From NCBI GenBank assembly GCA_964016885.1, contig OZ024741.1, positions 366,854,001 to 366,918,000 on the forward strand: a stretch of 64,000 nt of DNA. Reading direction: 5' to 3'. Position 1 is the first letter of the stretch; each line of letters opens with the position of its first letter. Origin of the DNA: Eledone cirrhosa (lineage: Eukaryota). The notes beneath the pieces are model-generated. The model searched no databases. It saw nothing but the letters and a program-made list of their open reading frames with translations, and was not told the origin of the DNA. Positions 1 through 64,000 of this stretch are shown one piece after another. The position numbers were made by a program, and so were the translations under genes.

Positions 1-1490
<1,490 letters not shown>

Positions 1491-1651
1491 GCAAGGGAAA
1501 GATGGAGGCAGAGTTAGGTTAGGTCAGTGTGTGTGTATGTATGCAACAAGAAGTGAACAGAAAAATACAACAACAACAACAAAAACAACAGGATTGAGAT
1601 ATTTCAAGTAATGAGTAAGTAAAAGCTGGGATCGTTATATTCCCATTCAGT

Positions 1652-1880
1652 TTAACTCTTTACCATTTACATTACTCTATATTTACTATTTATATTTTCA
1701 GTGTTTGGCTTTATCTCACATAATTATCTTGCATAATATCAAATCTATGAGATTTAGATATCATTTATTTTGAGAACAATACCTTAACATTAGTATGAGC
1801 AGCTGGTTACAGCCAGTTTGAACAGAAAAAGGTGAGAGAATTCTGACTGGATATGGTCAGTTTAAATACTAAAGGGTTAA
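1652..1880 (+). mobile_element. piggyBac-type MITE family 1 (TTAA-flanked, ~190-230 bp)
   Basis: TTAA-ctctttaccattta ... taaatactaaaggg-TTAA; interior shared with 8 other copies in the window. Confidence 0.85.
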
Positions 1881-1885
1881 TATTA

Positions 1886-2272
1886 ATTGTTTCTACGTTA
1901 GGCACAAGGCCAGCAATTACCCAGTGCATTACTGGTACTTTATTTTATCGACCCCGTAAGGTTGAAAGGCAAAGTTAACCTCGGCGGGATTTGAACTCAG
2001 AACGTAAAGGGCCATAACTTTATGCTGCAAAGCATGGTGTCTGAAACTCTACTAATACTGCCATCCACAGCACAAAGGATTAATATTAATTGTTTCTACT
2101 TTTGGCACAAGGCCAGCAAATACCCAGTGCATTACGGGTACTTTATTTTATCGACCCCGTAAGAATGAAAAGCAAAGTTAACCTCGGTGGGATTTGAAAT
2201 CAGAATGGGAAGGGCCGTAACTCTATGCGTCAAAGCATGGCGTCCAACACTGTCGATACTGCCAATCCACAG
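1886..2272 (-). mobile_element. Two tandem copies of tRNA-derived SINE family A
   Basis: Reverse complement gives the tggcagtat head, gttcaaatcc B box and gcctttcatccttacggggtcgataaaataaagtacc central domain; copies ~1886-2072 and ~2088-2272. Confidence 0.8.
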
Positions 2273-2489
2273 GATTAATATCAATATTTGGTATTCACAC
2301 CTACTGAGATAGCTGTGACACATACACACACCTTAAAATACCTGTAGTGAGACTTATGTGAGTTCATTAGCCATAAACATTGTATTTGATTTCATACACA
2401 CCTCTATTATTCAGTTTATAAACTATCCTATGAATTATAAACTATTCAGGATGAAGGTGAGGCACAACACTTTTCTCTACCTTCCTCTT

Positions 2490-4070
2490 CACCACAACCA
2501 TGACAACCACCACTGCTGCTACCATCAACACCACCATACCGCCCCCACAACCATTACCATCACCACCACTACCACAACTACCACTTCCACTACTTCTGCC
2601 ACTACTACAACCACCACTATCAGCCCCACTACCACCACCATCACTACCACAACCACCACCACCACTATCAGTCCCACCAACACCACTATACCACCCCCAA
2701 ACCACTACCACCACTACCACTACCACCAACACCACCATACTATCCCCACAACCACTACTACCACCAACACCACTACCACCAACTACCACCCCCTCCACTA
2801 CCTCTACTACCACCACTAATACCACTACCAATCAGCCCCACTACCACCTCCACCAACACCACCATACTATCGCCACAGCCACTACTACCATCACCACTAC
2901 TACTACCACCACTACCGCCACCACCTCCACTACTATCCCCATCACTACAACCATCACCATCATTGTAACTACATCCATCATCATCTTCATCACAACCATA
3001 ACTATGACAAACATTATCACCACCACCACTACAACCACCACCACTATCAGTCCCACCACTACCACCACTACCACCACCACCACTACCACGATCAGCCCCA
3101 CCACTACCACCACTACCACCACTACCACCACCACCACTACCACCACTACCACCACCACCACTACCACCACTACCACCACCACCACTACCACCACCACCAC
3201 TACCACTATCAGCCCCACCACTCCCACCACCACTACCACCACCACCACTACCACGATCAGCCCCACCACTACCACCACTACCACCACTACCACCACCACC
3301 ACTACCACCACCACCACTACCACTATCAGCCCCACCACTCCCACCACCACTACCACCACCACCACCCCTAACCCCACTTCCGCCACCACCACTACCGTCA
3401 CTACCGCCACCCTCACCCCACCCCCACCACTATCAGCCCACCACTACCCCTACTACCACCACTACCCCCACCACCACCACTACTATCCCCATCACCATCA
3501 TCTTCACCATCTCCCTCATCATCTTCACCACCACCATAACAATGACTAGCATTATCACCACAACCACTTCAAGTGACATCATCACTTCCACCATCATTAC
3601 CACCACCACCACCACCACCATCACCATCACCATCCTATCACCACCACCACCACCATCACCACCACCACCACCACCACCACCACCATCACCATCACCATCC
3701 TATCACCACCACCACCACCATCACCACCACCACCACCACCACCACCACTATCAACACCACCACCACCACCACCACCATCACCATCACCATCCTATCACCA
3801 CCACCACCACCATCACCACCACCACCACCACCACCACCACCATCACCATCACCATCCTATCACCACCACCACCACCATCACCACCACCACCACCACCACC
3901 ACCACTATCAACACCACCACCACCACCACCACCACCACCACCACCACCACCACCACCACCATCACCACCACCATCCTATCACCACCACCACCACCATCAC
4001 CACCACCACCACCACCACCACCACCACCACTATCAACACCACCACCACCATCCCATCACCACCACCACCA
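2490..4070. repeat. Cryptic (ACC/ACT/ATC)n trinucleotide tract
   Basis: Direct inspection; produces spurious poly-T/P/H ORFs. Confidence 0.95.
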
Positions 4071-4127
4071 AGGCTAGACTGAGGTGTGGTACATCAGTGG
4101 TAGGTGTAGAATTATTATCAATAGAGG

Positions 4128-6765
4128 CTGTAGTAGCAATAGTAGTGGTGGTGATAGTGGTGGTGGTAGTGGATGGTAATAGTAGCAATAGTAGTGGTGG
4201 TGGTAGTGGGTGGTAATAGTAGCAATAGTAGTGGTGGTGGTAGTGGATGGTAATAGTAGCAATAGTAGTGGTGGTGGTAGTGGATGGTAATAGTAGCAAT
4301 AGTAGTGGTGGTGATAGTGGTGGTGGTAGTGGATGGCAATAGTAGCAATAGTAGTGGTGGTGGTAGTGGATGGTAATAGTAGCAATAGTAGTGGTGGTGA
4401 TAGTGGTGGTGGTAGTGGATGGCAATAGTAGCAATAGTAGTGGTGGTGGTAGTGGATGGTAATAGTAGCAATAGTAGTGGTGGTGGTAGTGGATGGTAAT
4501 AGTAGCAATAGTAGTGGTGGTGATAGTGGTGGTGGTAGTGGATGGTAATAGTAGCAATAGTAGTGGTGGTGGTAGTGGATGGCAATAGTAGCAATAGTAG
4601 TGGTGGTGATAGTGGTGGTGGTAGTGGATGGTAATAGTAGCAATAGTAGTGGTGGTGGTAGTGGATGGCAATAGTAGCAATAGTAGTGGTGGTGGTAGTG
4701 GATGGTAATAGTAGCAATAGTAGTGGTGGTGATAGTGGTGGTGGTAGTGGATGGTAATAGTAGCAATAGTAGTGGTGGTGGTAGTGGATGGTAATAGTAG
4801 CAATAGTAGTGGTGGTGATAGTGGTGGTGGTAGTGGATGGTAATAGTAGCAATAGTAGTGGTGGTGGTAGTGGATGGCAATAGTAGCAATAGTAGTGGTG
4901 GTGGTAGTGGATGGTAATAGTAGCAATAGTAGTGGTGGTGATAGTGGTGGTGGTAGTGGATGGTAATAGTAGCAATAGTAGTGGTGGTGGTAGTGGATGG
5001 TAATAGTAGCAATAGTAGTGGTGGTGATAGTGGTGGTGGTAGTGGATGGTAATAGTAGCAATAGTAGTGGTGGTGGTAGTGGATGGTAATAGTAGCAATA
5101 GTAGTGGTGGTGGTAGTGGATGGTAATAGTAGCAATAGTAGTGGTGGTGGTAGTGGATGGTAATAGTAGCAATAGTAGTGGTGGTGATAGTGGTGGTGGT
5201 AGTGGATGGTAATAGTAGCAATAGTAGTGGTGGTGGTAGTGGATGGTAATAGTAGCAATAGTAGTGGTGGTGATAGTGGTGGTGGTAGTGGATGGTAATA
5301 GTAGCAATAGTAGTGGTGGTGGTAGTGGATGGTAATAGTAGCAATAGTAGTGGTGGTGGTAGTGGTGGTGGTAGTGGATGGTAATAGTAGCAATAGTAGT
5401 GGTGGTGATAGTGGTGGTGGTAGTGGATGGTAATAGTAGCAATAGTAGTGGTGGTGGTAGTGGATGGTAATAGTAGCAATAGTAGTGGTGGTGGTAGTGG
5501 ATGGTAATAGTAGCAATAGTAGTGGTGGTGATAGTGGTGGTGGTAGTGGATGGTAATAGTAGCAATAGTAGTGGTGGTGATAGTGGTGGTGGTAGTGGAT
5601 GGTAATAGTAGCAATAGTAGTGGTGGTGGTAGTGGATGGTAATAGTAGCAATAGTAGTGGTGGTGATAGTGGTGGTGGTAGTGGATGGTAATAGTAGCAA
5701 TAGTAGTGGTGGTGATAGTGGTGGTGGTAGTGGATGGTAATAGTAGCAATAGTAGTGGTGGTGATAGTGGTGGTGGTAGTGGATGGTAATAGTAGCAATA
5801 GTAGTGGTGGTGATAGTGGTGGTGGTAGTGGATGGTAATAGTAGCAATAGTAGTGGTGGTGGTAGTGGATGGTAATAGTAGCAATAGTAGTGGTGGTGGT
5901 AGTGGATGGTAATAGTAGCAATAGTAGTGGTGGTGATAGTGGTGGTGGTAGTGGATGGTAATAGTAGCAATAGTAGTGGTGGTGGTAGTGGATGGTAATA
6001 GTAGCAATAGTAGTGGTGGTGATAGTGGTGGTGGTAGTGGATGGTAATAGTAGCAATAGTAGTGGTGGTGGTAGTGGATGGTAATAGTAGCAATAGTAGT
6101 GGTGGTGATAGTGGTGGTGGTAGTGGATGGTAATAGTAGCAATATTAGTGGTGGTGGTAGTGGATGGTAATAGTAGCAATAGTAGTGGTGGTGGTAGTGG
6201 ATGGTAATAGTAGCAATAGTAGTGGTGGTGATAGTGGTGGTGGTAGTGGATGGTAATAGTAGCAATAGTAGTGGTGGTGGTAGTGGATGGTAATAGTAGC
6301 AATAGTAGTGGTGGTGGTAGTGGATGGTAATAGTAGCAATAGTAGTGGTGGTGATAGTGGTGGTGGTAGTGGATGGTAATAGTAGCAATAGTAGTGGTGG
6401 TGGTAGTGGATGGTAATAGTAGCAATAGTAGTGGTGGTGATAGTGGTGGTGGTAGTGGATGGTAATAGTAGCAATAGTAGTGGTGGTGGTAGTGGATGGT
6501 AATAGTAGCAATAGTAGTGGTGGTGATAGTGGTGGTGGTAGTGGATGGTAATAGTAGCAATAGTAGTGGTGGTGGTAGTGGATGGTAATAGTAGCAATAG
6601 TAGTGGTGGTGGTAGTGGATGGTAATAGTAGCAATAGTAGTGGTGGTGGTAGTGGATGGTAATAGTAGCAATAGTAGTGGTGGTGGTAGTGGATGGTAAT
6701 AGTAGCAATAGTAGTGGTGGTGGTAGTGGATGGTAATAGTAGCAATAGTAGTGGTGGTGGTAGTG
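4128..6765. repeat. Minisatellite with 37-bp unit atggtaatagtagcaatagtagtggtggtggtagtgg and a 52-bp variant (+15 bp)
   Basis: Near-perfect units over ~2.6 kb, in two interspersed lengths. Confidence 0.95.
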
Positions 6766-7077
6766 ACAATTGTAGTAGTGCTGCTGCTGTTGATTAGCTT
6801 GCTAGTGTTGGTGTTGGTAACAATAGTGGTGACGGTGGTGGTAATGATGGTGGTGGTAGTGGTTGTGATGGTGATGGTGCTGCTGCTGCTGCTGCAGTTC
6901 CGGTTGATGTTGCTGCTGCTGGTAGTGTTGGTGTTGGTGCTGGTGTTGCTGGTGCCGGTGTTGGAATTAGTGAATGAGATGGTCTTCTAGTGGTACTTTA
7001 AGTAATGGTGTAGTGGGTGGTGCTAATACTATTTGTAAGAAGTGGTACTGGGTGTGGTGCTGTCTTTGATAGATAAG

Positions 7078-7108
7078 TATAGTAGTAGTGGTGGTGGTGG
7101 TGGTGGTG

Positions 7109-7153
<45 letters not shown>

Positions 7154-7168
7154 CTAGTAGTAGTGATG

Positions 7169-7222
<54 letters not shown>

Positions 7223-7225
7223 ATG

Positions 7226-7282
<57 letters not shown>

Positions 7283-7307
7283 ATGGTGGTGGTAGTAGTA
7301 GTAGTGA

Positions 7308-7348
<41 letters not shown>

Positions 7349-7432
7349 ATGGTGGTAATAGTAGTAGTAGTAGTAGTAGTAGTAGTGATGGTAGTAGTAG
7401 TAGTAGTAGTAGTGGTAGTAGTAGTAGTAGTA
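7078..7432. repeat. (AGT/GGT)n microsatellite
   Basis: Direct inspection. Confidence 0.95.
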
Positions 7433-7804
7433 ATTTCAACTATATATATATATTGATGTGTGTATGAGTGTGCATATGTGTATTTATGTGTTTGTTTATG
7501 TGTGTGCATGTTTGGATGTAGGTGTATTTGTACATGTGCGTGGCTGTATGGTATAAATAATAATGTAAATATATACATTCAAGTACTAGTATAAATCACC
7601 ATCATCATCACCATCACCATCATCATCACCATCACCATCATCATCACCATCATCATTATCATTTTACCTCCATTTTTCATGCTGACATTAATGGAGTGTT
7701 TAATCTATATGTGAATATATAATGAGTGCGTGTGTGTGTGTCTTTATATCATCATCATCATCATCATCATCATCATTTTACATCCGCTTTTCCCTGTATG
7801 TATG

Positions 7805-8092
7805 CAAGGGCCTTGTTTCAGGGGGGTACCAGGGGACATGCCCCCCCCCCCCCCACACACACACACTTTTTCAAACGTCTATCTTTTACTTTTTGTTTAT
7901 TTGATATAATAAATTCTTTTTAAGCTTATTTTTTTATATCTGAACTTCATTTGAATATATAAAATTTAATTAGCGTAAAATGTTACTTATGTGATAGGGT
8001 CTGGGAAAGGCACTATAAGCAATTTATGCTCCTTTAAGAATCAACAAATGTTGGTCTGTCCCCCTCACATTTTTAAGGCAAACGAGGCCCTG
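7805..8092. mobile_element. hAT-type MITE
   Basis: Termini caagggccttgttt / aaacgaggccctg; flanking 8-mer tatgtatg on both sides (weak, since it lies in a TATG repeat). Confidence 0.6.
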
Positions 8093-8848
8093 TATGTATG
8101 TATGTTTGTATGTATGTATATATGTATGTTTGTATGTATGTATATATGTTTGTTTGTATGTATGTATCTTTGTATGTATCTTTGTATGTATGTATGTTTT
8201 GTCAGGTCACTCTCGAGTGCTACTGGTAATATGTAACCCAGTACAACCTGCCTCATGGTCAGGTCGTCGGCGACTAAACCGGCAACCCCACCAAGCTTGC
8301 TTGATGCGGAGGTGATATTTGGACACCTTGCGGGATGAAATACAAGACCCAACAAAGGGCGGAGGAACTCAGCAGAGTCAACGGCCATCCAAATAGTAGT
8401 TTTTTGTTTTGTTTTGTTATTTTTGTTTTTTGGTTTTTTTGGTTTTTTTTCACCTGGGAGTGAAAGGCCGTCAGTTGTTGTCACAACACCTTTCTAGGGG
8501 AGGGAAACTCTAAAAAAAAACCTGTGGCTTCAGAAGCATCCTATGATATTGACCAGTTCTCCTTTTCGAGTAGTGGTTTTGATGCTCAGAGAGTGGGATT
8601 GGTTGAGTGCAAGGCCTTTCCCCACTTAAAAAACCTTCAAAGCACAGGCATTGCTTGTTCAGGATATGTTACAGGTCTGTGTGGCTGGCCGTAGCTTAAA
8701 AGTGCACCAAAATCTATAATCTGACAAGCGATTGCACTACTCTTAGCAGAGTTTGCAGCCAACATGTATGTATGTATTTATGTATGTATGCATGTATGTA
8801 AGTATGTATGTATTAGTGTAATAATGTGTGTATTCTAATTTAAATGAG

Positions 8849-9141
8849 TTAACCCCTTTTGTACCAAACTGCCTGAAACCTCTCCTGATTCTATGATATT
8901 GAGCTATTTATTTTAACAATTTTGATAGCATCCTGTTCAAAACCAGCTCTGGTTCTATTGTAACAAATAAACCGATTTTCCTATTTAAATGAAAATTTCA
9001 CAACATAATTTTATATAGGAACTTTGCATTAAGTTACTATCTTAGTTATAAAGTGATTGATAATTTTTGTAAATCCTTAAAATGTATTCATTAATTGAAA
9101 TATTGGGTATTTCATTAAAAATACTGTCATGAAAGGGTTAA
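8849..9141. mobile_element. piggyBac-type MITE family 2
   Basis: TTAA-cccctttt ... gaaaggg-TTAA; related copies at 32014, 39100, 40448 and 57562. Confidence 0.7.
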
Positions 9142-9659
9142 AGTTTTTTATTTATCTAATACCCGTTCATCATAATTTTATGTTAGATGCTTTCAGATAT
9201 ATTCTAAACACCAGTTTGATTACTAAATCCATTTAAAGTCTTGATTTTATCTTAGAGCATTATATCAATAAACATGTCAATACAATTTATATAATGAACT
9301 AGCAGAAGTGCCTGGCGTTGCTCAGAGTTTAATTGCTTTAAAGTACTTTTAATGATTCCACTTAATTATGATTATTGAGGCATTGAAAGTAAATACGGGT
9401 AAGTTTGAAAATATACAATAGCATCTACTCACCATATGTCAGACCGGCAAGACTGTAGTGGTGCTGAATAGAGGAGTCACAACACCTCTCTGTAGACCAC
9501 ATTTTTTGTTCTGCCTTTGGGCGCAAGTATAAATAATTTCTGCTTGCATCCCACTCTTGAGCGGGCGACGTATAATTGGCCGTGTGAGAAGCACGGCTGG
9601 GCTAAATGGAGGCCTGCCGTTGATAGCGTTTGGCCTTGGGACTTGTTGATTGACATCGC

Positions 9660-11545
9660 GAAGCAAAGTTTAACGGGTAATTGAAGTCGGCGCAGAGTAC
9701 AGGGGCATTCCTTACCTGATGGAGTTAATGGTATTCTGGGTATGAAGACGTTTTCGCCGCAGCCTGTGAGAATTGTGGCTTCAATTACATGCGGCAGGAG
9801 GTTCTTACCACTAACCGTGTTCCGTTGCAGAGACGTGGTGGTTCCAGGTTCCTCAACAGCATCACTGGAGTCCCAACTTTGACTTGCAGTTCATGAGGTG
9901 GCAGTCCAGAGAGATCCAAGGAATTGAGGAATTGTGTGGAAAAATCGTCAACCTCATCTTTGTCCACAACTTTGTCCACAGATTTGTAGGTACGGAGGTG
10001 TCCAGGAATGCGTTGCAGAAGGTCCTCATTGAATTTTGCAATGGAGACATTTTTGGGAGCCAACATGACTCTATCGCACAGCCAACTCGTGTTTTTGTAG
10101 TTGATGGCCATATCGGGAAAGACAGAGACTGTGAGGTTGTCAACAGTGTCGACAACGGTGCCTACTTGCGAGACTGCTATTTCTCCAGCTGCATCTGAAA
10201 GTGCAGTGCCGTCACCAACTGTTAAGAGGTCCTTTGAGAGGTCGGCTGATGAGTGGTCGCCGAACAGTTGGGCTCTCCTGTTTGTTGTGAGGGTTAGAAT
10301 TGTCACTTCCTGCCACAGGGGAGATGACTTAATGCAAGCCCCCACAGTGTCAGCCGTGGTGGCTTTTGGAACAACTGGAAGAGTTTGTCGAAAATCGCCA
10401 GACAGCAGTAGAGGTACTCCTCCCATCGGCCGGTTGCATTCCCTGATGTCTCGTAGGGTCCTGTCTAACACCTCAAGGGACCCTTTATGGGCCATTGTGC
10501 ATTCATCCCACACAATTAGGTGGCATCTTTTCAAGACTTCCGCTTTGTTAGAGTCCTTGGTGATGTTGCAGGTTATTGTGTCGTCTGAAGTCGTGTTGAA
10601 TGGTAGTTTAAATGCGGAATGAGCTGTCCTACCTCCGGGCAGCAGAGTTGTGGCAATCCCAGAAGAAGCCACAGCCAGGGCGATTCCTTTTTGCCGTCGC
10701 ACTTTGGCGGCCCGCCGTTGATCCTGCAACAATTTCGGCTCGTTTTCATTGATGAACAGTTCAAGGGCGTCAACATCGTAGGCAGTTTCCTGAATTATGC
10801 CCGTCGGAAGTTTGTCTGAGCCCGTTTGCTGAACTTTTGGAAGTGCATAGAATGGAAGGTCATTGCCGCCAGCAGTTAGGATTTTGTCCTCGATGTCAAT
10901 GAGAGCTTTGTTGAAGAATTCGTCGCTGAGTCGTACGTCGGAATGAGGGAGTAGCAGTTGTCCTTGGTGTATGTAGTCATCGGAAAGGTCCTCTCTGCAT
11001 TTGTCCCATAAGGATACAGGGTCGCTTAACTCGCATGTCTGCAGTAGCACCGCAAAGAGTTGCTGAAGAGTTCGCGCTGAGCGTATTGTAGCTGCCTCCG
11101 CCAATGTCGCATCCCACTGAGCGCCATCTTCCAGTAGACCCTGTGTAAGGCAGGCTGCGCGGAATGAAGTACAAACCTCTCCGTTGATTGTTTTTGAAAG
11201 ATGTCGGTCCTACCACCTCATGCAATAGAAGGCGGAGATAAAAGCATTCCTGTTGGTTAGGATGAATGGTGAACACTCTCCCAAGGGTAGGGGACATTTT
11301 AATGTCTGGATGTCCCTCAACGGGTTGTCCTTTCACCCTTCTTAACCAAATTCTGTTGTTTGTGTTCCATGTGTAGTATGATGGCACCTGAGAGTAGAAG
11401 AGGGTCTTGGCGAAGGGATCGTTTCGGCATAACTTATAAAATGCTGTAAGTGTGGTGTCCTTGGGTTCCTCTGCTATCTCAGCAGCGGTGGAGGTGGTGA
11501 AGTAGACTCTTTGACCGTTTTCAAGGTGCACCACCAACTGTTTAA
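9660..11545 (-). pseudogene. Helitron RepHel remnant (Pif1-family helicase), frameshifted; Rep domain and Walker A missing
   Basis: ORFs 9785-11104 and 10977-11675 contain VASSGIATTLLPGGRTAHSAFKLP, LIVWDECTM, GDFRQTLPV, LLRNLEPPRLCNGTRL, VHLENGQRVYF and ECFYLRLLL. Confidence 0.9.
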
Positions 11546-12175
11546 ATAATAGGTCAAACCTGTAAGCCAACCCGTCTGAGTTATAGCACAAAAGAGCGTA
11601 AACAGGGGCGATATTTTGGAGCACACTGGAAAATAAATCATCGAAATCGGAGGTTCCTGAAAAAAGGTTTTTCATTATTTTTTTGTCTCATATTGCAAAA
11701 AACAAAGAAAAAAAATTACAAAAAGGACAACAATAAAATATAATGTCTTTGTTGAGATTCAAGTAAATGAATGCTTAAGCATCGTTATGATTACGTTTGT
11801 TGTTTTATAAATTCATCTGTTGCTTTTGAATATTTGTTATTTGATGTAAAATGTAACATTGAGAGATTCGCGTTCCTAAACGAAGAGGGGGAATGATCTA
11901 TTATAGAGAGAGGGAAGAGCAACGGAGAGAATAAAGCTAAGAAACCATAAGGAGGTGTGTTAAACCTCGAAGCATGAAGAGAGTAAAGCAGTTAAATTAT
12001 AGAGAGGGGGAGTAATCTATTATAGAGAGCGGGAAGAGCGATGGAGTGAGTAAAGCTATGTTTGTTGTATAAATTGATGTGTTGCTTAGTTTTCAAAGTT
12101 TGTATCGCGTTCCTTGAAAAGAAGTTTTGTCGCAGTTGTAAATTGTAATGGTGATAGGGTAGTAGACAGAGGCAG

Positions 12176-12360
12176 TAACCTTTTAAAGAGAGTTGCAGAG
12201 GAGATTGAGGAGGGAGTAGAAGGAGGAATGAACCTTTTAAAGAGAATTACAGAGGAGATTGAGAGTGGAGTAGCGGGAGGAATGATCCTTTTAAAGAGAG
12301 TTGCAGAGGAGATTGAGAGTGGAGTAGAGGGAGGAATGAACCTTTTAAAGAGAGTTGCAA
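12176..12360. repeat. 54-bp tandem repeat (~3.4 copies) inside the Helitron
   Basis: aaccttttaaagagagttgcagaggagattgagagtggagtagagggaggaatg repeated. Confidence 0.85.
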
Positions 12361-12666
12361 CATGTATGTAGTTTCATAGATTGTTGATGGTAGTAGACAG
12401 AGTGAATAAGCGTGTAAGAGAGAGGGTTACAGCATGTATTTAGTTTTATCGATTTTCTTTCATAGAAGCAGGAAATTTTTGGCAAAGTTTATTACGCGTT
12501 GACCATCCTTGGTAAATTTGGACCACATTGGAAAAAAAATCATCAAAATCGGTAGAGAAATGTGGAAATGCATAAAAATCATACACACACACACACACAG
12601 ACATCTTCCATTTTATATATAGAGAGATAAGACTTTGCAGATATCTAACCAATGCAAGCATGGAAA

Positions 12667-12707
<41 letters not shown>

Positions 12708-12956
12708 ATAGTAAAAACAAAATTTAAAAAAAAGAAGAAAGGTGAATAATAAGGAAGAAAAACGGAAAATGAAGAAGGAAAAATGAAGGGAGAAGACCTG
12801 CATATTCAGTCACACATCACAAAAAGGGGTGATGGAGCTTCACTTCTAATTTTTGAAGCAATCCAACACACTCGCAGCATTGCCAAGGGTGATAGAGATT
12901 TTTCAAAATAATTTGAAATTTATTGTGTTTCTTACTAGAAATACAGTAACGAAGGT

Positions 12957-13432
12957 GAAGGCATGTGGCCATGTAGTTAGGGTGTTTGGTTCATGACCAT
13001 AAAATTGTGAATGTGATTATCAGATCAAACAGTACAATGTGTCCTTGAGTAAGACACTTTACTGCACATTGCTTCAATTCACTCACCTGCAAAAAAAAAA
13101 AATTATACTTGTAATTCAAAAGGCCATCCTTGTCACACACAGTGTCACACTGACTCTCCCTGAGAACTACATAAGTATATGAATGTCATAAGTGTATGAA
13201 TGTCTTGCATGCTGATTTCCCAAGCAATCAACTAAAATCCTCTCAGACAACGTTTCGCAGCATAGAGTTATGGCCCTTTATGTTCTGATTTCAAATCCTG
13301 TCGAGGTTAGCTTTGCCTTTCATCCTTACGGGGTCGATAGAATAAAGTACCAGTAATGCACTGGGGTCGATTTAATTAACTTTCCCCTCCCAAAACATTG
13401 TTGGCTTTGTGCCTAAATCAGAAGCCATTATT
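12957..13432 (+). mobile_element. CORE-like SINE followed by a 5'-truncated SINE family A copy
   Basis: tgtccttgagtaagacactt at ~13040; gcctttcatccttacggggtcgat at ~13315. Confidence 0.65.
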
Positions 13433-13687
13433 GTAACTGACAGAGGACCAACACATACCCCCCCCCCCTCCACACACACACAGAGTAACAAAAGCATTAC
13501 ACTAGTGTTTGGAACATAACTTGACAAAAGTTCTTATATAAAATTATCATGGAAGCTTTTTAGATAAATATATACATTTTACTTTATTTAATATGGTGAA
13601 GGTAGCAAATGAGTAGGGTCATTAAAATGTTAGATAGAATACTCTGAGGTATTCATTCCTGCTCTCTGCACCCTGGTTGATTTAGCT

Positions 13688-14044
13688 CAGGGGTGTGCAA
13701 CATATTCAGTTGGTGAGCCACTTTTGAATATTGGAACAACTATTAGGGCCAGTCAATGTCAAAAATATGTAATTTAATGAAAACCAGTGAATTGAGTCAT
13801 AAATACATTGTGAATACATTTTTAAACAATAAAGACAAATAACATGGAACTGGGAAATTATAACACACATAACTCTATCAGTGAGGCCCTTTAATATAGG
13901 TCAACTAACAGAAAATTGTATTATGGTTACGAAAAAAATTCTAAATAAGTCTACAGGTAAAAATTAAAAATGGTTATTGCAGACCACTCTGACTAATCTG
14001 GCAGGCCGGATTGTGGCCCACCAGCCGCCTGTTGCATGCCCCTG
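13688..14044. mobile_element. hAT-type MITE
   Basis: TIR caggggtgtgcaaca / tgttgcatgcccctg; 8-bp TSD atttagct / atttagcc. Confidence 0.85.
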
Positions 14045-14220
14045 ATTTAGCCTTTTTATCCTTTTAAGGTTAATAAATGAAGTCTAGTACTAGGATTGAT
14101 CCATCCCCTATTCCCCTTTTCTCTTTCTTTCTGAAAGAAATTGGCTGTGTACAGACCAAGAGGGATGGAGCTCAATCAAGTTTAATTTCCCAAGGCATCA
14201 ACCCCCATGGTTTTATGGTG

Positions 14221-14278
14221 AAGACTATACTTCACTGATGAAGCCATAATAATACTGAAACATGTCTAGAGTTGTCTT
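14221..14278 (+). ncRNA. Decayed minimal type I hammerhead ribozyme
   Basis: acttca CTGATGA ag...ct GAAA catg TC tagagt, with outer aagac/gtctt pairing; stem II only 2 bp. Confidence 0.5.
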
Positions 14279-14574
14279 CTATACTTGCTGAAAAAATGAT
14301 ACAATATTAGTCATAGACTACTATAGTTTTGTGCATAATTATTTCTTCTTATTGTTTTGATGTTTTCTGTACTCCCTATGTTAACACTAATTTAGCTATT
14401 GTTCATATGATAGGCAAGCTAAGCTAGTTAACTAAACTAAGCTAATCCTTCTTGAATGACAAAGACCAATTGAGTAATTGGTTTAAACTGGTTTCTACAG
14501 CAGTAATTAGTGGAGAAATTGTTTTGCTGAATGATTAGTTTAGTTTAATTCTATTAGATAGCTTAGCTTAGGAT

Positions 14575-15130
14575 GTGGATGCATCATAGCTGAATGGTTA
14601 AGAAGTTGGATTCACAATCACAAGATTCTAGGTACAATACCACTGTAGGGCATCATGGGAAAGTGCCTTTTAACATAGCTAGGTCAACCTAAGCCTTGTG
14701 AGTGAAATTGGGGAGATGGAAACTGTATGGAAACCTACTGAATAGACTATACCTTGTCATATGCTGAGTTATACTGAATTTCCCTAAGAATTATATTAAA
14801 GGCACATGTGTCTGTAAAATACTCAGCCACTTACATGCTAGTTTTATTAGCTAGCTTAGCTTAGTTTGTGGATGCATGATGGTCAAATAGTTAAGAAGCT
14901 GCTTCACAATCATGATGTTCAAGGTTCAATCCCATTGCTTGACATCAAGCCCCATGAGTGAAATTGAGTACATGAAAACTGTTTGGGAGTTCATTAGATG
15001 AATTGTACCTATGACTTTAAGGGCAAGCTGTGTCATATAGCCATGCTGAATCTCCCTGAGAATTATGTTAAGGGTACATATGTCTGTAGAATATTCAGCT
15101 ACTTACACATTAATTTAATGAGTAGGCAGC
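14575..15130 (+). mobile_element. Two decayed tRNA-headed SINEs
   Basis: tagctgaatggttaagaag / ggttcaatccc heads, with body shared with the 12957 and 31200 copies. Confidence 0.55.
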
Positions 15131-15224
15131 TCCATTGATCTGAATGGATGAGAAGCAAAGTTAATCTTGGCAGGACTTGAACATAGAGCATAAGTAGCCA
15201 GAATAAATGCCATGGTATTTATCT

Positions 15225-16649
15225 TGATGGTCTAATGACACAACCAGTTCCTCTGATGGTCTAATGGCACAGCCAGTTCCATTGATGGTCTAATCACACT
15301 GCCAATTCCCTTGATGGTCTATCGACACTACCAATTCCAATGATGGTCTAACAACACAGCCAATTCCTTTGATGGACTTACAACACTGCTAGTTCTTTTG
15401 ATGGTCTAATAACACAGCCAATTCATTTAATGGTCTAATAACACAGCCAATTCCTTTGATGGTCTAATAACACAGCCAATTCCTTTGATGGTCTAATAAC
15501 ACAGCCAATTCATTTAATGGTCTAATAACACTGCCAATTCATTTAATGGTCTAATAACACAGCCAATTCCTTTGATGGTCTAATCACACTGCCAATTCCT
15601 TTGATGGTCTAATCACACTGCCAATTCCTTTGATGGTCTAATGACACAGCCAATTCCTTTGATGGTCTAATAACACAGCCAATTCCTTTGATGGTCTAAT
15701 CACACTGCCAATTCCTTTGATGGTCTAATGACACAGCCAATTCCTTTGATGGTCTAATCACACAGCCAATTCCTTTGATGGTCTAATCACACTGCCAATT
15801 CCTTTGATGATCTAATGACACAGCCAATTCCTTTGATGGTCTAATAACACAGCCAATTCCTTTGATGGTCTAATCACACTGCCAATTCCTTTGATGGTCT
15901 AATAACACAGCCAATTCCTTTGATGGTCTAATCACACTGCCAATTCCTTTGATGGTCTAATCACACTGCCAATTCCTTTGATGGTCTAATGACACAGCCA
16001 ATTCCTTTGATGGTCTAATAACACAGCTAATTCCTTTGATGGTCTAATCACACTGCCAATTCCTTTGATGGTCTAATCACACAGCCAATTCCTTTGATGG
16101 TCTAATCACACTGTCAATTCCTTTGATGGTCTAATGACACAGCCAATTCCTTTGATGGTCTAATGACACAGCCAATTCCTTTGATGGTCTAATAACACAG
16201 CCAATTCCTTTGATGGTCTATCGACACTACCAATTCCAATGATAGTCTAACGACACTGCCAATTCCTTTGATGGTCTAATCACACAGCCAATTCCTTTGA
16301 TGGTCTAATCACACTGCCAATTCCTTTGATGGTCTAATGACACAGCCAATTCCTTTGATGGTCTAATAACACAGCCAATTCCTTTGATGGTCTAATCACA
16401 CTGCCAATTCCTTTGATGGTCTAATCACACTGCCAATTCCTTTGATGGTCTAATCACAATACCAATTCCATTGATGGTCTAGCGACACTACCAATTCCAT
16501 TGATGGTCTAACAACTCTGCTAGTTCCTTTGATGGTCTAATGACACTGCCAGTTCCTTTGATGGTCTAAAGACACAGCCAGTTCCTCTGATGGTCTAATG
16601 ACACTGCCAATTCCTCTGATGGCCTAAAGACACTGTCAGTTCCTCACCA
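15225..16649 (-). repeat. 29-bp minisatellite (~49 copies) amplified from the 5' head of a SINE
   Basis: Unit gatggtctaatcacactgccaattccttt; continuous with a SINE-A-like body at ~15150-15225 on the minus strand. Confidence 0.9.
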
Positions 16650-16799
16650 AAAAACAAGTTAGATTTGATTATGTGACTGGTACACTGCCTACTGCCATAC
16701 CAAGAGGGAACCTCTATGTGGTCACTTGATCTGCTAGAAATCACATCTTGATGAAAATGAAGGACATTTTTTATAACAAAGTCCTAGATACATTATGAC

Positions 16800-17009
16800 T
16801 TAACTCTTTAGCATTTATATTACTCGATATTTACTATTGTATTTTCACGGTAAAGGCTTTACCTCACATAATTATCTGTGATTTTGAAATTATTTATTTT
16901 GGGAACAATACCTTAACATAAGTATGAGCAGCCAGTTATGGCTGGTTTGAACTGAAAGAGGTGAGAGAATTCTGGCTGTATATGGCCAGTTTAAATGCTA
17001 AAGGATTAA
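16800..17009 (+). mobile_element. piggyBac-type MITE family 1
   Basis: TTAA-ctctttagcattta ... taaatgctaaagga-TTAA. Confidence 0.85.
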
Positions 17010-17399
17010 AAAGAGACAGAATTGGATTAGAGTTAGATGGTCATCACTTGAAAGTCTTTAATCATAGCTCTTCTCAATCAGTGGTTGACCTGGTGTTAAA
17101 CAACAAGGAAATGGAAAAACAGAGGTATAGAAAAGAAGCAAAACACAACAAATAAATAAGTATATAAATAAATTTGGTTGACAGAAACTGTGTGGAAGTC
17201 CATCGTATATATGTGATTGCATGTGTGTGTGTCTATCTATATCTGTTTAAATTAATCATTTGTGACTCATAAATTAGTGGTTCAACAAAAGAAGGTCGAT
17301 AAAATAAATATTGATACTAAATTTGATATAATTAATTAAAATCCCGTCAAGGCAGTGCCTCAGCATGGCCACAGTTTAATGAGTGAAAATAGTAATGGT

Positions 17400-17458
17400 A
17401 AAAGAAAAGAAAAGAAAAATAGATGAAATAAAATGAAAGGGAAAAAGAAAAGAAGTAG

Positions 17459-17489
<31 letters not shown>

Positions 17490-17523
17490 AAAAAAGAAAG
17501 AAAGAAAGAAAGAAAGAAAGAAA
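17400..17523. repeat. (AAAG)n tract
   Basis: Direct inspection. Confidence 0.9.
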
Positions 17524-17928
17524 ATGGATAAACACTCACTAATTGTCAGAATACTGAGGAAAATCTTGTTTCTGCACAAGGTGAATAAAGACACATAACG
17601 CTAGGTATATTTCACTAGTTGCAGGCACTAATTAATTAGTAAGACAAACGAAACTGAACATGCCATCTGTTACTAATTTCCAGTACCTGGCTCTAATCTA
17701 TGGCTGGCATAGAGTAAATATTTTTTCTTTATAAATGTTTTACAATTCACAGTATTAGAGAAGGTTGAGGGCAGGTGATTGGCAGAACTGTTAGAATATC
17801 AGATTAACTGTATGAGTATTTCTTCCAGTTCTCTATGCTTTGAGTTCATATCTCATTGAGGTCAAACTTTGCCTTTCATCACTCCATGGTAAATAGAATA
17901 AAGAACCAGTAAAGTACTGAGAGTCACT

Positions 17929-18144
17929 TTAACCCTTTAGCATTTGTATGACTTTATGTTTACAATTGTATTTTCATAGTAAAGGCTTTATCTCACATAA
18001 TATCAAATCTTTGAGATTTTGATATTATTTATTTTGAGAACAATACTTAAACATTGGCATTAGCAGCTGGTTATGGCTGGTTTGAACAGAAAGTGGTGAG
18101 AGAATTCTGGTTGGATACGACCGGTTTAAATGCTAAAGGGTTAA
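17929..18144 (+). mobile_element. piggyBac-type MITE family 1
   Basis: TTAA-ccctttagcattt ... aaatgctaaaggg-TTAA, perfect 13-bp TIR. Confidence 0.9.
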
Positions 18145-19164
18145 TGTCTAATTTAGAAACAATTACATTGAAGAAGGTAAAGAATTTTCAGAGTTGTTAA
18201 GCACTGGATAAAATGCCACAGTATTTACTCTGGTTGTCTGTGCACTGAGTTAAAATCTTGTTAAGGGCAACTTTACCTTTCGTCCTTACAAGGTCTATAA
18301 ATAAAGTACCAGTCTAGGTGAGATTGATTAGTAAAATTGTTGAGAGTGGGATAGGATATACTACAGTATCTGATCTGACTCTATGAGTTTAAATCCCACC
18401 TACTTCTACCTACTCCTGTAACTGGCAGATATTGTCAGCAATGGCAAGACAAATGGAAATGGTTTCTTTGGTCTCATCTGACAATTGGTTTCTTTCCTTT
18501 GTTTCTTACATTAAAAAGAAAGAGAAAGAGAAGGGAAAGAGAAATAGTTTCTGGACACATTGTGAAAGAGAGGGTGACTTATTCTATCTCTAGACTTTGA
18601 GAAGTATGTATGCTGCTTAAATCTACCTGGAAAATATGTACTCTATAAGTATAATGTTTTTTTTTTGGCTACCTGTGTCTTATACTATAGATTACAAGAA
18701 ACACTCCTCACAAACTTGCATCTCCAGAAAGAGTGTCATAAGATACATATAGTATTAATGTAAAATACCCACATACCAATACAAGATAAACACTTCCCAG
18801 TTATACATAAATTCCAAACACTCATCAAATAAAACTGTTAAAACCAGCTCTTGCCACCTGACAACATTGCTTCACAGATTTCACAACATAGTTAGCCAAT
18901 CCCTATTCTCTGACATTCCTACTACCAACAGCTTGGTTTCAACTGTAGATCCATCAAAACAGTGATATATTTGTAGATTATTATACAGTGGTCTATCAAA
19001 CATTTAATAGCCCTCCTTCTATCATCACTGACCATGGGTTTGCATATGGAATGTTCTGTTCCCAGGCATAAACTTGGACAAGTGTTTTGTGTGTGAAAGA
19101 CCAGCATTTGCCCATGCATGTTAATCTCTCCTCTCCATGGCACTAATATTGTCCAAGGTAAGTA

Positions 19165-19950
19165 TAGCTCATTTTTTCCAGCTGAGTGAACTGACACAAT
19201 GTGAAATAAAGTGTCTTGACACAACACACTACCCAGTCCAGGAATTAAATTCATGACCTTACAATTGTGAGCTCTACATACTAACTCCTAAGACATACAC
19301 CTGTACAGTGATATGATGGATTATTCAAGAATTATAGTGTATGCAGTTGAGTATTCCACGTGTATCCTTAATGTAATTGCTAAGCTAAATCAGCATGATA
19401 TTATAAGTGACAACACTAAACCTTTAAATTAAAGGTACAATACATCAAACAAGCTTCCAAACAGTTTCTGTCTAACCAATTTCACTCACAAAGCTTGGGT
19501 CAACCCTAGGTTGTGGTGAAATATCTTGCCCAAGATATCCCACAGTGGGAACGAACCCAGGACCCCGTGATTGTAATGCAAATTTCTGAACCATTTGATC
19601 ATTCACAGGCAGTGAAATTTTGGATGTCTGTTGGTTCCAGTGATGAATGTTCTACTCATTCGAATAACAGAACAGCCATTTCCTGAAATTAAGATGCAAA
19701 TAACTAAGCATTCCACAGACAGACATGAGTACTCTTAAAGTAGATCTCAGGAAGACTCAAGATGATACAATGTAAGACATGCCTGACCCATTGAATTACA
19801 GGCACAACTCATTTCTTGCTAGATCAGTGAACTGGAACAACATGAAATAAAGAGTCTTGCTCAAGGACACAATACTCTGCCAAGAATCGAATGCACAACC
19901 TTATGATCACCAGTCAAACACCCTAACCACAAAGCTACACACTTTCACAG
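19165..19950 (-). mobile_element. Cluster of decayed CORE-like SINEs
   Basis: tgaaataaagtgtcttg / cttgctcaaggacacaa motifs at ~19200 and ~19850. Confidence 0.55.
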
Positions 19951-20344
19951 GCTGTGATATACAGAACCACTATAACAGCAGATGATGCTATCCCAAGAAA
20001 CATTATACATCAGAGCTTCAGCAGATCTTACGTCACATATATGTTACATATCACATGACACTATGTCACATATCACGTGTATCACACACATACACACACA
20101 CATTGCACAGAGTGCACATTGAGGACAACAAGCAAGCAAGCTTCTAGGTGCTCACTCAACCTGCTAAATATAGCAGCCAAATTGACCTCACAACACAGAC
20201 ACCCTATCATCTTAAAAACAAATAAACGGCATTTCGGATAAAGTAGACATAGATGTACTACATCACTCCAAAATGAAAGAAGATAACAAGTGAGATGATG
20301 ATCATAGGCCTGTTCATTAAAGCTGGCCTGGTGTTAAACAACAG

Positions 20345-24060
<3,716 letters not shown>

Positions 24061-24139
24061 ATATGGACATAATTAAGGTGGCAGATTGGTAGAGTGGTTG
24101 AAAAGTTAGATAGAATCATCTATATTATTATCATCTATA

Positions 24140-24252
24140 TAATCATCATCATCATCACCATCATTACCATCACCATCCCCATCATCACCATCATCATCAT
24201 CACCATCATCACCACCATCATCATCACCATCACCATCATCATCATCATCACC

Positions 24253-24284
<32 letters not shown>

Positions 24285-24735
24285 CACCACCACCATCATC
24301 ACCATCACCATCACCATCATCACCATCATCATCATCGTCACCACTACCATCATCACCATCATCATCATCATCCCCACCACCATCACCACCACCATCATCA
24401 TCACCATCACCATCATCATCGCCACCACCATCACCATCATCATCATCATCATCATCATCACCATCACCATCACCATCATCGCCATCATCATGATCATCAT
24501 CATCACCACCATCACCATCGTTATCACCATCACCAACACCATCATCATCACCATCACCATCATCATCATCATCATCACCATCATCATCACCACCATCACC
24601 ATCATCACCACCATCACCGTCATCACCATCAGCATCACTATCCCCCATCACCATCATCATCACCATCACCATCACCATCATCATCATCATCATCACCATC
24701 ACCACCATCATCATCATCATCATCACCATCACCAC

Positions 24736-24812
<77 letters not shown>

Positions 24813-24858
24813 CCATCATCATCACCATCACCATCACCATCACCATCATCATCATCAT
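24140..24858. repeat. (ATC/ACC)n trinucleotide tract
   Basis: Direct inspection. Confidence 0.95.
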
Positions 24859-24932
24859 CTGTTAAACATCTATTTTCCATAACTTGCAAGAGTTAGATGG
24901 GTTGTTGTGTTCTGAAGTTAAACAGGTTAGAT

Positions 24933-25233
24933 CAGTGGTCTCTGACCTTTTTTTATACCATGGACCAGCTTCATGTCGAACAATCTTTCCACGGACTGGT
25001 AGTTGTACGTATGTGTTATTTAAGTGCATTTCAATAAAGAGAGCAATAATAAAAAAAGCAATTTATTAAAGTATATGAATATGGAATATTTAAACAAATC
25101 TTTTTCAATTTAAAGTCCAATATTCAATTTATGTATTATATAATTTTAGACAAATTAATTATTTCTTTGTGGCTCGGTAGCAAATGGTCCAACGGACAAG
25201 TACCAGTCCCCAGCCGGTGTTTGGGGACCTCTG
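24933..25233. mobile_element. hAT (Charlie-like) MITE
   Basis: Termini cagtggtctctgac / gtttggggacctctg; perfect 8-bp TSD ggttagat. Confidence 0.9.
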
Positions 25234-25358
25234 GGTTAGATGACTGCATCTCACTCCTACATTCCATTCTGGCATAATTTTTACAGTTAGATACCCTTCC
25301 TAACACCAACCACTTCACACCGTGCAATGGGTGTATTTTATCATGATACTAGCACTAC

Positions 25359-25632
25359 TGTGGAGGCATGTGGCCTAGTGGTAAGGATGTTGGACTTATG
25401 ATCATAATGTCATGGGTTCAATTCCTGGGTTGCGTGAAAACACGTCATTTCACGTTGCTGCAGTATACTCAGCTGAAAATGAGTGCCAGCAATAGCTGGG
25501 GGTTTAACCCTGCGATGGACTGGCGTCCTGTCCAGGGGGGAGTCTTGTACTCTCAGTCGCTTCATGCCATGAAACCAGGATAAGCACCGGCCAAATGAGC
25601 CTTCTGGCTTAAGAGAGACTTTAGACTTTTAG
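25359..25632 (+). mobile_element. Full-length tRNA-derived SINE with V-domain-like body
   Basis: A box tggcctagtgg, B box ggttcaattcc, body ccctgcgatggactggcgtcctgtccaggg, agacttt-repeat tail, 11-bp TSD actagcactac; decayed relative at ~32372-32640. Confidence 0.85.
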
Positions 25633-25768
25633 ACTAGCACTACCACTTGAAGGTATTCATTCTTGATCTCCGCTATCTGAGTTCAACTCCCACTGAGATC
25701 AACTATGCTCTTGATCCTTTTGAGATCAATGACTAAAATAGTAGTCCATTACTGAGGTCAATTCCTTT

Positions 25769-25860
<92 letters not shown>

Positions 25861-25867
25861 TATACAA

Positions 25868-25997
<130 letters not shown>

Positions 25998-26236
25998 CAT
26001 TGTTGCATAATATATGCAGACAGATGGTGCAGTGCACCTTACTGCTGCATTAGTGCTGCAGAAACTTGAGTCCGGGAACCTTATAGGCACCCGTTTTACG
26101 TGTGTTGTGTTGAGGCAAATAACTATGTGTATACTCTGGTAATGTATCTTACATTGCCCATTGAGTGTGTTGAGATACAACCGGTACTGGCATTGATAAA
26201 TATGCTGGGTCTGTCAACCCTTATTATATATATATA

Positions 26237-26339
<103 letters not shown>

Positions 26340-26407
26340 ATATTTGGGGAGGGTCATATTTGCGTAATATTGCCAGAATTAATAACATATATATATATAT
26401 ATATATA

Positions 26408-26848
26408 CATACTATTGTACGTCTGTATACATATATGTATGTACGTATACATACATACTTACATTTAAGTAAGTGCCATACTAAGAGTGAGAAATGAAAT
26501 TTCGTTTTCATTTTTTTTCAACTTATCCATTTCGGTATGCCTGACCGATTTAACTCACTCAATATGCAAATTAGGCTGCTCAGCCGTTAATTTTCATAAG
26601 GAAAGTATATACTTTCGAACGTTCAACTATCTGGCAGATGGGTATACGGTGCTGATGATAGCTAACAAGCTGGAAACTAGTACATCGTTCCTGTGGCAGT
26701 GTTGAACAAAAAGGTGACGTGGTTGCCTTAACACCGTATGGCATAAATTCAGGCTGTTCAGTTTGTTTACAAACGAACAAAGCGGCGTTATAATAAGCGT
26801 CCGCTAAACTGATGCGTGCATATATGTATGTGTACCTGTATGTATATA

Positions 26849-26881
<33 letters not shown>

Positions 26882-26996
26882 GCATGCTACTGTACGTCTG
26901 TATACATATATGTATGTACGTATACATACATACTTACATTTAAGTAAGTGCCATACTAAGAGTGAGAAATGAAATTTCGTTTTCATTTTTTTTCAA

Positions 26997-27001
<5 letters not shown>
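26408..27001 (+). mobile_element. Retrozyme/Penelope-pLTR-like non-coding element, 475-bp unit (~1.25 copies), inserted in (TA)n
   Basis: ~118-bp direct repeat at ~26408-26526 and ~26883-27001; central hammerhead; homologue at 34015-34748. Confidence 0.8.
26646..26688 (+). ncRNA. Minimal type I hammerhead ribozyme
   Basis: ACGGTG CTGATGA TAGCT aaca AGCTG GAAA CTAG TA CATCGT; palindromic stem III ACTAGT; GUA site. Confidence 0.85.
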
Positions 27002-27045
<44 letters not shown>

Positions 27046-27049
<4 letters not shown>

Positions 27050-27930
27050 AAAAAAAGATGAAATCGAAAATGCAACTGGAGTCTTATTTTTAAAAAAATA
27101 TATATATTTATTTGGTTCCTTTACCAGTTTCGCAGTTCTTCTGCTTTTCAAAAGTAGAGTTGAGATGGAGGGTCTGTGGTTTTTCTATCATCTGGTTGGT
27201 CTCTGAATGTTACTTGTTTTATATGGAAAAAGTGGCTCGAAATGCCATGTTTTTCGAGAAGTAATTTGATTGGTTGGTCAATAATTATATTAAATTTCGC
27301 ACTTGTTCGCGTTACAAAGTTCTTCAAACAAGGGGGGGGGGGGGGGGGGTGTCACGGGTTGTTTTTTCATATATGAGTGTTTGAATTTCTTTTTACTTAA
27401 AAAAAAGGGGGCTCACGAAGGCTTTTTTTAAATAAACGTAATTTGATTGGTTATAAATGAAATTATGGCTGTCACGTGAACAAGTTTTCATTAAATTTTT
27501 GCGCCCTTATTTGGAAATCTATTCTGTAGCATTTTTAGAGAATTTTATGACAAGTAAAAGATAATGGTCAAGAGAAATTGGATGGGAGAATTGTTCTGGT
27601 TCAGTGAATATGGTTAGTTCGCTGGGGTGTCAGAATTCAGATTTTCTATTGAATAAAGAAAGTAAAGATATGTATGTTTATTTGTGTGCTTGTGTGTGTG
27701 TGTGTTGTGTGTTTTGTGTGTGTATTTGAATTTCTTTTTACTTTAAAAAAAAAGGGGTCTCACGAAGGCTTTTTTTTTAATAAACGTAATTTGATTGGTT
27801 AAAAATGAAATTATGGCTGTCACGTGAACAAGTTTTCATTAAATTTTCGCACCCTTATTTGGAATCTATTCTGTAGCCTTTTTAGAGAATTTTATGACAT
27901 TTTTTAAGTAAAAAGAAATTCAAACACACA
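27046..27930 (-). mobile_element. Penelope-pLTR-like element with internal tandem duplication and short inverted end
   Basis: ~175-bp direct repeat at ~27379 and ~27724; inverted piece 27903-27927; hammerhead near the (TA)n-abutting end; partial homologue at ~60485-60620 (+). Confidence 0.65.
27117..27156 (-). ncRNA. Minimal hammerhead, U3-A8 variant
   Basis: Minus strand: CTT TTGAAAA GCAG aagaa CTGC GAAA CTGG TA AAG. Confidence 0.6.
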
Positions 27931-27963
27931 CACACAACACACAACACACAACACACATATATA

Positions 27964-28039
27964 TAGAAGTGGTTAGACAACAGTTAGTTCACCATACCGA
28001 GAACAATTGTTTCACCTTAGCGGATCCTCAGCTCGTAAT
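27964..28039 (-). ncRNA. 76-bp hammerhead-bearing fragment in a TA/CA tract (hammerhead 27998-28035)
   Basis: Minus strand: CGAG CTGAGGA tCC gctaa GGt GAAAC aatt GTT CTCG; same family as 54756-54899. Confidence 0.65.
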
Positions 28040-28084
28040 ATATATATATATATATATATATCATCATTCATTTGATCATTTCAT

Positions 28085-28386
28085 TTTACGTCTGCTTTTC
28101 CCTGCTTGCAAGGGTGGGACGGGAACTGATTCTGGCTTGATTTCTACAGCTGAATGCTCTTCCTAACACCAACCTCATTTACAGTGAGTGCTGGGTGCTT
28201 TTTTGCCGTGGCACCTCCATGACCACTTTGCAGTGGAATGCATCTCATTTCTACAGCTGAGTAAACTGGAGCAATGTGAAATAAAGTGTCTTGCTCAAGG
28301 AAACAACACATCACCTGGTCTGAGAATTGAACTCACAACCTTTCGATTGCAAGGCCAATGCTCTAACCACTAAGCCATGTGCCTCC
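28085..28386 (-). mobile_element. SINE family B (tRNA head, CORE-like domain, RTE-like tail)
   Basis: Reverse complement tggcttagtggttagag, gagttcaattc, tccttgagcaagacactt; close copies at 50985-51310 and 55707-56025. Confidence 0.85.
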
Positions 28387-29255
28387 ATATATACATATAT
28401 ATATATCATCATCCTCATTTAAAGTTCACTTTCCCCGGCTAGCAAGGGTTGGGCAGGTATACATAAATCAAGTCAGTACTGAAGTAAATTTACTGACCTC
28501 CCAGACAGGTCAAGGAGTCTGTATCTTGCTTTCATATTGTCATACATTGTATCAAATGCTCAGAAGAAGTTGACACAAACTGGAGGGTCCTCCTAAATCC
28601 TTGTTTGGCAAGTTTTCTATGACTGGATGCCCTTCCTAATACTGATCCCTTTATTGTGTGTACAGGGTACTTTTATCATATAGATCTCCAACACTATATA
28701 TATATATTCCCACATACAGACTTATTCCTTATTCAATAATCCTCTCTTCACCAAAATTCCAACTCAATAAAATTATCTTGAAACATTATAAAGTATTTAA
28801 GCCCTTCTCCAGTCTTATTTACAGATTTTGGTAATAGTTGTTTTGTTAAACCAATTATTTTGTTTATGTATATTCTTATTTTGTTGCACAATGCTATTAT
28901 ATTATTTTGGTATTGTATCAGAATATAGAATATAGATATCAGAAGAAAGAATGTTTGAGTTTCAGGCATCTATAAACTGAAAACTCTTGATCCAACATTT
29001 ATGCCAAATTTTGGCAGATACTTTGCCAACAAAAGATATAAATAATCATTATTTGTGTATCTATGTTTTATATTTATGCATGTTATATATATGTATATGA
29101 GTGTGCATATGTATGTGTATGTATGTGTGTATGTGTGTGTGTGTCTATGTGTATGATGTAATGAAATAAACTGATGTTGAATGTGGTACCGTCTCTCTTC
29201 CTTTTCTTAATGTGTATATATATATATATATATACATATATATACATATATATAC

Positions 29256-29333
<78 letters not shown>

Positions 29334-30412
29334 GAGAAAGCCTTTGACAGAGTTCCTCGTGCTGTAATCTGGTGGGCTCTTAGAAAACTAGGAGTAGATG
29401 AATGGCTTGTGAAAGCTGTACAAGCCATGTATAGGGGAGCAGTCAGCAAAGTTATGATTAGCAATGAGTATAGCGAGGAATTTAGTGTTCAGTTCGGTGT
29501 CCACCAGGGCTCCGTTCTTAGCCCTCTCCTGTTCATCATCGTCCTGCAGGCAATAACGGAGGAGTTTAAGACCGGATGCCCATGGGAACTCTTGTATGCA
29601 GATTACCTCACACTTATAGCTGAATCTATGGTAGAACTAGAGAAGAAATTCCAAACTTGGAAGCAGGGGCTAGAAAGAAAGGGTCTCAAAGTCAACATGA
29701 CAAAGACTAAGGTCCTTGTAAGTAGACGAGAAAACAGAACCCAGATCCCCTCAGGGAAATGGCCTTGCTCAGTATGTAGGAAAGGTGTAGGTAGGAACTC
29801 CATTCTCTGCCCCAAATGCAAACAATGGGTACACAAGAGATGTAGCGGGATCTCAGGGAGCTTAATTAAGAATGTAGGCTTCACATGTAGCAGCTGTGCT
29901 GGGACAGCAAGCAGCAAACAGCCACAGGAAACAAGTACCACCAATCTCTGGGAGGGTTCTGTAGAAACAGTAGACAGCTTCTGCTACCTAGGTGACCGAA
30001 TTAGCAGCGGAAGTGGATGTTCAGAAAGTACAATAACTAGGGTAAGAACGGGATGGAAGAAGTTCAGGGAACTACTGCCACTGCTAGCTGCAAAAGGCTT
30101 CTCCCTCAAAATGAAAGGCAGACTGTATGATGCGTGTATCCGAACAGCAATGTTACATGGTAGTGAGACCTGGGCGCTGAAGGTAGAAGACTTACGTAGA
30201 TTAGAAAGAAACGAAGCCTGCATGCTCCAATGGATGTGTAATAGTAATATACGCAAACGGCAAAGCATGAATGAATTGAGAGAGAGACTGAGCATAAGAG
30301 GAATCAAATGCTGTGTGCAGGAGAGGCGGTTGTGTTGGTATGGACATATGATGCCTATGAAGGATGACAGCTGCATAAAAAGGTGCAGAGCATTAGAAGT
30401 CAATGGAAACTG
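29334..30412 (+). pseudogene. RTE-clade LINE reverse transcriptase fragment, 5'-truncated
   Basis: [26 protein letters not shown] (normally YADD), GLKVNMTKTK, FCYLG, MLHGSETW, RRLCWYGH; the rest of the ORF runs into SINE and low-complexity DNA. Confidence 0.92.
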
Positions 30413-30769
30413 TTGGACCCCAGTCCCTATCATCTCATTTCTACAGCTGAGTAAACTGGAGCAATGTGAAATAAAATGTCTTGCTCAAGGAAACAACACA
30501 TCATTTATTTATATATATTTTTACATTTTACAAATTTTATCATACCATTATTTAAAGAAGTCATCTGGATATAATTTCCTTCTGTTGCTTATTTATTTAT
30601 TTTTTCTTCTTCTTCTCATCTTTTTCTTCTTCTTTTTCTTCTTCTTTTTCTTCTTCTTTTTCTTCTTCTTCTTGTTTGTTCCATAAGTAAGCTGAAATAA
30701 GGAAGTTACAATGATTTAATTGGATATGTTTAGGAATATACATCAAGGTTGGCATCTACACAGTTGTAG

Positions 30770-30838
30770 TCATTGTTGTTGTTATCATTGCAGCTGTTGT
30801 AGCTGTTGTAGTTGTTGTTGTTGTCGTCGTTGTCGTCG

Positions 30839-30876
<38 letters not shown>

Positions 30877-31068
30877 GCAGCTGTTGCAGTTGTTGTTGTT
30901 GTTGTTGTTACTGCTATTGTTGCTGTTGTTGTTTTTGTTGTTGTTGCAGCTGTTACAGTTGTCGTTTTTGTTGTTATTGCTATTATTGTTGTTGTTACTG
31001 CTATTGCTACTGTTGTTGTTGTTGTTGTTTGCTGTTGTTGTTATTCTTATTGTTGTTATTGTTGTTGT
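30770..31068. repeat. (GTT/GCT)n tract
   Basis: Direct inspection. Confidence 0.9.
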
Positions 31069-31302
31069 AAATGTTTTATTCAATAGAGATGATAAATATA
31101 TGACAGCCTTTTCTAATGATGTAATGTTTTGGTGGGGAGTGTTGTGATTCTTTTTATTTTGAATATAGTCTAATGAATTTTCTTGTAATTGTTGTTGTGG
31201 ACACAGCATGGCTGTATGGTTAAGAAGTTTACTTTGCAAATATGAGGTCCTGGGCTTGATCCTACTGCATGGAATCTTGGACAAATGTCATTTACCATAG
31301 CC

Positions 31303-31533
31303 TTAACCCTTTAGTATTTACATTAATCTATATATATATTATTATATTTTCATGGTAAAGGCTTTACCTCACATAATTATCTTACATAATATCGAATCTA
31401 TGAGATCTTGATGTTATTTATTTTGAGAACAATACCTTAACAATAGTATAAGTAGCCGATTACAGCCAGTTTTAACTGAAAGAGGTGAGAGAATTCTGGC
31501 CGGATACAGCTAGTTTAAATGCTAAAGGATTAA
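31303..31533 (+). mobile_element. piggyBac-type MITE family 1 nested in a SINE (~31200-31740)
   Basis: TTAA-ccctttag ... ctaaagga-TTAA interrupts catagcc|gtcaacc, which is contiguous in the 14575 copy. Confidence 0.85.
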
Positions 31534-32013
31534 GTCAACCCAAACCTTGAAGTGAAATTGGATACATATAATCTGTTTTGAAGCTTGTTGGATGGACTGT
31601 AACTGTAATTCAAATGGCCAGTCTTGTCACACACTGTCCTGTTAAATCTCTCTGAGAATTACATAAGAATTACACATCTGTTACACATTAATTCAGGAGC
31701 AGACAGTTCCTTTAATCAAATCAACTAGAACATTCATTGTTGAAACTGATGGAGGTCCATTCCAGATGTTATTTTTGCTGATATTTCGCTCCCAAGTCAG
31801 CCGTGTTAAGAAGATCTAAGATGAAAAACATTCTAGCTGTGACCATTTCATCTTTTTTTTTTTGTTTTGTTTTGTTTTAGGAATATCTGGAAAATAAACT
31901 AATGAAAGGGGTAATTAATTGTCTTCCACCATACCTTTGAGCCAACCATATCCTTGAAAGTGAAACTGTAAAAATTCATTAGTGGTATTATTCCTTGTTT
32001 TGGAGTGGTAGAC

Positions 32014-32240
32014 TTAACCTTTAACCAATGATTTTTAAATCATTTTGAAAATAATCAAAAAGGGATTTAGTAAAATAGAAATTTTCTCATTATTAAGCTT
32101 GTGTTTGGAACATAACTTAACAAGGGTTCTTACATAAAATTATGATGGAAGGTTTTTAGATAAATAAAACACTTTAAAACAAAGAGTGTTGTATTGTAGA
32201 ACCAGCAATTGTTTCAAGTGGTTTGGTATCAAAGGGTTAA
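32014..32240. mobile_element. piggyBac-type MITE family 2
   Basis: TTAA-cctttaa ... tcaaaggg-TTAA. Confidence 0.75.
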
Positions 32241-33368
32241 TCCATTCACCTTGGTTAACATCACCACCCCACCTAGCTGTTGAGTGCCTTTGGTAGAGTC
32301 CACTCTGTTGCAAATGTTCAGAACAGGTTTCCAGTCTAAATCTAACTTCTTTTTGTTCCCTACCAGAAAGGTGTGTAGCCTAGTGCTTATGGTGTTGCAC
32401 TTAAGGTCATAATATTGTGGGTTCCTGGACCAGGTGAGCCATTGTATTCTGGTCACATTACACATTACTCCAATCAGTTCAGCTGGAAATGAGTCCCAGC
32501 AATATCTGGGGGTAACTCTGCAATAGACTGGCATCCTGTCCAGGAGTGAAATGTGTACTCTAAAGTGCTTGAAACCAGGATAAGCTATGATTTGATGAGC
32601 CTCCAAACTTGGAACAGATTTCAAACTTTAGCGCTTACTTTTCCACTGAAGATTTCAACCCTTTGGCCACCAAGAAGTCATGCAATGCTATCATTAGTTT
32701 CAATGTGTGCTATGGCACATACCCAAGATGTGATGCAGAAGGATCAAACCTGGGACCTTGTTATTTCCCAGGGAACTTCTTAAACATTAAGCCATGCTAG
32801 CATCCAGATTCACTTCCCAGACCTAAGAGGAATGGGCACAATTATGAACTGTTTGCCAGCAGTTGAACTTCCAAACAGGAAACCCAGCAAACCATTTGTA
32901 AATTAAATACTAACTGTTCTGGCATACAACCAAGATATATTCCTCCTTCTCTCTGCTTTCTCCCTCTTTCTTTTCCTCACTCACTGGTTTGGTAGAAAAG
33001 CCTAAATAGATATGCTGCCAATCATAAGATATCTTCTGGAATTTTCATTGAAGAATTTTTAGTTTATTCATTTACTCTTTTACTGGTTTCAGCCATTAGA
33101 CAATAGCAATGTTGTGGCGCTGCTTTGATTTAGTCAATCATGTTGACCTCAGTATATATTTTTTAAAGTCAGGTACTTATTTCATCAATCTCTGTTTGTC
33201 AAACTGCTAAGTTACAGGATATAAACATAAACACAGACACACACATATGTATGAGCAAGACACAGTTATCTGATCTGACTTGCCTCACAATAGAACAACT
33301 CATTTAATCCATGCTAGCATGGAAAAATGGACATTAAAGGGTGACGATAATGATGATACATATATATG

Positions 33369-33432
<64 letters not shown>

Positions 33433-33438
<6 letters not shown>

Positions 33439-33834
33439 AGCGACACCTGCCATGTGCTTGGAGACAGCTATGCAGAGTTACCTACACATAGCTCTGACGT
33501 CACCAAAAATATTTCTCTCTCCGGCGGTGACTTGCGAAGAGACAACACGCATAATTTTGGAGCTGACTTCTGCCTATGAAGAGATAAGTCCTGCCTTCTC
33601 TCTCTCTTCTTTATACGCTCCAGTCTTGGAGTCAAGACCAACTCATCAACTACACCATCACAACACGTGGTAAAGTATTTCTATTGTGTTACTATTGACT
33701 CCTGTGATATAAAACTTTGTAAAACACGCACCAGCCATTCTATTCTTTTTAATATTATTATAAGTAATATATACACCAATACCAGTCATCTAAAGTGGTG
33801 ACCCTGACGTGATTCGAACACGCAGCCTTCTGAT
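33433..33834 (+). mobile_element. LTR-like segment followed by an extended tRNA-Trp primer-binding sequence, inside (TA)n
   Basis: 33796-33834 tggtgaccctgacgtgattcgaacacgcagccttctgat is the reverse complement of the eukaryotic tRNA-Trp 3' half including CCA; LTR termini are degenerate. Confidence 0.7.
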
Positions 33835-33954
33835 ATATATATATAAGTAGTTCCACAACAGTTAGTTTACCATTATCGGGGACAATTATTTCACTAAATT
33901 CATCCCATGGACTGAGTGCTGTACTGCTACCGATATAACCCACCAGTGTTCTAC

Positions 33955-34014
<60 letters not shown>

Positions 34015-34021
<7 letters not shown>

Positions 34022-34742
34022 TATGTACACGTACATACATATATGTATACAGACATACAGTAGTATGTATACATATATACATACATGCACACATATATAT
34101 ATGTACGTACCGCTTAATACGGGATGTTTGTTTGCAAACACACCGAGCATTATAATAAATGTTCGGTGAATCCATACGTACATATATATATGTGTGCATG
34201 TATGTATATATATATACTACTGTACGTCGGTATACATATATGTATGTACGTGTACATACTTATATTTAAGTAACAGCCGTACTAAGAGTGGGAAATGAAA
34301 TTTCGTTTCATTTTTTCCGTTTATCGTTTTCGGTGCACCTGGCCGATTAACCCACTCGATATGCAAATTGGGTTACTCAGCCGTTAATATGCATAAGGTA
34401 AGTATATACGTTCTACAATCTGGCAGGAAGGTATACGTTGCTGACGATAGCTAATAAGCTTGAAACTAGTACAGCATTCCTTTGTCAGTGTTGAACAAAC
34501 GAGCAACGATGGTTGCTAGACACTACGGCTTAATACGGGATGTTTGTTTACAAACACTCCGAGCATTATAATAAATGTTCGGTGAATCCATACGTACATA
34601 TATATATATGTGGGCATGTATGTATATATATATATACACACTACTGTACGTCTGTATAAATATATGTATGTACATGTACATACTTATATTTAAGTAACAG
34701 CCATACTAAGAGTGGGAAATGAAATTGTGTTTCATTTTTTAT

Positions 34743-34748
<6 letters not shown>
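34015..34748 (+). mobile_element. Retrozyme/Penelope-pLTR-like element, 416-bp unit (~1.5 copies) with inverted 5' segment, in (TA)n
   Basis: gcttaatacgggatg at 34112 and 34528; 34015-34109 is the reverse complement of ~34176-34265; central hammerhead. Confidence 0.82.
34435..34477 (+). ncRNA. Minimal type I hammerhead ribozyme
   Basis: ACGTTG CTGACGA TAGCT aata AGCTT GAAA CTAG TA CAGCAT. Confidence 0.82.
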
Positions 34749-34782
<34 letters not shown>

Positions 34783-35079
34783 CGTAATCCACTTGGTTGT
34801 GGTGGGACTGATAATGTTGTGGGAACTTTAGTGTTTCTGAAGAGGACAGCTTATTGAACAGGGATTTCCAGACTAGAAATAGATAGTAACTTAACCACTA
34901 CCATGATAGTCGATAAATCAATCTCCTTCAATCAATCGACCCCCTAAAATGATCATAAAACAATGAACTGCATACCTACACCAGTTTTCTGTTTTTATTA
35001 TTCACGAATACATATTTGTATATATATATATGTATATATATATAAATGTTCTCAACACCAGCAGTAGCAAGCGGTGGGA

Positions 35080-35132
35080 GGGACTGTTCTGATGAAGACC
35101 AGTCAAGTCTGAAACGCATAGACGGTTGTCCC
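35080..35132 (+). ncRNA. Minimal type I hammerhead ribozyme
   Basis: ACTGTT CTGATGA AGAC cagtcaa GTCT GAAA CGCA TA GACGGT; stem III has a mismatch (ACGCAT instead of ACGCGT). Confidence 0.7.
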
Positions 35133-35380
35133 CCTTGCTTCTGCTGAACCCTACCAGAGGGCGTTAGCCCCAGTTTTTGCATAGTTACGGCTTCCTAAAT
35201 AGCGTGTTTCTTTAGAAATACGAAGTTTCTATACATATTTGTATACAGCTATGCCTGAAGCTAAATCCTATTTCTATATATATATATATATTTAAATGTA
35301 TAAGAAAAAACAAAAATGCTAAGGTAATGTTTCTCCATAGTGTGATGGTAAGCATTTGACTTGACCGTTTGGAAGCAGAA

Positions 35381-35510
35381 ATATATGAAGATATGTACGG
35401 ATAAAATTTGTTTGTGTGGCTCCAGGTGGAAGATCAATTATATAATTACTCTGTGATCTTCCACCTGGATCCACACAAAAACATTTTTATCTGCACATAT
35501 CTTCATATAT
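35381..35510. repeat. Inverted repeat with ~56-bp arms
   Basis: atatatgaagatatg...ccaggtggaagatca / tgatcttccacctgg...catatcttcatatat. Confidence 0.85.
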
Positions 35511-35789
35511 ATGTGTGTGTGTGTGTGTGTGTATGTGAGTGTGGTGTTTTTGTGTGTGTATGTGTGTGTGCATGAATATATATATATGCTTCAATGGATG
35601 TGCAATGTTAATGTATATGAATGGTGACCTGGGAAGTGATGATAAGAGGTGATCTCAAATTGCTGAACCTCACAGAGGAGACGATGAAGGAATGTAATGA
35701 GTGGGGGAATACTATACTGATAAAGATCCATGGTACCTATAAAACCATGGAAACACAGGCGTAAAATGATGATGATATATATACATCAT

Positions 35790-35992
35790 GACAAAAAGCA
35801 CCCAGCCCACACTGTAAATGTGGTTGGCCTTAGGAAGGGCATCCAGCTGTAGAAACCTGCCAGAAACAGTTCTATGTGAGTAAGACATGGTCACCTGACC
35901 TAACTTGCCTCTAATGGCACAACCCATCTAACCCATGTTAGCATGGAAAATGGACGTCAAATGATAATGATGAGGATGATGATGATGATGAT
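35790..35992 (+). mobile_element. SINE 3' part with RTE-like tail and (ATG)n
   Basis: taggaagggcatccagctgtagaaa ... aacccatgttagcatggaaaatggacgtcaaatgat; relatives at ~39605-39770 (-), ~50510-50830, ~60175-60350 and ~63315-63470. Confidence 0.75.
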
Positions 35993-36032
35993 ATGAGGAG
36001 CATCTGCAGTTTCTGTCTGCCAAATTTCCCCC

Positions 36033-36261
36033 TTAACCTTTTAGCATTTACATTACTCTATATTTACTATTGTATTTTTGTGGTAAAGGTTTTATCTTAC
36101 ATAATTATCTCATATAACAGCGAATCTATGAGATTTTGATGTTATTTATTTTGAGAACAACACCTTAACATCAGTATGAGCAGCCAGTTATGGCCAGTTT
36201 GAACAGAAAGAGGTAAGAAAATTCTGGCTGGATATGGCCAGTTTAAATGCTAAAGCATTAA
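36033..36261 (+). mobile_element. piggyBac-type MITE family 1
   Basis: TTAA-ccttttagcattta ... taaatgctaaagca-TTAA. Confidence 0.85.
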
Positions 36262-36643
36262 CTCATTGGTCAACCTCAATCCAAAACTATAGTAGAAGAC
36301 ACTTGCCCAAGGTGCCGTACAAAGTTACCTATCTTAGATCTCAGAACTACAAAGTTGTAAAGCAAACTCCTTAATAATTGTTTCTACTTTTGGGCACAAG
36401 GCCAGCAATTACCCAGTGCATTACTGGTACTTTATTTTATCGACCCCGTAAGGATGAAATGCAATAATAATATAACCATGCCTGCATCTATCATCTGGAA
36501 TTTCCATTGAAGATTTTTTTTTGTTTGTTTACTTTGAAGAATTTTTCAATTTATTTATCTTTTTTTATTTTTTTTAATTATCATTTGTATTTTTCTGATG
36601 CAGGATAATAACTGTTATCTTTATTCCATTCATTATTTTGATA

Positions 36644-36865
36644 GGGCGGTGGATTGGCAGTTTCTGTAGAGGGTCAGACACCATGCTTTGCAGCATAGAA
36701 TTATGGCTTTATGATCGATCTGAGTTCAAATCCCGCCGAGATTAACTTTGCCTTTCCTCCTTATGGGGTCGATAAAATAAAGTACCAGTCCTGTACTGGG
36801 ACTGATTTAATCGACTTTCCCCCACCCCAAAATTGCTGGCCTTGTGCCTATATAAGAAACCATTA
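36644..36865 (+). mobile_element. Full-length SINE family A
   Basis: gggcggtggattggcag head, gagttcaaatccc B box, ggggtcgataaaataaagtaccag. Confidence 0.85.
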
Positions 36866-37839
36866 GTTTGATATAGAAAATTTTCTCAATTTAGAGTTTG
36901 CAATTTATTCAACTATCATTATAGTTATCTGCAATGTGGCAACTATATGTTCAAATTTCAAATTTTCTGTTTCTTTGTAAGCCAACTAGACTTGTTTACA
37001 CTACTTGTTAATTTGTTTTATTTTTTGTTTTTATTTATGTTTTATTTATTTTTTATAATTTTAAACTAATTAATATCAGCGCTTAATTTAACATTATTTG
37101 CATTTTCAGAAGCGTGCCTTGCTGTATGTGTGCATATGGGGATTATACATGTGTGTGTGTAGATGTGTACAGTTATGTGAATGCATGTGTATGTGTATGT
37201 GTGTATGATGTGAGTGTATATGTATTTGTGTGTGTGCATGTGTCGATGTATGCATATATATATATATATGTGTATATATATATATGCATATATATTTATA
37301 TATATATATATTTATATATATATATATACATATATGTATACATATATATCTACATACATATCTACATACATGTGTGTGTAGCATATATGTGTGTATGTAT
37401 GTATATATATATATGTGTGTGTGTGTGTTTATATGTGTACATATGAGTGTGTGTAGGTGTATGAGTGTATTTGTGTGTGTATGTTTATGTGTGTGTATGC
37501 ATGTGTGTGTATGTTGTCTGATAAATACCAGTCAAAACAAGACTCACAGACAAGCTTCAGGATTTTCAGCCAATTCCTGAGATAAGTCTACATAAAATGG
37601 AGTTAGGGAAAATGTGTAACTGCTGATAGTAGTGTTGCTGTACTGATATGTTTCCTGCCACTACCACTACCACTGCCACCACCACTACCACCATGCCACT
37701 ACCACTACTACTACCAGAGCTACTACCACTACCACTACCACTACGTCAGCCACTACCACTACTACTACCACAACCACTACCACTACTACTGCCACTACCA
37801 CCACAGCCACTACCACTACCATTATATTTACCTGCGTTT

Positions 37840-38400
37840 TAACATCATATCCTTTGAAATAGTCACCTTACACAGCAATACACCTACCCCAGCGTTCCAA
37901 CCACTTTGGGAATCCAGATGGAACTCGTTTTCTGTAAGCAAATCGAGGACCTCTGTGATTCACTCTGGATCTTGGCAACAGTGTTAAAACAGTGACCTTT
38001 GAGCTGCATTTTCAGCTTGGAGAAGAGATGGAAGTCCAGAGGTGCTAAATCTGGTGAATAGGCCAGGTGTAGGAGCAATACAATGTTGTTTTGGGTGAGA
38101 AACTCACTAGTGAGGAAAGCTCAGTGCCAGGGTGCATTGTCGTTGTGAAGAATCCAATTCGTCACGCTCCACAAATCTGATTACTTTTGCCAAACGTCTC
38201 CTTCAAATGCCTCAAAACGTTGCTGTAGAACTCTTGATAGATGGTCCGGCCCTGGAGGATGAATTCTCAATCCACAATACCAGAGATGTCGACAAAAAAT
38301 GATGAGCATGCTCTTGATTGAGCTGTGACTTTGTCCTGCCTTCTTCGGTTGTGGAGATGAAGGGCTTTTCCACTGTGTCGACTGCTGTGCACTGTGCATT
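37840..38400 (-). pseudogene. Mariner transposase remnant
   Basis: YSPDLAPLDFHLFSKLKMQLKG motif; QWKSPSSPQPKK...KSMLIIF segment; frameshifted. Confidence 0.85.
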
Positions 38401-38440
38401 ACAGAAACCTTTCAATATCACCTCATATATATATATATAT

Positions 38441-38730
38441 AAATTAGGTAGTAACATGTGCTTATGCCATATTTGACTACATAGTGTTAGTCTGTTAGTT
38501 GGGATTTTAAAAAATCCTCTGAATAGAAAAAAGGATGAGTATTGACGTACATGGGACACAAACCCACATCTTTGGTTTGCCGGACCAATGTGTTACCAAA
38601 GATGTGGGTTTGTGTCCCATGTACGTCAATACTCATCCTTTTTTCCATTCAGAGGGTTTTTTAAAATCCCAACTAACAGACTAATTCTATTTAGTCAAAT
38701 ACAACATAAGCACATGTTACTACCTGATTT
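38441..38730. repeat. Foldback inverted repeat with ~136-bp arms and an 18-bp spacer
   Basis: 38441-38576 is the near-perfect reverse complement of 38595-38730; abuts (TA)n. Confidence 0.92.
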
Positions 38731-39099
38731 TCAAATTCGCTACCCATTTCTAAACAAAGCCTGCTTTGTCTCTCCCTATTTATATACATATGTATATACA
38801 TATAAGACATCTTTGGTTTTCATCTTCCAAATTTCACTCATCAGACATTAGTCAACTCAAGGTTACAGTAGAAAACACTTGCTCAAAGTACCACATAGAG
38901 GAACTGAACTTGAAACCATGTGGTTGTGAAACAAACTCTGTAACCACACAACACAGCCATGCCTACACCATATTTATTCCTTCATATATTCATTCATTTA
39001 CTTTTTTACGTTTTACAAATTTTATCATACCATTCTTTTAAAGTTGTCATCTGGATACAATTTCCTTGTGTTTCTTATTTACTTATTTATTTATTTATT

Positions 39100-39517
39100 T
39101 TAAACCTTTTGATATCAAACTGTCTGAATCTGCCAGGGATTCTACAAACAAAGCTGTTTATTCTAAGGTGTTTATATTTACATAAAAAATGTTCATTCTA
39201 ATTTTGTGTAAGATCCATTGTTAAGTTTATGCTTGAAGCATTAACTTAATAAGAAAATTGATTATATTATTGAATCCTTCTTGAGTTCAAATCTCGCCAA
39301 GGTTAACTTTGTCTTTCATCCTTACGGGGTCGATAAAATAAAGCACCAGTAACATACCGGGGTCGATTTAATCGACTTTTCCCTCCCCCAAAATTACTGG
39401 CCTTGTGCCTATACTAGAAATCATTATTAAATCCTTCTAAATTTTTGGTTACCTTCAAAATTATTTGAAAATCAGAGGCAGTATTTTTCATTAGAAATAT
39501 GGCAACAAAAGGGTTAA
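39100..39517. mobile_element. piggyBac-type MITE family 2 with a nested SINE A (~39281-39428)
   Basis: ttaa-accttttgatatcaaac ... caaaaggg-TTAA. Confidence 0.7.
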
Positions 39518-40447
39518 TCACTCAACCATGCCTATGATGATATCTATCAATAGAATGTGCAGTGTTTCAGAAAAGTGTTGTTTACTGTGCTTTGTACATC
39601 AGCATCATCATCATCATCATCGTTTAACGTCCATCTTCCATGCTTGCATGGGTTTGGATGGGAATTTTCTCACTTGAGGCAAGATTGGTTGTCTTGCTCG
39701 TATAGGACTGTCTGGCGGGTTTTCTACAGCTGGATGCCTTTCCTAACACCAACCACGTTTACAGTGTGGACTGGGAGGTTTTTACCGTGTTACCTACATG
39801 GCCACATTACAGCGTGGACTGTGTGTTTTTTTGTTGTGACACCTACACGACCTCATTTGTTTCAGACTGGATGTTGTGGTACCAACATAACTTTACATCG
39901 AAAGGGGTGGTGTGGATGGGTGGGGGTAGTGGGACGGGGGTGTATTTTTGTTAGAGGTGCCTACTGACTGTAGGTTTCGCTTTGTAAGTGTCTGAATTAG
40001 CAAACTATTTACAACATCAGTACACCTTTTAGTATTTCTTCTGGCTCTCTGTGTTCTGAGTTCAAATCTTATTGAAGTCAACTTTACCTTTTATCCTATT
40101 AGGGTAAAAAATACCAGTCTAGGACAATGAATTGGTGAAATTGTCAGAGCATTGAATGAGATGCCTTGCAATATCTGCCCTGGCTTTTTATCCTCTGAAT
40201 TTATATTGTGTTCTGAGTTTAAATGGCAGACTTGTTAGAGCATTGGATTAAATGTATTTGTTCCCGATTTCTTCGCTAAGAATACAAAATCTCAAAAATC
40301 AAATTTGCCTTTCATCCTTCCAAGGTCGATAAATAAAGTACCAGTCTAGGGACAATGAATTGGTGGAATTAAAATAAGTAGATAGGCACTGTGTGGAAGC
40401 CTGTTGAAAAGCGCATCCCTGTTCTTCTGTGGCAGTCATCACTCAGT

Positions 40448-40896
40448 GTAACCCTTTCGTTATCATATTTTTAATGAAAGGCATTGCCTATTATTTTCAA
40501 ATCATTTTGAAAATAATGAAGTATCTGGAAAAATTTAGTAATATAACTAACTTTCTCATTATTAAGATAGATACTGTTTGGAACTTAATTTAACAAAGGT
40601 TCTTACATAAAATTATGATGGAAGTCTTTTGAATAAATACAAACACTTAACACTTTAGCATTATATACTATTCTATTTTTGTGGTAAAGGCTTTATCTTA
40701 CGTAATTATCTCACATAATATTGAATCTACAAGCTTTTGGTGTCATTTATTTAGAGAACAATACCTTAACGTCAGTCTGAACAGAAAGAGGTGTGGGAAT
40801 TCTGGCTGGATATGGTTGGTTTAAAGGGTTAAATCAGACAATTTTGAATTGTAAAACAAGGAGCACTTTCAGGCAGTTTGATATCAAAAGAGTTAA
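40448..40896. mobile_element. MITE family 2 with MITE family 1 (40647-40832) nested at a TTAA
   Basis: Outer gtaa-ccctttcg ... caaaagag-TTAA; inner TTAA-cactttagc ... aaaggg-TTAA. Confidence 0.75.
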
Positions 40897-41404
40897 CATC
40901 ACCACTTGACTCTTTTCTGCTGTTTCTATATGGTTGCGCAACTTGTTAAAAATAGCAACCAGATTGAATTCTACCACCCTAAAAAAGGGACAAACGATAC
41001 ATTGGATTATGTATTCTTAGATTGTCCTAAAATAACAGGAGTGCCTTGATTGTAATGCCTACTGTATGCTATAGGAATCTTTGATTAAAGTTGATCATAC
41101 TCTCAAAGTTGGCTTAAAAACCAATGATAATTACATAAATACGAAAAGTGGGAAGAGGTAAAGAAGAGCAGATCTGGCTGTATAGTAAAGTAGAGGAAAG
41201 GACTATAAATGAGAGGAAAAGGAGGGACAAACAAGGACTCTTGGGCCACAGAAGAAAGGGAGTGGGAGGGGGGAGGGGACGATGGCTTCTGGACCTACGA
41301 TAGGGTGGCATTTGGGCCATGTCCCGTGGATGGAGCTGCAAAAGTATGTTTTCATTTTTTTTTTTTCATTTTTTGGCGTTGCTTTATTTCTTCTTTATCC
41401 ATAG

Positions 41405-44400
41405 CACTTCATTGTTCTTTCATACTTCCATTACTGCATACTTACTTTCTGTTACACTTCAACTCTTTCATACTTCCATTCCTGTATACTTACTTTCTGT
41501 TATACTTCCACTCTTTCGTAATTCCGTTCCAACATACTTACTTTCTGTTATACTTCCACGCTTTCATACTTCCATTCCTGCATACTTACTTTCTGTTACA
41601 CTTCAACTCTTTCAGAATTCCATTCCTGCATACTTACTTTCTGTTATACTTCCACTCTTTCATACTTCCATTACTGCATACTTACTTTCTGTTATACTTC
41701 CACTCTTTCATACTTCCATTACTGCATACTTACTTTCTGTTATACTTCCACTCTTTCATACTTCCATTCCTGTATACTTACTTTCTGTTATACTTCCACT
41801 CTTTCATAATTCCATTCCAGCATACTTACTTTCTGTTATACTTCCACTCTTTCATACTTCCATTCCTGCATACTTACTTTCTGTTATACTTCCACTCTTT
41901 CATACTTCCATTCCTGCATACTTAATTTCTGTTATACTTCCACTCTTTCATACTTCCATTCCTGCATACTTACTTTCTGTTATACTTCCACTCTTTCATA
42001 CTTCCATTCTTGCATACTTACGTTCTGTTATACTTCCACTCTTTCATACTTCTATTCCTGCATACCTACTTTCTGTTATACTTCCACTCTTTCATACTTT
42101 CATTCCTGCATACTTACTTTCTGTTATACTTCCACTCTTTCATACTTCCATTCTTGCATACTTACTTTCTGTTATACTTCCACTCTTTCATGCTTCCATT
42201 CCTGCATACTTACTTTCTGTTATACTTCCACTCTTTCATACTTCCATTCTTGCATACTTACTTTATGTTATACTTCCACTCTTTCATGCTTCTATTCCTG
42301 CATACTTACTTTCTGTTATACTTCCACTCTTTCATACTTCCATTCCTGCATACATACTTTCTGTTATACTTCCACTCTTTCATACTTCCATTCCTGCATA
42401 CCTACTTTCTGTTATACTTCCACTCTTTCATAATTCCATTTCTGCATACTTACTTTCTGTTATACTTCCACTCTTTCATACTTCCATTCCTGCATACCTA
42501 CTTTCTGTTATACTTCCACTCTTTCATACTTCCATTCCTGCATACATACTTTCTGTTATACTTCCACGCTTTCATACTTCCATTCCTGCATACTTACTTT
42601 CTGTTATACTTCCACTCTTTCATACTTCTATTGCTGCATACCTACTTTCTGTTATACTTCCACTCTTTCATGCTTCCATTCCTGCATACTTACTTTCTGT
42701 TATACTTCCACTCTTTCATAATTCCATTCCTGCATACTTACTTTATGTTATACTTCCACTCTTTCATACTTCCATTCCTGCATACTTACTTTCTGTTATA
42801 CTTCCACTCTTTCATACTTCCATTCCTGCATACTTACTTTCTGTTATACTTCCACTCTTTCATAATTGCATTCCTGCATACTTACTTTCTGTTATACTTC
42901 CACTCTTTCATACTTCCATTCCTGCATACTTACTTTCTGTTATACTTCAACTCTTTCATGCTTCCATTCCTGCATACTTACTTTCTGTTATACTTCCACT
43001 CTTTCATACTTCCATTCCTGCATACTTACTTTCTGTTACACTTCAACTCTTTCAGAATTCCATTACTGCCTACCTACTTTCTGTTATACTTCCACTCTTT
43101 CATAATTCCATTCCTGCATACTTACTTTCTGTTATACTTCCACTCTTTCATACTTCCATTCCTGCATACTTACTTTCTGTTATACTTCCACTCTTTCATA
43201 ATTCCATTCCTGCATACTTTCTTTCTGTTATACTTCCACTCTTTCATACTTCCATTTCTGCATACTTACTTTCTGTTATACTTCCACTCTTTCATAATTC
43301 CATTCCTGCATACTTACTTTCTGTTATACTTCCACTCTTTCATACTTCCATTCCTGCATACTTACTTTCTGTTATACTTCCACTCTTTCATACTTCCATT
43401 CCTGCATACCTACTTTCTGTTATACGTCCACTCTTTCATACTTCCATTCCTGCATACTTACTTTCTGTTATACTTCCACTTTTTCATACTTCCATACCTG
43501 CATACTTACTTTCTGTTATACTTCCATTCCTGCATACATACTTTCTGTTATACTTCCACTCTTTCATACTTCCATTCTTGCATACTTACTTCTGTTATAC
43601 TTCCACTCTTTCATACTTCCATTCCTGCATACTTACCTTCTGTTATACTTCCACTCTTTCATACTTCCATTCCTGCATACTTACTTTCTGTTATACTTCC
43701 ACTCTTTCATAATTGCATTCCTGCATACTTACTTTCTGTTATACTTCCATTACTGCATACTTACTTTCTGTTATACTTCCACTCTTTCATAATTCCATTC
43801 CTGCATACATACTTTCTGTTATACTTCCGCGCTTTCCTACTTCCATTCCTGCATACCTACTTTCTGTTATACTTCCACTCTTTCAAACTTCCAGTCCTGC
43901 ATACTTACTTTCTGTTATACTTCCACTTTTTCATACTTCCATACCTGCATACTTACTTTCTGTTATACTTCCATTCCTGCATACATACTTTCTGTTATAC
44001 TTCCACTCTTTCATACTTCCATTCCTGCATACTTACTTTCTGTTATACTTCCACTCTTTCATAATTGCATACCTGCATACTTACTTTCTGTTATACTTTC
44101 ACTCTTTCATACTTCCATTCCTGCATACTTACTTTCTGTTATACTTCCACTCTTTTATAATTCCATTCCTGCATACCTGCATTCTTACTTTCTGTTATAC
44201 TTCCATTACTGCATACTTACTTTCTGTTATACTTCCACTCTTTCATACTTCCATTCCTGCATACTTACTTTCAGTTATACTTCCACTCTTTCATACTTCC
44301 ATTCCTGCATACTTACTTTCTGTTATACTTCCACTCTTTCATAATTGCATTCCTGCATACTTACTTTCTGTTATACTTCCACTCTTTCATACTTCCATTC

Positions 44401-47400
44401 CTGCATACTTACTTTCTGTTATACTTCAACTCTTTCATGCTTCCATTCCTGCATACTTACTTTCTGTTATACTTCCACTCTTTCATACTTCCATTCCTGC
44501 ATACTTACTTTCTGTTATACTTCCACTCTTTCATGCTTCCATTCCTGCATACTTACTTTCTGTTATACTTCCACTCTTTCATACTTCCATTCCTGCATAC
44601 TTACTTTCTGTTACACTTCAACTCTTTCAGAATTCCATTACTGCCTACCTACTTTCTGTTATACTTCCACTCTTTCATACTTCCATTCTTGCATACTTCT
44701 GTTATACTTCCACTCTTTCATACTTCCATTCCTGCATACTTACCTTCTGTTATACTTCCACTCTTTCATACTTCCATTCCTGCATACTTACTTTCTGTTA
44801 TACTTCCACTCGTTCATAATTGCATTCCTGCATACTTACTTTCTGTTATACTTCCATTACTGCATACTTACTTTCTGTTATACTTCCACTCTTTCATAAT
44901 TCCATTCCTGCATACATACTTTCTGTTATACTTCCGCGCTTTCCTACTTCCATTCCTGCATACCTACTTTCTGTTATACTTCCACTCTTTCAAACTTCCA
45001 GTCCTGCATACTTACTTTCTGTTATACTTCCACTTTTTCATACTTCCATACCTGCATACTTACTTTCTGTTATACTTCCATTCCTGCATACATACTTTCT
45101 GTTATACTTCCACTCTTTCATGCTTCCATTCTTGCATACTTTTTCTGTTATACTTCCACTCTTTCATACTTCCATTCCTGCATACTTACCTTCTGTTATA
45201 CTTCCACTCTTTCATACTTCCATTCCTGCATACTTACTTTCTGTTATACTTCCACGCTTTCCTACTTCCATTCCTGTATACATACTTTCTGTTATACTTC
45301 CACTCTTTCATACTTCCATTCCTGCATACTTACTTTCTGTTATACTTCCACTCTTTCATAATTGCATTCCTGCATACTTACTTTCTGTTATACTTCCATT
45401 ACTGCATACTTACTTTCTGTTATACTTCCACTCTTTCATACTTCCATTCCTGCATACTTACTTTCTGTTATACTTCCACTCTTTCATACTTCCATTCCTG
45501 CATACTTACTTTCTGTTATACTTCCACTCTTTCAAACTTCCATACCTGCATACTTACTTTCTGTTATACTTCCACTCTTTCATACTTCCATTCCTGCATA
45601 CTTACTTTCTGTTATACTTCCACTCTTTCATGCTTCCATTCCTCCATACTTACTTTCTGTTATACTTTCACTCTTTCATACTTCCATTCCTGCATACTTA
45701 CTTTCTGTTACACTTCAACTCTTTCAGAATTCCATTACTGCATACCTACTTTCTGTTATACTTCCACTCTTTCATAATTCCATTCCTGCATACTTACTTT
45801 CTGTTATACTTCCACTTTTTCATACTTCCATACCTGCATACTTACTTTCTGTTATACTTCCAATCCTGCATACATACTTTCTGTTATACTTCCACTCTTT
45901 CATACTTCCATTCTTGCATACTTACTTCTGTTATACTTCCACTCTTTCATACTTCCATTCCTGCATACTTACCTTCTGTTATACTTCCACTCTTTCATAC
46001 TTCCATTCCTGCATACTTACTTTCTGTTATACTTCCACGCTTTCCTACTTCCATTCCTGCATACATACTTTCTGTTATACTTCCATTCCTGCATACTTAC
46101 TTTCTGTTATACTTCCACTCTTTCATAATTGCATTCCTGCATACTTACTTTCTGTTATACTTCCATTACTGCATACTTACTTTCTGTTATACTTCCACTC
46201 TTTCGTAATTCCATTCCTGCATACTTACTTTCTGTTATACTTCCACTCTTTCATACTTCCATTCCTGCATACTTACTTTCTGTTATACTTCCACTCTTTC
46301 ATACTTCCATTCCTGCATACTTACTTTCTGTTATACTTCCACTCTTTCATACTTCCATTCCTGCATACTTACTTTCTGTTATACTTCCACTCTTTCATAC
46401 TTCCATTCCTGCATACTTACTTTCTGTTATACTTTCACTCTTTCATACTTCCATTCCTGCATACCTACTTTCTGTTATACTTCAACTCTTTCATACTTCC
46501 ATTCCTGCATACTTACTTTCTGTTATACTTCCACTCTTTCATACTTCCATTCCTGCATAATTACTTTCTGTTATACTTCCACTCTTTCATACTTCCATTC
46601 CTGCATACTTACTTTATGTTATACTTCCACTCTTTCATACTTCCATTCTTGCATACTTACTTCTGTTATACTTCCACTCTTTCATACTTCCATTCCTGAT
46701 TACTTACTTTCTGTTATATTTCCACTCTTTCATACTTCCATTCCTGCATACTTACTTTCTGTTATACTTCCACTCTTTCATACTTCCATTCCTGCATACT
46801 TACTTTCTGTTATACTTCCACTCTTTCATACTTCCATTCCTGCATACCTACTTTCTGTTATACTTTCACTCTTTCATAATTCCATTCCTGCATACTTACT
46901 TTCTGTTATACTTCCACTCTTTCATACTTCCGTTCCTGCATACCTACTTTCTGTTATACTTTCACTCTTTCATACTTCCATTCCTGCATACTTACTTTCT
47001 GTTATACTTCTACTCTTTCATACTTCCATTTCTGCATACTTACTTTCTGTTATACTTCCACTCTTTCATACTTCCATTCCTGCATACTTACTTTCTGTTA
47101 TACTTCCACTCTTTCATACTTCTATTCCTGCATACTTACTTTCTGTTATACTTCCACTCTTTCATACTTCCATTCCTGCATACTTACTTTCTGTTATACT
47201 TCCACTCTTTCATACTTCCATTCCTGCATACTTACTTTCTGTTATACTTCCACTCTTTCATACTTCTATTCCTGCATACCTACTTTCTGTTATACTTCCA
47301 CCCTTTCATACTTCCATTCCTGCATACTTACTTCTGTTATACTTCCACTCTTTCATACTTCTATTAATGCATATTTATTTTCTGTTATACTTTCACTCTT

Positions 47401-48850
47401 TCATACTTCCATTCCTGCATACTTACTTTCTGTTATACTTCCACACCTCCATTCCTGCATACTTACTTTCTGTTATACTTCCACTCTTTCATACTTCCAT
47501 TCCTGCATACTTACTTTCTGTTATACTTCTACTCTTTCATACTTCCATTCCTGCATACTTACTTTCTGTTATACTTCCACTCTTTCATACTTCCATTCCT
47601 GCATACCTACTTTCTGTTATACTTCCACTCTTTCATAATTCCATTCCTGCATACTTACTTTCTGTTATACTTCCACTCTTTCATACTTCCATTCTTGCAT
47701 ACTTACTTCTGTTATACTTCCACTCTTTCATACTTCTATTAATGCATATTTATTTTCTGTTATACTTTCACTCTTTCATACTTCCATTCCTGCATACTTA
47801 CTTTCTGTTATACTTCCACTCTTCCATACTTCTATTCCTGCATACTTACTTTCTGTTATACTTCCACTTTTTCATACTTCTTTCTTGCATACTTTCTGTT
47901 ATACTTCCACCCTTTCATACTTCCATTACTGCATACTTACTTTCTGTTACACTTCAACTCTTTCAGAATTCCATTCCTGCATACTTACTTTCTGTTATAC
48001 TTCCACTCTTTCATACTTCTATTCCTGCATACCTACTTGCTGTTATACTTCCACCCTTTCATACTTCCATTACTGCATACTTACTTTCTGTTATACTTCC
48101 ACTCTTTCATACTTCCATTCCTGCATACTTACTTTCTGTTATACTTCCACTCTTTCACACTACCATTCCTGCATACCTACTTTCTGTTATACTTCCACTC
48201 TTTCATACTTCCATTCCTGCATACTTACTTCTGTTATACTTCCACTCTTTCACACTACCATTCCTGCATACTTACTTTCTGTTATACTTCCACTCTTTCA
48301 TACTTCCATTTCTGCATACTTACTTCTGTTATACTTCCACTCTTTCATACTTCCATTACTGCATACTTACTTTCTGTTATACTTCCACTCTTTCATACTT
48401 CCATTCCTGCATACTTACTTTCTCTTATACTTCCACTCTTTCATACTTCCATTCCTCCATACTTACTTTCTGTTATACTTCCACTCTTTCATACTTCCAT
48501 TCCTGCATACTTACTTTCTGTTATACTTCCACTCTTTCATACTTCCATTCCTGCATACATACTTTCTGTTATACTTCCGCGCTTTCCTACTTCCATTCCT
48601 GCATACCTACTTTCTGTTATACTTCCACTCTTTCATACTTCCATTCCTGCATACTTACTTTCTGTTATACTTCTACTCTTTCATACTTCCATTCCTGCAT
48701 ACTTACTTTCTGTTATACTTCCACTCTTTCATACTTCCATTCCATTGTTCCCCCACCCTTTCATACTCCCACCATTTCATACTTCCATTCTGTTATGCTA
48801 CCATGTCATACTCACATTCTGTCATATTCTATTATACTCCCATTCTACCA
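41405..48850. repeat. 48-bp satellite (~150 units) built from three 16-bp subrepeats
   Basis: Unit catacttccattcctg-catacttactttctgt-tatacttccactcttt; explains the 16-aa periodic ORFs. Confidence 0.97.
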
Positions 48851-49309
48851 TACTCCCATCCTTACAGGGTCGATAAAATAAAGTAGCGGTCACACACCGA
48901 CTTTACCCTCTCACCAAAATTGCTGGCCTTGTGCCTATAGTAGAAATCATAACTATTATCATCAGTCCTCTTTATATTGTATTCTGTCACAGCATTACCA
49001 AGCACAGCTCTGAGTACCTTGAGAATGTGTATTGCTGTGTCTATTGTGTTGAAACTACTCTTCATAATGTGTTCAGTGCGTATGTTGTATATGTGTAAGT
49101 TCGGGGGGGGGGGGGGCTAAGATTTACAGATATAAACAACCTAATTATTGTTGTTGTTGTTGTTGTCGTCGTTGTTTTGTCGTTTTTTTTTAAATTATTA
49201 TTTTTGCTCCAGTAATAAAGATACTTAGAACGTTGGAATAGCTTGGACTAATGAGTGTTTAGAGTAAAAACAAAGACCATATGTTCTCATTCAGTGTAGC
49301 TACTCCTGC

Positions 49310-49463
49310 TGCTGCTACTCCTACTACTACTACCAGTACTACTACTATTACTACTACTATTACTACTACTATTACTACTACTACTACCACCACCACCACG
49401 ACTACTACTACTACTACAACTACCACCACCACCACTACTACTACTACCTCTACTACTACTACC

Positions 49464-49497
<34 letters not shown>

Positions 49498-49874
49498 TTA
49501 CTACTACTACAACTACTATTACTACTACTACCACCACTACTACTACTACCACCACCACCACTACTACTACTACCACCACCACCACCACTACTACTACTAC
49601 CACCACCACCACTACTACTACTACCACCACCACCACTACTACTACTACCACCACCACCACCACCACCATCACCACCACTACTACTAATACCACCACCACC
49701 ACCACTATTACTACTATTGCTGTTGCTTCTAAAGCTACTATCTTTTCTTCGCATTTTATCTCGTCAGTAAATATTCACTTTACCTAGGATAGTAACTGTT
49801 GCTGTTGTTCTCATGTAGTAGTAGTAGTAGTGGTGGTGGTGGTGGTGGTGGTGGTGGTCGTCGTCGTCGTCGTG

Positions 49875-49909
<35 letters not shown>

Positions 49910-49955
49910 GGTCGTGGTAGTAGTAGTAGCAGCAACTGCTGTAGTAGTAGTAGTG

Positions 49956-49987
<32 letters not shown>

Positions 49988-50230
49988 GGTGCTGGTGGTA
50001 GTAGTAGTAGCTGCAACAGCCGTAGTAGTGGTAGTAGTAGTAGTGGTGGTGGTCGTAGTAGTAGTAGTAGTGGTGGTCGTGGTGGTAGTAATAGTAGTAG
50101 CTGCAACAGCAGTAGTAGTGGTAGTAGTAGTAGTGGTGGTGGTCGTAGTAGTAGTAGTAGTAGTGGTGGTGGTGGTGGTGGTGGTCAACGTGGTAGTAGT
50201 AGTAGTAATAGTAGTAGTAGTAGTAGTAGT
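49310..50230. repeat. (ACT/ACC)n tract followed by an oppositely oriented (AGT/GGT)n tract
   Basis: Direct inspection; ~95-bp spacer at ~49720-49815. Confidence 0.9.
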
Positions 50231-50984
50231 TATGTTTTTATTATTCTGCTGTTATTGTTATAAAACACCATTTTATGTATCAATTTATGGTTGCTGTTGT
50301 GGCTGATATTTTGCTGTCATTCTTGTTACTAATGTTACTGCTGTTGTTGTTGTTGTTGTTGCTGCTGCTGCTGCTGCTGGTGGTTCTGTTGTTGTTGTTG
50401 CTGCTGCTTCTGTTGTTGTTGTTGTTGTTCCTAGTCTTTCCAGCTAGTTTTATTTTTAGTTCTGGTTCGTCAACTTCTATATCACCCTCTCCCCATTAAT
50501 TAAGATATGTATCATCATCATCATCATCGTTTAACATCTATTTTCCCCCGCTTGCATGGGTTAGACGGGCTGTCCCGCATTGTAAACATGATTGGTGTTA
50601 GGAAGGATATCCAACAACCGTAAACACCTAGCCAAAACATGGTCCTGCTATGAGCAAGGTACAGCATGGCCAATTGGCCAGACCTTGCTCATAGCGGAAC
50701 CATCCAGCTCCCAAAATACTGTTCCACTATGAGCAAAGTATGACACAGCCAGCTGGCCAGATACTCCTCAAAATGGGACCACCCAGTTCCACACTGTAAA
50801 TGTGGATGGTGTTAAGAAAGGCATCCAGCTTTAAAAAAAACATATTAAATCAGACATTTATTTTCTCATTTGCTATTGAAACAGTATAAGCTTAACCATA
50901 GTTATATATGTATGCATGTGTGTACATATGTATGTAAGTATGTATGTATATATGTATATGGATGTATGTATGTCATCATCATTT

Positions 50985-51310
50985 CATTTTACGTCCGCTT
51001 TTTCCCTGCTTGCAAGGGTGGGACAGGAACTGATTCTGGGTTGATTTCTACAGCTGGATGCCCTTCCTAACACCAACCTCATTTACAGTGAGTGCTGGGT
51101 GCTTTTTTCCGTGGCACCTCCACGACCACTTTACAGTGGAATGATAGGGACCCCAGTCCCTATCATCTCATTTCTACAGTTGAGTAAACTGGAGCAATGT
51201 GAAATAAAGTGTCTTGCTCAAGGAAACAACACATTACCCGGTCTGAGAATTGAACTCACAACCTTTCGATTGCAAGGCCAATACTCTAACCACTAAGCCA
51301 TGTGCCTCCA
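50985..51310 (-). mobile_element. SINE family B
   Basis: High similarity to 28085-28386 and 55707-56025. Confidence 0.85.
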
Positions 51311-51399
51311 TGTATGTATATATATATGTATATGTATGTATGTATGTTTGTACTACTAAAATAACAAGTATCAGGTAGGATTGGAGAGTATAAAAAAAA

Positions 51400-51750
51400 C
51401 AGAAGAGAGAGATCAGTTTTAGATATATTTATTACATGACACATGTTTCTACAATGACCAGGCTCAAAATCACTCTAGATTATGTTTCATTACTTCTATT
51501 ATATCTATTTTTATTTTTATTTCTATAGTGTTTGTCATATTGTTGAATGTTGGGTGTAAATTGAAACACTTTCCCTTTAGTGACAGACTGGTTTTAAACC
51601 AGCCATCATTTGAATATATCTAAGAATGCTGCGATCCAAGGAGTTGAGCTATAAAGTTACATAATGTTAGATAATCCAAAATGGGTATGAGCTTGTTTAT
51701 TGTAGAATTGTTCATCACATAATAAACATATAAAACTGATCTCTCTTCTG
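51400..51750. mobile_element. Foldback element with ~65-bp imperfect terminal inverted repeats
   Basis: cagaagagagagatcagtttta / taaaactgatctctcttctg; inner tctacaatgaccaggctca / tgagcttgtttattgtaga. Confidence 0.7.
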
Positions 51751-51778
51751 GTATCATCATCATCAACATCATCATTGT

Positions 51779-51993
51779 TTAACTCTTTAGCATTTAAACC
51801 GGCCATATCTGGCCAGAATTCTCTCACCTCTTTCTGTTCAAATTGGTTGTAACTAGCTGCTCACATTGATGTTAAGGTATTGTTCTCAAAATAAATAATA
51901 TCAAAATCTCATAGATGCGATATTAAATGAGATAATTATGTGAGATAAAGCTTTTACCATGAAAATATAATAGTTAATATAGAGTAGGGTTAA
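51779..51993 (-). mobile_element. piggyBac-type MITE family 1
   Basis: Reverse-oriented copy, TTAA at both ends. Confidence 0.8.
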
Positions 51994-52699
51994 CATACAC
52001 TTTCCCTGCTAGTAAGAGTTGAATGGGTTGTCAGCAGACCAAATTGATACTCAAACCATGGGTATTGACCCTACAGTGGGCTAGGAGCCTGCATTTTGTT
52101 TACATTCCTGCACCCTAGCAAGTGCTCAAACAGGCCGGGGGTCCACAATTTTCTTACATATGATCCCGTGAACTACCAAGTGCATTTTATTTTGATGCTA
52201 GCCCTAGTGACATTGACATGTTTTGACACAGCTGAAGAGTCTTTCTGACCCTTTGTTTGATATGTTTTCTATAACTGGATACCCTTCCTATCACCAACCA
52301 CTTTACAGAGTGTACTGGGTGTATTTATCATGTAAATCATCAGTGCTAGCTAAAGAGTACCGCCAACCCTTTGTTTGGCAGGTTTTCTAGGGCTGAATGC
52401 CCTTTCTTTCACCAACACTCACTGGTATATATACATATATATATATATATATCATCATCATCCTCATCATCATCTTCGTTTAACGGCCGTTTTCCACGCT
52501 AGCATGTGTTATATACATATATATATATACTAGCTGACGTACCCAGCTTTGCACGGGTAAACGGATGATAAGAGAATACAGGTAGAAGAGAAAATGATTG
52601 TATTGGATGTTTGTCTGGTTTACAGTATGAGGCCAGACCGTGGTGTGTGTGTTACAAAAAAATAAACAGTAAAAAAATTTACCAGATACGCCAGATTCG

Positions 52700-53062
52700 T
52701 GCATAGTATATGAAGATTTATAGGTGTTTCCACTCGCGAACAACCTACATATAACTGCCCATGAGTAAAAAGCGATTCTCTAATATCCAATTCTACAACT
52801 TTGAAACTCTGAGCCTGAGCTTTATGTATGGTCATAGCAAAATTGGCTCTAACAGGGAACTGAAGTCTTGAGAATTTCAATGGCAGCTCAGTAGAGGAAG
52901 GGATAAGAGGAATCTTGGGAATAAATGCATTTTCTCCTTGATGATTGCCTCCAAGAATAGTGACCTCTAGGAGATGGTTCATCATCCTCCTGGCTGTAAA
53001 GTCTGTGTCAATGCATAGAAGTAGTGGGTCCACGTTTCTCAAAAGGATGATGGGAGTTCCAA
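52700..53062 (-). pseudogene. Helitron Pif1 helicase C-terminal fragment
   Basis: FIPKIPLIPS, RLQFPVRANFAMTIHKAQAQS, FTHGQLYVGCSRV. Confidence 0.9.
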
Positions 53063-53199
53063 TATTTTATATTATATGTAGATACGGATATAGATAATTG
53101 TATATAAATGTGTGTATGTGTATGTGTGCATGTGTGTGTGTATAAACCAGCGTCTGAATCATGTGTTTAATTCTCTGTGTATCTGATTAAGTATTTACG

Positions 53200-53740
53200 C
53201 TGCAGTGCCGGAAAAGTCACATTCCCTGACGTTACTTCCTGCTACTAGTATGCTGGTAAGCTAGTACAACGTATCTCCAGATGGATAGAGTGGGTCCGTA
53301 GCTTTGGTTAGCGACTACTCTAGTGCTTGCAACACGAACAATTAGGGCGAGGGTATAAATGCCAGGTTGGTATCTGGCGCCGGGTAACCCACCACACGGA
53401 GGAGAAAGCACCTTCTTCAAGACTTGGCTGTCAAATTCTTTCACATGTGTGTAGTAGTGGTGCCCACACACATTATTAGCTATTTGAAAAGATGATGGAT
53501 TTCGCAACTAACTGCACCAGGGTTCCTGTTCCTCAGGGAACCACACTATATGGTATACCTGTTGATATAGGTCCAGCCCCTGCTTTCCCGGGTCCTGTTT
53601 CTGATCATAATGATCTCTAGGGATACGGGAATCAGTAGACAGGACCTGGGGGCAGCGATGGAGGACAGGGAATTCTGGGGCATGAGAGTGAGATCCATCA
53701 TCTCGACAGTAGTCGAAGAATGATGATGATGATGATGATT
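53200..53740 (+). mobile_element. Non-autonomous RTE-like retroelement fragment with (ATG)n tail
   Basis: 3' end translates as ISRDTGISRQDLGAAMEDREFW...* and is followed by (gat)n; 5' boundary uncertain. Confidence 0.55.
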
Positions 53741-54362
53741 TACTTGAAGATGTGTGTGTATGTAACTTACTAAGGTGTAATGTACGTAATGAACGTGTAA
53801 ACACACACACATTCACAGACACATACACTCTCTTATACAAAATGTGACGTCATCATCATCATGTTATAAAATATCCATTTACTTATAGTTGTTTATAGTA
53901 GATTATTTTAGATAAAGTGTTATATTGTTTTAATCCAAATGAAAATAAAGATTAAATGTTGGCACTCCGAGGGTCTAATTCTATTACTTGGTAAAATTTC
54001 ATTTGATTTGGTCGAGCCGTTTGGGAATGCATAAGGAAAATACAGACAGACAGAGAGACAAAGAATTTTATATATATACATAAAGAGAAAGAGAGAGCAG
54101 TTGGAGAGATAATACCATATAATGGTCTTTGGGGGAAATATAATTGTATTGTTTGAAATGTTCATGATCAAAGGAATTCCAAATTAAAGAATTCTGAATG
54201 CAATTAAATATAACTATGCAAAAACAATTGTAATGTGAAGAGGCTGGAAAAAACATACACAATTCACAAAACTCATTCCACTTTAGAATGGAGACCTTTT
54301 CAGTGGTTAAATAAAACTCAATCTAATGTAATTACTTGGTGAGCCTATATTGTTTATGTTTT

Positions 54363-54416
<54 letters not shown>

Positions 54417-54655
54417 AAATTCGTTTTCAAATATAAAAACTGGAAAGGTGTAGGTGAAAAAGTTATATCATCTCAAAATACAATAATTTATAATAATAAA
54501 CTGTACACACGGCTAAATATAATTTTTTTTTTTTTTAATATATATGAATTCCTCCTGCTGTGTTAGATTATTTACACATGGAGCAAATTATTCATTAAAA
54601 TGTTACCAAACACTTCTTTACATCATAAATAACTGTTTGTAACATATTTTAATGA

Positions 54656-54686
<31 letters not shown>

Positions 54687-54755
54687 TATATAGTGGTAGA
54701 ACACGGAAGGTAATATCCATAGTGGTAGAGCACTCAGTCCATGGGACGAGTTAGG

Positions 54756-54899
54756 TAGAAGTGGTTACACAACAGTTAGTTCACCATGCCGAGAACAATT
54801 GTTTCACCTTAACGGATCCTCAGCTCGTAATCTGAGGACCCGCTAAGGTGAAACAATTGTTCTCGGTATGGTGAACTAACTGTTGTGTAACCACTTCTA
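54756..54899. ncRNA. Palindrome (68-bp arms, 8-nt spacer) of two opposed hammerhead-bearing halves; complete hammerhead 54790-54827 (-)
   Basis: Minus strand CGAG CTGAGGA tCC gttaa GGt GAAAC aatt GTT CTCG; the plus-strand half lacks the 5' stem I strand. Confidence 0.75.
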
Positions 54900-55033
54900 T
54901 ATAAATATATATATAAGTATATATATGTATGTATGTAGCAGTAATAACAAAAATAACAAAAATAACAAAACAAATGGCACAATAGATGGAATGGAAGAAA
55001 TATATTAGTTTAAGACTTTAAATATCAGGAAGA

Positions 55034-55073
55034 GAGTCTTAACGTTTCGGACACTAGTCCTTCATCAGAAAAT
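55034..55073 (-). ncRNA. Minimal hammerhead in a Penelope-like remnant (~54960-55130)
   Basis: Minus strand CTGATGA a GGAC tagt GTCC GAAA CGTT AAG; weak stem I; homologue at 63200. Confidence 0.65.
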
Positions 55074-55189
55074 AGTGTTAGAAATAGAAGATGAATAGAA
55101 AGTAAAGAGTATTGAGAGGAAGGAACGGGGACAATGAGAAAAAAATGGGGAGAAAAAAGAACACACGTGCGTATTCAGTCAGCCATCTT

Positions 55190-55243
<54 letters not shown>

Positions 55244-55706
55244 TAGTTATATCTATATAAATACAGAATGTGTAACTAAGACTGCACCAACATGTATAAA
55301 TATATATACATATCTAACTTGTGTATAAATATATATACATATCTAACTTGTGGACATGTAAAAATGCCATAGAATACAAATTTCCCTGTAAATTGAAAAA
55401 AATGGTAAACATTTTTAATCAATTTTTGGATTTTAATGAACCCTCATCATCTAATCGACCACAAGGAAACCTATATTTGATGGGTATACATACCCATTCA
55501 CTCTTAGTATTATTCTGAAATGGACATACTAGTTTGCATATAATTAGTACTTGACCTGGTAATTAATTAATTAATATATATAGTAAGAAGTGCACTAGCA
55601 ACCGAAGTGTATGACAAAGTTATATCTGTATATATACAGTGTGTAACTGAAATTACACCAACGTGTATAAATCTAGGGTATGGTATGGTCTCGTAACACC
55701 TGATAG

Positions 55707-56025
55707 AGTCCGCTTTTCCCTGCTTGCAAGGGTGGGACGGGAACTGATTCTGGCTTGATTTCTACAGCTGGATGCCCTTCCTAACACCAACCTCATTTAC
55801 AGTGAGCGCTGGGTGCTTTTTTGCTGTGGCACCTCCACGGCCACTTTGCAGCAGAATGATATGGACCCCAGTCCTATCATCTGATTTCTACAGCTGAGTA
55901 AACTGGAACAATGTGAAATTAAGTGTCTTGCTCAAGGAAACAACACATTACCCAGTCTGAGAATTGAACTCACAACCTTTCGATTTCAAGCCCAATGCTC
56001 TAACCACTAAGCCATGTGCCTCCAT
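55707..56025 (-). mobile_element. SINE family B
   Basis: High similarity to the 28085 and 50985 copies. Confidence 0.85.
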
Positions 56026-56037
56026 ATATATGCCTCC

Positions 56038-56068
<31 letters not shown>

Positions 56069-56134
56069 CACACACACACATATAGTGAAAGAATGAAGAA
56101 TAACATGGTCGGCTGTACAAAAAGGGTTATATTT

Positions 56135-56251
56135 ACAGTATTAACAATTGTTTCATTGATCAGGTGAGTCTAAAGGCCGCTGATCACTCGAAATTGCGTC
56201 ACTCAACCTTAAATACAGTGTGTGTCTCTGATCAAATCATCAGAATACTGT
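56135..56251 (-). ncRNA. Type I hammerhead with 8-bp stem I, 8-bp stem II and 64-nt loop II, inside inverted repeat 56083-56326
   Basis: Minus strand ACAGTATT CTGATGA t TTGATCAG ...64 nt... CTGATCAA t GAAAC aatt GTT AATACTGT. Confidence 0.82.
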
Positions 56252-56871
56252 ATTTCGATGATTGTTAATACTGTAAATAAAACCCTTTTTGTACAGCCGA
56301 CCATGTTATTCTTCACTCTTTCACTACTATTACTCCAAGAATAAACTGCTTGAGAATTCTCACAAACTCGCTACCTAACTAAGGAAACCTCTTGTTGAGT
56401 CAACCAACACTGTACATTAAAACTATCCATAGTACAGAGTACTCACAACCTCTAACTGGATTACCTAAAACGATAACTTGTTATCCCAATATATATATAT
56501 ATATAAAGTGGAAACATTTCTAGACCAACAGAAATAGTTGCTGAGATGCTAATTAATTCACACATATACGCACAAGTAAATTCATTGCTAAAGGAAAGAT
56601 AATTCTTACAAGGAAGTTTATTTTTCTTTATGAACTAAATTATGTAATACTAAATAAAAAGATAAATAAATATATAAATGAATAACTATACATTATTCCT
56701 TTTGATCTTCTTGATATAACCATTTATCCAAATTATTAGGAAGAAAGGTGAAGGTATCACAGTTCAGCCATTGCAGAAAGAAAACACAATCACAAGGTGA
56801 AGTGAATTAAACTTTGCAATAGAATTGTTTATTTTAAAGTATTTATATCCATATGAAGACAGATGACCTTA

Positions 56872-57095
56872 AGGGCGGTGGATTGGCAGAATCAGTAGAG
56901 CATCGGACAACATGCTTTGCGGCATAGAGTTATAACCCTTTACGTTCTGAATTCAAATCCCACTGAGGTTAGCTTTGCATTTCATCCTTAGGGGGTCGAT
57001 AAAATAAAGCACCAGTAATGCACTGGGGTCAATTCAATCGACTTTCCCCTCCCCTAAAATTGTTGGCCTTGTTGCCTAAATCAGAAACAATTATT
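56872..57095 (+). mobile_element. Full-length SINE family A
   Basis: Same head and central domain as 36644. Confidence 0.85.
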
Positions 57096-57155
57096 AGGGT
57101 GTTGGACTTATGATCATAAGTTCATAGGTTTGATTCCTGAATGAGGTAGCATGTT

Positions 57156-57344
57156 TTAACCCTTTAGCATTTAAACCGGCCGTATTTCTCATCACTTTCT
57201 GTTCAAACCTTCCATAACCGACTGCTTTTGCCAACGCTTAGGTATTGTTCTCAAAATAAATAACATCAAAATCTCGTAGATTCAATATTATGTGAGATAA
57301 TTATAAAAGATAAAGACTTTACCACAAAAATACACTAGAGTTAA
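57156..57344 (-). mobile_element. piggyBac-type MITE family 1
   Basis: TTAA-ccctttagcattta; reverse-oriented interior; other end partly deleted. Confidence 0.75.
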
Positions 57345-57561
57345 TTTGAAGCAAAATTCTTTATTTCATGTTGCTCATTCTGATAGGCATTGTAACCAGT
57401 AGATAGTATCAGCAAGGGAAAGACCAATGGAAACATTTCTTCCTTGGTCTAATCTGAAAATCAGCACCTTTCCTATTTTATCTATATCATAATTTATCTA
57501 AAAAGCTTCCACCATAATTTTATGTAAAAAAACTTTGCCAAGTTATGATCCGAACATTAGC

Positions 57562-58060
57562 TTAATCCACTTGATACCAAACTGCCCGAAAACACTCCTG
57601 GTTATATAATACAAAGCTGATGATGGTGCGTACCATAAGTCATTGGGCCATCAAAGTCAAATATATATTTTGTATGACTTATCCATTTTCATATCAAACT
57701 CCCTAAAATGCTCCAGGTTCTATGATACTAAGCTGTTTATTTTAAAGTGTTTATATGTATCTTAAATCCTTCCATTATAATTTTATGTATGAACCTTTGT
57801 TAAGTTACGTTCCAAACACCAGCTTAATAATTGTTTCTACTTTTTGGCACAAGGCCAGCAATTACCCAGTGCATTACTGGTACTTTATTTTATCGACCCC
57901 GTAAGGATGAAAGGCAAAGTTAACCTCGGCGGGATTTGAACTCAGAATGGCAAGGGCCATAATTCTATGCGTCAAAGCATGGCGTCCGACCCTCTACCGA
58001 TACTGCAATGAGAAAGTTAATTACATTTATAACTCCCTTCAAATTCTTGATTATTTTCAA
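57562..58060. mobile_element. MITE family 2 remnant with nested SINE A (~57823-57987, -)
   Basis: ttgataccaaactgcc and ttccaaacaccagcttaat interior shared with the 32014 and 40448 copies. Confidence 0.6.
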
Positions 58061-58089
58061 TGGAACTAATTGACTTTCTGGAGTTCTTA

Positions 58090-58411
58090 TCGATAATACA
58101 CCTTTCATACAAATTTGGGTGTCCTGATGGTATTAGGACACTTAATTGGCATTTTACGGTTGACTAGTGCTGTAGAAACCCCATCAGCAACTTCCAGTTC
58201 TTTGTGAACTTTGACAACAAAAAACTGTGCAACTTTCAGGAAGCAAGCAATCTCTAAATCATTATACACTGCCTTTAAGGCAATGATTACAGCCCGAGTT
58301 AGCTTGATGTCTGACATCCTTTATCTGAAAAGAAATGATAATCAGAACAAGTTAGAAACAAGTTAGAGCTATTAAAAGACATGTCCTTAAAGAACTGAGC
58401 AACCCTGTATA
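58090..58411 (-). mobile_element. Tc1/mariner 5' fragment (TA-cagggt end and transposase N-terminus)
   Basis: Minus strand tatacagggtt; ORF 58105-58317 RAVIIALKAVYNDLEIACFLKVAQFFVVKVHKEL is HTH-like. Confidence 0.55.
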
Positions 58412-58659
58412 ATAGTAAAATATAAATGTACAAAACTGGATAGCTTAGGGGAAGAATGAATATGAGTTGCTGATTTAGTGTTAAATTGGAGAAGAAGGGG
58501 TCAGTTAGTGAATACGTTCCTTCCACTCATAGAACTCCAGTAGTGTATTCAGCAATATATTGTTAATTAAAATAATACATCACAACTTACATCACCTACT
58601 CATGATTTTGGCCTCTCACTTCAAATCACCATCAGTCATGAATACTCTCCTCCTCTGAA

Positions 58660-59450
58660 GTAGGTGAGATGGAGAGGCAGCTCAGCAAGACTTCTCACAG
58701 GCAAGCAACATAGATATAAGCTCTTTTGGGTAGGTAATGATGAAGGGGTAGGTGGAGTATGCATCCTACTGGCTGAGAAGTGGATAGATAAGGTAAACAA
58801 AGTAGTTAGAGTAAGTGACAGAATTATCAAACTTAGAATAGGCATAGGCAATAGAATGACAGCAGTTATCTTTTGCTATGCACCACAAACAGGCCTAAGT
58901 AAGGAACAAAAGGATAGCTTTTATAAACAACTTCAGTTACTGATAACAGAGACCTTATTGTCTTAGCAGATGACTTCAAGGGACATGTTGGACAGTACAA
59001 GTATGGCTACACTGGTGTATATGGTAGCTATGGTTATGGCTCAAGAAATGAAGAGGGAATGAAGCTCCTGGAATTCTGTGGTGCAAATGATTTAACCATT
59101 TGCAACACTAACTTCAAGAAACCAGCCAGCCACCAGATCACCTACCAGTCAGGCAAACACATGAGCCAGATTGACTTCACACTTGTTAGAAAACGAGATA
59201 GGTAGATGGTTAAAAATATTAAGCCCTTCCGTGGAGAAGAATGCACTGCCCAACATAAGTTAGTTATCAGCAACATCAAAATAAGCTCAAGACAGAAGAG
59301 GAAACACAGGAGAATCTAGAGGAGAAGAGTTTGGAAGCTAAAAGACCTTTCTCTTAAGTGTAGGTTCAGGAAAGCTTTACTTGAGACATATGAGAAAGAC
59401 AAGATAGACACATATGACATGGAAGACAATTGGAATTCCTATATGATAAC
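58660..59450 (+). pseudogene. RTE-clade LINE AP-endonuclease fragment
   Basis: RWRG, GVGGVCILL, RVSDRII, CYAPQTG, DFKGHVG, NTNFKK, SQIDF, QHKLV; contains stops and frameshifts. Confidence 0.88.
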
Positions 59451-59731
59451 CTACTACAGACTATTGTTATCTGATTATATATATAGTTTAGGGATTGTAA
59501 TGTCAAGTTACTGATGGTACACCAAAGTGAACACTCAATGCGTAGTCGCCAGTAGGTATAAATGTACTAAGCAGAGTGTAATGATAATAATAATAATATG
59601 GACGAAGTGTCAAATTTTCATTAAGTCTATTTAGGTGTGACACGCATTTCGTGATTGATCAGCTCAAGGTTCGATCTGTATCGATTAGAATTGCGCTAAT
59701 AGAAGTCTGATGAGCTTTTGATTCCACAGTT

Positions 59732-59890
59732 GGAATGGCTTAGTGGTTAGAGCATTGGGCTTGCAATCGAAAGGTTGTGAGTTCAATTCTCGGGTGATGT
59801 GTTGTTTCCTTGAGCAAGACACTTTATTTCATGTTGCTCCAGTTTACTCAGCTGTAGAAATGAGATGATAGGACTGGGGTCCCTATCATT
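59732..59890 (+). mobile_element. SINE family B 5' half
   Basis: tggcttagtggttagagc ... tccttgagcaagacactt. Confidence 0.8.
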
Positions 59891-60842
59891 AAATTACCCA
59901 AGAGACCTCCAATGAGATATATCTTGGAGGAGGCCAGCTAAACCTGCAAAGGTGGGAGTTGTCACACACACACACACAATCAATACAGATCAAACCTTGA
60001 GCTGATCAATTGCGAAATACACATCACAGGCTAAAGCATACATCTAATATGCACCACATTCGCCTTCATTCCCCTTTCCATATATCTCCCACATCCTAAC
60101 ACTCCACCCCATACACAGGCCCCTATACCTACCTCCCCAATCCCCACACACATCCCCCACTAAGTAGGTGTCACAAAAAGCACCCAGCACACACTGTAAA
60201 TGTGGTTGGCATTAGGAAGGGCATCCAGCCATAGAAACCTAGCCAGAAACAGTTCTGTATGAGCAAGACACGGTCACCTGACCCAACTTGCCTCAAATAG
60301 GACAACCCATCTAACCCATGCTAGTGTGGAAAATGGACATTAAATGGTGATGTTATACATATATATATCCTGGAGAGGGATGGGCTTCGCCAGGCTTTAA
60401 ATGCCCAAGAAACACTGTATGTCAATACGGCGCCCCTACGATTCTATCGGAAGTTACGGGACCATACCATACTATATATATACATATGAGAAAAACCACA
60501 AACCCTCCATCTCAATTCTACTTTTGAAAAGCAGAAGAAACCGGTAAAGGAACCAAATAAATATATATTTTAAAAAAAAAAAGACCCCAGTTGCATTTTC
60601 GATTTCATCTTTTTTCCTTATATATATATAGTAGAATGTGTGTTTAAAATACCATAGCATTTAAAACATTCAAACATTAACTGATTGAACACTGAAAACA
60701 GGATATTTATTTTCTTTTTAAAAAAAATGACTGTCATTTTTTAAATAGAAAATAAACATCCTGTGTTGGCCGTCACATTCAGTCATAGCCAGCACGGACT
60801 GGAATAGAATTCTGTCGATCGATTGGTTATTGATTAGGTGAA

Positions 60843-60953
60843 ACCCGCTGATGAAGCTACATGTACCAATTGTGCATTGTTGCATAATAAATGCAGACAG
60901 TGGATGCTGTGCTCTATTGCTGCATTAAGCGAGGCAGAAACTCGAGTTTGGGT
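60843..60953 (+). ncRNA. Type I hammerhead with ~74-nt loop II
   Basis: ACCCG CTGATGA aGCT ... GGCa GAAAC tcga GTT TGGGT; homologous 3' half at ~25996-26077 reads GCa GAAAC ttga GTC CGGG. Confidence 0.68.
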
Positions 60954-61041
60954 ATAGATTGAAGGTACCCATTTATCTGAGAGTTTACATAACATTACCT
61001 ATTAAGTACGCTGAGATGCAACCAGCACTATATATTTATAT

Positions 61042-61225
61042 ATGGGAACTTCTGTATGCAGATGACCTAGTTCTCATAACAGAATCCTTAGAATAGTTAA
61101 AGAGGAAATTCCAGACACGGATGTAAAATTTGGAATCGAATGGCCTCAAAGTAAACTGAGGAAAGATAAAAGTGTTAGTAAGTAGAAAAAATAGACAAAA
61201 CTCTAATACCATCAGAGAAAAGATC
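61042..61225 (+). pseudogene. Short RTE RT fragment
   Basis: WELLYADDLVL...GLKVN, same family as 29334-30412. Confidence 0.8.
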
Positions 61226-61439
61226 TAGCTCAGAGTATATTTAATCCAGTAAAATTTGGGTCAACCTTCATTTAATTGACAGAAGCTTGTGGCAGTATAT
61301 TTCATTATCTCCCCACCATCATTCCCCTGATTCTGCCAATATGCTGTGCTTGGAGATCTAAATAATCTTAAAATGTTTTCATCATTGATGATGAAGTTAA
61401 TAGGGTAAAACATTATTGGTTGACTTATGAAGCATTAGG

Positions 61440-62202
61440 AAATTTGGAATTTGAAATATATTCACCACAATGCATGTAACTATAATAGTAGTTGATAACT
61501 AAGAATTAACCCTTTAGCATTTACATTACTCTATATATACTATTGTATTTTCATGGTAAAGGCTTTATCTCACATAATATCAAATCTATGAGATTTTGAT
61601 ATTAAATATTTTGAGAACAATATCTTAATATCAGTATGAATGACCAGTTACAGCCAGTTTGAATAGAAAGAGGTGAGAGAATTCTAGCCGGATACAGCTG
61701 GTTTAAATGTTAAAGGGTTAAATAATTATATAAATTAGGTAAAGTATTCCTGGAGATAGAAAAAAGTGGAGAGAAATACCTGCATGGAGTTGAAACACAC
61801 ATCTCTCATATGCCAAACAAATATATTTTGCAAATGTTCTTACGGCATATGAGAGATATGTTTTGATTCCTAACAGACATTTTTCTCCACTTTTTTCAAT
61901 CTCCAGGAATAGTTTACCTTATTTATTTAACTATTTAATCTTTAGTTATCAACTACTAGGTGGATTGGCAGTATCGGTAGAGGGTTGGACGCCATGCTTT
62001 GCATCATAACCCTTTACAATCTGAGTTCAAATCCTGCCAAGGATAACTCTGCCTTTCATCTTTATGGGGTTGATGAAATAAAGCACTAGTAAAGTATTGG
62101 GGTTGATTCAATCGACTTTCTCCTCCCCCCAAATTACTGGCCTTGTGCTTATAGTAGAAATCATTATAGTTATTTGCACTGTGGCAAATATATTTTCAAA
62201 TT
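61440..62202. mobile_element. Old foldback element with MITE 1 (61506-61721) in the left arm and SINE A (~61959-62167) in the right arm
   Basis: Arms re-pair once both inserts are removed (tagtagttgataactaa / ttagttatcaactacta; ctctcatatgcc / ggcatatgagag). Confidence 0.75.
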
Positions 62203-63070
62203 ATATAATCTCATCGTTATTCTTTCATTTGATTTCTATTTTACTTTGTTTAATATTTTCTTAAAAAACATAATTCTGTTTTGCTATAATTTAAGACGTT
62301 TATAAATGCAATTAAAATTGTCTTGGTAATTATACTATTTCATGTGTAACAAGTGAGTTATTAAGTCTGGTATGATCTGAAGAATCTTGACATTAAGATC
62401 AGGCTGGCGTTAGACCAAAAATTCTAAAGAAAATAAGAAAGCCACAATGTTTTTATCTCGTATAAACCCACCCACCTACACATTGCTTGTGGAGAGTCAT
62501 GGGCATAGCCCCTTCTACCTTAGTATACCATTGAAACATACACACACACACACACATGCATACACACATGCATACACACATGCATACACACATTGTTGTT
62601 GCACCTCAATTAGTTCTGACAATCAGTGTTCCGGTTGTTTAATCAACAGAAGAGCCAGCTCAAGAAATTAACATGCAAGTGACTGCACATATGTGTATGG
62701 TAGGGAGGAGGGGTTGGATAAGTGTGTGGGTGTTGTTATTATTTAGTCATTGATTGAATTGAACTATGAAAGTAATGACTTTCCATATATGACCATCCTT
62801 TTGCATATTGCTCAATGCTTCCTTTGTGTTTTATTTAAGATGACAGTAGGATGTGATTTGATGGTGATTTTGGTGTTTTTTTTCTAGCAGTTACCCCATA
62901 TTTATGTGTATATGAGTATCAGTGAATATCAGTGATTATTAGGGAGCATCAGTGAGTGCCTGTGAGTGTGTTAGGGAAATATTCTCATGCAAATGCACAT
63001 TCTTATACTGTATCATTATATTGTACTTCAGTCATTTCAATATGACTTAATATTAAAAAAATAGATGGTA

Positions 63071-63116
<46 letters not shown>

Positions 63117-63199
63117 AAAAGGTAAACAGAAATAACAACACAATCGGCACAGTATATGGAAGGAATATATTAGGTTAACGCTTAAAATAGCAGGATGAG

Positions 63200-63238
63200 T
63201 GCCTTAACGTTTCGGACACTAATCCTTCATCAGAAGAA
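63200..63238 (-). ncRNA. Minimal hammerhead, same family as 55034
   Basis: Minus strand TCTT CTGATGA a GGAT tagt GTCC GAAA CGTT AAGG. Confidence 0.65.
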
Positions 63239-63594
63239 AGAATGCAAAATAAGATAGATTGAAGGGATGGGTGGGGTGGAATTGGAAAAATTGCCTTAGA
63301 TATATATATATATATGGTTGGCGTTAGGAAGGGCTTCCTGCTGTAGAAAACCAGCCAGAAACACTCCTTTATGAGTGAGACATGGTCATCCGACCCAACT
63401 TGCCTCTAAATGGGACCCGTCTAACCCATGCTAGCATGGAAGATAGATGTTAATCGATGATGATGATGATATATGTTGGTTGTTTAAAAATCTGCCGACT
63501 TATTCTTTAACAGATGTGAAGCACTCCAAGATCTCATCTGGAGTTTTATTACAGTAAATAAGAGAGACAGTTTTATTCATACATCCCTATTTTA

Positions 63595-63664
63595 TTCGTT
63601 ATACATATTTCGAAGATGTAAGGTGGTTATATTATAACTGCCTTACACATTCTCTTCAAACAAA
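63595..63664 (-). ncRNA. Hammerhead with long rod-like stem II, inside inverted repeat 63550-63772
   Basis: Minus strand TTTGT TTGAAGA GAA tg TGTAAGG ca GTTATA a TATAAC ca CCTTACA tc TTC GAAAT atgt ATA ACGAA; C3 is U. Confidence 0.65.
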
Positions 63665-63831
63665 CATGCAAACGAGATGTAAAATTCCATTGATATGTTA
63701 CCAGTTGGACGTGTTATTCACCTCGCCGACCGTAGGGATGTATGAATAAAACTGTCTCTCTTATTTACTATATATATATACAAATATTAAATATCAGAGA
63801 ACAACATCAGAATTTTGAATAATTACATTTA

Positions 63832-63945
63832 CTGGATGACAAATTGTTTCGGAAAGCTAATCATTAATTTGTACGTTATCAAATTTACTATTGATGTTTG
63901 TACAGTAAAAATAACTGTTCGATTAGATTCCCTCTTCAGAGCCAA
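63832..63945 (-). ncRNA. Type I hammerhead with 12-bp stem II and ~58-nt loop II
   Basis: Minus strand TTGGCT CTGAAGA GGGAATCTAATC ... GATTAGCTTTCC GAAAC aattt GTC ATCCAG. Confidence 0.75.
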
Positions 63946-64000
63946 AAAGAATGTTACACTTGGAATTCGCATCATCAGTCTGGAACCCCTATCTTGCTCA

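Follow-up and report, generated by a model that had tools for sequence, protein, structure and literature searches.

Octamer, conserved box and TATA motif ahead of the hammerhead in a retrozyme of Eledone cirrhosa: a possible internal snRNA-like promoter

Newt satellite 2 is known to use an octamer and a PSE. The snRNA promoter of this repeat drives transcription by Pol II, as outlined in PMC2220036 and PMC6765202, where Coats, Zhang and Epstein (1994) are cited. Retrozymes, as far as the available text of a review goes, do not seem to carry promoters, and read-through transcription is favoured there (PMC7761336); unlike retrozymes so reviewed, the element described here has a cassette of octamer, box and TATA just ahead of its ribozyme. 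In the literature searched, from which most subscription papers are missing, no promoter in an invertebrate retrozyme is reported beyond schistosomes, and no such cassette is on record; the supplement of PMC7229834 may list the family. The cassette bears on how metazoan retrozymes reach high transcription in all tissues.

The window (the whole stretch of DNA that was analysed, 64 kb) holds two copies of the element, with one ribozyme in each:

26387..27001, forward strand: retrozyme copy 1, a partial tandem of about 1.3 units, period 475, with (TA)n at both ends
34108..34748, forward strand: retrozyme copy 2, about 1.5 units, period 416, with (TA)n at the 3' end
34012..34109, reverse strand: inverted 5' piece of copy 2 (BLAST, 89% over 102 nt)
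26631..26699, forward strand: type I hammerhead of copy 1, with outer and inner helix I, helix II, GAAA and a 2-bp helix III (from the table of pairs)
34420..34488, forward strand: type I hammerhead of copy 2, predicted cut after A34471 (from the table of pairs)
26511..26518 and 26986-26993 (T8), 34311 and 34735 (T6), forward strand: T-run inside the unit; the run at 26511..26518 is the 3' arm of a small hairpin

Within copy 1, self-BLAST aligns 26387-26526 with 26862-27001 at 97.9% identity, and the longer period of this copy goes with an expanded internal TA tract. GC content is 0.375 in the period-416 unit and 0.354 in the period-475 unit; neither an ORF nor an LTR, PBS or PPT was seen in the repeat unit, and an Rfam scan found no tRNA-like part in it. 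The initial annotation had taken the two for retrozyme copies, a reading that the hammerhead fold, the tandem units and the (TA)n ends bear out. Since a type I hammerhead core and a head-to-tail, low-GC, non-coding unit are both present, the element fits the class of non-LTR retrozymes, apparently as a previously undescribed family. The partial tandems, the 5' inversion and the microsatellite targets point to a Penelope-like helper, which, together with self-cleavage and a circular RNA, I infer for this element. An array with two ribozymes was not seen in the 64-kb window; with one hammerhead apiece, both copies would be products, unable to release a monomer themselves. In one public run (X1), 5,163 contigs match a 391-nt stretch of the element, at a summed depth of 0.3-2.2 million (depth not being copy number), and runs X4 and X8 give 6 and 21 matching contigs; X1 contigs less than 80% alike were left out of the alignment. 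Exact-pattern scans for the cassette or the ribozyme returned no match in viral contigs, metagenome contigs or prokaryote genomes.

The window as a whole is rich in microsatellites, SINEs and decayed transposons. A tRNA-derived SINE family of about 330 nt occurs at 28090-28406, 50993-51345 and 55708-56065 (-); its head at 55953-56016 is scored as tRNA by Rfam (33.2 bits), this tRNA-like head being the only match at the gathering threshold, whilst at E up to 5 over 24.9-37 kb there are 104 matches, mostly microsatellite-driven miRNA noise. Broken Helitron-like Rep/PIF1 helicase frames, named by eye from the translation, lie at 9477-11687 (-), and a truncated RTE-like reverse transcriptase with a PHD finger at 29211-30686 (+) stops at TA repeats; the latter resembles eukaryotic RT-PHD clusters, the few labelled members of which are molluscan or cnidarian. 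A 7.3-kb satellite at 41415-48787 is built of 48-nt units with 16-nt subunits and a 144-nt higher order. The stretch 27374-27899 is a partial tandem (period 345, 93% over 182 nt) around a G17 run, with a weak core at 27326 (-), and 35383-35508 is a long inverted repeat, a MITE-like hairpin with a miRNA-precursor score below the Rfam threshold.

In the hammerhead of copy 1, CUGAUGA occupies 26652-26658 and the predicted cut falls after A26682, at a UA site; the core consensus of both copies is CUGAYGA and GAAA. Helix I spans C26631 to G26699 in copy 1 and has an internal loop. The listed pairs are standard or G-U in 22 of 23 cases in copy 1 (the exception is G-G, 26634/26696) and in 21 of 23 in copy 2, and 2 of the 16 helix I pairs are changed on both sides between the copies (26639/26693 and 26649/26685), the first of these double changes also travelling together in X1 (27% and 23%). 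Helix III, the palindrome ACUAGU, has 2 bp, which suggests that cleavage would be dimeric, as described for amphibian retrozymes in PMC7229834. The match to the Rfam model Hammerhead_HH9 is weak (19.5 bits, E 0.82, below the gathering threshold). Other hammerhead-like sequences occur in the window. A type I hammerhead of another family, at 35058-35135 (+) with its core at 35089, has a long helix I extension and adjoins TA repeats, and two related minimal cores of Penelope-like type, CTGATGAAGGA.TAGTGTCCGAAACGTT, lie at 55068 (-) and 63233 (-). A short repeat with a hammerhead-like core that lacks the second A (CTGAGGA..CGCTAAGGTGAAAC) is found at 28031 (-), 54823 (-) and 54832 (+), with a related piece at about 33833-33894; at 54.8 kb it forms a head-to-head inverted pair, and it contains CTCAGCTCGTAAT, three mismatches from the box considered next.

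The cassette upstream of the ribozyme comprises the following features:

26564..26571, forward strand: octamer ATGCAAAT, copy 1, exact; also the 5' arm of a predicted hairpin, 26563-26598
26579..26591, forward strand: conserved box CTCAGCCGTTAAT, copy 1, candidate PSE core, identical between the copies at 13/13 bases
26606-26611, forward strand: TATATA, copy 1, centre of the palindrome GAAAG-TATATA-CTTTC (26601..26616)
34361..34408, forward strand: cassette of copy 2, with octamer at 34361-34368, box at 34376-34388 and TATATA at 34403-34408

All three motifs were found with the starts first reported for them (octamer 26564 and 34361, box 26579 and 34376, TATATA 26606 and 34403). The box occurs without mismatch at these two places only in the window, the 11 other sites having three mismatches each, and the four other exact octamers of the window stand without box or TATA in this arrangement, as judged by eye. 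With the composition of the unit, 0.0065 exact octamers are expected per 100 nt; TATATA occurs in 11.5% of 60-nt windows. The motifs had also been claimed to be conserved. Between the copies this holds, since 26/27 motif bases are identical against 276/353 aligned bases (78%) elsewhere (Fisher p=0.014), the single mismatch being due to where the stored alignment puts the 8-nt gap; the motifs had been seen before they were chosen, and the unit has 10 identical runs of at least 10 nt. Identity is blocky, with 10/10 bases for the octamer and its flanks, 3/6 for the spacer, 13/13 for the box and 8/11 for the next 11 nt. Across the family the claim fares less well: of 391 nt in X1, 24 sites vary at 8% or more and none of them falls in the 27 motif bases, yet neither the 62-nt invariant stretch, taken as the longest gap (P=0.32), nor the lack of variants in 27 bases (P=0.18) reaches significance. 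The raised summed depth of X1 over 26566-26607 (1.45-1.49 million, against 0.43-0.52 million just upstream) is not counted as evidence, because short overlapping contigs inflate such sums. The arrangement of octamer, box and TATA is thus somewhat above chance, not overwhelmingly so.

As to the identity of the box, the vertebrate PSE spans 18 bp (PMC9652321) and is followed by a spacer of 15-19 bp (PMC7949045), which sets CCGT and TATA 29-33 nt apart; the human H1 promoter fits octamer, PSE and TATA compactly within 100 bp (PMC7949045). Against the core of the vertebrate PSE consensus (PMC7949045), the box scores 10/12 with one inserted base. It is the best plus-strand gapped match in both units; in ungapped scoring it lies outside the top four PSE-core sites in either unit. 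Among 4000 shuffles, 65 gave 10/12 or better with one insertion inside a fixed window of 20 starts, and 536 of 1000 shuffled units did so when the match could fall anywhere in the unit. The CCGT core stands 22 nt from TATATA in both copies, 7-11 nt below the vertebrate range, although invertebrate spacings may differ; human U6 is inactivated by a 5-bp change of spacing (PMC7949045). A mollusc or cephalopod PSE was not found in the literature searched, nor was a snRNA gene found in the window with Rfam. A scan for U6 genes in which CARCCG precedes an internal U6 word by 52-82 nt gave three metagenome loci, not the host's (offsets -64, -49 and -48), and in these three neither TATA nor octamer lies near CARCCG.

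Where transcription might begin can be gauged from TATA, which in human U6 lies about 30 nt upstream of the start (PMC5855946). G26634, which follows a pyrimidine, is 28 nt from TATATA and sits at the outer edge of helix I. The distance of 32-40 nt from TATATA to stem I, as first given, applies to the inner helix I only, for the full helix I starts at 25 nt (C26631) in copy 1 and 17 nt (C34420) in copy 2. In copy 1 the box start (26579) is 52-55 nt before the helix I edge (26631-26634), a distance that would fit a Pol II start of snRNA type, about 50 nt after the PSE. Relative to copy 1, copy 2 has an 8-nt deletion after TATA, of a kind that does not reach 8% in X1; with it, a start position set by TATA would come to lie deep within helix I.

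The T-run had been placed near the 3' end of the element. Both copies do stop in (TA)n 8 nt beyond the T8/T6 run, at a TTAT that matches the target, and 36 X1 contigs exit the unit near the T-run into TA repeats at the same place; the run itself, however, is internal to the repeat unit, and the octamer follows about 45 nt downstream of it. Since T-run, cassette and ribozyme form one continuous stretch in each copy, the RNA that was reverse-transcribed had read through T-run, cassette and cut site, and the template of the copies would be a circle or an uncut multimer. The T-run thus does not terminate the replicating RNA, though it could still end a side product, and such read-through speaks for Pol II, in the style of newt satellite 2, rather than for a Pol III unit of U6 type. 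Owing to the same continuity, selection may act on the cassette as DNA and also as RNA.

One further locus in the window offers a comparison:

55245..55675, reverse strand: second decayed partial-tandem element, period 373, ending in (TA)n

This element is possibly a sister family of the retrozyme. It has a broken hammerhead-like core at 55449-55424, which its near-octamer, ATGCAAAC at 55539-55532, precedes by 90 nt; the corresponding distance in copy 1 is 89 nt, and the chance of a near-octamer per 5-nt window is 0.004. The box is not shared, the core lacks a clear helix III, and the 40-nt similarity score of 23 compares with a mean shuffled-window maximum of 23.2. A TATA-centred palindrome is present as well; the 13-nt word ATACTAAGAGTGA and a hairpin plus T-run are common to the family under study, in a different order. 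Of the relaxed hammerhead-like cores with a folding stem II, 4/9 have a near-octamer 60-130 nt upstream (both copies, the second element and 35090, the last in reverse orientation at 76 nt) and 5/9 do not.

The reading I tentatively favour, at somewhat less than an even chance, is that the cassette is an internal snRNA-like promoter from which read-through transcription, probably by Pol II, would start at the 5' edge of the ribozyme. A promoter role is plausible in view of the exact octamer, the PSE-core likeness of the box and the distance of TATA to G26634; the blocky identity, the motif bases fixed in X1 and the box fixed even where unpaired argue the same way, as do the near-octamer of the second element, the compact layout of H1 and the precedent of newt satellite 2. 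Counting against it are the short PSE-TATA and octamer-box spacings, the gap in the PSE match, the score reached by 536 of 1000 shuffled units, the predicted hairpin, the non-significant invariance in X1, the second element devoid of the box, the five hammerhead-like cores without a near-octamer, the deletion in copy 2, and the view of retrozymes taken in PMC7761336. Under the promoter reading, a POU factor would bind the octamer, and SNAPc or another factor the box; the RNA would begin near G26634 and pass the T6-T8 tract and the promoter of the following unit. In arrays of at least two units the hammerheads, probably dimeric given their 2-bp palindromic helix III, would excise a monomer of about 415 nt, to be circularised by a host ligase. 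A Penelope-like reverse transcriptase would then prime just 3' of the T-run, on a (TA)n target, and, by going round more than once, would return to every new copy a promoter ahead of its ribozyme.

Close behind in probability, and ahead of two less likely alternatives, comes the possibility that there is no promoter at all, the cassette being kept for its part in the fold of a circular RNA (as a hairpin or as an RNA-protein site), octamer and TATA arising by chance in AT-rich DNA, and transcription reading through from outside. Whole circular units fold better than shuffles (MFE z -8.8 and -5.8, 40 shuffles each), partly via TA palindromes, and octamer and box form the arms of one predicted RNA hairpin, 26563-26598, a point absent from the initial annotation, in which the box supplies loop, bulge and 3' arm. 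The hairpin appears in the circle of copy 1 (pair probabilities of 0.77-0.99 in this copy) and in the local folds of both copies, where the octamer pairs with the 3' flank of the box; 2 of the 5 differences within it retain pairing as G-U, and a neighbouring stem has an A-U to G-C change (26490/26555). The ten long identical runs of the unit, the abundance of TATATA here and the read-through transcription preferred in PMC7761336 would sit well with this reading. On the other hand, the hairpin has no two-sided change between the copies, compared with 2/16 in helix I, and the whole-circle fold of copy 2 replaces it by other pairing, the octamer being unpaired and the box paired elsewhere. In X1, positions 26592 and 26594, opposite the octamer, vary at 55% and 53%; each of these common 3'-arm variants breaks one pair and makes another, leaving one mismatch, whilst the octamer stays fixed. 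The box, for its part, is fixed even in bases that the hairpin leaves unpaired (CTC loop, GT bulge).

A promoter 5' of the hammerhead, of U6 or snRNA type, had been proposed at the outset. Its snRNA-like half remains plausible, with TATATA 28 nt before G26634; the U6/Pol III half is at odds with both spacing and T-run. A true U6-type (type 3) Pol III promoter, unlikely on present evidence, would start RNA at G26634, the ribozyme trimming the leader and T6-T8 ending a linear RNA of about 270-310 nt, with rare read-through giving circles. The order of octamer, box and TATA is correct for it, a pyrimidine-purine start lies at the right distance past TATATA, a T6-T8 run exists by which copy ends cluster (the 36 X1 contigs), and a TATA box is described as specifying Pol III in human snRNA promoters. 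Yet the spacing is short by 7-11 nt, where 5 bp suffice to kill human U6 (PMC7949045); the copies run 8 nt beyond the T-run, so that the template RNA passed through it; and the unit has additional T4 runs, runs of 4-5 T being efficient terminators according to PMC8406779. As the spacing and terminator tests failed, the cassette is not to be classed as U6-type. The least likely of the alternatives derives the cassette, as a Pol II promoter or a signal for replication, from a Penelope-like pseudo-LTR (pLTR); octamer and TATA may then work, the box would not be a PSE and SNAPc would take no part. The partial tandems, 5' inversion and microsatellite targets are Penelope-like (10.1101/2021.04.23.441226), pLTRs are described as containing promoters and hammerheads, a preprint derives retrozymes from them (10.64898/2026.07.22.740005), and it is the octamer position, not the box, that is common to the second element. 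Against such an origin, no autonomous partner was seen among the ORFs of 8.2-41 kb, and the likeness of the box to a PSE core has modest significance.

A wider proposal, more doubtful than the promoter reading of the cassette itself, is that retrozymes of this host carry a captured, compact octamer-PSE-TATA promoter that starts RNA at helix I and is restored to each copy as reverse transcription rolls round, with an octamer about 90 nt from the core retained in more than one family. If true, the captured promoter would be a counterpart of newt satellite 2 on the other side of the protostome-deuterostome split and the second case, after that of the newt and in a distant phylum, of a hammerhead repeat with a promoter of snRNA type; it would explain abundant retrozyme circles in all tissues and would supply a group poor in such tools with a very short promoter for small RNAs. 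Should the promoter reading fail, the element is an ordinary new retrozyme family. With its three named motifs in 100 nt, the cassette opens the question of retrozyme transcription to direct testing.

To sum up the comparison with known systems, the element resembles metazoan non-LTR retrozymes, as described by Cervera and de la Pena in 2020 (PMC7229834), in its type I hammerhead, its short, low-GC (35-38%) unit, its head-to-tail arrangement and its strong self-pairing, and, as in the axolotl motifs of that work, its helix III is palindromic and weak and its helix II has a U-U pair at the base. It departs from them in its unit, which at 416-475 nt reaches or exceeds the top of the range given there (RNAs of 170-400 nt, repeats of 150-450 bp), and in having 1.3-1.5 units, one predicted ribozyme and (TA)n ends. 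With Penelope-like pseudo-LTRs it has in common the partial tandem, the inverted 5' piece, the microsatellite target, the type I hammerhead and a promoter (here a candidate) in the repeat, but its unit has no ORF and its full helix I with an internal loop is not that of a minimal hammerhead.

As regards promoters, the order of octamer, PSE-like box and TATA, with TATA about 28-30 nt before the candidate start, is the one seen in type 3 promoters for Pol III such as human U6 and H1 (PMC5855946, PMC7949045, PMC9652321). Unlike in H1 (about 20 nt) or U6 (about 200 nt), the octamer is 7 nt from the box; unlike a type 3 PSE, the box needs an insertion and has no RAAR-TG tail at the expected place; and, unlike in type 3 Pol III genes, the T-run sits within a unit through which transcription has to continue. 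In the tandem units of the schistosome Sm-alpha SINE-like repeats, a hammerhead comes after a promoter, as is proposed here, and each unit is transcribed from the one upstream of it, although their promoter is an internal, tRNA-derived one for Pol III (PMC6765202, PMC2770079). Newt satellite 2 is a vertebrate repeat with an experimentally shown promoter, whereas the cassette described here is a candidate by sequence and has a TATA box in addition. Both are hammerhead repeats with an internal promoter of snRNA type (a candidate one here), and by analogy with the newt, in which Pol II read-through yields multimers, the cassette may work like that of newt satellite 2.

Follow-up and report, generated by a model that had tools for sequence, protein, structure and literature searches.

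The repeat at 26408–27001 of the analyzed window, a 64,000-nt stretch of the Eledone cirrhosa genome (contig OZ024741.1), is very probably a dispersed copy of a high-copy, non-coding hammerhead repeat that is mobilized in trans by a Neptune-type protein combining a reverse transcriptase (RT) with a GIY-YIG endonuclease (EN). At the sequence level, the family to which this repeat (hereafter, element 1) belongs falls under the definition of animal non-LTR retrozymes and appears to work like a non-autonomous Penelope-like element (PLE). The initial annotation had described a non-coding, retrozyme-like insertion that was reverse-transcribed from a template longer than one unit, and this description is supported by the sequence itself, by the family and by the mapping of the ends of its copies.

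Element 1 comprises 1.25 units of a 475-nt repeat (Table 1). The period and the greater-than-unit length claimed for it are borne out by the terminal copies, 26387–26526 and 26862–27001, which are 98% identical over 140 nt, about 119 nt of these not being plain TA. The element had also been placed within a (TA)n tract; this holds on the 3' side, where the (TA)24 tract lies clearly outside the element, whereas the TA run on the 5' side (26387–26407) coincides with the internal TA spacer of the unit. Within the unit, no open reading frame of at least 120 amino acids was found except a TA-repeat frame ending at 26468, and the GC content of 26001–27000 is 0.32, that is, below 50%. Pieces of two other repeats, at 26336–26386 and 25996–26224, lie between TA runs upstream of element 1, with 18 and 3 matches, respectively, in the fetched loci.

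Table 1 Coordinates of the retrozyme copies and adjoining features in the window
Feature	Position	Strand	Remarks
Element 1	26408..27001	+	5' end truncated within the TA spacer of the unit; 3' end is the family long end
Terminal repeat, first copy (spacer end and tail)	26408..26526	+	Repeat comparison
Octamer ATGCAAAT	26564..26571	+	Found in both subfamilies; part of a hairpin arm in the predicted fold
Type I hammerhead with extended stem I	26631..26699	+	Read from sequence and family alignment
Hairpin 1	26712..26728	+	Paired in both subfamilies (visual reading); its columns are not in register in alignment A2
Hairpin 2	26761..26774	+	Arms invariant, hence no covariation support
Hairpin 3	26782..26804	+	Two-sided changes at 4 of 8 pairs and at the closing pair
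TA/TG-rich spacer of variable length	26813..26941	+	Stops at the family short 3' end (about 26936–26941)
Tail, about 58 nt between short and long 3' ends	26942..26999	+	Terminal hairpin 26966–26989 and T run
(TA)24 tract at the 3' junction	26999..27046	.	Common to element 1 and the adjoining Neptune repeat
Neptune family A 3' UTR/pseudo-LTR fragment	27047..27899	-	Separate insertion; stops at its own short end
Element 2, second subfamily	34015..34748	+	Core 19.7% diverged; period 416–424 nt
Element 2, inverted arm	34015..34110	-	Stops at the short end

The type I hammerhead claimed for element 1 can be read directly from the sequence, and a 32-nt hammerhead pattern produced 23,785 exact matches in the 3.0-Gb genome (G000), compared with none for the reversed control. 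The core consists of CUGAUGA (26652–26658), GAAA (26673–26676) and GUA (26680–26682), with predicted cleavage after 26682; stem II contains five pairs (26659–26663 with 26668–26672), and stem I pairs 26647–26651 with 26683–26687 and extends through a bulge to 26631/26699. Stem III is made of the palindrome ACUAGU (26676–26681), which yields a single pair capped by a four-base loop. This stem III, one pair with a palindromic tetraloop, resembles the dimer-dependent type of axolotl and newt, for which PMC7229834 reports that a second hammerhead is necessary for efficient cleavage. Since the only hammerhead of element 1 has a stem III of this dimer type, the element is predicted to be unable to release a unit-length circle by itself; circles could come only from multi-unit copies, and element 1 is likely a dead-end monomer for circle making. 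An Rfam scan (E ≤ 1) recovered no hammerhead match, only microsatellite-driven microRNA look-alikes, and the minimum-energy structure of the isolated 81-nt hammerhead region is not the catalytic form (z −0.26 and −1.13). Between the subfamilies, N7, loop II and the base of stem II are the sole differences in the core and stems II and III. Lineage-level changes are found in none of the 24 columns of the core and stems II/III versus 100 of the 308 elsewhere, a result that is partly circular for the core columns, most loci having been picked by the hammerhead pattern. A pattern with the same stem III and another stem II gave 398 matches versus 68 in the control; the first 100 of these are mostly point mutants of the retrozyme family.

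Three hairpins downstream of the hammerhead were found where they had been placed (Table 1). The claim that they covary stands for hairpin 3 and, by eye, for hairpin 1, but not for the invariant hairpin 2; because a regex census returned zero matches for hairpin 1, the latter rests on the reading of the alignment. In the alignment of 21 diverse units (A2), the named structure of 30 pairs has 96.0% of its cells paired, and in 7 of these pairs both partners vary, a number reached in 1 of 500 shuffles (slid controls, 1–4). The swap of G-U for U-G that had been claimed in stem I is real: the pair G26649–U26685 is U-G in element 2, and across the 21 units it occurs as G-U in 9, U-G in 7, A-U in 3 and C-G in 1. 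This covariation rests on few related subfamilies, and the independent events are few. In both subfamilies, the fold of the non-TA core surpasses that of every one of 60 dinucleotide shuffles (z −5.1 and −3.1); these values were used in place of the whole-circle fold (z −8.4), which is inflated by the TA spacer.

Upstream of the ribozyme, the octamer (Table 1) is exact in 54 of 67 full units, and lineage-level change affects none of its 8 columns versus 100 of 300 elsewhere (p 0.04). As part of a promoter, the octamer is a speculative lead only, and it may instead be kept for RNA pairing. The promoter of newt satellite 2 presumably also includes an octamer. A TATA-like stretch at 26603–26612 was discarded as a conserved signal because 3 of its 10 columns vary, which is not above background conservation.

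The family is large. A 23-mer just downstream of the hammerhead has 29,011 exact matches in the genome (control, 0), and, as a rough estimate, the family would amount to some 30,000 units, or about 0.4% of the genome. Two samples were analyzed: all 55 loci with the first 100 hammerhead matches on contig C1, and the 14 additional loci drawn from the first 100 occurrences of the downstream 23-mer. The 55 loci of the first sample contain 81 arms with one to seven hammerheads (63, 10, 4, 1, 1, 1 and 1 arms, respectively), that is, at least two consecutive hammerhead units in 18 of the 81 arms. The units abut directly at a spacing of 416–630 nt, with the variation located in the TA-rich spacer; in one case (L083:3160–3640), another fold-back repeat is inserted into this internal spacer. 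Among other contig sets, which are not recorded as RNA, X1 contains variants of the family, X6 contains parts of it and X4 three short pieces; no family sequence was found in contig set X5.

Each copy has its 3' terminus at either of two fixed sites, the long end, just after the terminal hairpin and the T run, or the short end, 58–61 nt upstream. Of the 95 mapped 3' ends, 91 run into TA, and, with regard to target-site duplications, the junctions lie in TA runs. The 5' ends are scattered over the unit (85 mapped breaks; those inside the TA spacer are unmappable), and partial tandems, variable 5' truncation and inverted 5'-truncated arms are all present in the family. Among the 18 inverted double-arm insertions paired by a script, 16 join a long end with a short end and none joins two long ends (p 0.0007 versus 50%); of these 16, three are in one probably duplicated locus, whereas the two short-short pairs look like misassignments but were counted as misses, and several further long-short loci were left unpaired by the script. 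Elements 1 and 2 do stop at the identical place, as had been claimed. The description of element 2 as a diverged relative at 34015–34748 was correct as well but left out the inverted arm; the forward arm (34108–34748), with the hammerhead core from 34441, stops at the long end. At locus L093 (1500–2010 and 5630–5700), a seven-unit insertion is located between a PLE frame fragment and a 27-nt inverted copy of the start of that frame. Its junctions are TA runs of 25 and 5 units, which hints that insertion itself may contribute to the TA tracts.

This anatomy can be compared with that of PLEs. Partial tandems, an inverted 5' copy, a tail that is often single-ended and a (TA)n bias are given as PLE marks in PMC8557442; the PLE tail corresponds to the interval that separates two internal RT start sites on the RNA, and the two target strands are both cut and extended (PMC11167929). 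Judged by their ends, the retrozyme copies themselves carry this Penelope two-start tail signature.

The largest arrays stop at the same site. An array of 101 units over 52 kb (G000:C3:12271870–12324500) has a truncated 5' end and an exact long 3' end, and a second large array, of 25+2 units, ends at the same long end. The 101-unit array is built of blocks of recurring (higher-order) haplotypes, and because these blocks recur, it appears to be a satellite grown in place from one insertion by local duplication. Long arrays were dismissed as proof of rolling circle for the same reason, the haplotype blocks showing local growth instead.

The genome encodes 10,596 GIY-YIG candidates, among which we inspected 30 loci along with 20 long-ORF stretches. 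The latter represent six RT+GIY-YIG families (Pfam), five of which have a cysteine (CxxC) linker. This linker marks Neptune (clade name after PMC8557442), and the five coding families are putatively assigned to the Neptune type by the linker, without a tree. Intact-looking Neptune ORFs (938 aa) are present in the same genome, the 938-aa Neptune A protein being encoded near 145.87 Mb of G000:C1 (L061). Two ends joined to TA are likewise present in Neptune families A, C and E; in A and C, the long end is paired with the short end where both arms are seen, and the tail of Neptune A is 65 nt versus 58–61 nt in the retrozyme family. Within the window, the (TA)24 tract joins the Neptune A fragment, which contains a variant hammerhead near 27151, to element 1 in tail-to-tail orientation. 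The core of the Neptune A variant starts with UUGAAAA rather than CUGANGA, with a palindromic stem III, and copies that carry it are at 27047–27899 (−) and 60484–60620 (+) of the window and at L061, L062, L066, L070 and L072; the Neptune family E core is UUGAUAA, and both variants would escape standard CUGANGA descriptors.

A search for a Penelope element sharing the 3' end, which the initial annotation had proposed, returned a likeness of about 20 nt to Neptune A and no clear pseudo-LTR homology. The likeness joins unlike ends, the long end of the retrozyme and the short end of Neptune A, along roughly 20 T-rich positions (18 of 21 aligned; p 0–0.07 over six A comparisons, of 28 in total); no significant long-end likeness was found to Neptune C or E. 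A pattern of the shared 3' motif has 2,775 matches, although, having been written after both ends were seen, it is not independent. In the 30 GIY-YIG loci and the 20 long-ORF stretches, there was no BLAST homology beyond independent neighbouring insertions of the family. Neptune A is best regarded as a candidate helper only.

The window harbors several other repeats. Hammerhead-like motifs of unrelated repeats are at 14235, 23562, 35089 and 54832 on the plus strand and at 28031, 54823, 55068 and 63233 on the minus strand; 54760–54900 is a head-to-head inverted pair of one such repeat, of the same family as 28031. A 7.3-kb minisatellite with periods of 48, 96 and 144 nt occupies 41415–48787, and a 29-nt array in 48 copies occupies 15224–16627. 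Broken frames at 9477–11687 (−) resemble a Helitron Rep/PIF1 helicase, and a frame at 29330–30400 (+) resembles the C-terminus of an RTE-type LINE reverse transcriptase with a cysteine-rich insert.

Could the copies be truncated 3' ends (solo pseudo-LTRs) of an unseen autonomous Penelope-like element? Their insertion anatomy is identical to that of the coding Neptune elements, and the inspected GIY-YIG copies are a small share of the total. However, the 18 multi-hammerhead arms and both long arrays, with their 416–630 nt spacing, leave no room for an ORF, and no RT/EN was found fused upstream of a retrozyme copy in any of the 55 loci searched with six query proteins. Five of these loci contain unrelated RT/EN fragments that are antisense or lie at a distance of over 1 kb, and the six-protein query missed one flank with a PLE frame of another family, downstream of the element. 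The initial annotation had held that copies fused to an RT ORF would make element 1 a plain solo pseudo-LTR; with 0 of 55 loci fused, this alternative is largely refuted, and we consider it quite improbable. Even less credence goes to a satellite that spreads at the DNA level, by unequal crossing-over, extrachromosomal DNA circles or a rolling circle of the Helitron kind, and whose hammerhead is a legacy of an ancestor that is now dead. The local amplification evident in the 101-unit array and the microsatellite spacers inside the units would suit such a satellite, but dozens of dispersed loci bear marks of retrotransposition, namely 3' ends at two fixed sites, randomly placed 5' ends and inverted pairs of a long and a short end, and the compensatory changes concern single-strand pairing of one strand.

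A different question is whether the mobilized retrozyme uses circles at all. A cleaved linear monomer was rejected as the main template: insertions would stop at the cut, and only 1 of the 85 mapped 5' breaks lies within 6 nt of the cleavage site (2 of 14 within about 5 nt at hammerhead-independent loci), the count of 85 omitting L153, which overlaps L127, and the sample being biased towards intact hammerheads. Because the 5' breaks do not pile up there, the template spans the cleavage site and is either a ligated circle or an uncut multimer, and scattered breaks fit both equally. Nor does greater-than-unit length need a circle, because Penelope RT starts inside uncut RNA (PMC11167929). The same element and helper without a circle, with uncut multimers as the sole templates and the hammerhead a passenger or an RNA trimmer, have somewhat less than an even chance. 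In this vein, hammerhead cleavage was dispensable in vitro, hammerhead mutants left insertion unchanged and uncut RNA was the dominant substrate (PMC11167929); the stem III is of the weak, dimer-dependent type (PMC7229834); and the arms of L126, L123, L006 and L025 are mixed, with 13 of the 17 differences between adjacent units of L126 also occurring at other loci and L123 showing an ABAB-like order with a third haplotype at its start. On the other hand, near-identical units are found within L093, L098, L102, L104 and L112, and such homogeneous multi-unit insertions are most simply derived from one circle, although a homogenized donor array would also do. In L093, there is 1 mismatch between the arms versus 6.5 to the nearest other locus and, in L086, 0 versus 3; private variants are shared by all units and the inverted arm in some insertions (L093, L086, L104 and L102), which would favour one template copied repeatedly. 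Overall, only 10 of 35 inverted and 29 of 91 tandem pairs show less divergence between their two members than from the nearest other locus, which is a strict criterion if the family is star-shaped. The near-unchanged core and stems II/III at 19.7% divergence also suggest that cleavage is selected, and other animal retrozymes make abundant circles (PMC7229834). ABAB patterns were set aside as proof of dimer circles, given that the beginnings of the arrays in L123, L093 and L071 break the periodicity (10 of 14 sets run). All in all, we lean slightly towards ligated circles being a main template.

Mobilization in trans, the reading that we prefer, would proceed as follows. Multi-unit copies would be transcribed, and the Neptune protein would bind the RNA near the tail hairpin and nick one or both strands of AT-rich DNA. 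Reverse transcription would begin inside the RNA at either tail boundary and run through the hammerhead site into further units until the enzyme falls off, leaving 1.25-unit copies such as element 1, and priming from both nicked strands would yield inverted pairs. Circles would form when multimers are cut by hammerheads acting in the dimer-type mode and then closed by a host ligase, as has been described for other animal retrozymes, and the longest arrays would have grown further in place by local duplication. A more specific version, in which Neptune RT would roll round a ribozyme-made circle from two hairpin-flanking starts, with both strands primed, transcription from an snRNA-type DNA promoter, and inverted multi-unit insertions and 50-kb satellites as the products, is tentative and, on present evidence, rather doubtful; if true, this would be the first retrozyme with the helper class, the priming sites and the rolling-circle template all readable from the genome.

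Animal non-LTR retrozymes (PMC7229834 and the preprint bioRxiv 10.64898/2026.07.22.740005) are the same kind of non-coding tandem units with one type I hammerhead each; they are likewise AT-rich, with a predicted highly paired RNA, co-occur with Penelope-like elements and reach thousands to tens of thousands of copies. Units are 416–630 nt here versus 150–450 bp in PMC7229834 and 51–972 bp in the preprint, arrays reach 101 units here versus 62-mers in coral and up to 300 in the preprint, and the units here contain a variable TA spacer. The preprint labels as 'active' those retrozymes with at least two consecutive hammerhead units, which are found in the family but not in element 1, a monomer derivative. 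The preprint bases its case for a Penelope origin on co-occurrence and on homology of pseudo-LTRs, where our argument is from insertion anatomy, and it shows expression and circles; the words tail, TPRT and promoter are absent from its text as examined. With Neptune PLEs and derivatives such as MRC1 (PMC11167929 and PMC8557442), the family shares partial tandems, 5' truncation, an inverted 5' arm, a single-ended tail, (TA)n junctions and a hammerhead upstream of the 3' end; unlike these, it has no ORF, and its tail is about 60 nt compared with 30–40 nt. The full canonical core and extended stem I also differ from the variant or minimal motifs of the coding families in the genome. Newt satellite 2 is another tandem hammerhead repeat with a weak stem III and is cited, from a 1994 paper, as having an snRNA-type promoter (PMC2220036). 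Plant LTR retrozymes (PMC4918200) are also non-autonomous and hammerhead-bearing, with terminal direct repeats, but their hammerheads are of type III and present in both LTRs, they possess PBS/PPT, and their target duplications measure 4 bp, whereas here there is one type I hammerhead, outside the repeated ends.

The kind of element is thus already known, and what is apparently added is the Penelope two-start signature on a retrozyme; no report of this anatomy on a retrozyme was found in the full-text literature searched, supplements aside. The family can serve for testing which enzyme is responsible for moving animal retrozymes and what template it copies. The literature proposes Penelope-like helpers from co-occurrence and resemblance; here, the retrozyme copies bear the signature themselves. 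The two-start signature and Neptune ORFs in one genome provide defined priming sites for a direct in vitro test, and the family shows how a mobile RNA seeds satellite arrays.

What the first reader, a model, noticed from the sequence alone, without database searches (positions are those of the whole stretch)
33433..33834. LTR-like DNA fused to a 39-nt copy of mature tRNA-Trp that stops at the anticodon loop
After ~360 bp of unique LTR-like sequence comes TGG (anti-CCA) and complementarity to tRNA-Trp through the acceptor, T and variable arms and the 3' anticodon stem. It ends at A38, immediately before G37. A normal PBS is at most ~18 nt because RT halts at m1A58. This looks like plus-strand strong-stop cDNA that read through position 58, stopped at a modified G37 and was captured in a (TA)n tract, with no internal retrotransposon sequence. 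tRNA-Trp priming is typical of CsRn1-like Gypsy elements. The final AT also overlaps the TA tract.
Basis: partly seen in the sequence, partly recalled or inferred. Interest (0 to 1): 0.7.

Follow-up and report, generated by a model that had tools for sequence, protein, structure and literature searches.

The report
Over-read tRNA-Trp primer fossil beside LTR
A 39-base DNA copy of the tail half of a tryptophan tRNA, CCA end included, sits at the end of a 360-base segment between two TA repeats, and is most likely a stray copying intermediate of an LTR jumping gene whose reverse transcriptase ran past its normal stop; the segment's identity as an LTR is inferred, not shown.

Summary
Observation confirmed. 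33796-33834 is TGG plus a 36/36 match to positions 73 to 38 of a eukaryotic tRNA-Trp(CCA) gene that has no encoded CCA. That is 21 nt beyond an 18-nt primer site, and the match breaks at G37.

The upstream 361 bp is LTR-sized, with weak CsRn1-type end motifs (3' 6/7, background 4-12%; 5' 5/7). It has no AATAAA and no second copy in the window, and no Gypsy genes were found.

The stop at modified G37 is confounded: position 38 is also the first point after the normal stop that offers 2-nt homology to a (TA)n tract.

Best reading (0.5): a dead-end plus-strand strong-stop cDNA of a tRNA-Trp-primed Gypsy element, patched into a microsatellite. Each ingredient is known: HIV-1 stops at position 37, Ty3 makes dead-end strands, Ty1 cDNA is captured at breaks. 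Rivals: a truncated element with an inherited long primer site, or a LINE-made tRNA retrocopy. The scan noted similar fossils on other DNA (tRNA-Thr, tRNA-Leu). Modest interest.

The parts
33356..33434 (.). Left (AT)n microsatellite, about 39.5 units
   Evidence: Tandem Repeats Finder
33435..33795 (+). 361-bp segment, 40% GC, single copy in the window; putative LTR (start uncertain, 33431-33436; putative end 33794, then a 1-nt spacer)
   Evidence: No other copy. 5' CsRN1 motif 5/7 at 33431 or 33436; 8 of 182 TA-tract ends in the window reach 5/7 or more. CpG o/e 0.64 from 9 CpG, against 0.07-0.39 in three flanking or background regions. No AATAAA. No long terminal inverted repeat, best 3 bp.
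33495..33502 (+). Perfect CRE-type palindrome (label recalled), possible U3 enhancer motif
   Evidence: 2 occurrences in 64 kb; weak, post hoc
33708..33713 (+). TATAAA, 86 nt before the putative LTR end; one mismatch from AATAAA; possible polyadenylation-signal variant or TATA box
   Evidence: function inferred
33788..33794 (+). 6/7 match to the published CsRN1 3' integrase motif MSYYAMA, ending in AAA, 1 nt before the primer site
   Evidence: with the motif from PMC3601003 Table 3; AAA ends reported for CsRn1-like LTRs; background 4-6% (spacer 0-1) or 8-12% (spacer 0-3)
33796..33813 (+). Canonical-length (18 nt) primer-binding site for tRNA-Trp: anti-CCA TGG plus the complement of positions 73-59
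33814..33834 (+). 21-nt over-extension: complement of tRNA-Trp positions 58 to 38, with no mismatch opposite position 58; the last 2 nt are shared with the TA tract
   Evidence: 36/36 to L001:438-473
33833..33845 (.). Short alternating A/T tract at the right junction
33846..33957 (.). Separate small TA-flanked interspersed repeat; not internal sequence of the putative LTR element
   Evidence: Copies at 27957-28068 and 54656-54908, about 83-86% identical

Best explanation
This is most likely a dead-end plus-strand strong-stop cDNA (one whole putative LTR plus a copy of the tRNA primer) from a tRNA-Trp-primed, probably CsRn1-like, Gypsy element, likely joined into a (TA)n tract by host end-joining rather than by integrase. 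Shown: a CCA-tailed tRNA-Trp copy covering positions 76 to 38, fused 1 nt after an LTR-sized segment, with TA tracts on both sides and no internal genes found. Inferred steps: (1) the segment is U3-R-U5; (2) plus-strand synthesis from the PPT copied the attached primer and read through position 58, probably on an under-methylated tRNA since there is no misincorporation; (3) it halted at m1G37, or was trimmed or joined at the first available 2-nt homology, which falls at the same place; (4) the strand was too long for strand transfer, was displaced, and was captured at a break in the microsatellite through short A/T homology at both ends.
For: The match runs exactly from CCA to position 38 and breaks at G37; a random end would fall at 38-40 in about 3 of 56 cases. 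Orientation and order are those of plus-strand strong-stop DNA. The segment length (361) lies within the 146-381 bp seen in the CsRn1-like LTR rows I was shown. There is a 3' att-like motif ending AAA 1 nt before the PBS (6/7; AAA ends) and a 5' motif at 5/7. No target-site duplication longer than 4 nt brackets the tRNA piece alone, and the first T4 run on the tRNA-sense strand is 71 nt after CCA, unlike a tRNA gene trailer. Precedents: a minor HIV-1 product ends at modified position 37 and cannot act in strand transfer (PMC13191261); Ty3's first plus strong-stop strand copies tRNA, is displaced, and dead-end products accumulate (PMC5371799); Ty1 cDNA intermediates, with a 3' LTR hotspot, are captured at breaks by NHEJ (PMC11372161); human/bovine tRNA-Trp has m1G37 and animals mostly have G37 (PMC7200024).
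Against: The LTR identity is unproven: no AATAAA, no clean TG...CA pair next to the PBS (best terminal repeats 3 bp), the 3' motif is matched by 4-12% of background positions, and the gammaretroviral motif also scores 6/7. No relative of the segment was obtained. The end point is equally predicted by microhomology. There is no misincorporation signature at position 58, and the TGG could come from an element's own PBS, so an RNA template is not directly proven. Flanking duplications cannot be read because both flanks are TA repeats, so integrase insertion is not excluded. Modification of the host's tRNA-Trp was not measured.
Confidence: 0.5

Rival explanations
1. Remnant of an integrated LTR element, or small subfamily, that had already fixed an over-long 39-nt primer site after an aberrant strand transfer. 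It inserted into (TA)n, and everything downstream was later deleted at the 2-nt homology with the TA tract.
For: The anatomy is the same. TA-on-both-sides flanks are compatible with a hidden 4-bp duplication (CsRn1-like TSD is 4 bp). An unchecked earlier scan note (e1-7807674) describes a 45-nt tRNA-Thr site passed to a small subfamily.
Against: It needs two events, and the deletion must remove the internal region and second LTR exactly up to the tRNA copy. No internal fragment was found in the window. In HIV-1, products ending at position 37 are reported not to serve in strand transfer.
Confidence: 0.2
2. A retrocopy of mature tRNA-Trp made by a LINE-type or repair-associated reverse transcriptase. 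It was primed at the CCA end on genomic DNA at the edge of an unrelated 361-bp segment and cut short at m1G37. The resemblance to LTR plus PBS is then accidental.
For: It explains CCA, the direction and the stop at 38 without any LTR. A non-LTR-type RT gene lies in the window (29211-30683). The LTR hallmarks are weak. 41 segments of this size range sit between TA tracts in the window.
Against: No target-site duplication longer than 4 nt around the tRNA piece. The described tailless tRNA retropseudogenes are 3'-truncated and flanked by TSDs (PMC5322556), the opposite polarity. The LTR-like length and both CsRn1-like end motifs would be coincidence.
Confidence: 0.2
3. A DNA-level product: the 3' half of a tRNA-Trp gene or tRNA-derived SINE, or a recombination between an 18-nt PBS and a tRNA-Trp gene, cut off by the microsatellite.
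For: Perfect identity to a gene sequence with no reverse-transcription error at position 58. The end point coincides with 2-nt homology to the tract. SINEs are abundant in the window (repeat families; SINE label recalled).
Against: CCA is present although the compared gene does not encode it. There is no pol III terminator near the 3' end, no 5' half of the tRNA anywhere in the window, and no second copy, as a SINE family would likely give.
Confidence: 0.1

Closest known systems
Over-extended plus-strand strong-stop DNA of HIV-1 (product P5, stop at ms2t6A37 of tRNA-Lys3; PMC13191261 section on strand transfer)
   Same: LTR followed by a primer copy that passes position 58 and ends at 38; described as a minor product that cannot serve in strand transfer.
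   Different: That is an in vitro intermediate of a retrovirus with tRNA-Lys3. Here it is a fixed genomic sequence with tRNA-Trp, and the stop would be m1G37.
Ty3 dead-end (+) strong-stop DNA and Ty1 cDNA fragments captured at double-strand breaks (PMC5371799; PMC11372161)
   Same: A displaced LTR-plus-tRNA-copy strand, and non-integrase capture of LTR-derived cDNA intermediates by end joining.
   Different: The yeast products copy only 12 nt of the primer and were seen at induced breaks. A 39-nt copy in a natural microsatellite was not in the passages I read.
CsRn1 clade of Ty3/Gypsy (CsRn1, PwRn1, AgCR, Kabuki; PMC2582038, PMC3601003, PMC6238403)
   Same: tRNA-Trp primer site, LTR length, and a 3' end in AAA next to the PBS.
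   Different: No gag (CHCC) or pol, no second LTR, no PPT, no readable 4-bp TSD, an imperfect 5' TGT, and a primer site of 39 nt rather than about 12-18.
Tailless tRNA retropseudogenes (PMC5322556) and TRIMs with tRNA-derived LTRs, Helenus (PMC10886601)
   Same: A truncated tRNA copy in the genome ending at a loop; tRNA sequence tied to an LTR.
   Different: Tailless copies keep the 5' part, lose the 3' end and have TSDs. Helenus carries a tRNA-like promoter inside two LTRs. Here only the CCA-bearing 3' half lies outside a single putative LTR, at the PBS position.

Membership tests
CsRn1-clade Gypsy element | Primer site complementary to the tRNA-Trp 3' end | tested here: met
   feature from PMC2582038
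CsRn1-clade Gypsy element | LTR termini TGT...AAA/ATA, motifs TGTGGYG / MSYYAMA | tested here: inconclusive
   3' 6/7 with 1-nt spacer (background 4-12%); 5' 5/7, reached by 8 of 182 TA-tract ends
CsRn1-clade Gypsy element | AATAAA signal in the LTR | tested here: not met
   No AATAAA; TATAAA at 33708 is one mismatch away
CsRn1-clade Gypsy element | Gag with CHCC and PR-RT-RH-IN between two LTRs, PPT before the 3' LTR | tested here: not met
   No second copy; no such Pfam domains in 135 ORFs. This locus is not an intact member.
CsRn1-clade Gypsy element | 4-bp target-site duplication | tested here: inconclusive
   Both flanks are TA repeats, so any 4-6 nt duplication is trivial
CsRn1-clade Gypsy element | Segment is the LTR of full-length elements elsewhere in the genome | not testable with these tools
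Over-extended plus-strand strong-stop DNA | Primer copy continuous from CCA past position 58 | tested here: met
   Positions 76 to 38; 36/36 to the gene plus TGG
Over-extended plus-strand strong-stop DNA | End set by a modified base at 37 | tested here: inconclusive
   Ends at 38-40, but 39 nt is also the first microhomology point after 18 nt; host modification not measured
Tailless tRNA retropseudogene | 3'-truncated tRNA flanked by TSDs | tested here: not met
   The 3' end with CCA is kept and the 5' half is missing; no TSD over 4 nt
tRNA-derived SINE | 5' tRNA head with A and B boxes, body and tail, many copies | tested here: not met
   No 5' tRNA half in the window; a single copy; genome-wide count not possible
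Helenus / TRIM | Two LTRs with PBS and PPT between them; tRNA-like promoter inside the LTR | tested here: not met
   One segment only; no B box inside 33435-33795 on either strand

The most novel reading that the evidence does not exclude
LTR-plus-tRNA(76 to 38) junctions recur across this genome as independent germline captures of dead-end Gypsy plus-strand cDNA in (TA)n tracts. That would be an integrase-free route that seeds single LTRs, and the end points would form a fossil read-out of primer-tRNA modifications (incomplete m1A58, m1G37) in an invertebrate germ line. Alternatively, the LTR-plus-half-tRNA unit is itself a small mobile family.
Probability: 0.15. Interest if true: 0.6.

Novelty: new variant of a known kind. 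Interest (0 to 1): 0.3.

Why it matters
If right, a reverse-transcription intermediate so far described from test tubes and yeast particles has been fixed in an animal germ line. Some apparent solo LTRs would then come from cDNA capture rather than LTR-LTR recombination, and tRNA modification sites could be read from genome sequence alone. As a single inert 400-bp fossil with an unverified LTR it changes little. Its value depends on a genome-wide count of such junctions.

Tried and rejected
Host genome: none held.

ARAGORN found 0 tRNA genes in the window, and Rfam found no tRNA match in 33300-34100, only AT-repeat artefacts below gathering score; a half tRNA is too short for these tools.

The exact 36-mer gave 0 matches in viral contigs.

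Sequencing runs: 13 of 16 listed rows hold part of 33433-33834, none half of its 38 words. The best are X1 0.26 and X2 0.21, both one sample of one study, which may be the source of the window. Ten words are more than the nine 31-mers that fit in the tRNA part, so some upstream or junction sequence is probably held, but this says nothing on copy number. No RNA holder was listed.

The 361-bp segment had no match in phage or plasmid records, which is of little weight. A prokaryotic att-site reading was rejected because the tRNA and its context are eukaryotic.

Host naming through the neighbouring RT protein failed: named hits were Hydractinia and Branchiostoma at 47-59% identity, plus mislabelled metagenome entries. 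That the window looks like an octopus genome is my recall from its repeats and was not tested.

The downstream 112 bp was rejected as internal element sequence because it is a separate repeat. MITE identity of the 361-bp segment was rejected because it has no real terminal inverted repeat.

A window-wide B-box pattern returned nothing, even at the known T-arm, so it was uninformative.

The supplements of PMC6238403 hold family tables; I searched two name terms only. File 2 (picture PDF) and the pptx could not be read.

Paper searches returned 0 papers under strict term counts.

Full report
Observation. The window reads as repeat-rich animal DNA: about 35-40% GC, 118 tandem-repeat rows, no tRNA genes. 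Between a long (AT)n tract ending at 33434 and a short one starting at 33833 lie 361 bp of unique-looking sequence, then TGG at 33796 and a tRNA-like stretch ending at 33834. The 36 nt after TGG matched exactly one metagenome stretch, L001:438-473, inside a gene that ARAGORN calls tRNA-Trp(cca) at 402-473. The gene is not followed by CCA in DNA. The match is 36/36, runs from position 73 to 38 and breaks at G37; chance is about 3e-17. An 18-nt primer site would end at 33813, so 21 further nucleotides (positions 58 to 38) are copied, with no mismatch opposite 58. L001 is from an unnamed eukaryote, not necessarily the host.

The end point. The last two matched bases are shared with the TA tract, so the real end is 38, 39 or 40. 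Human/bovine cytosolic tRNA-Trp has m1G37 and G37 predominates in animals (PMC7200024, passages and Table 1). m1G37 gives a reverse-transcription signature in zebrafish tRNAs (PMC11417395, passages). A random end would land on 38-40 in about 3 of 56 cases. However, of 57 end points examined (18-74 nt), only 18, 39 and 57 nt offer 2-nt homology to (TA)n. Microhomology joining therefore predicts the same end, and one locus cannot separate the two. The read-through past 58 is real either way, since the canonical end offered the same homology.

Is the upstream segment an LTR? It has no other copy in the window. The indirect signs are weak. The length fits the CsRn1-like LTR rows shown (146-381 bp; PMC2582038, passages). 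The seven bases ending 1 nt before TGG match the CsRN1 3' motif 6/7 (PMC3601003 Table 3, passages) and end in AAA, as reported for these elements (section read), but 4-12% of background positions do as well and the gammaretroviral motif also scores 6/7. The 5' motif scores 5/7 at 33431 or 33436, which 8 of 182 TA-tract ends in the window reach. CpG o/e is 0.64 from only 9 CpG, against 0.07-0.39 in three background regions and 0.36 and 0.70 in two transposon ORFs. There is no AATAAA, one TATAAA 86 nt from the end, and no terminal inverted repeat over 3 bp. I put the LTR identity at about 0.7.

Surroundings. Pfam on 135 of 137 high-complexity ORFs found a Pif1 helicase (9788-11209, minus strand), an RT with PHD finger (29211-30683, plus strand) and one sub-threshold zinc finger. 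It found no Gypsy gag, protease, RNase H or integrase. The 112 bp right of the junction is a separate TA-flanked repeat with copies at 27957-28068 and 54656-54908. Forty-one segments of 60-700 bp in the window are bracketed by TA tracts, so the setting is ordinary. No duplication over 4 nt brackets the tRNA piece, duplications around the whole insert cannot be read in TA repeats, and the first T4 run on the tRNA-sense strand is 71 nt after CCA. The run index lists partial holders only (best 10 of 38 words, one sample) and does not give copy number.

Mechanism. The best reading (0.5) is a plus-strand strong-stop cDNA of a tRNA-Trp-primed Gypsy element that read through position 58, ended at 38, could not complete strand transfer and was patched into a broken microsatellite through short A/T homologies. 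The copy and its limits are shown; the LTR identity, the cause of the stop and the capture route are inferred. Precedents from papers: HIV-1 makes a minor product ending at ms2t6A37 that does not serve in strand transfer (PMC13191261, section read whole). Loss of m1A58 lets synthesis run on (PMC8599865, passages). In Ty3 the first plus strand, which copies the primer, is displaced and dead-end products accumulate (PMC5371799, section 2.2 read). Ty1 cDNA intermediates with a 3' LTR hotspot are captured at breaks by NHEJ (PMC11372161, passages). The rivals are a truncated element with an inherited long primer site (0.2), a LINE- or repair-made retrocopy of mature tRNA-Trp beside an unrelated segment (0.2) and a DNA-level tRNA-gene or SINE remnant (0.1).

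Comparison with known families. The locus works like an over-extended strong-stop product. It is not an intact CsRn1 member: no coding region, second LTR or PPT. CsRN1 is reported in 9 of 12 cephalopod species (PMC6238403, passages) and as a large family in Octopus bimaculoides (supplement row). That matters only if the host is an octopus, which is my recall from its repeats and was not confirmed (PMC13282606, passages, added nothing). Tailless tRNA retropseudogenes are 3'-truncated with TSDs (PMC5322556 and PMC3747384, passages). Helenus TRIMs carry tRNA inside paired LTRs (PMC10886601, first of six parts and passages). Neither fits.

Novelty. In ten searches I saw no paper describing a chromosomal single LTR fused to a primer copy ending at position 38. 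Three of these returned nothing under strict term counts, most hits were seen as listings only, and the library lacks most subscription and older papers. I recall, without having seen them here, 1980s-90s reports of tRNA primer copies at junctions of circular retroviral DNA. The scan's own unchecked notes describe similar fossils in other genomes (e1-7807674, tRNA-Thr; e1-7857085, tRNA-Leu); no note matched this sequence or genome. Verdict: a real feature and a new variant of a known kind, interest 0.3. It would deserve about 0.6 if such junctions prove recurrent with a modification-defined end point (probability 0.15).

Noticed in passing
window 33846-33957, 27957-28068, 54656-54908: A small TA-flanked repeat family. 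The copy at 54656-54908 holds its first ~70 bp twice in inverted orientation (a long palindrome), the 33846 copy lacks that middle part, and the 27957 copy stops at the palindrome centre.
   Followed up: partly
window 9788-11209 (-): A 474-aa stop-free frame with PIF1 helicase and Pif1 2B domains, CpG o/e 0.70; likely a Helitron-type fragment (label inferred).
   Followed up: no
window 29211-30683 (+): A reverse transcriptase plus PHD finger frame starting right after a TA tract; non-LTR (RTE-like, label recalled), with named relatives in Hydractinia and Branchiostoma.
   Followed up: partly
window 33955-34782 and 26222-27035: An ~830-bp TA-rich repeat, 72% identical between the two places, with an internal ~220-bp duplication (34108-34324 and 34524-34748, 91%).
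   Followed up: no
window 41415-48743; 15224-16627; 4131-6751: Large minisatellite arrays: a 48/144-bp unit over 7.3 kb with strong strand skew, a 29-bp unit x48, and a GGT/AGT-rich higher-order array.
   Followed up: no
window 31301-31537, 36031-36265, 1652-1880, 16799-17009, 51779-51986, 61506-61727 and others: Abundant ~230-bp interspersed repeats at 76-87% identity, SINE-like; they resemble octopus SINEs by recall only.
   Followed up: no
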